DNA of 64,000 bases from Selaginella moellendorffii. Taxonomy: Eukaryota; Plantae; Lycopodiophyta. Below are positions 1-64,000 of the stretch, in pieces (position 1 is the stretch's first letter; each line of letters opens with the position of its first letter). Position numbers and translations under genes: made by a program. The stretch spans positions 2,375,245-2,439,244 of the forward strand of contig NW_003314271.1 of NCBI RefSeq assembly GCF_000143415.4, given 5' to 3'. The notes beneath the pieces are model-generated. The model was not told the DNA's origin. It ran no database searches and was given only the letters and a program-made list of their open reading frames with translations.

Positions 1-455
1 CGAGTGGCAGTGTTGGCGAACATGGCCATGGACAGAAAAGGGACTTGGTAGGAACTGACAAAGGGATATTGGGGAATGCTATTCTCCATGTCTGTGGGCA
101 TCCTAAGGATGCTAAAGAGTGGATCTGGGTCGACCACTCGTGGACGGATGGCCCAATCTTGGAGAGACGGGATTGTGATGCAAGTGGTATTGGACCACTA
201 GTGCGGCAAAGGTGAATGGGCATGGCCTTAGCGTAACGGGCCGATATGTTAGTGGTGCCTTTGGGTGTCGGTCTTGGGACCAGACACGTGGAGCACTTGG
301 ACTAAGTGCAAGCGATGAGTGGCATGGATGCCATTCTTGGGCTAGCAAGCCCCAAGTCCTGAATTGGACTTAAGGAGGTTGTGAATGAGACTCCTCCAAG
401 CGGTTGAAGGTGTGGTTAAGTGACTAAAGTAGAATGGAAAAATTAGTCACTTACA
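1..455 (+). mobile_element. 3' part of a Gypsy-type LTR (begins before window)
   Basis: Clearly similar to 1811-2255; both end ...AAAA(T)TTAGTCACTTACA. Confidence 0.75.
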
Positions 456-2255
456 TGAACATTCTCTAGATTTGGCAAAATAGAGCTATTGCTATGGAAT
501 CAAAATAATACCTCAAGGATGGAGGTAATGATTCTATGTTGCTTGGGGCAACAATCAAAGGATAGAAGCAGAAGACTAGAGGCTAAGAATGGGCCATGGA
601 AATCATTAGAAGGAATCCAAAAGAAAAAGTTAGGTGAGAAACACTCATATGTTTGGTACTAACAGATTATGGAAAGGGAAATATATTTCTCATGATGGAT
701 TTCTAAATATTCTAATTTTGCGGAGCAAAAGCTCCAAGGGAGGGAGCAGCAAGGTAACCAAATGATAAGGCCGTAAACAACCCTAGCATAAACTATAGAA
801 AGATAAAACTTAGTGTCTAGAATGGCACGAAATAGAATAGAAGATGATGGTGCCCTTTAGTAAAGAACTTCCTAAGATGGGGAAGTTGAGTTTCCACAAC
901 ATGTGCAATGCAAGGTGTCAAAGACACCTAGGAAATTAACTGTAAAAAATCAAAATTAAAAGTTCCAAAGTGCGATAGTTATGCTGGTAGAGGCCGAGGC
1001 TATTCTTGAATAAGTAGTCAAATTGAAATAAAGACGATGTCTCTAATGCATTTAGCATGAACTAAACAAACAAAAGGGGAAGGACCACCATAAGTGGTCT
1101 AATAAGTTTCTAAATTGGAAACACTATACTCCTTAGAGGATGGACAAGGCATGGTGAGCTTTCAATGTCAAACCATTGACGAATATTAGTTAGGTGCCAA
1201 GGATAGAAAAGGTAATACATGTTAGTGTTGTTTTATAAAATGGTTTATCGTTTGATAAGGATGTTGAACTTCGTCTATGGGTAGTGGAGTTGTGAGACAC
1301 AAATCCTAGAGCCCCAAAAGTAGAGCCGAAAGAATGCCATATGGTAGTGGCCGAAGTGGAAGCCAAACGAGAGTAATATGTTTGGACTAAAAGCTCCAAC
1401 TTGGATAGTCAAGAGTGGGAGTGGAACTCCCAATGAAGTGCTCGAGGAATGAGCACAAAGCAAGCAGTAAATGAGTCTCTAGAAAAAGGACACAAGAGGA
1501 CTAACACATGACATGTGAAGAAGTTTGAAATAGACCCAAAGTGGAGTCCAAGATGGAGTTCAAGATAGACCTGAGATGGAATTTGAGATAGAGTTCGAGA
1601 GCACCCAAATAGAGCACCCAAATGCAAAAGGTGAAGAGAGTACCCATAAGGTTCATATAGGGCCATAGTGTTCCGAAATGTTATTTTAAAGTCCTAGACC
1701 ATGGAAAGGAAGAAGGCAACCTTCTAGTGTAATGACCAAGGATATGGTCACATGGTGATGAAGTCCTAAAGGACAGTGGGACTTAGTGGTCAGGCCAGTG
1801 GGCCTTAACTCAATGGTAGTATTGGCGAACACGGCCATAGACAAAAAGAGACTTGGTGAAGACTAAAAAAGGGGTATTGGGGAAAATTGTTTCCCATGTT
1901 TGTGGGCATTCTAAGGATGCTAAAGAGTGGATCTGGGATGACAATTCATAGACGGATGGCCCAATCTTTGAGAGATGGGACTGTGATGCAAATGGTATGT
2001 GACCACCAGTGTGGCAAAGGTAAATAGGCATGGCTTTAGTGTAATGGGCTGATATGTCGGTGGTACCTTTAAATGTCGATCATGGGATGGAGCACTTGGA
2101 CCAAGTGTAAAGGTTGAGTGGCATGGATGTTATTCTCAAGGCCAGCAAGCTCCAAGTCTGAAACAAAACTTATGGAGGTTGTGAGTGAGACTCCTCCAAA
2201 TGGTTGAAGGTGTGGTTAAGAGACTAAAGTAAAATGAAAAATTTAGTCACTTACA
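456..2255 (+). mobile_element. Decayed chromovirus 3' end: integrase/chromodomain remnant, PPT and 3' LTR (1291-2255)
   Basis: GAACTTCGTCTATGGGTAGTGGAGT|TGT at 1266-1293 nearly matches the PPT/LTR junction of the young element (56781-56808); VEAEAIL..WK-like chromodomain remnant at ~985-1125; LTR ends TG...CA; decayed hexamer array at ~1530-1620. Confidence 0.7.
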
Positions 2256-3269
2256 CAATAATAGAAGAAATTTACTATCCTAAATGGTACAAGGGGTGCA
2301 AGAAGATGGCATTGCTCCTATAAACCAAAGTCTAAGAGCACTCCATATATCATATTCAGTGATTATGAGCCTCTAGATCTAGTCAAATTGGACAATCCAC
2401 TAGCTTCACTTGTTCACTAGGAGGGACTGGAAAAGTATTGTGAGTGCAAGTGAAAAATTGGTTCAACTAGTTGGCCAAGTTAAGTGGGCTTAGAACATGG
2501 GATACATAAGAGCAAATTGCTAAGTTAAACTTAGAGTTGAAGCACTTAAATTTACTTCAACAAGTGTGCCAAAAGTGGCTATGGTGTCATGGAAAAGAGG
2601 AACACTATCATATATCATTGGGCAAAATTCTTCATGATTGAGAAGAAATAATTAGACCTAAAGTTGGCACTACAGATGCTTGTGAATTATACTGCTACTA
2701 GAATAGATATGATACTTAAGCTTACTCAAACCCGATTGTGATAGGGATGTGCTTCTTCTTCCAACCTCATATGATGGCTATAATAGTGGTTACTATGTTA
2801 ACCCTTGTGATCGCCTTGCCATAATCTTGGGACATCGAGGGAGCCTCAAGGGCTTTTTGCTGAAGTGCAATATAATAACCATTGGCCATGAGGCTCAAGT
2901 TGTCCACAAAGGGTTGCATCATAGTTTATTGTTGCTTCATAGGGCATTGCTCTGGGTGTAGCTTTTAGCAATGATCATCATTATGAGTTTGAAGGTATAT
3001 CTTGAAAGAGTAGAGTTCCTCTAAAAGCCACTCTTACTATTTTTCTTAGAGTATAAAGTTTTGCTACTGCTACAATAACAAAACCTTATATTGTTAAAGC
3101 TTTAATGATTGTTAAATGAAGATGTGTTTATGCCACTTTACATTTCCACTTGGTTCAAGTACTCCACGTGTTCAATTTCACTACAAACACTCAAAGTACC
3201 ACTGACATAAAGGCTATATCCATTCACCATTGTCTCATTGGTAGTCCAAAACCACTCATACCATAGACT

Positions 3270-3640
3270 TATTTCCCAAGGATTGCGCCACTCGTCTATG
3301 AGTGGTCATCCCATAATTACAGTTAACATCCTTAGGATACCTAGAGACATGGGGAACACCCTTCCCTAATATCCCTTCTTCAGTCCCCACTAAGTTCCAT
3401 ATCATTCATGGTAGTGCTCATTAATACGGCTACTGAGTTAGAGCCCAAAGGCCCAACCATTATGTCCCATTGACATTTAAGACTTCCTCACCACGTGACC
3501 ATACCCTTAGTCACTACACAAAAGAACTACTCCTCTTCCTTTCTATAAACTAAGACTTTGGGATGATATTTTAAAACACTATGACCCTATGTGAACCATA
3601 TAGGTACTCTCCCCACTTTTCAACTTTGGGTTCTTTAGCT
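3270..3640 (-). mobile_element. Decayed LTR fragment of the 1291-2255 family, inverted
   Basis: Reverse complement matches ~1640-1960 (e.g. CATCCTTAG...AGACATGGG..., GACTTC.TCACCA.GTGACCATA). Confidence 0.6.
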
Positions 3641-3859
3641 ATGTGGCTAGAACAAAGTTTTAATGAGCCATATTAGGTAGTGCCACTCACACTTAGATTG
3701 GGAGCATTGACCTTTCAATCTCTTAGGGCAATTAGAGTTGGCTCTTGAACATTTCACTAATTTACCCTATTTGTCCATTTATGTTTACTCTAGCATTGGA
3801 CTCCTCAATAGTTATATCATCACCCACCATGTAGATATAACCTTCCTATGTTATAATGG

Positions 3860-4170
3860 GGTTTGGACTCCAAAAGAACTAATTTAGCTAGGAAAGGCCA
3901 CACTCTCCCTATTATACTTTTGAAACCCCCCCAACCCCCTTGCCTCAGGATGATCACTTTGGGCTTTCACCCCATGATTTGTATTAGTGTTCAAACTCAC
4001 TCCCAGACTCAAATTCGGACTCAAACTCAGACTCAATCTCGGTCTTGATCTCAGTCTCAGACTCCTTCTTGATCCATCTTGGACTCTATCTCGAACTCCT
4101 ACTCGATCCATCTCAAACTTTATCTTGGCCTCCTTTTTAGACTCCATTTCAAACCCATCTCAAACTCCAT
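3860..4170 (-). mobile_element. Decayed LTR fragment related to the 50424 LTR family, inverted
   Basis: CCCTATTATACTTTTGAAACCCCC...TTTGGGCTTTCACCCC is the reverse complement of GGGGTGAAAGCCCAAAG...GGGGGTTCCAAAAGTATAGTAGGG in the young LTR; decayed hexamer array follows. Confidence 0.7.
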
Positions 4171-4689
4171 CTGTCGCAAATATGACTTTAGGTATTGAAA
4201 TATATTTATCGGCCAGTCCTTACCTCCTTACTGCCATAACTGCAGAAGGTCGATATTGCTGGTTCATTTTAATAGCCCCTCTTGTTCAAGTGTTAGTAAA
4301 CTAGACTTAGCATCTGTACTTGGTCGGATGAGCATAAGGAAGGAATTCTTAAGTGTCTATTTACCCAAGCATACTTAATCCGACTTGTTAATTCTCTTTT
4401 ACTCTATCTTGCACTAGCTTAGCAAAAACCTTCGCATATTGAGTCTAATCCCTCAATATCACTACATGATAACTTACTGTGTTTGCCAAACACCCTTGTT
4501 CTCATGCCTTTTGTGTTAATCTCATTTCAATCCCAAAAAATATTTATGGAAATAGTCTAGACTCACTCATTTGGCACATCTATGAAATGTAGAAATTGTC
4601 CTGAACACAATGGTGTTCATCCTATATTCAAATTCGCAATCTAAGGACATTCCATGTTTAGTAAATTTAGAGCTTGTCTCAAAGACTAA

Positions 4690-6030
4690 CTCTTGGTACT
4701 AAGGGAGGCTTAGGGTGACAGCCCAAAACATGTGTTCCTCAAGGGGGGGGGGGGTTCCAAATGTATAATAGAGATAGTGGTTGGAATGCATATCTAACCA
4801 CTTAAGACATTAGTTTAGCTCCCATTGGGCTATGCCACTCCTTGTTCTGTATCTGACTTGGGTCTAAGCCTAAGCTTCATGCTCCTCTAGTTGCTAAGGC
4901 ACCCTCCTCCTTGTGTTAGGCTACTGGTATGCCAAAATTGTGCCAAACACTATCTGATACCATTTTGCGTGTAGGTGTTGGATACAGGGAGTTTTTGTTC
5001 GTGGGATTGTACTAGACTCTCGTTTCATAGTGCAACAGGCTTGGAGTTCGGGTCCAAATTTAGGTGCGTTACATTTGGTATCAGAAGAATAGTCTCAACG
5101 ATCCCTATCCAACTTTTATTGGATTTTCTGACTCAAGTTACATATGTAGAGATTTTTCTAGTAGATCCAAAGTGACATGTATAAGATTAGTTAGATTGCA
5201 CCATTCGATAAGAATGTTGTATACATGTTCAATTACTGATAGAGGCATACATGTAGCTAGCGAGATGGTGAAAAGGAACCATGCTGATGACACTAAAACC
5301 TCTAGACAGGGGAATCAAGAGGAGGAAAATTCTGCTAGAGATGCTACGAAAGAGGTTGAGGCTAAGTCAGAAGAGGAAGAAATAAACACTGCAACACTAT
5401 AGTATATGGCTCAGAAAGTCAAAATCGAGAATTTGCGAAGGGAAATTTGTAAGTTGAAGAAAGAGAACAAAAAGAGGAAGAAAGAAGCTGAGGCAGCTAA
5501 ACCAGCTAAACCTAAGAAATCAGACTCTTTTTCAAGTTTTGAGGACGATGAAGTTTTGCAACCCCCTTCAGTTGCACTAGTTTCAAAGTTCAAGCCTCCA
5601 AAACCACCCAATTTCAAGGGCATGTAGGACTATTAGGTTTTGGAAGACTATATAGAAAATTATTTCATAGAAACAAACATAGATAATCGTACAAAAGTTA
5701 CATGTGTGCAAGCCTTTCTCACCGATCATGCCAAAACTTGGTGGTGCCAAGTATGTGCTGAAAAAGGGCAGACTAAAAGTTGGACTAAGTTGCAGTCTCG
5801 TATCCACAAGGAATATTTGTCGGATGATCTTGGTCTAAAACTTCACATAGAGTTGTGGCGGTTAAAAGTAAAAAGGGGATCTTATGTATTACATTAATGC
5901 GTTTGCTCAAAAACGCACTATAATTGCCAATATAAGTGATGAAGATGCTTGGAGTTATTTCCTAGAGGGTTTAAGTTCACTTTCTCACAATGAGATTTTG
6001 AAGTTTAATAGAATACCTAGATTATTTTCA
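4690..6030 (+). mobile_element. Decayed Gypsy 5' end: LTR remnant (ends 5073), tRNA-iMet PBS (5076-5085), gag pseudogene (~5265-6030)
   Basis: TTACA-TT-TGGTATCAGA; Gag remnant KFKPPKPPNFKG..KVTCVQAFLTDHAKTWW aligns to [29 protein letters not shown] of the 51630 Gag; in-frame stops. Confidence 0.75.
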
Positions 6031-6133
6031 TCTCTCTAGTAGTAAGTATGAAGAGAAAAATGAGAGGCGTGTTGGTTAAAGACATCCACCATCTCAAAGA
6101 CTACCCAGTCTTTGATTCACAGGCATCACAGTA

Positions 6134-6816
6134 GGCTTTTGTTACATTTGGGAGCATGGAGGAACTCATGGCCTTCTTGCGACAGTAGCATCTGCTCTGC
6201 CCACGCGGCTGCAATCCTTCGGCACTCACCAAGTTTGACTATTTTGAAAACCACTGATCCAAGCACGCTACAAGTGCACGGTGTGCAAACAGCACTTCAC
6301 CCTAGGTGGAACAACACGAGCGAAACGAGCCAAGAAGGAAGATGGTGGTTGTCCAAGAAAGAGACCCAAGAAGGAGCAGCAGCAAAAGAAGTCAAGGGGG
6401 CAGTGTCTTCCTTGCGCGATAGAGGTGGGTCAATGCCCTAGTCAGCGCCGGGATCAATCGTTGCCAGTCAACGCTTGTGACCTCGAGGGATACATGCAAG
6501 GCAAGGAGATTTTCCAGGAGGTTCAGAAATTGAAAATGGATTTGGAGGACAAGGGCCCTTCCGTGGAGGACGAGGAGAACTTTCTCAGGGATTTCAAAGT
6601 TGATGATGGTGATGATCTAGATTTACTACTGGGTCTTGAGGAGTTCAGCGACCCACAGGGCCAAGGCACTCGATTCGATTTGGGTGAGGAGTAAAACGAT
6701 TCTGTCATGGAGCTGGAGCAGCAAATGGAGGAAGAATTTCCAATAGATGAGGAGAGTAATTTCACCATGGAGTTGGAGTGGGAAATTGAGGAAGCATTTG
6801 CCGTGGTAAATGAGTA
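6134..6816 (+). pseudogene. Divergent Dof-type C2C2 zinc-finger pseudogene
   Basis: LCPRGCNPSALTKFDYFENH*SK/(frameshift ~6264)/RYKCTVCKQHFTLGGTTR matches the Dof pattern CPRC-TKFCYYNN-QPRYFCxxCRRYWTxGGxxR; two stops and a frameshift; acidic tail. Confidence 0.6.
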
Positions 6817-7136
6817 AGCAATGGTCGTTTGGAGGGATGAAGTGTGCAACATCTGGAGTCAAAACAATCTCATATTCACCACAAATCACACTGGTTTTAA
6901 AAGTGCCCAAACTCACGTATGCTGATCAATCAGCAAAAATGGACGATAAAAGAACATCCTTGTAAGAAGCAGCTCCTAAAGAGAAAAAAGAAAAAAACAT
7001 TGTTCTCACAGCATTGTTTTTACAATATGCTTTATTACTTTTGCATCACTTCCAAAAAATGAATAAACCATAGATTAATTTCAGTTTAAGCCAGACAAAA
7101 AGGTCGATCACTTGTCAAACGGCTTGGGAGCGCTGA

Positions 7137-7703
7137 TTATGTAGACTCGAATCCAATCCCTTTGCACACAATGGTCCGGTTGTTCTTGTTCAGGAGAGCA
7201 CAGTTCGTGTACTTGATCGTGCAGCAATTATCGCAGCAATCGACAATCACCACGCCGCCACACTTGACAAGAGTGTCCGTTAAGGAAAACAGGGGGCACC
7301 AGCTGCCTCGACCCTTGCAAGCCACGCTTACGTTCCTGTAGTGCAGCGAGCAGTCGCTGTGCAGCAGTTCTGGCACTGATCGTAGCTGACGAACGTCGGG
7401 CAATCGAGATAAATCCGGCGAAACACTCCTTTGGTGCAAGCAACACCTTGCGCAACTGCAAATCCACAAGTCTAAGCGCGAGAGAGAAAGAGAGAACCAA
7501 GCAAACTTCCAAATGCCTGTCCTGTGATAAAAAAGGAAGTTTTAAATTAGCAGATGCTGTAAATACAAAAGATAATTTGTACCTGAGATTAGAAGCAAGA
7601 GGCCGGGGTCTTCATACTGTGTCAATGCGAGCAGCACTTTCTTCCGCTGGAAGGGCCTTTCCAGCTTGGATTCCTTGAGCAAATTTGCCTTCCCATCTGT
7701 CAT
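7137..7703 (-). pseudogene. Small Cys-rich, probably secreted two-repeat protein; frameshifted (pseudogene or sequence error)
   Basis: Spliced N-terminus ..PGLLLLIS|VAQG-VACTKG; repeat 1 CPTFVSYDQCQNCCT/SDCSLHYRNVSVACKG (frame change ~7358); repeat 2 CGGVVIVDCCDNCCTIKYTNCALLNKNNRTIVCKG. Confidence 0.45.
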
Positions 7704-7828
7704 CGCAAATTTCAGATAATTTAAGAGGTTGGTGTTACCAAATTCGTAGACAGTTCCTGCTCAACTGAAACACCAAGGCAGCAACGCATAATGCGGTTTA
7801 GTTTAAAAGAGAAATAAAATGCGAAATG

Positions 7829-9968
7829 TTAGCTAAAGTCCTCTTCGTCGTCACTCCCCTGAAGCGCCTGCACAACAATAATCATCAAACAACGATCAAG
7901 GAAAATGCAGCATACCTGGCGAATTGCACTAGCTTTCTCCAGGATCGTAGCGACGTTGACGCTGGACGTTGCTGGGCAAGGAGTCTCAGTTTTCTCCTTC
8001 TCCTGCTGGGCAGCGTGCTTTAGATTGAAAGACTGGAACAAAACATGCTCTTTGTCACAATTCTTTCACCCATGATATGAATTCTTACCCTCGAGCGTAT
8101 TTGCTCCAGTAAGACCTCACGACTGCCAAACGATTTCGCCCGAGGATCACTGGTCACCTTTCTCAGCTGAAAAATAAGTTTGCAATTTTCAGAAGTTCAA
8201 AAGTAAAAACACTTACCGTATCCTTGTCATGAGAAACAATGGAATCCATTAGTATGTCATGGTGCTGGTGGCCAACGGGAGCTCCTTGGTCCTTCAAATT
8301 TTCTGGCGCTGGTGATGACGAAACATCCCCGGGAACAAGCGTCTTCGCAACCCTCCATTTGCTCGGAGGCAGCGGAGGAGGAGGTGGTGCCTCATCGGGA
8401 AAACTTGCTGCTTCCGAAGGTGAGCTCGGCCTGAAGGGCACGGTCCAAACCTCCCGTTCCTTCGTTGCGTTTCTTCCAATCCCCACTACAGGAGAGTCCA
8501 GCACACTGAATATTTGCTGCGACGAGTACGACTCTTCAGATAGATCCGACAGGGATGGCGACGCGGATGGCGATGAAATCTCGGAAGGTGACGTGCTGGA
8601 GTAGAAAGAAAGCTCGGTCGCTCCTTGAACATTGAAGGGACTACGCTGCGGCAGATCCTCTTGGATAAAGTCTTTTGGTGGCGTCGCTCTGGCCTCCTGT
8701 TTAACTGGAAAAGCAGCTTCCTGATTTGACCCACTGGATGTTCGGCTGGACGTACTGCACCTGGCCTTTTCATTTTCTATTTCTGCATCCGGCTCTATGC
8801 TCGTGAGAGCATCAACGAAGTGCTCTGCACCGTCGACAAAATCACTGTCGGTCGCTGACGTCGTATGCCTCGTCCTCTTCTGGAGCAGAGAGTTTTCTTC
8901 TATTTCCTTGGCGCTGATGCGAAGCGTTTCCACTTTCAACGCACGTAGTTCCGTGTCGGTATCATCAGCAAGATACGGGTCCAAGAATGCATCCACACTG
9001 TGGATGAACTTTGAGGCTTCTATGAAACTAATGCAAGCCAAAACAGTTGATACTTTTTCGATAAACAAAACGTACCTGAGCTTAGCTTCCGGGGTGATAC
9101 TTTGTCGGGTATCATGAACACCACTAGTTTCACGTTTCTGCAAAATTCTGTCAATTACGCTACAGCAACCCATTAGACGCGACTTACTTTCCCTCTTTCT
9201 CTGACGCGCCGCCCAGTCTGGAGCCTCTCCGCCTTTAAAAGCTCCGAATTCGCCCATTTAATTCGGAAGAAGGAAGGGTCCGTATATCTCCTCAGCGTAG
9301 CTCCCGCTCCGGCAACGTCAAAACTACAGACAAAAATCAACTAATACAAACTGCAAAAGAATCCAGATTGCCTACTTGTCCAAGAGAAAGAAGCGCGGGG
9401 GTTCTCTACAGTCATCATACGACTGCTGGAGGAAGCGGGGAAGCTCCGGCTGAGAGAAGTGATTCTGCTTCACGAAAATGGTCGGATGCCACTGAAAACC
9501 TGCTTGAGAACCCAAAAAAACAAAAAAAAAGAATTTATCACAAAGCAAAAGCAAAGGAAAGCAAAAGGAATACCTTCTGTAAAGGCATAGCTCAGCTGAT
9601 CAGACTCGCAATAGACGGTCTCTTCCAATGTAGGTAGCTCGGCTTCGAGCCTTTCCACTCGCCGAGCGATTTGTTTCCCTCTCGAGGATAACGCCACGAC
9701 CTCTTGATGCAAGTCGTTGAAAATCTCCGCGGCGAGCCTGACACACACGCATAGACAAGAGTAAAGACAAGAGAATGAGACCAAAAGAGAAGAAAAAAAC
9801 ATACAACACTCACTCTGCCACTTCTCCAAGCTGTCGCACGATCCCAGCCAGTGCCGCCATTGTGATGCTCTCGAACAGCGCCTCAGCATCGTTCTTGGGG
9901 ACGGCCTTGTACAGCTCGGGATTCGCAAAACGGTACTCGCTCTGGAGCTCGTACCTTGCCAAAGGCAT
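7829..9968 (-). CDS. SCAR: SCAR/WAVE family Arp2/3 activator (multi-exon)
   Basis: N-terminal SCAR homology domain MPLARYELQSEYRFANPELY..AALAGIVRQLGEVAE|LAAEIFNDLHQEV..; PPRFFLLDK|FDVAGAGATLRRYTDPSFF; polyproline; WH2 (LLEQIRSRSFNLK), connector (TILEKASAIRQA) and acidic tail; GT-AG introns. Confidence 0.92.
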
Positions 9969-11689
9969 CCCAGGAGCGATATTTCGGCGACGATCGACCA
10001 AATCACCCGCAGCGCTCACGAGCCGATCGCCAGAAATCCAATGCAGGCCGAGATCAGGCGGGCGGCGCACAAGTAGGAGGAAGAAGAAAGAAAATTTCTC
10101 GAGGATCGAGGAGTGAGAACCTGCATTAATCCCGCGCGCTCACACCGCGGCGCCTACATGCATTCCAGCCGCGGCATGACAAAGAGGAACCCTAGCCGCG
10201 CGCGAGGAACGCTCCCTTCCCTCTATCGAAAAGATAGCCGGCTGCTCACAATACACTCGCCATAGCTGAGAGTCCCGGGATGCACGGCCCATCGTCCGCC
10301 ACGTCACACGCCGATGGACGTGGCGCCATCGCGGGCGTCCAAGATCCTCGCTGACCGGTTTCTCACACCAATGGCGGGGCGCTCTAAAATCCACATTACA
10401 TGGCAATAGTACGGCGGGAAGTGACAGACGCAATGATCCACGCCAGAGAAGCTTTTCTCTCTCCTACAAAATACACTTGTACGGCGGGTCAACCTTTTCA
10501 CTTCCCGCCACAGCCATGGCCCAAATGTTTTCTGTACGGTATGTCAAAACTAATTTGTCCTGATGTTATGGTCATACGCATTGTCTTTAGACCTTGACCT
10601 GAATGGAAAGAATCAATTTCGAAGTAAGCTTACTACTGAGAGCCTAACTTGTGTAGGAAACTTAGAGCATCACCTTGAACAATCTAACTTGTTCTTTCTC
10701 ACAGCTTGTTTTAGAACTTAAGATCGAATGGACATTATCTCTAACTTCGCTACAGCCCCCTAGAGTTCGTCTCGAGCTATAATCAGATCATTAGAACCTT
10801 CAAAACCAAGAGTAAACCATGAAGCAAGTGCAACTTGCTCATAACAGATTAGAGCTTTAGCACTAAGAATTTAGAGATTACCTCTAACCATCTCGCTATA
10901 ATCCAATCCCTCTCCCCCAAGATGTTGATTTCTTCTAGAGTTCTCTCCAGCTATAATCATAGCATTGGAACCTTCAAAACCAAGAGTAGAACATACTGGG
11001 ATCAAGTTCCCAAAAACACATGTCAACTCACAACAATCAACCATGCAAGTAATAAGAATGTCTGTAACTTCAGTCAGGCTACCTGAATACACTCGATTAA
11101 GAAACAACTGTGAACAAAGATTCGACAGCTTGTAACACAGATTAGAGCCGTAGAAGCTCATAGTTTTTCCCATAAGCAGCAGCAGGCAAAACCGATTTAG
11201 AACAGTTTGGAATCCAGAGACATCTTACCTTCTTGAGCCCATGATCAATCACGTCGCCAGCCAAATCACTATGTACACCTGAAAAGCTTCATCTGCATTC
11301 ATGAACAAAGCATATAACAAAGTTCCAAGAGAAGAAAGGTTGCATCATATTGCATTAGCAGCCCAGGTTGGAGCAGCTCTTACAAAACTCAATCATTCCA
11401 AAACAGAAACAGGAGACAAGGAGATCACAAAACAAGAGAGTGGTAATGCCATGGAAGGTGAGAGAGATGGAGTCAGCCATCGCTAGCAGTGAGTGAGTGA
11501 CTGAGTGAGTGGGTAAATGCAAGTAAGAAGTGAACTTAGTAAGCAAGCAAGCATGAGTGGCATGATCAGCAGGAGTTGTAATAGTAGCAGTAGCAATGGA
11601 GTTGGGTAAGGATGACTCAGCCAGCACGAGGATATGGACGGATGGAGCTTCCAGCGATTGAAAGGATATGGTGGATGGATCAAACTCGA

Positions 11690-12472
11690 TCAGTCGTAAT
11701 GCCCGGCGGGGTGGAGCTGCTTGAGCAGGCCAACATAGGTGAGGTAGAGCACCCGATCCTTTGCTCCGGTGCGGTGGCGGCGCGTGTGCTTGCAGAAGTA
11801 CTTGAGCTGGTCCAGCGTGCACAGGCCGAGCGTCTGCGTGAGGAGCAAGAACAGCCAGTTGATGTGCCGCTTCTTGGCGTGGATGACGGGCTTGACGCAG
11901 TCGGTCTGGAGGCAAAGCGAGCAGTCGAGGAGGCGCGGCGACGTCCAGCACTTGGGAGCGCGATCGTGCATGGTGTCGCGGTGGGTCACGAAGTAGTTGC
12001 TCACCGCCGCGAAGCCCGCCGCCACCCCGACCTCGACGCTGCCCGGGCCGTCGCACCGCTTGCACATCACGTCCCCGGCCACCTTGTCGATCCCCGCCGC
12101 CTGCAGGGTGTCAAGGGAGAGCACCACCGCGCGCCGCTCGCTCGCCCACGCGTACGCCGGCACGATGATATCTCCCTTCCCGCTACTGCCACCGCCGTGG
12201 TGGTGACTGGATCGCTGCGGCGGGGGGAGCTCCTTGCTCGCCGCCACCGCCGCCGAGGCGGCTTGATCGCTGGAGGAGGACGACGCCGATCCCGAGCGGA
12301 GCTGGCGGCGGGCCTTCTTCGATTCCTCGCTGGGCGCCTCCGGGCGCTCGTGGTGGAGATGAGCGGCGGGCGCGCGCGACGCCGCCGGTGCCGCCGCCAC
12401 GCCGCCGCCTCCACCCGGTGGCGACAGCGTCAGTCGCAGCTGGGCCTCTTCCTCGTCGATACCTGGCAGCAT
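11690..12472 (-). CDS. Plant-specific putative zinc-binding protein (At1g49330/At2g16190-like, DUF7086-type), intronless
   Basis: CKRC...MHDRAP..W..P.L.DCSLC...VKPVI..KKRHINWLFLLL.QTLG.CTL.QLKYFCKH...HRTGAKDRVLYLTY; LRLTL EAR-like motif near the N-terminus. Confidence 0.8.
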   Translation of the reverse strand: MLPGIDEEEAQLRLTLSPPGGGGGVAAAPAASRAPAAHLHHERPEAPSEESKKARRQLRSGSASSSSSDQAASAAVAASKELPPPQRSSHHHGGGSSGKGDIIVPAYAWASERRAVVLSLDTLQAAGIDKVAGDVMCKRCDGPGSVEVGVAAGFAAVSNYFVTHRDTMHDRAPKCWTSPRLLDCSLCLQTDCVKPVIHAKKRHINWLFLLLTQTLGLCTLDQLKYFCKHTRRHRTGAKDRVLYLTYVGLLKQLHPAGHYD

Positions 12473-12959
12473 TGCACTTGTAAGGATTCTTTTTTTCTTT
12501 TACTTGCAAAGCCTCGCTATAAACTCAAGCACTACAGAATCTTCTTCTTCCTCCTGGCCTTCCTCGCACAGCTCTGGCTATGGAGCCATGGAGGAGCCAC
12601 AGGCAAAAAAAAAAAAAATCGCAGCCAGGGAAAGACAACACAGAAAAAAGGAGGGAGGCGGTCGGTAGGTGAAAGAGCTTCCCCGATTTATGCCTTAATT
12701 TCCTCAAGTAACTGGGACAGTATATTCTACCGCCCTGTGGTGGTATATTCGGTGAAGACAACCCCTTTTTTTTCTTCTAACCATTTTTCTCTGTGCTGTG
12801 GACCTTGTATTTTTTAAGGATTTTTTTTCGTTTTCTTGTAACAAATCGGCAACAACAACCCAACAACAAGCAAACGGGCCCTCCTCCCCATATTAAATAC
12901 TTTTCTCTGTGGTTTTATATGTGTTTTTATGTTTTTTTTTGGGATGATTTGGTGTCGTC

Positions 12960-15393
12960 TTATGCGAATGGATTGCCTGACGAGGACGATGATGGTGCTG
13001 TTGTTGTTGGATGGTGCTGCTGGAACACTGGAGGAATTTGCCTGTTAGAGGTTTACACGAACACCACATCACTTTTGAGTGCCAGCTCCTGTAAAGAGAG
13101 AGCATCCTAAAAAAAATATGAAGAGTAACGCTTACATGGTAACTTGAGTGGGCTCCCAATGATAATCTGTGATGTCAACCGGTTTAATCAAGGTTAACTT
13201 CTGTTTTTTTTTGTCTCTGCAGGTTCTTACTTGGATGGTAAAAATTTGGAGGCACTTGTACATGTGTAGTTCCTAGAGGGGCATACTGAAAAAACATTTC
13301 AAGTGTAGAGTTTTTCCAAATAATTGTTCCCCTTTTACCTGACTTTGGGAGTGGTCAAAAGGATTGACACTGGTTGACACTCCAAAGTAGCCCAGACTTT
13401 GATTCTGGAGAGAAGAAACAAAAGGGAGGTCATGCAAGAAAGTCTGCGTATAAAAAAACTACCGATGGAGGTCCGAAAGTGTTCACGTGATGACCAGCTC
13501 CCTGTAACAATAAAAGAGATCGTATGTGAGAGAAATGCGTAGTCTCTTAGATCACTCACTTGTACTCCAACGTTCATGGCTGCTGGATCAAACTGCTGGA
13601 AAGTCATCAAAGCAGAATTCGATAGAAAGCCACCCGAAGAAGAAATCGATGGCGACGGCGCCGCTGGTAGAAAGCCAACTGAAGGCGGCATGGTAAAATT
13701 CGGTGAAATTCCTGGAAAGCTCGACGGGAACTGCGGGGGAGCACCCGGTAAAACTCCCTGTGAAACTTCTGATGGAATGGACTGTGGAAGATTGGCTGGT
13801 CCAGGAGCGCTAAAACTCGTGAAATTCGTGCCTGTTTGAGCTTGAACTGGTCCACTACGTGCAAAAGGATCAGCAGCCAGATCAAGACCCGCGAAACTCG
13901 TTGTCACGAAAGGATCCACCTGCATCGGCTGCGAGGAATCTCCCTCCGGAGAAGAGATGAGATCGATCAGGTCGCGGCTGCCATCGGTGTCGTGTCGAAA
14001 CTTTGCACTGGCGACACTCTCGTGGTTGCTTGCGTCGCCGGAGATGAGATCGACCAGACACGGTGTGGAGCTTGACTTGGTTGTCACTGGCGAGCTTCTA
14101 GAGTGTGGTACCTTTTGCTGCTGGTCGGTATTAAGATCGATCAGACTTCTCGACTTTGTCGCAGATCGTGGTGGCGTCTTTGGATTGTCTGGCTGGTGGG
14201 AAGTTTTCTCGTCAGTCATGAGATCTTTGAGAGAGAGCGAGTTTGAGCGCTGGACTTGTGGAGGTCGAGCTACGGGACTGGTTTGGTCCGGCGCTATGCT
14301 CCCGCTAGAGTAGTTTCTTTGCAGCTGCTGGTTCTTTCGTTTCTCCACCTGGAACGAAAAAGAACAGAGGATCAAACGGCAAAACCAAGAAGAAACTAGC
14401 GAATGTTTCTTACTGGAGGTTGTAGAAACTGGCGAATGACCGTTTCCCTCTTACTACCACTGGCTGTTTTCTGGTTTGGAGGCGACTGGGGCGAAGATTT
14501 CACGTCGTCTTCACCGTTGTCTTCCACAGTCGTACCCCCGTTTTCTCTTCTTCCGGGGATTGTTCTCACAAAGTCTCGGTTACCGTACGCGAGTCCGCCG
14601 TAGCTCGTACGAGGAGAGGGGCGAGCCTCGCGATATTCAGGAGTTTCACGCATTGGACTACGACTACGCTGCTGGAAAAGAAAAAAAAAAAAAAAACAGA
14701 GAAAGAGAATGGAAGGGAAGAAGAACTTTCGGTCATGTTTAACACTGGTTGTATAGTTATACCTTTTCTCCAGTGAAACGCCTCTGGACGTACACAAGCT
14801 TTATAAACTCGCGGATTTTATCGGGATTGCTGATGAGAAACGAAAAAAAATCATTTTGCTCTCCTAAAAACACGTCAAGGATCTAAGTACCTGCTGTCTG
14901 GGAATATGTTCCTGTCCGAGTTCCATGCCTTGAGGAAAACCTGTCGAGCTTGCTACACGAACAAGTGAAAAACGCTGTGAATCTAATTTGCTGCTACTGT
15001 AAATTTAGATACATACATCGTTTCCACCGGACTGGAGCTCGCTGATTTCCCCGGCAGTAAACTTGGCCATGGAAATAGACTTGATGCGATGCAAGAATTC
15101 TCGACTGTAAGTACGAGTGAGAAACTGGAAACGAGAAAAGATCGAAGAGAGGGAACGAATAAACATACTGAATCCCGCTGCAAAGTGTGCAAATGAAAGT
15201 GGAGAAGCTAGTGCACACATATTGCGGTCCCTGCTTAAGAGAAAAAAAGATAAATTCTCAAGAAAGAGGGGATAAGACCCAAGAATCGTTGTCATACCAG
15301 GCTACCACAGTTGACGCATCTTCGATTTCCAGGCAATTTAAGCAGCCCACGGATGATCTTCTCGTGTCTCTCGTCCTCTTTGCTGGGAGCCAT
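12960..15393 (-). CDS. AGD14: ADP-ribosylation factor GTPase-activating protein, AGD14/AGFG-like (multi-exon)
   Basis: MAPSKEDERHEKIIRGLLKLPGNRRCVNCGSL|GPQYVCTSFSTFICTLCSGI|..REFLHRIKSISMAKFT..; DPF motifs; C-terminal SGNPFA*; internal exon boundaries not all resolved. Confidence 0.85.
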
Positions 15394-15599
15394 CACACAT
15401 CCTGCTGGATCTCTAGCTAGAGAATCTAGGCTGGAATTGGATTGCCAATCCTGGACAGCATAATCTCTACCCACCTGGACGCAATGCGGGCTAAGGCTTG
15501 CTGGGAGCGCCCGACTCAGATCTGGACTGTAACAAAGAGAAAATGAGTATCCAACAGAATATACACGTGTTTAATAAAATTTTAGATTTAGATTTTTTC

Positions 15600-18530
15600 T
15601 AAACCAAACCCTTAAACACAGGAGTAGAGGAACAAAGGGGTAAAGCCAAACTCTGATGTATGTAACCCTTTCTTCCTCCTCTCACCTAAGGACTTTCTGC
15701 TTGTTATTGCTTGTTATTGGCCGCTCCCAGCTCTCCTCTTGCAGCAATTGTTGCCCATCAAGCCACCTTGCGTCGCTGATGCTCTGTGCAGCAACCCCGT
15801 TGATTTTTGGGAGACACAGCCCCATTGATTCGTTGGTCTCCCAGCTCTCCAACTGCTCTAGAACTGGTCACCGGCTCCTCCTTGTGCTAGGGCCTTTAGT
15901 GACAACTGCTGTACATGATCTGCCTAACTCGCCTACAAAGGTGGCAAGATTCTCCATGTGCCAAATGTATCTTTGCCACTCCGACTTGCAACTCCTCCAC
16001 ACAGGAGCATTGTGTCTTTACAGCCAATTGTGAGACTCCCAAAGATTCCCTCCCTACAACTCCACAAAGAATGGCTGAGTTTTGAGCTCCTCACTGAGCA
16101 CTCTAGGCAACAAGGGAACACCATTGGATTGCAGCCATTTTAAAGAGATTCTATGAAAAAGCTCTCTAAAGAAGAATAAATTAAGACTAAAAGGTGAAGC
16201 CCAATCTAAGTCTAATGATAAATGATAAATGATAAAATGATGATTTATTATAATGATAAATGTGAGTTGGGGATTTCAGAGTTGTTTTCAATAGTAGGTT
16301 CTTTTCAAGATTAGTGCCAACAGGAGATTTGATGAAAAACAGTGGCAATCAAATGAGGATATTCACATGGAGGTGAAGAATATATGTTCAATATATGTTT
16401 ATGGCTAGGTGCTACTTCTTACTGCCCACAAATTAGAAGCTAAAATGGTCTAACTTCTTACATAGCCATTAATCACATAGACACATCTTGAACCGTTTGC
16501 TCGAATATTATAGGGATATGGTGCTCCATCTTTTGGAATAGGGACTTCTTTAGATTCGCAATAAAGTAATCCTTCAACTATCAATCCTAGAGCATAGATG
16601 GTCCTAATTGAACTCTTATCTGACTTATAACCTACATAAACTTGAACAGACTTTTGCTAAACTTTTGCTCCAGCCAATCCAAACTAAGCTCATAGCCTCT
16701 AGGATGATACAATAACTAATCCTTATTCATGTTCCATCAATATGAGTAGACATAACAAATCCTACCTAGAGAATTGTACCATAAATGAACCACCTATTCA
16801 CCTCCTTGGCTGTGAACAAGGGATACAAGAGGAAATGCATGCCATGATTCTTAGTATATCTTAATTCTCATCTATAAAACCATTTCCTTTGAACACCAGT
16901 AGCTTAAACTTTCCTCAGATAGTAGTATCTTGAGGAATTTGAGCACCTTGGCAATTACAAAAGTCTTAGAGGAGCAATTGACAAGCTTGTATGGTTAGCA
17001 TGAATATAGAGTTATAAGCAAATGGAACAAATATATCCTCCTTGTGGTGTATACTTGAATATTTTCTTATCTTTATGTTGATCCGACTATAAAAAAAGTT
17101 TTGTAAGTGATTAAATTTTCCATTTTATTTAGTAATTTAATCACACTTTTAACCATTTTGAGGAGTCTCACATACAACCTTCATAAATTTTATTTTTGAC
17201 TTCAAACATGTTAACCCTGTGAATAACATTTATTCCCAACTTAGGGACATATTAGCCTTGTGGATAACATCTATGCCATTTAGCCTTTGCACTGGGGTGA
17301 AGATTTTATATTGTCTTCATTATTGTCTTCCATAGTCAAACTTCTGTTTTCTCTTCTTCCAGGGATTGTTCTCACAAAGTCTTAGTTACCAGACACAAGT
17401 CTACCATAGCTCATATAAGGAGATTCTATAATAGACACCTAAAAAATACTACTGATATATTAGCTTGTTACACTAAAATTATATTTATTTACCTTTGTCT
17501 TATTGGTAATCCAATAAATGCCCTAGTTCTGTCTCTCAAAAACTAGGCCATTCATTTATAAGTGGTCATCCCAAGACTACACTTTAACATTCTTAAGATG
17601 CTCAAAAACATATAAAACACTTTTCCCCAATATCCAACATTTTTCCCCAACATTGTTATTAAGTTAAAGTTTGAATGTTTGACCACTAAGTTCCATTGAC
17701 ATTTAAGACTTCTTTTATCACATGACCATGCCTTTCATTATTATGTAAGAGGATTGTTTCTTTTTCTTTCCATAATCTAGGATTTTATGATGACATTTTG
17801 AAACACAATGGCCTTATGTAAACCTTATAAATACTCTCCCCACCTTCTGTCAAAATAACTGATTTATACAATTGCTTCTTTTCCAATTAGCAAATGAAGT
17901 TATTCTATATAATTGCAGTTGACAAATAAAACAAAAGTGTAAATGAGCATATTTGATTAGCCCAATATATATGGTTCAGATTGAAATCAATTCAATGGTT
18001 ATTAAAATCCCACTATGTTAATATTAATATTGCATCGTAGCTGTACACTTAGACTTCACAGTCTCATAACTTAATAATAATTTGAAATAGATTTTTTAGT
18101 GATAAAGATAATATAAGCTATTAGCCTCATTTAAATATAAAACACAAATAAAAAAGGTCAAAATTACATGAAATACATGAATTTAAGTTTTTTCATATAA
18201 ATCATTTAACTATATTAAAGTGCCATATAAAATAACTATCATCAATAGACCATATGCAAGCTCACTATTATATGTTTAATAGTTAATATAAATATATATT
18301 TTTAAATTATTATTTTCACATCACTACATATTACTTTTGAATGTGGGAAATATTATTGCCATTTTTGTAAATTATATTTAATAAAATCACAATCAACACT
18401 CAATATTAAATCTTACAATCTTTTAGAGGTGCAGACCCATGAAAATTTTCAGCAACAATTGAAAATGAAAAACTTAGAAATATTAATAACCTAGACCTTT
18501 GAGCAAACAAGATTCTTGGGATTATACTCA
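15600..18530. mobile_element. AT-rich, CpG-depleted transposon debris, including an inverted LTR fragment (~17470-17850)
   Basis: 17540-17850 matches 3290-3620; stop-riddled frames; few CG dinucleotides; element class otherwise unresolved. Confidence 0.5.
17291..17423 (-). repeat. 133-bp decayed copy of ArfGAP exon sequence 14485-14617
   Basis: Ungapped alignment; differences are nearly all C>T or G>A. Confidence 0.9.
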
Positions 18531-18615
18531 AGGATCTAGGGTTTCCTGTGGTTCTTCCGAGGTATGCTCTCTTTCATCTGTCTGTGCACCAGACTAATCA
18601 GACCTTCCAGGGGAC

Positions 18616-20040
18616 ATGACATCTCCGGAGCCATTCCACGCGACCCTGAGACACGCGAGGAGCAAATGGGTGGAAATGGGTCGGCCCCAAAAATCGAGCC
18701 GGGGCAAGGCTCACTCCCGAGAATGGCAGGCAAGTGTTCTCAGAAAGAGAGAACAAACAGAAAAATGGAGAGAAAAAGAAAACCAAAGGCTGAAAACTTT
18801 GTAGGAATTCGAGAGCTTCGTCAACTCGGCGTTTGATGCCCGTGATACATTCACGGTGCACAGGCTGCTCGCCTCGGACGATCACGTCTTCGACAAATGG
18901 ATGGAGGCTCTGGAGCTCAACGCGCAAGGAAAGCTCCCGCTGGGCGATGGCAGGCTCCCCACCGGAGGAGGCCTGCCGAGCAACTCCATCTCCATGGCCA
19001 GCCTCGTGAGCATCCGCGCGCTGGAGAACGAAGAGCTCCTCTACGTCGCCGAGCAGCTCGCGAGCAAGGCCTGCCTCTTCCGGAAGTTCCCGAGCTGCGA
19101 GATGGACGTGCCTTCTCTGGATCAGCTCGGGAAGAAGCTCAAGAACAGGAGGTTGATCGCCGAGAGGCTGCTCCAGGAGTGCATCGCCAGCAACATCTTG
19201 CCAAGCTACGTTACCAGCGTTTCCGGGCTCAAGAAGAGGCTCCGGATCAGCGACGAGGAGCTGGACGAGTGGGCGACAGTGGAACCCGAGGCTTGCTCCA
19301 AGCTCGCCAAGAAGAAGAAGACGCTCAAGCTTGTGCCGCTTCCACTTGGTTGGTACTCTCGTCTCCAGGAGAAGCTCGGCGGCGATGAGATCTCGCCATA
19401 CCTGGTGCGCGAGTGCAGCAAGACGAGCGTCGAATGGATCGTCAGGCTCTTGGCCGAGAAGCGGAGCGTCAAGCTTATAATCGCGGATCTTCGCCGGTGC
19501 CAGGACGGTGATCTTCAGAGCTTGTGTGACAAGTTGCTGCTAGCGCTCGAGTCGGGGGGCTGCTCCTGCCGCGTGATCTTACTCGTCGCCATCGCCCAGC
19601 TCCCCGGGATCATGCATGGAGTGGAGAAGATCGCTCGGATCATCAGAGGTGGCGTCAAGGTTGGCAGCGTGATTGATTTCCCGGAGCAAACGCACCACCA
19701 CACCATGATCGTGAGCTTCGGCACGGGATCACTGGAGAGGGGTGGAGGAATGAGCCTGTTCTTGCGAGAGGGAGATCACCGCCTTCCAAAAGAGTGGGAA
19801 GATCACAAGTTTGCCATGGAGAGGGAGGAGGGATCCATCAGCCTTGGGCTGGCGAGCCATGTTGTGAGACAGTTCGAGGAGGATGGCGGCGCTTACATCG
19901 TCGAGTATGGCTGCGGCGGGCAGATCTTCAAGGCTTGCATGATCCACGACCAGAGGGGGATTGTCCTGGTCGAAACTTCGCAAGAGCTGGACAAGATGAA
20001 GAGATTGGTCCAAGAGCTGCGAGCTACGAAGAAAAGCTAG
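18616..20040 (+). CDS. Orphan protein (~449 aa; exons 18616-18729 and 18805-20040, predicted GC-AG intron) with a degenerate beta-class N6A/N4C DNA-methyltransferase-like C-terminus
   Basis: Open 394-aa frame with GC-rich third positions; in-frame GCAAGT...TTTGTAG intron; SVKLIIADLRR resembles SVDLIIADPPY; GGAYIVEYGCGGQIFKAC..RGIVLVE resembles GDxVLDPFxGSGTTxxAA..GRxxIGxE. Confidence 0.55.
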
Positions 20041-20809
20041 CCTTCGAAAGAGGAATTTTTTTTCTACTGAGATGGTGGAAAGCTAGTGATAAAAACATGT
20101 AAGATTCTGGATAGTCAAAATGGAAATCAATCATTGTTCTAATGTTTTTTTTCAGGTAAAGAAATTAAAATTGAATATTAACAATTTTGTCCAGTATTAG
20201 TAACAATATTAACAATTTTGTAAGATGCTCCTTGTTGATTAGCCCTGTGATCTCAACTGCTATACGTTTCAACTAGGAATTGTGATCTACATCAGAAATG
20301 AAGTTTAACCGTTACAGCCTCTAAAGCCTTTAACACAAGAAAAGGCCAAAAAACACTTATATGTGATCCCAACTCAATGCAAAGTTGTAGTGCAAGTTTA
20401 GTAAAAAAAGCTGATTTTTTCTTGAAAGAGTGTTCTATTGACAAATCTATCTATCCATATGCTCGCTATGTCCACTGTAAACCACCGCCTAGTTGGTGTT
20501 TAATAATCATAAATAGGAATAAGAAAAGCAATGGTTGTGTACGATTTTTAAACACCCATTAAAAAGAATAATAATAAAATCTGGAACCAGAGCTTTTTTA
20601 CATGTGCTGGAAAAAAGGTATAGAATATTCTCCTAGAGAAAATGGCGTCGTTGTCGGGGATTAATGGCGCAGATGTACGTGCATACGTGGCAAGAGCGAG
20701 GAAGGTGTTGAGGAAGCTACCTCCGCGGATCCTCGCAACATCCTATTTTTTTAAACACAAGAAACAAGTTTTCTAATGGTTTGCCCTAATAGCGATTCCG
20801 GCACGAGAT

Positions 20810-21230
20810 TTGACCTTCCCCCTTTGGCATCCCAAAAGTCAACAATTCACTTAACTTTTCTTTTCCCAGGACCACCAAGATGGAACTTTGATAAAACTGT
20901 GCGTTGTTACCATAGCCATAGCTTGCCTAGTCTAAGAAAAGAGAGATTTCTTGCTCTCCATATACATTCTTCTGGATGGATCATGGACGCCACATTTCCG
21001 CAAAATCCGGATTATAAGGATTTTAACGCGTACGCGGTGTTCGTATGCCAGACCCGTACAACCGCTGCCTCACCTGGACTGACTGACCTTGACCCTATAA
21101 CCTTGGAATGAGATATACTGTTCGTTATATTCCACGCGGCAGTGCCCAGACCCCGTCTGCCCGTTGACGCCGTCAAGCACGATTCCTCGCACGGACGGAA
21201 TATACCCCTTCTCTTTCGCGGTATATAAAT
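20810..21230 (+). promoter_or_regulatory. VQ gene promoter: W-boxes and TATA box
   Basis: TTGACC 20810, AGTCAA 20837, TTGACC 21089; CGCG boxes ~21026-21037; TATATAAAT 21222-21230. Confidence 0.45.
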
Positions 21231-21443
21231 GAGAGAGGCTTTTCCCCAAATCATTTCCATTCAATCGCTTCGGAGGAAAGTGTGACCCCGCGGGGTGTGG
21301 TGTACCGCTCCAATTCCATCCGAAAATCCGGCCGGATCTTCCAGCGCCGCCAGGAAAGTTCTCGCAGGTTTGGGTGGATCTCTGGCGAGTTTTTTCCTCG
21401 ATTCGATCGCTACAACACCGCGCCGCAGCAGCACAGCGCAGTG

Positions 21444-22391
21444 ATGGATCAAGGAGGCAGCGGCGGTGGCGCCACTGGCGCCAGCGCGAGGAGGAGCAGG
21501 CCCTCGGCGCTCAAGATGAGCAAGGATTCCAGGGCGATCCGCAAGCCGCCGGTGCCGCTGCCCGTGGTGCAGTACCGGCAGCCCGTGATCATCCACACGT
21601 ACTCCCCCAAAGTGATCGAGACCGACGCCACCAATTTCATGTGGCTCGTCCAGCGCCTCACCGGATCATCCGACACCCGGAGGCGATGCAAGACCTCCAA
21701 GCCGGCAGTGCTGCCCACCTTCATGCCCAGCAGCCCATCCCACTCGCCCAGATCCTTGCCCACCACTGCCAGGAATTCCTCTCCTTGGAAGCGGGAGATC
21801 GTGGAGGAGGAGCCAGTGATCAATCAGCGCCACCGGCACCACCAATTATCCGGCTCGCCCAGCAGCGAAGAAGCCGAAGATCCAGAGCTCCTCCGCTCCT
21901 CCTCCGCCGGGGACGACGATTCCTCCTCCATTTCCGACCTGCAGCAGCAATTCAAGGTGGAGCACCTCCTCCTCTCGCCGGCATCCAGCTCCGACTCGGG
22001 CAATCCCTTCCACCGCCTGGCGAATCCACTGCTCGCGTCGCCGAAAAGCCCCCTGGTCAGCTTCGATGCCGCGGGGCTCGCGTTTGGAGATCAGCACCGC
22101 CACTTCCTCCCCAATCCCTTCTCCACCTCCTCCTCGCTCGCTTCCAATGGCGAGCCATCGGTCTACGTTCCACAGATGACGATCCAGCAGCAGCAGCCAT
22201 GGTCCCCCATTTTCACTCCCAGTGGAATCTCCCACGCGGACTTCCTCCCCGAGTTCGATCTCTGGACGACGATGAGCTCCTCTTCTTCCGAGTTTCACGG
22301 CCTCTCTCCTCGCAGCAAGCTGTTTGGGCCGATGCAGTCGCCCGCTACCATGGCTTTCCGGGACATGGCCTTCGCCTTCGTCAAGGACTAG
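21444..22391 (+). CDS. VQ motif-containing protein (MKS1-like), intronless
   Basis: RPSALKMSKDSRAIRKP..RQPVIIHTYSPKVIETDATNFMWLVQRLTG (FxxxVQxLTG). Confidence 0.9.
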   Translation: MDQGGSGGGATGASARRSRPSALKMSKDSRAIRKPPVPLPVVQYRQPVIIHTYSPKVIETDATNFMWLVQRLTGSSDTRRRCKTSKPAVLPTFMPSSPSHSPRSLPTTARNSSPWKREIVEEEPVINQRHRHHQLSGSPSSEEAEDPELLRSSSAGDDDSSSISDLQQQFKVEHLLLSPASSSDSGNPFHRLANPLLASPKSPLVSFDAAGLAFGDQHRHFLPNPFSTSSSLASNGEPSVYVPQMTIQQQQPWSPIFTPSGISHADFLPEFDLWTTMSSSSSEFHGLSPRSKLFGPMQSPATMAFRDMAFAFVKD

Positions 22392-24118
22392 AAAGGAAGA
22401 CGAAAGGTTCGCTGTTGGTTTTTGGATAGCTCAATCGCTGTTCCTTCTCCGAGAGGACGATGAGGCTGGCGTACTTGTACATAAGAAATCTTCCACTTTC
22501 GCCAGGTTGGAATCGATAATTTCTCAGTCTCGTCCTGCTGATAGAGTTCATCCTCGACCGGGGTTTTTGTGTCGATCAAGCTTTGTTTCGCTCTTTCAGT
22601 CCTCGATAAAGATAGTTTTTTGTGTTCTTGGGCATTTTTTCTCTGATATGGCAACAGCGAGGCTGGATGGTTCGCCGGTTCCTTTCAGAGTTTTATCGGG
22701 CAAGGAAGATTTTGCGCTTCCGTGCGCCTCTCGTCTCGTCCCTCTCTCTCTCTCTCTCGCACAATCGTATAGCAAGAACAGACCCGGAACAGATCACCAT
22801 AAAGATTGTTGGTTGCACTGCACGCTTCATCCAAATGCGTTAAAAAACATCGCATTTAAGACGCTGACGAGATGATGTTTGCTGCGCTGCTGTCGAGAGA
22901 CGTAACCAAGATCGCTTGCAGAACCTCTGGGGCCGAGAATCTCCGATGGAGAAAGAAGTGGAGATCAGAACCACTTTCGCCCCGCCAGGAGCTCGAGTTT
23001 TCACGCACGACATGCAGGCGTTTCAATCATCCAGAGGAGATCTAAGCGGCGAATCTGGCGTTTGCTCCTCCCGGCGACTGACTTGGATCGTCGGCGGCCG
23101 CCAAGAAACGAAGCGACGAAGACGGCAGTAGCCCTTCTCCCCCTTGTGTATGTTCATGCGCTAGCGATGACTTTATAAACTTGTTGTGTGTCCGGCTCAT
23201 TCTTTCAAAGCTCTGCGGCACGCGACGTCCATATCAGAGCCAAAACGTTTCCCGTCGCTGGATCACAAGCTCCTGTGCAAGCACGAGTCAACCAACGTGC
23301 ATGCCCGACCTCTGGGAATTGTTTTTGCATTCTTCCGCTGGGTTGTGCGCTTTGCGTTCCAGATCCCTGTGTGCCAACTGAGCAGAAAGTCGTCGGTGTT
23401 TGGCGGAGAGATTCGCACCCCCATTCCTTGCAATCTCGCCCAAAAGCCAATTTTTCAAAGCTTTCCCGTTCTATCCACTTGCCACCTACTTTGGAAGGCT
23501 TTCGAAAGCTTTATATGAGAAGGAAGAGCTGAAGCACCTTTGCTTGCATGTAAGTACCACCTCATACTTTCTTTGGCCGAGAAATTCCAACTTGTCGGCT
23601 CTAAAGATAAGCGTAGATCACTGTTCCTGTTCCTTTTGCTACTGCGCTTTGTGATACTTGAATCGCAAATGGACAACGGAGATGGCCTGTTACCTGGAAG
23701 GCACACACACAGAATTAGCGATGCAACTGGAAGAAAACAAACACTTCAGGACAGCGCAAGACTTGAGGAGAGAAAAAAAAAAGACTATACCGGGTAGCAT
23801 TCTGATGAGTCGATCGATGGGACCCCTTTGGCGATGCAAGTTGTTGGAGAATACGTAAGCAGTTCCTGTGTAGTGTAACAATAAACAAACGCTTTTGACA
23901 AGGAAGGCCCAACAGCAGAAAGAAGAAACAAAGCACTTAGATGGCTATATCTTAGTGTTCCTGTGAAGCCAAGGTATGTAAGCAATGACGCAAACGGGCC
24001 TGAATACCTTGTTCCTCAGGAGAAAGACTCACACATAACATTCGCTTCGCCTCTCTCTCTCGAGCGTCTTCAGACCTGGTCCTCGTTTCCTTTTCTACTT
24101 CTCTGTTTCCATCGTCCT

Positions 24119-25343
24119 TCAGAGATCTTTTGCCGCCTTTTCCCGAGCCTCTCTTCTCCTTCTGGCAACTTCCATGAAGAATTCTGGCGGCGGTAGAGGC
24201 TTGGAATTCTGTGGAGGGTAGACGACGTAGCTTCGCTGCAAAAATCGAGAGCCAAATCGAATCTCGTTAGTAGACCGAGCTGGAAGATAGGTGGAGAAAA
24301 AGAAGGAAAAAACAAAGAAAAGAAACAGCTTAAGAGCGAGCTAGCGAGAAAAAGAAAGAACAATCGCGCAAAGACACATTCTCATAGGAAACGCTGGCAA
24401 AGAAAACTTTGATTGCTGGACGCAGAAAGAGAAGGAAAATCGCAAAGACAGTCGTCATTTCTTTTAGTTTAAACACACAAACAATCAAGACAAAGTTCTA
24501 TTTTCTTCTTCTTTCCTTGTGAAAAGAGACTATCTATTTAGAAATTAGAAACACGGCCAGAAAGAAAAAAGAATGGAAGAACAATCGGGCAAGCCGAAAG
24601 ACAAAGAAAGCATTAAGAAGGACGATGGAAGAATCGCAAAAGTGTGAGGATGTACCACACAAAGTTCCAGAAGGAATCATACCAAGTGTGTATCTAGCAA
24701 GAAAGCTGCGAGAAAGTATCACGCTTCTTCACGAGAATAAAAAAAAAGAAAAAACGATTGGGAGGAAGTACCACACAAAGTTCCAGAAGGAAACATGCCA
24801 AGTGTCTATCTAACAACAAGGCAAAACGAGTCAGAGAGAAAAGAGAAACATTGAAAGCTGCGAGAAAGTATCGCGCCGCTTAACGAGAAGATGGGAAGGA
24901 ACAAAGAAGAGAGAAGCTGGACAGAAGCTGGACGGAGAAACCATTAAGAAGGTGGAAGAATCGCAAAAGCAGCAGACAAAGTTCCAGAAGGAAACATATC
25001 TAGCATGAGAAAGCTGCGAGAAAGTATCGCACTGCTCAATGGAAACGAAAAAGAAACGAGAAGCTGGACAAAACCACAAAACCCTGAGAAGCAATGAAGA
25101 TGGAATGCAATGCATCGATTCACTCACATTGCGGATGGCCCAGTTGAGCGCGTCGGAGCCAGCCGAGAAGCCGAAGATGAGAACCACCGGGATCGTCACG
25201 TAGACGCTGAATTTGAACATCTCGAGCCAGAACTTTGGCCGGCTGCGCGAGCCGCGCACATCGGGCAGAGAAATCGGGAACTTACGCTTGTGCTGCTGCT
25301 CCGCCGCCGCGGCCGGGACCTTCTCCTGCTGCGTCGACGCCAT
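24119..25343 (-). CDS. PET100: PET100 cytochrome c oxidase assembly factor (exons 25343-25128 and 24235-24119)
   Basis: LEMFKFSVYVTIPVVLIFGF...RN|RSYVVYPPQ..PPPE matches plant PET100; phase-0 GT-AG intron of 892 nt. Confidence 0.8.
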
Positions 25344-27032
<1,689 letters not shown>

Positions 27033-29266
27033 TGAGCCCCAAGTTCTCGCTTTGTCTCTCTTTCTCTCACACACGGAGATCGATCGAAAGCCTGGTCGGA
27101 AGGCGATTTCTAGATGAAGATCGACGAGTTGCTTAAGTGGGTTTGTGATTAAAGTTAAAATCTTACCATCTAAGTGACCTAAACTTTGCGCGCCATAATT
27201 TCAAATAAAATCCACGCCAACCTCGATATAGAAAATGAATTTACCCCGACACGGATTCCAATGTCGCGGGAAAAGATGAGAAATCAAAAGATTTTACACC
27301 ACGCTTTGCTTTCGCTACGCGCGCCAAAACGTTTTCACCCCACTCCTCGTTGTTCGTACACGATGGCGATGGCCACAACAAGATTTGGGCCACAAGTTCT
27401 AACTGTATTCAATTCTCGCACGCATGGGCCATGATTTGATCACGTCGATGCCCTAGTAGCTACTTGCGGGGAGGTATTTGAAAGTTGGCGGGGCGGGAAA
27501 ACGGAATGGGATGTGAATGGATTGAAGTTGAGGGGGGCGAAAGCGCTGCTTCGATCGAGCGATCGATCCATTCTTGCGAGTGGTCGCGCTCGTTCTTTTT
27601 GTTTGTTATGCAGCTAGTGTGGCCGTAATAGCGATTGATAAGATAGTGGTGGAATTACAAACACAATCACCAGCATCAATTGTTTCCCTCTTTTAACATC
27701 AATCGCTATACCTAGCGGCCTGGCCCTGCTGCCCATTTCTTGAATTGCACTTATCCATCACAGTTTTTTATTCAACTGCCAAATTACATGGTGTTAATGT
27801 CTGGAGGAGTGAGCATTTAAAAGTTAAAAAGATAGAGCCAGGCATCTAGAGACAACAACAACAATAACAACAACAGTTGCAGAAAAGCAACCCCAAACAA
27901 GATTCAAATTAAAGATGGAGCCCTTTGTCCTTGCATGCACCCCCACATTGATTCTCACATGTGGATAGTTTGCAAAGTGATGCCATGACCTATGGTCCCT
28001 TGAAATATTTCTATTAGTATGTTCTTTTTTTCACAGCCCTATCTGACAAGTGTTTTGTGATGACGTGGCGATAGCAGGTGCTAACACGTCGGCTTGTCTA
28101 GGGCTGAGGTGGCTAGCCGGACAAAGGGGGGAGGTTTAAAGTCCTCGCATATGAGCGAGAGCTCGCTCTGTGCGAGTGGAATGGTAGCCATGCGTTCACT
28201 GCTGCTCCCCGACAATAGGTCTAAGTAGAGGCGCGCGCTGTGGCTTGTGGGGCGTCTTTCTCTTTCTCTCTGGTGTTTCGTAATGACTGATCCCTCCCTT
28301 TTCGATGAGCTGTGCTGAGCGCAAGCCAAAGCCAACAACAGGATATCAGAGGAATAAAATGCGAGCTGGAAACAAACAGCGCTAGCTAGCAAGCCAAGCA
28401 CAGTGGCAGCTCTCGCCTCTCTCACACAGAAAAAGAGAGGAAAAGAAAAGGAAAAAGGGAGCGAATCCACTCTAGTCGGAGGATGAGATGAGGAGCTGTA
28501 AATGCGTAACGACAGGAGAGGAGTTTGTAGCGAGCGACTTACTTCTCATCAGACTGTTCCAGAGTGTTGTGGGCACAAGCGAGCGCAGGAACACTGTAGC
28601 AGCAGGAGCAGCAGCGTAGCACACGAAGGTCGCTCTCCTCTTCTTTTTTTTTTTTTTTGCCTCCATCCCTTCTTCCTTCTTGGCACTCTGGCATTCCTCC
28701 TCTCCTGCGCTTGCCACTCTGCTTACGAATGAATGCATGATCATCATCGGCGGCGCCAAGTACAGGTGGTTGCTTTGTCGCTTGGCCCATCCACTGTAGC
28801 TGCTGAGCAAACAAAACAGAAGCCGATCAGAGGTTTCCAAACTTGGTGAAAGCCGTATTGAAATGCTGCTGTCTACTTACCTCACTCTCTCTGTAAGGGT
28901 GCACTGTTTGTGCTCCTCCTATTTCTTCTCTGCTCGCTGAGCAGCGTTGATAACTTCACTGGGTTGTGCCTCCTCCTCCTCGATTGAGAGATTTCTTTTC
29001 CTCTATGCAATTGCCTCCTCTTTTCACTTCGTTGTCCTGCTCAGTGCTACTGCTTTGTAGTACGCTGCGAGCGGTCTCTCCTTTTGTTCTTTCTTTCTCT
29101 GATGTGGGCCGTCTCGTGACTCGCCAGCTCTCCTCCAGCACCGTGTACGTCCTTGAAGAGAATTGAAGTCCATGAAGAACCCGATGGTTGGTTGAAGGAA
29201 GTCCTGCCTTCCCCCTGTTCATCGCTTCGGCACGAGTGGCTGTTCCTCTTCTCCAACGAATCCGGA

Positions 29267-32200
29267 ATGAAGCCCGATACTCCGCTGGATTCTGTGGTGT
29301 TTCAGCTCGACGAATCTCGCTCCAGGTTTCTCTTTTCTTTCTCTTTTCGTTTCGTAGGCCTTGAATCGTTCTTGCCTTAGATGCGAGCTATGGGTTGCCG
29401 CTGGAGAGTCCACCGAGAGATTGGCCTCTGGATCCTTGATGCCATTTCTAGCGCATCTCGACACGGCGCAAGAGCAGCTCGCGAATGATTGTAGCTCCAT
29501 CGAGCTGCATTGTCCACATCAAGGCGCTTCCTGGTTCACCAAAAGAACCATCGAAAGGTCAGTTTTGTTGTACCAACAATTGATAGCGATTTAAATTTCA
29601 CTCACCCACTTGCGCGCGACAGGTTCGTGAGATTTGTGAGCACGCCCGATGTGTTGGAGCGTGTGAGCTTCTTGGAGACGGAGCGCATGAAACTCGCTGA
29701 AGCGAGCAGCATCTTGATAAGCGAATCACCTCACGTAAGCGCTGGGAATTACTCGTTGCGATGACATCCCTCATCGTGCTTGCAAATTTGCTTTTTTCCA
29801 CAGGTTGGAGCCTGCCTCCCACTCCCAGTTCTCGAATCTGGAAACGCAGGTTAGTTAAATCACTTGAAAATTAGAACCGAGAACGTAAAGACCGCTGACA
29901 CGGGAGATGTTTCAGGCAAGGAAAAAGTTGAGCAAGCCAAAGCGCAGGTACGAAATGAAATGCAACTAGATATGAGTTTCGGCATGTTCTGAATCCGTCC
30001 TTCACAGGCTCATGCAGAGGCAGAGGAGCATTCAATGGACACCCTGGAGGTTGAAACTGAGTCTTCAAGGTAAAGGCCGACGAGCTCTCTCTTAGAATTC
30101 CACGCTCGGTTTCAATGCGCTCTCCCTTCCGAGTGGCAGGAGGCACTTGGTAAAGGCGATGGATGCACGGCGACTTATTCTGGAAAAGGAGCAAAGGAGT
30201 GCATTTGCTCGTGCAGCGGCAGCGGGCTTCACCATTGGTTCTCTGCCTGACTTGATCGCTTTCGCAGGCTGCTTTGGTGCCACCCGGCTGAGGTAACCCA
30301 GCACTTCATGGTCAAGTTTTGCTGACGAAACTATATGCAGTGAGGCCTGCTCGAAGTTTGCGGAATTGCATAGGAAACTACTTGATCCGGACGTTCCAGC
30401 GGAAAAACTGGAGGAAAAATCAGACACTCGGGCTTCTACAAAACTGGAGGAAAAATCAGAGACTCGTGCTTCTACAAAACTGGAGGAAAAATTAGAGGTG
30501 GAAGTACAGGCTGAGGTTGGGGTGAAAAACGTTGGAAGGAGAAGGGTATGGGGACCACCTGTCGCTGAGATCCCACTACAGATGCCGTTGGAAAGAGTGA
30601 ATGGTAGTGTACCTGAGTCCGAAGGGCCGGATTGGAAAGATGGCGCATTTACTCCCGATGACTCCGACTCGCCACAAAAGTCCACTGCTTCCGGAGGCCG
30701 TGAATCTGATTGGGAAGACAAGGAAGGCAGCAGTGAGAACCCCGTTTACGCAAATGTGCTCGGTCAACTAAGCGGGAAAGACGCCGACAGTGGTGAGGCT
30801 GGGGAGGCCAAGTCCGCATCCAACCAGGTGGATGCGTCTGCAGTTCGAAGAAAAGGGATCGTTGTCATCAAGAACCTCAAGTTTCCGCAGACCGGAGCAA
30901 GCAGCATCATTGCAAAGCAGTCAGACACAGAGAGCGACAGAGACAGTGAGAATGAAACAAAAGGTGGCAGTGGCGGACGGCTCAGCGTTCAGGCAGCCAT
31001 TAGTCTGTTTGAAACCAAGCAGAAAACATCCAGGGAGGTTTCGAGACAACAGGTGGACACAAAGAATGTAGATAGGAAGACGTCGGATCCTCCAACACGT
31101 ACAGGAAAGCAAGACCCAGCGGCAAGTGACGGACACAAGTACGCACTCAAGCACAAGCACACACCGCGGGAACTTCTAAGTGACGATGTCAAGCGCAAAA
31201 GCATGCTTACCGAAAGTTTACAGTTGGGTTTGCCGAAGAGAGACCGCGATTTCATTCTGCAAAAGTCAAGTTTAGATAGCAAGGGACAAAGAGGACATAC
31301 TAAAATGGACGCTGTGAATGATCTGGCTAGGACTCGGAAGGAACAGGTTGATAGAACACAAAAAGAGGGCGGGAGCCGTCAGAACACTACAGCAAAAACT
31401 GCAGACGAGATTAGAAAAGAGTTGCTTAGTAGGACTCAGCAAAGAACAGGTGCAAGCAACCAGAGCACAGTAAAATCTGCGGACGAAATCAGCAAGGAAC
31501 TGCTTGATAGGAGCTATACGTGCTTGCTGAAAATAAACTCTGTTGTGCAAGACGCCTTGTTCTCTGCTTCGGCCTTGCGACAGACTAAAAAACCGGAACA
31601 GCCCAAGGCAAATGTCGAAACAGATAGCGACAGCAGGGAATGGAGATCACTCTCGAATGTTTCCAAGTTCGGTTTAGACGACATCTTCCTCGAGAATAAC
31701 GTTTCAACCAAGGAAGCCTCTCGGAGACAGTCATTGTGCACTCCAGCAGAGTATGACGGTAAAGCCAATAGCGACGACGTAATGGCAACAAGAGCTCCTC
31801 ACGAGCATGAGAAGGGAAGGTTTTACGACCAGTATCAAGAAATACGAGCCGCAAAATACAAGAAGGAATCGACACACTTGAAAGCAGAGCGAGAATCGAA
31901 GCTGAGAGCAATGCAGGATGTTTTGGAAAGGCGCAAGACAGAACTTATGGGAAAAAGCACGCGGCTCCCAGAAAAGAACAATACGATGACAGTTGAGCAG
32001 ATACGGGCCATAAAGCTTCAAGCCACGAAAAACGTCGTGAAAAAGGTACATACCTCGAGTTTTTGTTTAACGGTTCGATGATCTTTCTTATACAGGATGT
32101 GCGCTTAGACTCCATCAAAGCTCTGCAAAATGAAAAGTCAGGGACCCGGACTAGAACTTCCAACGTTCTGCGCTGCAAGCAAGAGTCATCTCCAAGCTCT

Positions 32201-33729
32201 ACAACCTCATCCACAAGAAAAATCTCACCTGGTCCTCCGAAGCCACTAGCAACTCCAAGGAACTTCGGACGCTTAAGTTCCTCTCCACGTTCGAAGCACT
32301 TATCGAGTGGACCTCCTGTAAGTCAAAGAAGAATGCCGAATTTTATGAGTCAGTCGGTTATCGCTGAAAGCTTGCATACTCAAGCAGACCTGAGAAAGGA
32401 AAATGCCAAGCCTTTTACGGGGAGAAACAGCTTGAACACGATTCATGAGGCTGGCCAACCGTCGAGATATTCTCAGTCCCGGGCAGACAAGGTGAACCGA
32501 AACTTGGCACTTGAAACTTCTCCTTCCAACGGGGAGATTAAGAGACTGGGTGGGAAGGGAAGAACGGACGCCAGGGACAGCCAGATTCTAGCTCCACTCA
32601 AAGTTCCTCGAGACCTGGCACCAGAAAAAGGCAGGGTGAAACAGGATTTGCCAAAGGCTCAAGGCGTACCAAGGATTGTGATTCCTAGACCGTCCAACTC
32701 TCCAGTCTCTTCTGGTTCGAAGCCCGGAAGTGTTCCTGAGCCGAAGTGTGAAGCCGGAAAAACTGGTACTGTGGAAAGGTCCACACCAGTCTCCTCGACG
32801 AAGTCCAGCGACGAGTGCATCAAGCAGATCGTAAGCTGTACTAGCAAGGATAGAAACGAGCAGGCACCTGAGGACAACCCTTCCAAGACTTTGGCTTCCC
32901 CTGGCCTCCCGGCTGAAGCTCCACAGGTCTCTCTGGTCATTACGAACGTCAAAAGTGAGAGCTTCAAAGAGCAACCAAAGTCGGAGGAGCCTTACACTTC
33001 GAGCGAGATCAAGTTCGAGGCGTTTGTCTCCAAGGATTTCGAGGACGACGTGCAGATCGACGAGGCTCTGGAGAAATGCATGTCCGGGAGATCTTTCCTG
33101 GACGGCATCTCCGCTTCTCCACTCACGACGTACGAGACCACCACCACCTTGGGAATCAAAGGCATTTGCTGCAGCAAACAGGATCTCATCAGTTCTTCGC
33201 TACGCACAGGGCCATCGTCGCAAAGTCTACCTCATTTGCAGCGATCGCTCTCCCCGTCATCGCTAGCATCCTTTCGAAACGACTTCGCTGCCAAGGAGAT
33301 CAAGGCCCTTTGCAAAGAGCATCACCAGCCCGTGGCACACAAGGACCAGCCCAAGGGATTGAAGCGCCTCCTCAAATTCGGACGTAGGAGCCGAGCGTCG
33401 GACAGCAATGCGGGGGAATGGAGCACGTTCAACGAGGATTTCATCGTAAACAGTACCCGATCGAGCAAGAAGAACGCGGCGGTGGAGGAACCCTTGCCCA
33501 GGACGGCCGGATCCAGCGCCGGGAGCAGCGTGAGGCGGAGCTTGGAGGCGCTGCCAAAGATTGCCGACGCTGCGAGCGAAATATGTAAGATTCGTACAAA
33601 TCCCTCTCCCTCGCTCTCTCAGATCTAGCTTACAGACTCACCGATCGCGCCTTGTTTGCAGCAGCCAGGAATTTCTTCTCCACTTTCCGGAGCAAGAGCA
33701 ACGCCAGTGAATCCCGATCTAGGGCTTGA
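29267..33729 (+). CDS. COP1-interacting protein 7 (CIP7)-like protein (multi-exon)
   Basis: MKPDTPLDSVVFQL..RCELWV..LASG..PFLAHL..WFTKRTIER|FVRFVSTPDVLER; RLSVQAAISLFE; GRFYDQY; KGLKRLLKFGR; C-terminal FFSTFRSK. Confidence 0.85.
30403..30492 (+). repeat. 36-bp coding tandem repeat (~2.5 copies, KLEEKS(D/E)TRAST)
   Basis: AAAACTGGAGGAAAAATCAGA.ACTCG.GCTTCTAC repeated. Confidence 0.85.
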
Positions 33730-33919
33730 GAGCTCCGCGCGAATGTGAACTGGGAATAGGTATAGAGATGGAAAGAAAAGAGAAAGCTCGGATACTTTGT
33801 GGTGTGAACTCAAATGAAAGGATATTCGATTCCAAACGGCCCTTACCGCGCGGCATACAGCCACATGGCGTACAGCGCTGCACGGTCTGGCAGTAACATC
33901 AAACATTGAACTCTTCTTT

Positions 33920-35512
33920 TCAAGCTTCTGCCATAGCCGCTGCTTGTATCTCCTTGACGAGATCATCATACGCTGCGAGAACAAAAAATCTAAGACTTTC
34001 AAGCTTTCCTAGAAAAAAAAGAGAGAAAAGATTACCATCGGGTAGAAGTTTCATTCTCAAGAGTTCTTCCGCTTTAGAAACTTTGATCGACGCAGCTTGA
34101 GATGCCTGCTGCGACCGAGTTCCACGCCGCCCGCTTGCTTTTCGGCCTGGATGAGCGAGAGACCACACCAAAACCGTGCACCGCGTCGGGTACTCGGACG
34201 CGAGATTGTCAAAGGCGAGCTCGACGTCGGCTTTACTGGCAGAACGAACCGCGCATAGAAATCACAAAAAGAAAACACTTGCAAGCATAAGGACGTCTTA
34301 CCAGGTTGGTTCGTCGAGTGAAAACTTGATCAGGTTGTAAGGCAAGCTGTGGTAAAGATCTCCAATACTGTCTCCGTGGAGCTGCTTTAGCCCCAGAATC
34401 TGGAAACTACTCTTGTGTCACAACAAACGATCTAAACTCGAAGAGTTTTACCTGTCCTCGTCTACAAACAAAAGCCTGTAGATGGCTGTCAACATGGTCG
34501 AGGAAATTCTAGAGAAAAAGATGAGTAAAGCTCAAATAGAGAAGAAGCAAGCGGATTACCGTGGCACTAAGCTGCAAGTGAGTTTTCTCTATCTCGCGGA
34601 GGTTCAAGTAAAATGGAATGTTGTCTTTGCTCACGAAAATTTTGTTGGACGGTGGCTTCGTTGTTAAAACACAGTAGTAGCGTTCTTGTTCTTGTTCTGC
34701 AACATACCACCATCACTAACTTGTTGGGCGAATGTTTATCCCATACCTGAGAAAGCTGGAGTGAATTCGATTCCGATGCGTCTGTTGCTCAAGATAAAAA
34801 TTGCCTGGGAGCTCGAAAGAGAATTAAGCACAAAAGAGAAATTCTGGATTCTTGTACCTTTCGACCGATATGATACAGCAATCTTCCGGTGTCGTTCCTT
34901 TCACTCTCGGAACTATTTTCGCTGTAAGCCTGCAAAAGACGAATGCTCCTAGAACTACACAAAACTAAGAGAAACTACCTGCTCAAAGATGGTTTCTAGC
35001 AGTGCATCGTTCCAACTAGAGCTTTCCAAATACGCCCCCTCTACGACAAAACAAATCTAGCAAATCAAAGAAAAAGGAAAGAGAAAAACAAGTCCAACCT
35101 GAAGAGCTAGCTCTAGCTTCATCGAACTCTTGAGCCAATTTTGCGCCTTGAGCTTTCTCTGGCTTACTAGACAAAAATTTAGCTCGAGAAACATACAAAG
35201 AAGGGAAAAGAAGAACAAAGAATACCTGAGCGTTTCACGAAGTTGTAGATGCCTCTCTTGCAATCCCGAAACTACGATAGAGAAAAAAAAAGAGAGAGAT
35301 CATAAATATGGAAGCGTGAGCCTTGGAACACTTACTTCGAGCTCGGATCGCTTCCAGGGACACTTCGTGCTCGTCTTCCTGCCAGATTGGGGGTAAAATC
35401 CAGACTAAAATTCGAAGAATGCTACCCGTGGAGTCGTGTCGGCGTGAATGCGCTTGGGGCGCTGGGCGTGAGGGCGTCGCTCACTGATCTTCCGCTTGTC
35501 CCGCTCCTCCAT
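33920..35512 (-). CDS. CENP-O: Centromere protein O (CENP-O), many short exons
   Basis: Spliced RRIGIEFTPAF..ERYYCVL..IPFYLNLREIE..NFLDHVDSHLQAFVCRRGQ|ILGLKQLHGDSIGDLYHSLPYNLIKF matches the plant CENP-O RWD region. Confidence 0.8.
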
Positions 35513-35573
35513 TGTTAGGGCTCACTATGTGACGTGGCCATATTTTAGGGTTTATGCGAGGTTTTTGTGGGCA
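35513..35573. promoter_or_regulatory. 61-bp spacer between the divergent CENP-O and APC4 start codons
   Basis: Contains TGACGTGG and telo-box TTAGGGTTT. Confidence 0.6.
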
Positions 35574-38500
35574 ATGGCGGATCAAGGCCCCCAGGCGATG
35601 CATTTCACGCTTCATCTGGATAAGCCGATCGCTTGCCAGGTAATGTTTCTAGGCGGCTGATTTCTCTCGGCAAAGCGCGCATTCTTTCTCTCAGGTGGAG
35701 ATCGCGTCTTGGAATCCGGAGAAGGATTTGCTCGCAATGGTGAGCACGGATCATCAGCTCACGGTCCATCGATTCAACTGGCAGAAGCTGTGGACGATTT
35801 CTCCGGGTAAAAGACGTTCGATGCATTTGATGTGAGATTTTACTAGTGATTGGAACAGAGAAGAAGATCACTGCTATATGCTGGCGTCCCGATGGAAAGG
35901 CTCTAGCAGTCGGGCACGAAAATGGCGAAATATCTCTTCACGATGTCGAGGTTCTTATCGTTGCATTGGTGTATATTCTTGTGAGCTTTTCCTTCCAGAA
36001 TGGCGAGGTTTTGAGAACACTTGAAGCGCACAAGGCCTCGGTTCAGTGTGTCTACTGGGTGGAAGAAAGGTCTGCTCGATCACAGGTACTTAGAGCAGCA
36101 TTCTTTCTCTTTTTTCATGCTAGAAGCGTTTCATTGTTTGATACAGGGTTCCACTTTACATGAAGATCGAACTTCGAGATTTTTTCCTCCACCGCCAAAG
36201 CCACCAGCAATGCCAGGAACAGGCCCTGCGTTTGATATGGCTGGCGCATTTGCTTCTGGGGATGATCAAGAAAACATTTCTCAGAATGCGGCATCGAAAC
36301 ACTCTGAGCAGTACCTCAACATCTTGTGCAGCAGCGACAGCAATGGGCTTGTTTGCCTCAACGCATTTGGCTTGTTTGCCATTGGAGAACTGGTATGCTT
36401 CACTTTAACTTGGTGGCGTCTAACGTGAATACCCTCTAGAACTTACACAACTTTCCCAATTGGAAGCAACTATCAGCTGTGAAGGTATTCTGTTTCTCTG
36501 ATCGTGGTAGCGTTTCTAACCTCGAAGAATGGTATCTACAGGTGATGCTCTCTGGCGACCTATGCAACATGATCCTGCTTTGCCATGACCAGGATAAAAA
36601 CTCGGGATTAGTCTCCATCTCAGTCGATACTACTTTGCTTAACAGTCGGTGGGTATTTTTGGAAGATATGGTCGAAACTAAAGCTCTATTTGCAGGCGCA
36701 ATGAAATTCGTCAAGTTGCACTACAGGCTTCCAGCATTGAAGAGCTGCTAGAAGTTCTGCAAAAAACTTTGACGGTCATGAGAAGACACTGGGTTGATGC
36801 AATGAGCGCGTTTGCCGACAAATTTAGTGCATTTCAGACACTCCTCCGTGAAAATGGTAAGCTTTTTATTTTGTATTCTTGTCAACATCGAACCTTTGTG
36901 GCAGGATCGCTGTCAACACCACGTGATGAGCTCCTGACCCTTCTGGCTTGTGGCTCAGCAAGTGTCTCCCTCCATCAGTTCCTTGCTGTTACATTAGGAG
37001 AAGGGGTATGGAGGTTCTTTGCTCTATTTGCGCTAATGTGATCACTTCCAGGGACTGAAAAAACTTGGAAAAAGCATTGATGCTGCCGGGAGGGAGATTC
37101 AGGTTCTTATAGCTGATCATCTTCAAGTAAGCAGTTGTTTTGAAGTGCAATGATTAACTGTAAGTCGGTGAAGCCTGCCGCAGAGATTTTAGCATTCAGG
37201 ATTGGCGAGCTCCTTGGTCTGTCACGTTGGCGTAGTCAGCTGCAATCCATCGGTCTAGACGAAGTTCTGGTTAACTCTGTCATGGAGAACGCAGGAATGC
37301 TAATGGTGCAAGTGGAACGATTTCTTCATGTAGTGAGTGACACGGTTGGACAGGTAAACATTATTACGGCTTACAAACTTTCGATTTGTACTTACCCGTT
37401 AAAGTTTCTAGTATCGTCTCTTCTTCGTATGGCTTACAAAATCGCTGCGACTATTTAATGCCGAGACTTCACCCTTGCATACAGAGCCCATCAACAGGTA
37501 CCACGTAGTGTCTATGTTTGTTTCGTCCTGCTAAAACCTCCTCTTCTTTCAAACCAGTACAGCCATCGCGACATTTTTGAGACAACAGTTCGACTCAGAT
37601 CTCATTGGACCACATGTAATTTCGGAAGGTGTTCTACCGAACATTGGGTTGTATGTATAACCATGTTCAGCTTTTGACGACATTAATGTTATCTGTTGCA
37701 GTGAAGAGGACTTGTCGAAAGCTGAAGAACTTCTTTTGCTTGGCGGATTTCAAGACGTCAAGTTCCTCCAAAGGACTCTCTTTCAGCAGCTCAATTGTCT
37801 GTGTGACAGGTAGGCGCACTTACTTTGCTAGGTAAAGGCTCACATTCTCTTCCTGCAGCTGGCGAGCTGCCATTTCTAAGCCCGTCGCTGTAATCTCCCC
37901 TAGATTGTGTTTTAAAAGTCATTTCTTCCTCTGTGAGTTCCCCAAGCTTCTTCCGTTATCGTGCACATACTATGAGGTAGGCTCTACTTTATTGATTTCA
38001 GATCCGCAGGGTTTGTCCATTCTACAGATGAAAACGGAAACCCCCAGTTTTGTTGATTATACATGCTTTGAGATTCATACAGACGGGCTGAACCATATCG
38101 GTGTACTTCGTGGCTTCAACTCCCAAAGCATGGGCTCCGACGGAAACGAAGTTGAAGCCGTGGTCCTGCAACTCAATGAACACCTTACCTGTTTGGATTT
38201 TTCCTTGTACAAGGTACGAACTGCCAACCGCGACGGTCATTTACTGAGTGGTCTATTCCTGCTCGCAGGAGAAACAACTGCTTTTGCTACTCAATGAAAG
38301 ATTACCTCAGTGTGGTAGCAATCAGGCGTGGATTATGGTATTGGAGCTGGAAGAGCTGCCTTTTATATCATTGAAGTCGCAGACTAACGAGGCGAGGGAA
38401 ATTCTCCGGTTTTGCACGTCGAACGTGAGTTACAGTTGTGTCGTTGGACATGAGAGTAACCTGGAACGTGCAGGATGCTCTTGCATTCGTCGGCTTGAGG

Positions 38501-38694
38501 AGCGGCAAAGCTCGATCCATCCTTCAGCTGGACGTGATCCCTCCCATCGCCGTTAGTGGTATGAGCTAAGTTTTGCCTTGAGTCTTCTTTATCGTTTGAT
38601 TCCAGCTTCAAGAGGACTTGCGTGCGTTTTCGCTGCTCAAAAGCGAGCAATGCTTTACGATCTGGAAGAAGACGAGGAAGAAAAGGATGATTGA
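35574..38694 (+). CDS. APC4: Anaphase-promoting complex subunit 4 (multi-exon)
   Basis: [34 protein letters not shown]|[26 protein letters not shown]; EDRTSRFFP; ILCS.D..G....FG.F.IG; C-terminal [23 protein letters not shown]. Confidence 0.93.
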
Positions 38695-39134
38695 CAGGTA
38701 CTTCATTTTTTCGAAATCTCTACTTTGCTGTGACGCTGGTCATACGGCTTTGCCACGCGGCGCCAGCCTGTTCGTCGCTCCTTTTGAGTTTCTGTGGACC
38801 CAAGGAGGTAATGGAATGAATTTTTTCGCTGGCTATTCCTGAAGCTCTGCCAGGCGATAGCTGGTACTGAATCAAAGCTTCCAGTTATAAGGCGCGTGCT
38901 GGGATGGTGTACAAACGCCTTTGAAACGGCTCGGTTCTCCTGGATTTGTCGTAGAACACGCACCGTGAGCGACTGGGGTAAGTCTAGCCTGTTGCTTGCT
39001 GCTTGCGTGAGCTCCTCCTTTTTTGACTGGTTCTGTTGCTGGTAAGACACTTCTTCCGGCCAAATGGTAGTGGCTTAGACCTTTCGTTGAAGACATTTTC
39101 AACTTCCGCATTTCCACAGGGTTATTGAGGCTTT

Positions 39135-40247
39135 ATGGTTCGCAGGAGCAGCAGGAATCCCACATGTGTTTCAAGCTCAATGATCTCCATAAGGTGCTGT
39201 GGACTTTTCAGTCGTCTATATGGATTTCTCAGGGGAAGGGGCTTGCAGATGGCTCCCAGGGTCTTCTCCTTCAACTCCTCTCGAGAGACGGGCAAGGGGG
39301 AATCGTTCCATGTCATGCACGGCTTCTCCAAGATCAAAGGCAAGGCAAGGCATCCCATGGAGGATGTGCTGGTGAGCTTGTACAAGGAGTTCAAGGGACA
39401 CAAGCTCGGGCTTTTCGCGGTGTATGACGGACACCTGGGGAGAGATGTCGCCGATTATCTCGAGGAGAACTTGTTTGACACTATCCTTGACGAGGTAATA
39501 CACAGACTCTCCATTTCCCTTTCGGTACTGACTGGCTTTTTCGCTTCTGCATCAGCCTGATCTCTTTTGCAATCCGAAAACGGCCCTGGAAAACGCATAC
39601 CACAGCACTGATGCTGTGATCTTGCAAATGTCGCATCCTGGCGGCTCCACTGCAGTCACTGCTATTGTCGTCGACAACAAAAGGCTGCTGGTTGCAAACG
39701 TTGGAGACTCTCGAGCGGTACTGTGCGAAGCCGGCGAAGCCAAGCAACTCTCTGTAGACCACGAACCCAGCGCTGAACGTCAGCTGGTGGAAAGCCGAGG
39801 GGGTCATGTCACTCATTTTCCAGGTAACTGCTAGTCAAAAGAAAAGTGTATCTCTTTTCTTTTTTTCTAAGCATCGCTTTCGTGATCTTAGGAGATGTAG
39901 CACGCGTTGATGGCCAACTTGCGGTGGCACGCGCCTTTGGTGACAAGAGCTTGAAGCAACATCTAAGCGCCGAGCCCCACGTCTGCGAAGTTATCCTGAG
40001 CGAGAGGTCCGAGTTTATGATCCTCGGAAGCGATGGACTCTGGAAGGTATGCGCTCGATCTCGTGCTTTTGCTGTTTGACTTCCCAGATCGAAATGTAAC
40101 GCTCAGGTGATCGAGAACCAAGTGGCAGTGGACTTGATCCGAGGCATCAAAGACCCGGAGGAGGCAGCGAAGTGTTTGACAAGCACAGCCGTCCAGAAGA
40201 AGAGCAGGGATGATATCTCTTGCATCGTGGTGCGCTTCCACGCGTAA
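39135..40247 (+). CDS. Protein phosphatase 2C, plant clade F-like (multi-exon)
   Basis: HPMED, LGLFAVYDGHLG, GGSTAVTA, VANVGDSRAV, DHEP, RVDGQLAVARAFGD, SDGLWK, SRDDISCIVVRF; start codon uncertain. Confidence 0.92.
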
Positions 40248-40558
40248 GTTTTTCAATGCATTATCTTCGCAATCGCAGTGGAAGCCATAGCCATCGCCCA
40301 TCGCCATAAAAGAGTCCATTGTTTTTCCAGCTCAAAGCTGCTGGTGCTCCATGAAAATCCCATGCTACTCGTTTTGGAGGATCCAAAAGACCATAGAACT
40401 CGATCTCGAGCTCGTACATTTATTTTTCTACCAGCCTTTAGCATTCGTTCGTTCGTGCTCGTTCACTACCTACGCGCTGGCTGGAGTTTTCCCAATCACC
40501 CCACCTAAGATCGTACTAGAACTTGCCGAGGAGAGTCCCACGAGAGAGAGAGTTCTTT

Positions 40559-41254
40559 CTAGCCCACCTGGTTCAAAGGATTGTCTGGAGATTTCTTCCA
40601 CAGCTTCCACAGCAAATCCTTGTACTGCGTGTGCGTCAATCCGGGCTTGTCCGCCTTGAGCTTGGCCAGCTCCACCTCCTCAAACGCCTTGTAGCTCGCC
40701 CTCGCCCGCTTCTCCGGGTGGCGATCCATCGGGAGCTCGTCCGGGATGGCCATCTGGGCGATGGCCGCCTCCACACTCCTGGCCTCGATCAGATCCTCCG
40801 CCCTATTGACGTTCTCCACCGCCACCATCTTTTCATACTCCTGCTCATCCGTGGCTCGCATCTCCCGCCGCTTGGTCTCCGCTGCTAGGGCCGCCAGCCT
40901 CGCCGCCTCCGCCTCCCTCTGCCGCTCCAGCTCCACCGCCGTCACTTTGGGCACCGCCGGGGATCCAACGCCCACGCGCAGGGATTTCTTGTCCACCTTT
41001 TTGCCGTAGCCCTCCATCTCGCGCTCCTCCTTCTCGGCCAGCCGCCGCGCCTCGGCCTTCTTGGCCAGGATCTCGGCCTTCTTCTCGGCTTCCTCTTCGC
41101 GCTTCTTGCTCGACCTCGATTTGGGGCCTTCCAGCTCCTGCCAGTACCTGTCCTCCTTGTCCTTGGACTCGCGATCCTTGCGCTCTGATTCCGCCTCGGC
41201 CTTGCGCGATCGCGCCTCCTCCGCCTTGCTGTTGATCCCCATCTTTTTCGGCAT
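40559..41254 (-). CDS. CCDC124: CCDC124/Lso2/Oxs1 homologue
   Basis: MPKKMGINSKAEEARSRK...DRHPEKRARASYKAFEEVELAKLKADKPGLTHTQYKDLLWKLWKKSPDNPLNQ. Confidence 0.92.
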   Translation of the reverse strand: MPKKMGINSKAEEARSRKAEAESERKDRESKDKEDRYWQELEGPKSRSSKKREEEAEKKAEILAKKAEARRLAEKEEREMEGYGKKVDKKSLRVGVGSPAVPKVTAVELERQREAEAARLAALAAETKRREMRATDEQEYEKMVAVENVNRAEDLIEARSVEAAIAQMAIPDELPMDRHPEKRARASYKAFEEVELAKLKADKPGLTHTQYKDLLWKLWKKSPDNPLNQVG

Positions 41255-41356
41255 TTTCTCTCCCCCCTCTCTCAGGAACCCTAAAGAGATATCCCATTTA
41301 TCTCTGACGAACCCTAAAAGATATGAGTGAGAATTAGGGTTCTTGGGAGTGGAGCA
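41255..41356. promoter_or_regulatory. 102-bp bidirectional promoter CCDC124/CWC22 with three telo-box cores
   Basis: AACCCTAA at 41277 and 41310, TTAGGGTT at 41334. Confidence 0.6.
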
Positions 41357-43853
41357 ATGGCTGCGGCAGTGGCGGTACCGGCATCTGACAGGTATGGTGG
41401 CGATCTAAACCATGGCGCCAGAGAGGAGCGCAGGGAAGACTATGATGAGCGCCGCAGCAAACGCAAGGGCCGTGATGAAGATGGAGACAGAGGTGGGAGA
41501 TCGAGCGATCAAGATAAGAGGCGCCGCGACGACGCCAGGGACGAAGATCGCTGGCGGGGGCGAGACGAAGATGCTAGCAGACGGGAAGATTCTAGCAGGC
41601 GAGGGCGAGACGAAGATTCTAGCAGAAGGGGGCGAGACGAGGATTCTAGCAGAAGGGGGCGAGACGAAGATGCTAGCAAGCGGCGAGATGACGATGCCAA
41701 AGAGGAGAAGATTGTGCTTCCTGCGGGAAGGAGTGGAGGGACATATATTCCTCCTTTCAAGCTCGCCCAGATGATGAGGGATGTGAAAGACAAGACGAGC
41801 GTGGAGTACCAGAGGATGGCCTGGGATGCTCTGCGCAAGAGTATCAATGGTCTCGTGAACAAGGTGAACACTTCCAACATCCGGAACATCCTCAAGGAGC
41901 TCATTGCTGAGAACTTGATCCGGGGGAGAGGATTGTTTGCGAGATCGTGCATGAAGTCGCAGATGGCCTCGCCTGCTTTCACGCACGTGTTTGCCGGCCT
42001 TGTTGCTGTGATCAACACCAAGTTTCCAGCTCTTGGAGGATTGCTGCTGACAAGAATCATCCTACAGTTTCGCAGGGCCTTCAAAAGAAATGACAAGGTA
42101 ATGGTGTTTGTTCTTCTCTCTTTATTCTGCTGAGCTTGGTTTTTCTTTCCTTTATTTCCAGCCCGTTTTACTCGCAGTGACAAAGTTCCTGGCGCATCTT
42201 GTTAATCAACGAGTTGCTCATGAAGTGATTGCACTTGAGTTGCTAATGCTCCTGCTGGAAAATCCTACAGATGATAGTATAGAGGTAAGAGTATGGAATT
42301 TTGGCGATCCTTGGTACCAATATGCATTGTCCATTTAGGTGGCTGTTGGATTTCTCAAGGAGTGTGGAGCGTATTTGCTGGAGATTTCTCCCAAGTGCTT
42401 TCAGAGTATGTTTTTCGTGTGGACATTATTTTAAATCATCTGACGCTTTTCTGGCAGTGATTTTCGATCGGTTCCGAGCTGTTCTTCACGAGGGAGAGAT
42501 CGACAAACGTGTTCAATTCATGATCGAGGGAGTTTTTGCTTTACGAAAATCGAACTTTCAGGTATGAACTTGTTCTGTCTTTCAATGTTTCAGACTCAAA
42601 TTGTCATGGTCTGCGCAGGGACATCCAGCAATAATCTCAGAATTGGATCTTGTTGAAGAAGGTGACCAGGAAACACATCAGATTTCCCTTCTAGACAAGG
42701 ACCTGGATCCAGAAAGTCGCCTTGGTAAGTCCAAAAAGCGTACCTGATCTTATCTCACGTTTCTCGTGCTTCCAGACATCTTTGCTCCGGATCCTGATTA
42801 CTTGGAGAATGAGAAGAAATACGAGACCATTAAGAACAGCATTCTCGGTGACGAAAAAGAGGAAAAGGATGGGTCAGCCTCTGGTTCCGAAGAGGAGGAC
42901 GATGAAGACGAGGGCGAAGAAGAAGAAGATGAAGATGATCCTTCGCAGAGCATCCAAGACCTCACAGAAACAAACTTGGTGAACCTCAGGCGTACCATAT
43001 ATCTAACGATCATGTCAAGTGTCGATTTTGAAGAGGCTGGCCATAAGCTTTTAAAGATAAAGCTGGAACCAGGCCAAGAGGTATGTTCCTTCTTTTCTTT
43101 CAATATTTGTGGCTAATGATCCTACACGTCTCTGCAGAAAGAACTGTGTATCATGCTTTTAGAATGCTGCAGCCAAGAACGGACGTACCTGAGATACTAT
43201 GGGCTTTTGGGCCAGCGATTTTGCATGATCAACCAAGTGTTCCAGCAACATTTTGACGAGTGCTTCCTCGGCCAGTACACAACAATACACAGGCTAGAAA
43301 CGAACAAGCTCAGGAACGTGGCCAAGTTCTTTGCGCATTTGCTAGGGACGGACGCTCTTCCATGGACAACTCTCGAGTACATCAACTTGACCGAGGAGGC
43401 GACGACATCATCGTCTCGTATCTTCATCAAGATCCTGTTCCAGGTATGAGCTTTTACATTTTGGTTTCTCGTTTGCTCACTTTTCTCTCTTTTCAGGAGC
43501 TTTCGGAGCATCTGGGACTGCAAAAGCTGAACGAACGCCTCACAGACCCAGACGAGCAGATGCAGAGAAACGTGGGCGGCATCTTCCCGCGGGACAACCC
43601 GAAGAACACACGCTTCGCCATCAACTTCTTCACTTCCATCGGTCTGGGTGGTCTCACGGACAGCTTGCGAGAGTACCTCAAAAACATGCCCCGGTTCATC
43701 ATGGAGCAGCAAAAGCCGGTGGAGAGCAGCGACGACGAAAGCTCAGACAGCGAGAGCTCGTCGTCGGAACCATCATCTTCGTCTTCAAGCGAATCCGACT
43801 CCGACTCCGACAGCAGCAGCGACGAGAGGAGTAAAAAGAGGAGGAAGAAGTAG
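41357..43853 (+). CDS. CWC22: Pre-mRNA splicing factor CWC22 (MIF4G + MA3), multi-exon
   Basis: [45 protein letters not shown]; [21 protein letters not shown]; [10 protein letters not shown]; [14 protein letters not shown]; [18 protein letters not shown]. Confidence 0.95.
41555..41690 (+). repeat. 27-bp coding tandem repeats (RRGRDEDSS) in the CWC22 N-terminus
   Basis: GGGCGAGACGA(A/G)GA(T/TG)CTAGCAG-type units. Confidence 0.8.
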
Positions 43854-44196
43854 CAAAAACAATGGCAGGACAAGCTCGGCGCTCTCGAAGAACACTCCAA
43901 CGTTTTGACACACTGTAAGTGGTGGAATTGCTCATCGTTTGCTTTCTAATCGAGATTGTGTGCCAGGAACTCTAAATCTTTGCTTGTAAAACAGGAACTC
44001 TAGAACTCGACTGTCTTGTAAACTCACTATTGAGGTATCCAAAAGAATTTTATCAAGGACCAGAATATCCAACGTCTTATGTAAACGTGGCGGTTTACGT
44101 GTCATCTGACGTGGCCCCTACACTGATTTGCTTTAGGTCGGAGGGAGAGAGGGCGGCCGAGCGCCTGCAAGGGCAGGGGCCAGGAGCTTGGATGCG

Positions 44197-45644
44197 ATGG
44201 CCAGATTTCTTCTCCTTCATCTCCACAGCACCGCGGAGGATTGGTGGTACACTCTCAACGAGTCCAAGGCATGGCAGAATCGATTCTACTACTCGCTCTC
44301 CGGCGCCTATCTCCTTGTAGCTCTCGTCGCCCTGGTATGGAATCCGGCTAGTTTGTTGGTCTTTTCTATTGATTCTCGGGGAATCGTGGCGATTTCTCTC
44401 GCAGATACAACTCATCCGGATCGAGATTCGCGTCCCCGAGTATGGCTGGACGACGCAGAAGGTCTTCCATTTGCTGAATTTCCTTGTAAATGGAGGTGAG
44501 ATTCTTCCATCTTAGAATTTTGGATTGATCTCTTCGCTTGCTAGTCCGAGCTGTGGTGTTCTTCTTCCGGCGCCAAGTCCAGTTCCTTGAGCCCCGGGTG
44601 AGGAAATGAAGTCTTTTGGAGTTTCTCTAAACGATCTCTTCCTTTTTCTCTACTGCTTTATGTAGATTTTACAATCACTTCTTCTGGATTTACCCGGACT
44701 CTTGTTCTTCACGACGTATACTTTGCTAGTACTCTTCTGGGCTGAGATTTATCACCAGGTAAATCTAAGCTAGAGATCTTGATTGCTTGGGTGATTGATA
44801 GTCTCTTTCCTTGCGGAATCTTGGATTTTGTCCAGGCTCGGAGCCTTCCGACGGATAACCTGAGACCAACCTTTGTGGTGATCAATACCATCATTTACAC
44901 AATCCAGGTTCTCTTTTCTTTCCTTTTTTGCTCTCTGTTCTTTTCTCCTTCGATTCTTCTAGCCTGTAACTATTCAAGCTTTGATGTGTAGATCCTTGTG
45001 TGGCTGATTGTCTGGTGGAAGCCACTTGGCCTCCTCGAGAGCTTCTCCAAGATTTTCTTTGCCGGCGTGTCATTGGGTGCAGCGATCGGGTTTCTTCTCT
45101 ACGGTGGAAGGTCGGTGTTGAGCTTTTGGTGACGGAGAGAAAGACTGTTTTGTTTCCAGGCTGTTCTTGATGCTACAAAGATTTCCCATCGAATCAAAGG
45201 GCCGCAGGAAAAAGCTGCGTGAGGTAATTACATCAGTCTCTTTCACGGCATCTTATCCTACTCAGCTGTTTTGTAGGTCGGCCTTGTGACTGCTATATGC
45301 TTCACTTGCTTTACAATCAGATCCGGAATTGTAAGAGAAACTCCTCTTTTTCCCTCTTTTTCTTAAGGATGAGTTTGCTAACTAATCTCTCACCAGATGG
45401 CGTGGGCTGCATTTGACAAGCGTGGAGATTTAGATGTGTTGGATCATCCAGTTTTGGACACCGTTGTCTACCTAGTAAGCTTCTAAAGAAGAAAAGGATG
45501 GATGTTCTAACACTTTTGCGTGTCTTCCAGCTTGTGGAGATACTTCCCTCGGCGTTGGTTCTTTATATATTGAGGAAGCTCCCACCAAACAGACCAGGTC
45601 CTCCTGGTTACGAACCAATCCCATCAACAATTCGAACAGGGTAG
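44197..45644 (+). CDS. TOM3: Tobamovirus multiplication protein TOM1/TOM3/THH1 family (multi-pass membrane protein), multi-exon
   Basis: WW..NES..WQ..|[26 protein letters not shown]; [28 protein letters not shown]; [16 protein letters not shown]; [18 protein letters not shown]. Confidence 0.9.
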
Positions 45645-45849
45645 GAGTTCTTCTTTTTGCATCTTCGTTATCTTGTGTTGAGTGGATGGTTCTTGGTTGA
45701 AGAGTAATAACGTAGTATCTGGCATGTACAGTACTCCTGTAATTTTATACTACCAGGTCTCACTAGTTGTTAAATCATCATGTCAATATACGTCTTTTAC
45801 GGTCAGCAAATCAGTGGACTAACAAAGTGGTTATTAACAAATTTTTAAA

Positions 45850-47560
45850 AAAGTAGAAAAAATTACTACTTTTTGTCATCTTTGGCATCTTTCTTGACAT
45901 CTCTAACATTTTCCTTATATCTTCATGTGAACATCTTGTTACCTGATTAAATCCCTAGACTATATCCTTGTATAGACTAGCACATAAGCTAGTCTTTTAA
46001 TCTCTAATAATTACTACTTTCCCCCCCTTTGAGAAATGTAAACACAACCACACAGTTAATAAAATATGAAAAAATACTCACTTAAACCATCACTCAGAAA
46101 AACAATTTTGCCTTAAAAACTAGTGATAGTTGCAATGCCAAGACTAGCATAATATTTCAAAAACAAAGGTGGTATATCAGTCACTATATCATGTGTAGTA
46201 ATTAATGCTATAACAACATTCCTTTTTCATACTTTAAATCAAACATACTGATAGTGTCTGTCAATATGCTTATGCTTTGAGTGAAGAGCTAGATCTTTGG
46301 CCAAAGCAATAGTAGACTAATTATTACAATATAAGGACATGGGAGTAATAGAGGATGTCCCCAAGACAGTAAGTAGTTTACAAAGACATATTATTTCTTG
46401 AGTGGTTAGACTAACTACAATACATTCTGCTTCTATAGATCTATAGAAGATATTATTATGCAATGTTTACACTTCAAAAACTAAAAGACAACATCAGAAC
46501 TTATAAGAAAACATGAGCCACTTGTAGATCGATGAAGTCATCAACTGCACCAACCCAATTTGAATCAATGTAAGTTGTTAATATCATAGAATGAGTTCCA
46601 GAACTATTACTTTTAAGATATCAAAGAACTCATTTTATTGCCCTCCCAATGGATAATTTTTGGAGCTGTGAGATATTGCCCCAAAGAATTAGCAATATAT
46701 GCAATATTATGCTAAGTAGCAATACCAATGTACACTACTATACCAACTAAATTTTGATACTTTGAAATATTAATAAAAGTAATACAGGAAATGTGAGCAT
46801 GGATCCATAACCAAATTTTGGCTTTGGATTATAATTTCTAGGCTTTGAAGATGTAGGAATCAAGTGCTTTACAATCCACCATTCTAAAATGTAAAGTTTG
46901 ATTAAATCATAAAATTTAGGAAGAAATTTAAATACCCTGATCAAAATTATGTGTGATCTTAATGCCTAAGCAATAATGTATAGAGCCTTGACCATGTCAA
47001 AAGGTGTGCTTAACTGGGACTTAACATTAGCAAAAAAAATCAAGCTATTCGTTATGAGAATAGTATTATCAATATAAAGAACAATAATCACAAAGGAGGG
47101 TGGTGTCCCTTTTAAAAAAAAAAATTGAATCTGCACTTAGCTTGAAACTCTTCTCTATATAAATAAAAATCAATATTATAAAATCAAGTATATACCACTT
47201 GTTTTAGTCTATAAAATGAACATTGAAGCTTACATACTAAATATTCTTGGTAGAGGTAACATATCCTTCTGGTTGTTTCATATATAGATCTTCTTTTGTA
47301 AATCACCATTAAAAAACATTATCTTCACATCCATCTGATGAATGTCATAATCAAATTCAATAGCTAGAGCAAGAAATATATGAATAATAGTACTTCAAGC
47401 CACTAAAGAGAATGTATCTTGAAAATCCATACCAGCAACTTGTGAATATCCTTTTACAACTAACTGAGCTTTAAACTTGCCAATAAAATTGTCAAATGTG
47501 TTTTAACTTTAAAAACCCATTTCCATTTGATAGCTTCTCATTGTGAAGAAAATGAATGAG
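45850..47560 (-). mobile_element. Decayed Ty1/Copia retrotransposon (RT/RNase H remnant, PPT)
   Basis: Minus strand FKAQLVVKGYSQ..G.DF.DTFS, IHQMDVK..F.NGDL...IYMKQPEG, VLYIDN (YVDD-like); PPT AAAGGGGGGGA at ~46020-46030; many stops. Confidence 0.8.
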
Positions 47561-50539
47561 TTTCCAAGTACTTTTGATGAGTACAATATTATAAATGAAC
47601 AGAACAAAAAAAAGAGAAGAAAATACCTTTTGGCTAATCAAAACATAGTTCCACTTATCAGAATGAGGACTATATGTGATATAAAAAAAATTGTAAGTGT
47701 AAAATTTACATCAGGTGCTAGAGAGGAATAAAAAGGTAGTAGTTATCTACAAGATAGCTTGGTGGACGGCCTTTTAAATTTTAGTGTAGTATTGCTATGT
47801 TGTTGCACCTTGAACAAAAAAGATAATTCAAAAGATAATTCTCTAGTGCAATTGGAATCTCAGCTAAATAATCATCATAATTCATTCAAGTAACATGGTA
47901 TCAAAGCAAGGATCCAACTAGCCAACCTAGGGCTAGGGATTTATATAATTTTCAATCATTTTATTTATGTCCAAGTGACTATGTTATCACCCTTGTGGAC
48001 ACTTTGTGATCTTGTTATGATGAAGATTTTTTAGGGTGGATGTGATAGCCTTTGTCTAGTTGAAGTGACTACTAGTGCTCATACTTTGGGACATGTTCAT
48101 GTATATCATCATTCTTTTGTAAGCTCTTGAATTTCGACTTCTCAAGAGGTTATTTAACCCATGGTATTATTATAAACTTTATGCCTCACTAGAGCTATTA
48201 CTTGCAGCTTCTAGAAACCATTGACACTATATCATGTTTGCCTTCCTAATGCATATATATGGATGGGGATACCAACCTTGCTAATGCCAGCTTCAAAAGT
48301 TTTGGATCAGAAAAAATGCATTTCATAATTTGTGAACACTTGAGTCATGTAAGACCACATAGTATTGGATGATGGCATATCAAAATATACCTTCCAAATT
48401 GAATTTGCATAACCTTTTAAAAATCCTAAAATAGGATTTTTAGGAATACAATTGGATGTGTCCTAGAGCTAGGAGTTGCCAATCCATGGCAATGATAGAG
48501 AGAATATTGTCACAATTCATACAAAAAGTTAAATATGAACTAGCCATCATTGCAACTTTCAATCCAATAACTGGGAGAATTAGAGAGGCTAAGTATAGTC
48601 TATAAATAAGCTTTTTGATGTTAGGGTTTTATTTTTGGGGAAGCGCTAGTGTTGAGTGTGGCTTTGTATGTGCTCTCTTTGATTGCAACATGATTTTTTA
48701 TATAGCTATGTTATGGTGTGTGCCTCTGCTAAGTGGATTCCCTATTTAATTGGTAGTTCATCCACACTTGATCAAATGCAAAAAACCTAATTAATCTCTG
48801 CATCTATATGTACAATTCAAGCTGAGAAAGAAGAGTTATAGGAAACTCATTATTATTGTGGCTTTTATACCACTTGTTTTTCCCTAACCTTGACCACGAT
48901 AGTAAGGAGATGATATGGTTGTAAGCAACCCAAGAGAATGATTTAAGAGACAATTTATAAATTTCAAATATAGAGAGAAAAGGGCCATAAATAATAGTGC
49001 ATCCTTTTTTCTAATCAATTAAGGGTTTTAAAATATTTGGGATTAAATGTCCTTGGGTTTATATTGGGATAGGTGACTTCTCGGGAAGTCCAAAATCAAA
49101 AAATTACAGTGGTAAGGAGCTAAGTTTCTAGATGGGGCATAAGAATAAGAATGGAGTGATCAAAAAGGTTCTATAGTGTTGGTGGAGTGTTCACACTTGG
49201 GATCATGAATCATTTTGGTTAAAGTTTTAATATATTAACCACCTATTAATCTAAGCCCTTAATCTTTGAAGTGTTGATATATTAGCCATTTATCTAACAC
49301 TATTTTTATTGCACAATCTCATTGGTACTTATTTATCTTTCTTATCATAATGAATATGGAAACTTCAGATAATTTGAAATTGCTACACTAACATAATGAA
49401 GTCATGGTTGAAGAGCTTTATATTCATAGATCTTTTGAGATTGTGAACTATTGGATGTGAACTAGTGTAGCGCACCTTATCTTTCTCCCCTTAAGCCAAC
49501 TGGAAAAGGGGCAATTGCTTAATGAGAAAGCCCTTAGTGGCTATTTTATCCCCATTTATCCCCCAAGGTTCCAAGGATCCACGGTGATAGTATATCTAAA
49601 TCTCATCCCATGATCACATGCGCTACACTCATTGTAGCACACTTTATTTCTCTCCCCTTAAGCCAACTGGAAAAGGGGCAATTGCTTAATGAGAGAGCCC
49701 TTAATGGCCATTTTATCCCCCAAGGTTCCAAGGATCTCACTTTATCTTTGTCTTTTTGCACCGGATCATAACATTGGTATTAGAGGAGTGGTTGCGATGG
49801 CCGACCAAGCTAAATGCTGGAATCCTATTGTCGATGGTGGTGCCGACGAAGCTGTGGAGATTTGGACCATTCAAGATGTGGTTCATGAGCTGCGAGCCCT
49901 TAATAAAAATCAGCAAGAGATGCAAGACGAGATGCATGGCATGATGGATACCATGCGTGGGCGTGTTGAGGCACTCGAGGTTGGACGGGGTAGCACTTCA
50001 AGTAAGCCTTCTTTGGTAGATCGACTCAAGATTCCAACTTTTTCCGGTGATGGTGGTGTGGACGAGTGTCTCGCTTGGCTAGCCAATGTGAAGAAGTTTT
50101 TGGCTACTAGAGGAACTCCAGATGCAAAGGCTTTAGTGGCTATTCCGATGGTTTTGCGTGATGCGGGTCTTCGATGGTGGAATTGGCTTGAGGAGTCCCG
50201 TGTTGCGGATAAGAAACCACCAGTGTCTACCATGGATGAATTTGAGGCTGCTTTTCGTTTACGTTTTGCCCCTCATTAAGATGTGGAGAATGCTCGTACG
50301 GAACTTTGACATTTCCAGCAAGGGAAAATGACTCTCCGGGACTATATTGAGAAGCTTACTCGCTTGATTAGTCGTGTTCCAACGAAGGATCCAGATCAAA
50401 ACAAGTCCTACTTCATTGATGGCTGTAAGGAACCGACTCCCCGAGATGTCGTAGGCTAAAGGATCCCCAAAAGCTTGACCGAAGTGACAAAGAGTTCATC
50501 GGATGGGACCAAGTCGAGGATCAAGTCCAAGACCGACTC

Positions 50540-50785
50540 TAGGACCGAGTTCGAGATAGAGTCCGGAATCGAATCCGAGACCGACTCGGGGACCGAGTTC
50601 GAGTCCGAGTTCGAGACCGAGTTCGAGACGGAGTCCGGATCCGAAATCGGGTCCGAGACCGAGTCCGAGGTCGAGTCCGAGGTCGGGTCCGAGATCGGGT
50701 CCGAGATCGAGTCCGTGATCGAGTCCGAACCCGAATCCGAAGTCGGATCCGAAATCGGGTCCGAGATCGAGCCAGAGACTAAGTC
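50540..50785 (+). repeat. CpG-rich hexamer tandem array in the LTR (also at 56922-57167)
   Basis: TCCGAG/ACCGAG/TTCGAG/ATCGGG/GTCGAG units with period 6. Confidence 0.9.
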
Positions 50786-51629
50786 CAAATACTAATACGG
50801 GTCAAGGGGTGAAAGCCCAAAGCGTGCGTCTCCCAGGGGGGGGGGGCTGCAGGGGGTTCCAAAAGTATAGTAGGGATAGTGAGGTCCAGGAACCAGTTTA
50901 GAAGGGACTCTCCAGTTGGGCTTCCAAACCGACTTGAGGTTGGGACTGGGACCGAGGGGCCTTGGGTGGGAGTGAGCATGGACTTGGCTGGTGCCGGAGG
51001 GGCCATCCAAGGAAGTGCTCAAGAGCAGCTCCCACTCCCGAAAGGGAAACCGATTGCGGTGCTCCCGGCTCAGGTGGAGTGGTGCCCCACTTGAGTACCT
51101 TGTGGCTCATTGGTCCTCGCCCTTCCGGGGGCTTGGGCCTTTCCTTCGGGATGGAAGAGGGGGGGTAGAGGTACCCATACCGGGCCGTTAGGCCACGGTG
51201 TTTCACCCCGACGTCCCGAAGCAAGTGCTGCACCCAAGGCTTGGGATTTAGAGGGTCCCATGATCAAGCCTTGTGATACCTTGGGGTGTTAGGAATCTGG
51301 AGGCTTGGTGTGCTTGGCTGCTTGTGCCTGCGGGGAGTGTAGCCGAACCTTAAGTCCAGTCTAACCCGGGGAGGGGGATTGGGAGAGATTTGGGAATCCG
51401 TAGATGGATGGCTAACACTCCGTTGCTCGTGCAGTAAGTAGTTGAAACCAAGTAGGAGCTGGCACCAAAGGCGAGAACCTTGGCGAGGGAACTTAGCACA
51501 AGCCAAGGCGGAGTTGGTCGGATAGGCGAGGTAAGCTGGCAAATTGGAAAGGAAAAATTTGTGGCTTACAATTTGGTATCGGAGCCTTCTCCTCAGTTCT
51601 AGCGAAGGATAGAGGCGGATTGCTGGGAG

Positions 51630-54600
51630 ATGGCAAGGGCAGGGCGTAAGCGAACCCAGGCGGAGACAGAACCTCCGCCAGAGCTGGAGCCTCCGGTCGA
51701 ACAAGAGGCTATGGATGAGGAATCCTTGCATGAGGAGGACTCTAGTGAGGAAACTTCCAAACAGGAGTCCGGTGGCGAGGTTCGGTCGTCCAAGGCTCGA
51801 TTGGACGTTCTAGAAGGTCAATTGGCGCAGACCAATGCCCTGCTGGAGACTCTCGTACGCAAGCTAAAGCGTGACGAGAAACGGAAGAAAAGGCGAAAGA
51901 CTGCGGATGCTGGCAGCGCAGAAGGTGCGGACCCTTCGGCAGGGACTGAGGCAAAACCAGACAAGGTCGAACAGACCGAAGTGGAATCAGTCCCTCAGGC
52001 AGTTCCCAAGTACAAACCAAAGCCCCCACCGGTGTTCAAGGGAGTGAACGACTATAAGGTTGTGGAGGATTGGTTTTACGATATGGAGGACTACTTCCGA
52101 GCGTTACGGTTACCGAGCTCGGAGAAGGTCCCATGTGCAAAACCATACTTGGCAGATAATGCCAAGTCTTGGTGGAGAACAACGGAGGCCAACGAAGGAC
52201 CGGTGGCCACCTGGGACATGATGAAGGCGAGGATCCGCGCGACATACGTTCCTCCGAATGCCACTCTGCATCTGAGAGATGAGCTGAGTAGGCTGAAGCA
52301 GACTGGAACCATCCAGGAATATGTGAATGGGTTCATGGCAAAGAGGATACTTGTCACGGACATGGGGGATATGGATGCGTTCCATGCCTTTATATCAGGT
52401 TTGCAAACCTGGGCTCGCGGTGAGGTGATGCGCTGGAACCCGACCAACTACAAGGAAGCGTTGGATGCGGCCATCAAGGTGCATTTCAACGATAACCTGC
52501 GAAAGGGGAACACGACGGGGTCGGGATCCACATTTCACAAAGGGGCCAAACCGAGGGGAACATATAGCAGGGGGAAATTCAAGAAGAGTTTCTCTAAGAA
52601 TGAGTCCTCGGGATTTCGGAAAGGCAAATCCGGTGGCCAGCGAGCAAGTACGTGGGGGAGTCAAGCGAAAAGAGACAAACCCACGGATAAGAAGGTCAAG
52701 TCATATAGCAGCGTGGGAAACAACGTATGCTATAACTGCGGTGAAGCGGGACACTTTTCAAGGGAATGTCCCTACCCGAAGAAGGCCAGAGCCAATATGG
52801 CCATCAAGTCGGGCGAAGTCCAAAATGAGGTATGTGATCCAGTCCCTAACTCAAAGTTACTCATTACACGAGCAACTTTGGTAGAGAGTCGTTCGCGACA
52901 TCTACTAGCCCTCCGAGGGAAGCTCGGAGGTAGCTTTGTTAAGATCCTTATTGACACGGGTGCTTCGGATAATTTTGTGGCTGCAGACATAGTCCGGCAA
53001 GCCGGACTAACGGTGCAGCGGCTAGGCGAACCAAGGACTATAGAGTTTGTTCAAGGTAGCCAAAGCACCGATGAGGTACTTCGACAAGCGAAAGTCGAAG
53101 TAGGGACTTGGAAGGTAGACATGGATTTCACCGTGTTGGACATGGCGGGATTTGACGTGATCTTCGGAATGGATTGGTTCAATCGGTTCGTGGTAGCCCT
53201 ACATGGACAAGGTAGGAACCTTGTGGTACTGGCGAATGCCCAAGGAAGAAGATCTAGGGTGGAAGCCCAGGATCTAAAGGTAGGGCAAAGCAAGGCCAAA
53301 GAATCCTGCTTAAACCTGGTGTCCACGAGAGGACAACTCACTAAAGGAACTAAGGCAGCCTTTTTGTGCTTACTCTCGGTGAAGAGTGACAAAAAGACAA
53401 GAACGGAAGAAGTGCCTTTAGTGATCCAGCGGGTGTTGGACCAATTCCAGGATACCATGCCGGAGGAGCTACCGGCGGGGCTGCCCCCAGCACGACCGAT
53501 AGAACATAAGATTGAGCTGGTCGAGGGTGCTGAGGCAGTGGTTCGTCCCCCTTATCGTTTGAACGAAAAAGAACTCAAGGAGCTCAAGTGCCAACTAGAG
53601 GAGTTGGTGGACAAAGGGTATGTTAGGTTGAGCAAGTCGCCGTATGGGGCGCCGGTGTTATTTGTGAAAAAGAAAGATGGATCTATGCGCATGTGCATAG
53701 ACTACCGCTTGCTCAACAAGTATACAAAGAAGAACAAGTACCCTTTGCCAAGGATTGAGGACCTGTTCGATAGGTTGGGAAAGGCAAAATACTTCTCGAG
53801 GATTGACCTAAGGTCAGGATACTACCAGATCAGGGTAGCCGAGGAAGATGTCGAGAAGACAACCTGTCGAACGAGGTATGGGAGCTTTGAGTTTCTGGTG
53901 ATGCCCTTCGGGCTATGTAATGCGCCGGCAACGTTTTCGGCGCTAATGAACCACGTCTTTGTACCCTATTTGGATCGCTTCGTGGTCGTCTATATCGACG
54001 ACATCCTGATCTATAGCGAGACGCTAGAAGAGCATGCCGAACACTTGGCGAAGGTGTTTGAGAAACTAAGGGAACACAAGCTGTATGCTAAAGAGAGCAA
54101 ATGTGACTTTGCTCAACAAGAGGTAAAGTTTCTCGGGCATGTGGTGGGCCAGGACGGGCTCAAGGTGGACCCGGAGAAGGTCCAAGCGATCCAGGAATGG
54201 GAGCGACCATCGAATGTACATGAGTTGAGGGCGTTCCTGGGGCTATGCAACTACTATCGAAAGTTTATCAGACACTATTCGAGAGTAGCCCTGCCCTTAA
54301 CGGACCAAACAGGAAAAGGGAAGATGGTATGGACAGCAGAATGCGAGGCGGCATTCGTCCACCTCAAAGGGAAGTTGAGGAAGGCTCCCGTATTGGCATT
54401 GCCAGACTTTGGTAAGGACTTTGAGGTAGAAACGGATGCTTCGGACTTTGCGTTGGGCGCAGTTCTGAAGCAAGACAACCATCCGGTAGCGTTCTTCTCG
54501 AAGAAGCTGGACAAGGCTCAACGGAAGTGGCCTGCCCATGAGAAAGAATTGTTTGCGGTGGTCAAGGCACTCAAGGAGTGGCGACACTACCTTGGGAGAC

Positions 54601-56397
54601 ACTTCAAGGTTTACACGGACAATGTGGCGACGAAACACTTCTTGTCACAGCCCGACCTAAGAGGGAAACAAGGTCGGTGGGCCAATGCCTTGGCCGAGTT
54701 TGATTGCGAAATTCTGTACAAGCCTGGGAAGAGCAACATCGTGGCGGATGCGCTAAGTCGAAAAGCGAGCTTGAAGTTGGCAATATCCAGCGCAACAGCA
54801 ACCTTCTGGGACGATGTGCGGACAGCATATGAGAACGATGGTCTAGCACAAGAAGTGTTGCTGAGGAATCTAGAGGCGCGGGAAGCTCACCAGAGAGGTG
54901 AGCTGCCAACGGAAGAGAAAACGGGCTATGCGGAACGCAACGGACTCATTTATTACAAGCAAACGAGGGTGTATGTTCCAGAAGGGGAACTAAGGAAGGT
55001 GGCCTTAGAAGAGTGTCATGACGGACCTCTTGCGGGACACGGCGGAGTGCCCAAGACGATGGGCTTACTCAAGAGGAAGTACCATTGGCCAGATATGGCT
55101 AAGGACGTCCAAGACTATGTAAAGACATGTCCAACATGTCAGCAGGTCAAAGCCGTGACTAAGGCTAGTGGGGGCTTGTTGCAAAGCATCCCAATTCCAG
55201 ATCGCCCGTGGAAATGTCTTACGATGGACTTCATCACGGGACTACCCCCAAGCGAGGGGTTTGATGCGATATTCGTGGTGGTGGACCGATTTTCAAAGAT
55301 GGCACATTTCATACCCACCACAACGGACGTGGATGCGGAAGGTGTGGCGAAGCTGTTCTTTGAACAAGTGGTTCGAGTGCGGGGAAGGCCGGAAGAGATT
55401 ATCTCAGATCGAGATAAGATCTTCACTAGTAGGTTCTGGAGGACACTCCTAGAACAGTATCGCACCAAATTGAAATTCAGCACAGCCTATCACCCACAGA
55501 CAGGTAATGGGTATTAAGTCAAGATTGATGGCACTAACACTTCTTGACAGACGGACAAACGGAAAGGGTGAATAGGCAGCTGGAGGATTATTTGCAATGC
55601 TATGTCTCGGGAGACCAGACCGACTGGGTAAGTCATTTGGGACTTGCGGAAATGTGTTATAACAACTCACCACACTCAAGCATCGGGGTGAGTCCATGGG
55701 AAGTCATCAATGGGCGAGCTATTGAAGGTCCTGTGGAACTCGGCGTGGCCGAGTATCATGGAGAGTTACCCGCAGTGGAGGCATTCACGGCGGAAAGACT
55801 CAACATTTGGAATCTAGTGAGGGATTCCTTGGAACGGGCTCAACAAAGGCAAACTAAGTACGCGAACCAAAAGCGTCGGGATGTGGAGTTCCAAGCTGGG
55901 GAGAAGGTGTGGCTGAACACCAAGAACCTCAGACTACCAAGCTGGATCAGCCGAAAGTTGACCCAAAGGTAAAGACGCATGTATTCCTGTAAATGAATTG
56001 ATCTTGAGTTCCTTAAGCAGGTTCGCGGGGCCTTATGAAATTGAGGCACGAATCGGTAAAGTGGCTTACCGACTCCGACTTCCTCGAGAGATGGGGAAGA
56101 TGCACCCAGTGTTCCACGTGAACTTACTCAAGCCGTACTTTGAGGATCCGCTTCGCAAGGACCAAGTAAGACCTTTACCTGAGGTTATCCAAGGGGAAGA
56201 GGAATACGAAGTCGAGGCCATCCTCAATGCGCGCAAGAGCAAGCGACAAGGACGCGAGGTGAGAGAGTTCCATGTGAAGTGGAAAGGATTTCCACACTGC
56301 GAAGCAACATGGGAACCGGAGGAGAACCTAGCGAACGCACGAGATCTAGTGGAGGAATTTCTGCATGGCAGAACTCTATGTACTTATGCAAAGTTCA
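51630..56397 (+). CDS. Gag-Pol polyprotein (Gag, CCHC, protease, RT, RNase H, integrase, chromodomain); predicted exons 51630-55503, 55551-55968, 56021->56397 (gap)
   Basis: [47 protein letters not shown], chromodomain [25 protein letters not shown]; removing two GT-AG segments restores a single frame. Confidence 0.9.
55504..55550 (+). other. Predicted spliceosomal intron 1 in integrase (47 nt, phase 1)
   Basis: CAG|GTAATG...CACTAAC...TTGACAG|AC; removal gives [12 protein letters not shown]. Confidence 0.85.
55969..56020 (+). other. Predicted spliceosomal intron 2 in integrase C-terminal region (52 nt, phase 2)
   Basis: AAG|GTAAAG...TTAAGCAG|GTT; removal gives KLTQRFAGPY. Confidence 0.85.
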
Positions 56398-59300
56398 NNN
56401 NNNNNNNNNNNNNNNNNNNNNNNNNNNNNNNNNNNNNNNNNNNNNNNNNNNNNNNNNNNNNNNNNNNNNNNNNNNNNNNNNNNNNNNNNNNNNNNNNNNN
56501 NNNNNNNNNNNNNNNNNNNNNNNNNNNNNNNNNNNNNNNNNNNNNNNNNNNNNNNNNNNNNNNNNNNNNNNNNNNNNNNNNNNAGTAAAGCAAGGCTATC
56601 CAAGGGGAAGAGGAATACGAAGTCGAGGCCATCGTCAATGCGCGCAAGAGCAAGCGACAAGGACGCGAGGTGAGAGAGTCCATGTGAAGTGGAAAGGATT
56701 TCCACACTGCGAAGCAACATGGGAACCGGAGACATGGACAACAAGTCGTAGGATAAAACGAGACGTTCGATGTGGGCATCGAACTTCTTCTATGGGTGGT
56801 GGAGTTGTAAGGAACCGACTCCCCGAGATGTCGTAGGCTAAAGGATCCCCAAAAGCTTGACCGAAGTGACAAAGAGTTCATCGGATGGGACCAAGTCGAG
56901 GATCAAGTCCAAGACCGACTCTAGGACCGAGTTCGAGATAGAGTCCGGAATCGAATCCGAGACCGACTCGGGGACCGAGTTCGAGTCCGAGTTCGAGACC
57001 GAGTTCGAGACGGAGTCCGGATCCGAAATCGGGTCCGAGACCGAGTCCGAGGTCGAGTCCGAGGTCGGGTCCGAGATCGGGTCCGAGATCGAGTCCGTGA
57101 TCGAGTCCGAACCCGAATCCGAAGTCGGATCCGAAATCGGGTCCGAGATCGAGCCAGAGACTAAGTCCAAATACTAATACGGGTCAAGGGGTGAAAGCCC
57201 AAAGCGTGCGTCTCCCAGGGGGGGGGGGCTGCAGGGGGTTCCAAAAGTATAGTAGGGATAGTGAGGTCCAGGAACCAGTTTAGAAGGGACTCTCCAGTTG
57301 GGCTTCCAAACCGACTTGAGGTTGGGACTGGGACCGAGGGGCCTTGGGTGGGAGTGAGCATGGACTTGGCTGGTGCCGGAGGGGCCATCCAAGGAAGTGC
57401 TCAAGAGCAGCTCCCACTCCCGAAAGGGAAACCGATTGCGGTGCTCCCGGCTCAGGTGGAGTGGTGCCCCACTTGAGTACCTTGTGGCTCATTGGTCCTC
57501 GCCCTTCCGGGGGCTTGGGCCTTTCCTTCGGGATGGAAGAGGGGGGGTAGAGGTACCCATACCGGGCCGTTAGGCCACGGTGTTTCGCCCCGACGTCCCG
57601 AAGCAAGTGCTGCACCCAAGGCTTGGGATTTAGAGGGTCCCATGATCAAGCCTTGTGATACCTTGGGGTGTTAGGAATCTGGAGGCTTGGTGTGCTTGGC
57701 TGCTTGTGCCTGCGGGGAGTGTAGCCGAACCTTAAGTCCAGTCTAACCCGGGGAGGGGGATTGGGAGAGATTTGGGAATCCGTAGATGGATGGCTAACAC
57801 TCCGTTGCTCGTGCAGTAAGTAGTTGAAACCAAGTAGGAGCTGGCACCAAAGGCGAGAACCTTGGCGAGGGAACTTAGCACAAGCCAAGGCGGAGTTGGT
57901 CGGATAGGCGAGGTAAGCTGGCAAATTGGAAAGGAAAAATTTGTGGCTTACAATGGCCTACATAGTGAGAGTATGCGGCAACACTTGCGTCATTCTTAGC
58001 CTACAAAGAGTTTGGAGGAGCTCTTTGATGCAGCTCATCAACTTGACAATGACAAGCACAAGTCTTGCAAGCGTTTGCGGAGTCCTTCTGTCAAGAATTG
58101 TCGTGATGATCGCCGTGGACACAAGGATGGGAACAAGGATCACAAGTTGAAGTCAGTGGTGACTACTTCAGATGCAAAGGGGTCCAAGAAGCAGAAGTTC
58201 TTTGTGAAGAATTATAGAGAGGGTTGTCATCATTGTGGCGAACTTGGACACTACAAGGCTGATTGTCTGCAGTTGAAAAACAAGCAGCAGGACAAGAAGA
58301 ATGGCCAATCTTCTTCTCACGGTAAGTCAGATGCTAAAAAGTTGCAAACTTTGCAGCGTGAGGATGAGGAGAATGATCATTCCGGTTGGAGGAAGCGCCT
58401 TTCGATCGTTGCTCGTCAGCTCAACTATGTGTGGAACAAGACGGAGCTCGAGGATATGCGTGAATCAGCTTTAATGCTGGAGGGCGTGTTCTGTAGCGAT
58501 CCAGTGCGGATTTTACTGGATAGTGGGAGTGATGACAACTTTGTTTCGGCAAAGTTTGTTGTGGAGCATGGCCTGGTCACACGCGGCGTTCTTCCATACA
58601 CAGTGGAAGGTGCAGCTACCTCTACTCAGCATTTCGATGCTTGTGTCGAGGGGCTGGAAGTGTTGGTTGGCAAAACCACACTTCTGGAGACTTTTTATCT
58701 CGCGGATATCCATCATGTGGATCTCATTCTTGGGATGCCATGGTTGGTGAAGGTGGATCCAAAGATAAAGTGGAGTATTAAGCGTATCTCGCTGGAGTAT
58801 GGTGGCGTTAAAGATGTGTGGTTTGGCGAGGGTGTTCAACCACCAGTTGTTATGCTCTCTGCTACATCTTTGAAGCGGGCTTGTCGTAATGGAAAAGCAC
58901 TTTCGAGTTTCTTGCTGTTTGTTCGTGACTTGGGGGACCAAGGCACGTGTGGGGGAGAAGCAGCAGTACGGGATGTACTAGATGAGTTTTCTGATGTTTT
59001 TCCATCTGAACTTCCTCATAGATTGCCTCCGTTATGAGGTGTGGAGCATGGGATTACATTGGAGCCGGGGACACGACCAATTTACCAGCGTCCATTTCGG
59101 TTAAGTTATGCAAAGGAGCAAGAAGTTCAACGACAAGTCAAGGAGTTACTTGACTTTGGATTTATTCAGCCAAGTAAGTCTCCATTTGGTGCTCCGGTCT
59201 TGCTTGTGAAGAAGAAGGATGGTTCAATGCGAATGTGTATTGACTACCGCGCTTTGAACAAGAAGACAGTGAAGGATAAGATGCCGATGCCACGTGTGGA

Positions 59301-62082
59301 TGATATCTTGGACAAGCTTGGTGAAACACGAGTGTTTACCAAGATTGATATGAGGAGTGGATATCATCAGATTGCAATAGATGATGCATCTATCTCCAAG
59401 ATGGCATTCAACACAAGCTTCGGACATTTTGAGTTTACAGTTATGCCGTTTGGTTTGACGAATGCACCGGCCACATTTACTCGGTTGATGACGGAGGTAT
59501 TTGGGCGTTATCTTCATGAGTTTGTGGAGATTTTCTTAGACGATATTCTTGTTTTTAGCAAGAATATGGAGGAGCATAGGGTGCATTTGCGCAAGGTTCT
59601 TTTGTTACTTCGAGATAGCAAACTTTATGCAAAGAAGAGCAAATGTGAATTTGCAAAGTTGGAGGTGGAATATCTAGGCCATATTGTGACCTCTCAGGGT
59701 GTCAAGACGGATCCAAGGAAGGTGGCTGTGGTGGAAAACTAGCCTACACCGACTACAGTGGCCGAGTTGCACAGTTTTCTTGGTATGGCTAGTTACTACC
59801 GACGTTTCCAGCATAAGTTTGCAGAGGTGGCTATTCCTTTGACGCAGTTGTTACGCAAGAATATGCCATTCGAGTGGAAGAAGCCACAAGAGGAGAGTTT
59901 TATGGCACTGAAACGATTGTTGAGCGAGACTCTAGTGCTTTGCATTGCTGATCCATCGAAACCTTACGAGGTGACATGCGATGCGAGTGGTTATGCATTG
60001 GGAGGAGTTCTCATGCAAGAGGGACAGCCTATTGCATATGAGAGTCGAACTTTGAATTCTGCAGAGCAACGCTATTCCACATATGAGCAAGAGTTACTCT
60101 CTATTGTTCATGCTTTGCGGACGTGGCGGCACTATCTTTATGGTGCAGTGTTCGTGGTGTTGACAGATCACAAACCACTTGTGTATCTTTTCACATAGAA
60201 GGAGTTGAACACTAGGCAAGCTCGTTGGATGGTCAAACTCATGGAGTTTGGGGAGTTTCCTATTAAGCATCGTCCGGGAAAATCAAATGTGGTGGCAAAT
60301 GCTTTATCTTGTGTTTGTCATGTGACGACGTTACGAACACGATTTTGTCATCATTTGAGTAAGGTGGTCAGCGAGTTTGGGCAGTTGGTTGAGCATGCTC
60401 AGGCTCAGGATGCTGAGGTGGCCTCTTTGTGAGACCAGATGGAAGCCCCTTTCTCATTGGTGGATGGGATTCTCTCCTACAATGGCCGTGTATATTTGCC
60501 ACGGGTGGATGCGTTAATTACTCAAGTTTTATTCCACTATCATGATCGTCCAGAGGCCGGTCATTTTGGGGGGAAGAAGACGTATAAGTTGATTAAGCGC
60601 AACTTTTATTGGAGGAATATGAAGGCTAATATCCTCAAGTATTGTAAATCATGTGAGCTTTGTTAGCGGGTTAAGGTGCCACGAGAGAAGCCGGGGGGAC
60701 TTTTGCAACTTTTACCTATTCCTCAGAGCCGTTGGTGTAGTATCTCTATGGACTTCATCACTTGTTTGCCACGAACACAGAGGCAAAAGGAGCAAGTATG
60801 GGTCATAGTGGATCGGTTGACGAAGTATGTGCGGTTGTTGGCTCTTCGGAAGACTGTCACTGCCTCAGACTTGGTTGCGGTTTACTTGGAGAAGGTTTTT
60901 CCTGACTTTGGTTTGCCGGAGGACATCATTAGTGATCGAGATTCAAAGTTCACCAATGGATTTTGGAAAAGCTTTGCAAAGGCTATGCAAGTGACTTTGA
61001 AACTCTCGAGTGGAGATCATCCTCAGACGGATGGGTAAACTGAGCGTGTGAATCAGGTGGTGGAGGATATGTTACGTTGTAGCATTGGTCAAAGGCAAGG
61101 ATAGTGGGATTTATATCTTCCGTTGGTGCAATTTGCTTACAACAATAGCCAACATAGTGGAACCAAGCTAAGTCCTTACTTTGCCATGTTTGGAAGGCAT
61201 CCTTGAATAGCGGTGGAGTTGAGTTTGCATTTGAGTAAGGACGTTCAAGATAAGCTTGATTCCGAGGCTACTGATTTGGCCACAGAACTTGATGAGATTT
61301 TGGTGGTGTGCAAACGGAATTTGCAAGCAGCTTAGGATAGAGCGGAGAAGTTTACCAATGAGCATCTCCAATTCCGGGAATATAAGGTGGGTGATCTCGT
61401 CTTTGTGCGAGTGATCTTTCCGTCAAGTGAGCGGCAGAACACCTTGGTGCCTTTACGGACAGGGAAGAGTGATAAACTTTCCCATCGATATACTGGTCCA
61501 TATGAAGTGCTGGAGTGCATTGGTAAAGCGGCTTATCAGGTGCGGCTGTCAGCTGGGGTGAAAATTCATCCAGTATTTTATGTCAGCCAGTTGAAAGGTA
61601 TACTATCTCGGAGTGATGGGCCCAGTGCCTCCTTGATGTACACGGCTGTGGAAGATGGACCAGGAGCTTGAGCAGGGTTCCCCAGAAAGGGTGATCACTG
61701 GTACAACTCGTCCTTGGGACAAGGACTTTGTTGGGGGGGAAGAATTGTTAGGCACCAGCTTTGACTACGTGGTCAATGTCGGTCAAAGGGAGGCCCAATG
61801 GTATATTAAGGCATGTTAGGGTAAGGGACTTAACCTACCCTAGGGCTTACAGTGGAGCGGCGGTGTAGTGGAGCTTTTGAGGTAGCTCGGGGGTGGTTGG
61901 GTGGTGAGGAACCTCAAGAGGTGGCGTAGCATAGTCTAGGGCGACTAGATCTTTGTCTTTTTGCGCCGGATCATAACATTTAAGATAAGGAAAGGGCCCT
62001 ACAATCAAGTGATCACCCCTTTAGCCAGTTGGCTTAGGGTGTAAGGGATAAGATCCTAACATCTTATGGAGCGGCGGCGCAG

Positions 62083-62339
62083 TGGAGCTTGAGCAGGGTT
62101 CCCTAGAAAGGGTGATCACCAGTACAACTCGTCCTTGGGACAAGGACTTTGTTGGGGGGGAAGAATTGTTAGGCGCCAACTTTGACTATGTGGTCAACAT
62201 TAGTCAAAGGGAGGCTCAAGGGTATATTAAGGCATGTTAGGGTAAGGGACTTAACCTACCCTAGGGCTCACAGTGGAGTGGCGGTGCAGTGGAGCTTTTG
62301 AGGTAGCTTGGGGGTGGTTGGATGGTGAGGAACCTCAAG
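62083..62339 (+). repeat. Direct duplication of 61662-61918 (pol end, PPT and LTR start of the old Gypsy)
   Basis: GGAGCTTGAGCAGGGTTCCC...GAGGAACCTCAAG present twice with scattered transitions. Confidence 0.85.
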
Positions 62340-63376
62340 GGGATGCGCTACACTCACTATAGCACACTTTATCTCTCTCCCCTTAAGCCAATTGGAAAAG
62401 AGGCAATTGCTTGATGAGAGAGCCCTTAGTGGCTATTTTATCCCTATTTATCCCCCAAGGTTCGAAGGATCCACAGTGACAGTATATCCAAATCTCCCCT
62501 TCAGAGATGTCAATGTCCTTATTGACTATTGACTAAGAACCCCTACTGAGCCAAGGGGAATCAGCACCTCCATTTCTGCACTGAATCTACCAATCCTTCC
62601 ATTGTGTAGACTAGCATCTATGGATACTCCACATAAGAGGAAGGACATATGTATGGATGCACAATACGTACGATTTCAAATTTAGGGGTAGGAATATACC
62701 TTGCTCAAGGGTATATTATATTTTTAAGTAGCCAGTAATCAATGGGAATTAAACCTGTACTATTTTCTCTGATACCAACTGTAGCGCACCTTATCTCTCT
62801 CCCCTTAAGCCAACTGGAAAAGGGGCAATTGCTTGATGAGAGAGCTTTTAGTGGCTATTTTATCCCCATTTATCCCCCAAGGTTCCAAGGATCCACGGTG
62901 ACAGTATATCCAAATCTCATCCCATGATCACATGCGCTACAACTAGTATAATATGGTCATGGCTAAAGAGCTGTGAGTGTAGAATAATTGTAATGTTGTG
63001 GTGAGACAAATTGTATATACACACTAGAAGACTTAAAATGAACATACTATGAAACCTATAGATAAAAGGAAAAATGAAAGGGTATGGACAATGAAGTAAG
63101 AGCCTTCTCTAAAAAATCATTAACTTCAATATAGAGTATCAGATAGCATAAAGAATGCAATAAGCATTTAAAGAAATATTAAATCTAAACAAGATCATAA
63201 TAATAGAAAATTAGAGTTGAAAAAAATCAAAATTAAATCTAAAGAAAAAGAAAGAATAGATAGCATATACAAAATGGAGAATACTACTGAAAATCATTCT
63301 AATTCTGGAAAAATAAATAATTCATTATATTATAAATAAGTAATAATAAGAATTCTAAACAATATTGAAAATTATA

Positions 63377-64000
63377 CTAAGAAAAACAAATTGATGTTTT
63401 CCATTCCCATAAAATAGTATTTGGAAATTTCTCTGAATAAAGTTTTAGTTTACAATTATTTGAAACACTAAATAATGTTAGTAATACACAACCATTACTA
63501 GTTTTACAATTAGTATTAGTTTCCCATAAAGATTTTTTACCAGAGTATAAAACTAAATTACCATCTAATTGTAATAATAAAAAACAGTTAGAAAGCCTAT
63601 ATCTTGAAGTATTTGAATTCCAAATTAATATCTGTTGTGAGTAAAAAACTAAATTACATTTTAAATCTAAATATAAAATATTTTTACCATTTGAAGAAAT
63701 TAAAAAATTTTCTGGATATAAAATTGATGTTGAGAATAAAGTACTACTTCCTAAATTACATTTCTTATAAACATCATAATAGATATTATAGTTCTCGTTT
63801 GATATTTTTAAATTTAGAAGATCAGTATTATCTCTAACCAATTTATATTGTATAAAGTATCTATTGCTTTCTCGTTCAAAAAAATCTGATAATTCTTTAC
63901 TTAAAGCTGTAAGACTTTGCTGTAAAATATTATCAAAGCCACGTATTAAATTATCACCTAGCATATTATTTTCATTTGTGCATTCCTCTTTGATTTTCAT
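63377..64000 (-). CDS. Bulb-type (GNA) mannose-binding lectin domain ORF, very AT-rich, possibly 5'-truncated by the window edge
   Basis: FLISSNGK..CNLVFY..IWNSNT..CFLLLQLDGNLVLY..LWETNT (QxDxNxVxY motif). Confidence 0.7.
   Translation of the reverse strand: MKIKEECTNENNMLGDNLIRGFDNILQQSLTALSKELSDFFERESNRYFIQYKLVRDNTDLLNLKISNENYNIYYDVYKKCNLGSSTLFSTSILYPENFLISSNGKNILYLDLKCNLVFYSQQILIWNSNTSRYRLSNCFLLLQLDGNLVLYSGKKSLWETNTNCKTSNGCVLLTLFSVSNNCKLKLYSEKFPNTILWEWKTSICFS

Follow-up and report, generated by a model that had tools for sequence, protein, structure and literature searches.

Loss of an intron upon transposition was the founding test for retrotransposons. How could an LTR retrotransposon keep spliceosomal introns within its own coding region and still spread? 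The question is raised by a locus of the lycophyte Selaginella moellendorffii that lies in a stretch of 64,000 nt (contig NW_003314271.1, assembly GCF_000143415.4, positions 2,375,245 to 2,439,244 of the forward strand), referred to below in its whole length as the window. A preliminary description, made from the letters alone, proposed that a recently inserted chromovirus carries two introns inside its integrase and that their splicing acts as an integrase switch. The presence of two introns in the integrase of a young S. moellendorffii chromovirus is confirmed here, and the interpretation attached to them is supported in part.

Structure and age of the element

The window contains a complete Ty3/gypsy element of 7529 bp, an assembly gap included, at 50424-57952 (Table 1). 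It has LTRs bounded by TG and CA, a PBS that we take to be of the tRNA-Met type, a polypurine-tract-like (PPT-like) stretch and a 5-bp TSD, and its Pfam matches follow the order Gag-PR-RT-RH-IN of Ty3/gypsy chromoviruses. As had been noted, the LTRs are nearly identical (1 of 1147 bases different) and the TSD ATGGC is intact on both sides, which indicates recent retrotransposition; the single LTR difference gives an insertion age of ~34,000 years, a rough value obtained with a borrowed rate of 1.3e-8. Within each LTR (50500-50780 and 56880-57160) a long array of diverged 12-bp units is found together with a G11 tract.

The ORF that opens at ATG 51630 extends for 3885 nt (1295 aa) and, as described, stops just after the conserved HPQT, its C-terminus being HPQTGNGY. 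Two residues of the catalytic DDE triad, D1200 and D1260, are encoded in exon 1 and the Glu, 36 residues after D1260, in exon 2, so that the unspliced reading yields an integrase without the DDE glutamate, as predicted. Exon 2 matches residues 1269-1388 of Ty3 Gag-Pol (7q5b, E 2e-4) and exon 3 matches SH3_Tf2-1 and Chromo, the PF00385 chromodomain (E 2e-16) being joined to the integrase solely via splicing. Both exons are open, and the catalytic and cage residues are kept. The stop of exon 3 falls a few bases inside the gap as judged by the loose ends of contigs (56392), and the same ends show the gap to start with AT-rich sequence holding TAA and AATTAAA, with TGTA at 56379. Such motifs are found in plant poly(A) regions, and the AT-rich gap start may be a candidate early poly(A) region. 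An AT-rich insert seems to separate two chromodomain copies, and an older 3′ end may follow the duplicate at 56593-56731. The Gag N-terminus has a Lys/Arg-rich basic patch (residues 77-90, encoded at 51858-51899), which we take to resemble a nuclear localisation signal.

An older Gypsy element holds the young copy within its gag and is not only a neighbour as first described; the accompanying statement that the older element has no insertion at either intron site (~61018-61053 and ~61470-61503) holds. The repeats at 49451-49719 and 61663-62941 resemble rearranged LTR fragments.

Table 1. Features of the young chromovirus and of the element that surrounds it (positions in the window)
Feature	Position	Strand	Remarks
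TSD, left	50419..50423	+	ATGGC, 5 bp
5′ LTR	50424..51570	+	1147 nt, TG..CA, 12-bp tandem units, G11 tract at 50836
PBS	51574..51586	+	13 nt, tRNA-Met type (PMC3350952)
Exon 1	51630..55503	+	Gag, CCHC, protease, RT, RNase H, integrase zinc finger, D1200, D1260
Intron 1	55504..55550	+	47 nt, GT-AG, contains the stop of the 1295-aa ORF
Exon 2	55551..55968	+	Remaining integrase core with catalytic Glu, plus linker
Intron 2	55969..56020	+	52 nt, GT-AG
Exon 3	56021..56397	+	GPY/F (SH3-like) module, group I chromodomain
Assembly gap	56398..56583		186 N
Chromodomain duplicate	56593..56731	+	Partial, frameshifted, copy of 56182-56321
Polypurine-tract-like stretch	56794..56804	+	Upstream of 3′ LTR
3′ LTR	56806..57952	+	1147 nt
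TSD, right	57953..57957	+	ATGGC
Older Gypsy	49740..61980	+	Stop-riddled, gag split by the young element; ends approximate

Sequence features of the two introns

The preliminary description assigned to the two segments the coordinates of Table 1, lengths of 47 and 52 nt and GT-AG ends, all of which can be read from the sequence, and to the first a CACTAAC branch point. In intron 1 a branch-like CTAAC lies at 55534 and an in-frame TAA at 55515-55517; intron 2 has TTGAT at 55998 and a TAA at 55970-55972, and is placed in an AG/GT site. Direct repeats of 5 nt (intron 1) and 4 nt (intron 2) are present at the intron ends, and these short repeats would fit insertion at a staggered break. Both segments have the properties of U2 introns, with GT..AG ends, a branch-like motif, host-like size and an AT content of 62-63% against 49% in the element exons. 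The six introns read by eye in part of a host gene (42098-43137) all measure 51-64 nt with 55-64% AT, in agreement with the claimed match to host intron size, intron 1 being 4 nt below the shortest of the six. The first intron of this host gene (41354-43853), whose product presumably resembles the splicing factor CWC22, shares its starting seven bases with element intron 1.

Removal of the two segments restores one frame, as had been proposed, with exon 2 starting as GQTERVN behind a split Asp codon and exon 3 as FAGPY behind a split Arg codon. Without intron 1, the distance from HPQT to KLTQ is 139 codons, the commonest spacing in relatives, and it is 135-144 in 32 of the 38 relatives that have both junction motifs among 199 fetched proteins. 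Of the 199, 151 have the first junction motif without interruption, and 39 matched the second, which was sought with a strict pattern. As a crude bound, the chance is 5e-4 that two random insertions could each be read as GT..AG while keeping the register.

Frameshifting is unable to bypass intron 1 since stops within it close the exon-2 frame; at intron 2 the exon-3 frame is open, yet splicing explains the contigs described below. The lack of stops in that frame (55962-56020) is probably due to chance. Hairpins within the introns as packaging or regulatory signals were rejected, as folding is no better than that of shuffled sequences for the introns themselves (z -1.26 for intron 1 and 0.70 for intron 2) or with their flanks (z -1.30 and 0.63), in a test in which two of four host control introns were off by one base. 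When introner-type copies were sought, a 23-nt part of intron 1 was found once within the 64-kb window.

Identity with SM1-Galahad

The young element agrees in size, LTR, PBS and 1295-aa ORF with SM1-Galahad, a family known from the same host (Novikov 2012, PMC3350952), and is taken to be a member of it. As for the host, a VQ protein encoded in the window falls into a 90% cluster with two named S. moellendorffii proteins, in 1 of 4 look-ups. Statements on the literature here and below refer to the available parts of the cited papers. SM1-Galahad is described as ~7.5 kb long with LTRs of 1076/1146 bp, a poly-G tract of 11-25 bp, a 13-bp tRNA-Met PBS and a group I chromodomain, and as present in hundreds of copies at 95% identity among which no intact copy was found. 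The window copy, compared by description, has 7529 bp with the gap, LTRs of 1147, a G11 tract and a 13-nt PBS. In the published consensus, a 3885-bp ORF (1295 aa) that lacks a chromodomain is followed by ORFs of 316 and 309 bp, and these downstream parts were read as separate ORFs (PMC3350952). Counted from ATG 55652, exon 2 of the window copy has 318 nt, 2 nt apart from the 316 printed, and exon 3 counted from ATG 56091 has 309 nt with the stop taken from loose contig ends, equal to the 309 printed. This match indicates that the SM1-Galahad consensus holds both introns, unrecognised; "intron" and "splic" each have a count of 0 in the body of PMC3350952 as available. Whereas the family was published as lacking an intact copy, the two ORFs are here the second and third exons of a single gene that is spliced, and the window copy is therefore intact. 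The family itself is thus known, and what is new is an unrecognised, RNA-supported, family-wide intron pair in its integrase.

The sister family SM2-Galahad is intact, exists in hundreds of copies in the same genome and has one unbroken Gag-Pol ORF of 1577 aa that includes the chromodomain (PMC3350952). It shares the domain order of the window element but differs by this unbroken ORF, and so has no such introns; its LTR measures 919 against 1147 in the window element. Placement in the Galadriel/Galahad clade follows PMC3350952. SM-Tcn1 and SM-Fogey were rejected as identities since their size does not fit.

In other species, two sequence searches returned no relative above 54% identity; a search with exon 2 gave no close relative, and none was found in viral contigs. 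Among 11 metagenome loci, one (L005) alone spans the second intron site, with no intron there, and the other 10 are short weak matches. L001-L004 (2412-2665), and similarly L006-L010, hold short integrase-like matches on opposite strands in a back-to-back arrangement, like fold-back remnants. The available parts of PMC9804982, PMC2442089, PMC13547354 and PMC12130899 contain nothing on the young element.

Retention of the introns across the family

Contigs from 4 of 24 listed runs were compared with positions 53000-56395, one run being probable DNA (X1) and three probable RNA (X3 and X4 from one study, X6 from another), with the RNA or DNA kind of each taken from a tool's guess. X1 has 43,212 contigs on this segment, with summed depths of 949,098 and 861,234 in the intron bins and a range of 754,407-1,295,329 over all bins, and intron 2 is covered by 52-60 contigs. 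None of the best 15 of 55 joints in X1 lies at an intron. The lowest depth among these 15 is 147, compared with 108-156 for single-copy-like contigs, so that a multi-copy intronless class should have appeared and one intronless copy could be hidden, in a survey of contigs that drop rare variants. The data support the intron-bearing form as the family norm; together with the published consensus, this upholds the earlier view that the intron-containing form transposed. That the segments are copy-specific disabling insertions or an assembly artefact has next to no probability. The element does span an assembly gap, but many genomic contigs cover the introns, exact skips of both are found in two runs, and the ORF of the published consensus ends with the same stop (PMC3350952), which refutes this reading.

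Among the best 40 of 416 differences on this segment, 38 are coding and 32 silent, where random transitions would be silent in ~35%; the interior of intron 2 holds two, and no splice dinucleotide is affected. Of the 10 differences among these 40 that lie behind the intron-1 stop, 7 are silent (P = 0.02, for 10 sites only, from a list ranked by support), and such mostly silent change suggests that exons 2-3 are translated in the copies that spread. Of 407 variant places in X1 on the same segment, 300 show C>T or G>A, the changes to be expected where repeat copies are methylated.

Splicing in assembled RNA

In X3, the 2500-nt record 10 covers 53751-55498, 55546-55966 and 56019-56349 with contiguous record coordinates, and record 14 of X4 has the same two skips. 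The skips of 47 and 52 nt correspond to both introns, shifted along the junction repeats. Exact removal of both introns is therefore found in 2 of the 3 probable RNA runs, in contigs from one study, and bears out the claim that these are real spliceosomal introns. The junctions put forward for checking, 55503^55551 and 55968^56021, are both present in X3 and X4, but X6 keeps intron 1, its record 22 being a 614-nt contig (55365-55978) that runs unspliced into intron 2. The spliced form is the only form assembled in X3 and X4, so spliced RNA hardly has the look of a minor isoform. The intron-1-only isoform proposed in the preliminary description did not appear, as no contig with intron 1 removed and intron 2 kept is among the 26 pieces listed of ~43,300.

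X3, X4 and X6 agree with the window copy at most of the listed places at which its letter departs from the DNA majority, which points to the same young sub-lineage and, in the case of X6, fits RNA better than stray DNA. X6 also shares the rare letters at 54342 and 55241 with X3 and X4. The spliced contigs end at 56349 and 56359; the unspliced run continues beyond 56392 into AT-rich sequence. Both spliced contigs run without a break through 45 31-mers that are found again in the duplicate behind the gap. RNA ends, strand and levels cannot be read from contigs, so the hint of an early end is weak; X4 and X6 also break elsewhere, and the expressed locus may lack the chromodomain duplicate.

A probable life cycle with two RNAs and its alternatives

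A life cycle based on two RNAs is the probable explanation, in which unspliced RNA would serve as the genome for reverse transcription and working chromo-integrase would come from doubly spliced RNA alone. Transposition of intron-bearing copies implies that unspliced RNA acts as the template, in support of what the preliminary description had required. Translation of the unspliced RNA would also give Gag-PR-RT-RH with a truncated integrase that lacks the catalytic Glu, and translation of the doubly spliced RNA a product of about 1557 aa with the full chromo-integrase, if the stop lies in the gap. Because both introns are inside the integrase, only integrase depends on splicing, and production from spliced RNA only would keep its amount below that of Gag and RT. 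The introns were presumably gained in the SM1-Galahad lineage after its split from SM2-Galahad. Unspliced RNA with an early stop should face nonsense-mediated decay, which counts against this model, as does the assembly of the spliced form only in X3 and X4, and both spliced runs come from one study.

The spliced RNA would have to be withheld from reverse transcription. Tentatively, the likeliest way is a link between splicing and polyadenylation at an early site right after the chromodomain stop; a spliced RNA that ends there would lack PPT and R and could not be reverse transcribed. A preference of Gag for its own unspliced RNA is about as likely, and retroviral Gag selects unspliced RNA in the nucleus. 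A fuller scheme that combines a short, spliced, integrase-competent mRNA lacking PPT and R, an unspliced genome made by read-through and a possible role of intron 2 in choosing chromatin targeting is doubtful as a whole.

Other readings of the same data have been considered. Splicing could be a regulated switch with three states, tuned by host or element, that yields no integrase, an untargeted core or a chromodomain-targeted integrase. Retention of intron 2 ends the protein at the TAA at 55970, before GPY/F and the chromodomain, and the assembled form differs between runs; in favour of such a switch, loss of the chromodomain makes Tf1 integrase more active but less specific, and MAGGY depends on its chromodomain (PMC3350952). 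This reading is nevertheless unlikely given that no contig lacking intron 1 and keeping intron 2 is listed (26 of ~43,300 pieces), that the form retaining intron 2 loses the GPY/F module beyond the chromodomain, and that the introns fold no better than shuffles (z -1.26 and 0.70). It is quite improbable that one or a few intronless master copies give integrase in trans and account for the "spliced" contigs, with the intron-bearing copies as passengers. The letters of X3 and X4 are found at about single-copy DNA depth (107.7 at 55787; 237 in two contigs at 55241), which traces them to one or few loci, and a single-copy joint could sit among the 40 of 55 joints outside the best 15. However, a copy with exact GT-AG deletions would itself derive from spliced RNA, and many intronless progeny would be expected, with no multi-copy joint seen among the best 15 of 55. 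Furthermore, no intact single-ORF copy was reported in the available part of Novikov 2012 (PMC3350952), and X6 keeps intron 1 yet shares the rare letters 54342 and 55241 with X3 and X4.

Slighter still is the probability that SM1-Galahad is parasitic on SM2-Galahad or another chromovirus for integrase, with its own gene disabled and splicing incidental. The intact sister is at hand in hundreds of copies in the same genome (PMC3350952), but exons 2-3 are open with catalytic and cage residues kept and 7 of 10 changes silent, the LTR lengths of the two families differ (1147 vs 919), and exact splicing of two independent insertions would be an unlikely accident (5e-4 bound).

Relation to other elements with introns

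The two-RNA life cycle has a close precedent in Ogre, a Ty3/gypsy element of the Tat group that keeps a sense-strand spliceosomal intron and splices it in a subset of transcripts (PMC6317226, PMC4408406, PMC12786077). The Ogre intron is single, has an average length of 274 bp and lies between Gag-PR and RT, and its removal is needed for the whole polyprotein (PMC6317226, PMC4408406). Both Ogre and SM1-Galahad therefore keep through retrotransposition an intron whose removal full Pol requires; the principle is thus not new here, and the preliminary description understated this use of splicing in Ogre. SM1-Galahad is unlike Ogre in having two host-sized introns within the integrase, one of which cuts the DDE triad. 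The Tat lineage of Ogre is marked by an extra RNase H. The young element is not itself an Ogre, with its open frame from Gag to integrase and its chromodomain, and works partly like one.

In EVADE/COPIA93 and the plant Ty1/copia elements that use shGAG, two RNAs are made, the unspliced one being full length; Gag is the sole product of the spliced RNA, all of Pol comes from the unspliced RNA, and splicing is tied to premature termination (PMC5580714). SM1-Galahad reverses this arrangement for integrase, with the spliced RNA as source, and the premature termination of EVADE provides a model for the hint of an early end. If true, the doubtful short-mRNA scheme, in which introns and a host-type poly(A) site were gained, would mirror what copia elements do with shGAG and offer a natural way to keep introns through hundreds of rounds of reverse transcription. 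Foamy virus Pol, made from a spliced mRNA, is a parallel. For Arabidopsis Ty3/gypsy elements, the available part of Oberlin et al. 2017 (PMC5580714) reports that no conserved splicing was found. Tf1 of fission yeast, a single-ORF chromovirus relative, reaches a Gag excess over integrase of 26:1 after translation, by degrading integrase and without introns, where SM1-Galahad would reach low integrase by splicing (PMC7175516). Penelope-like elements also keep introns after retrotransposition, for unknown reasons, but are not LTR elements and differ in their mechanism of copying and integration (PMC8557442).

A 2025 review treats plant LTR elements as generally intronless; in its available part, the only exceptions with functional introns that it names are Ogre and EVADE (PMC12786077). 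The literature searched yielded no report of an LTR element with introns in its integrase, and SM1-Galahad is named there only in PMC3350952; most subscription journals lie outside this literature, and an earlier annotation is possible.

Significance

Two lineage-specific integrase introns with an intronless sister family in the same genome constitute a natural experiment. The pair SM1-Galahad and SM2-Galahad bears on how genomic RNA is told from mRNA, and the SM1-Galahad introns bear on integrase dose in single-ORF elements and on intron gain. The record is also corrected for the family itself: SM1-Galahad, published as lacking an intact copy, is intact once spliced, and surveys based on ORFs may accordingly miscall such elements as dead.
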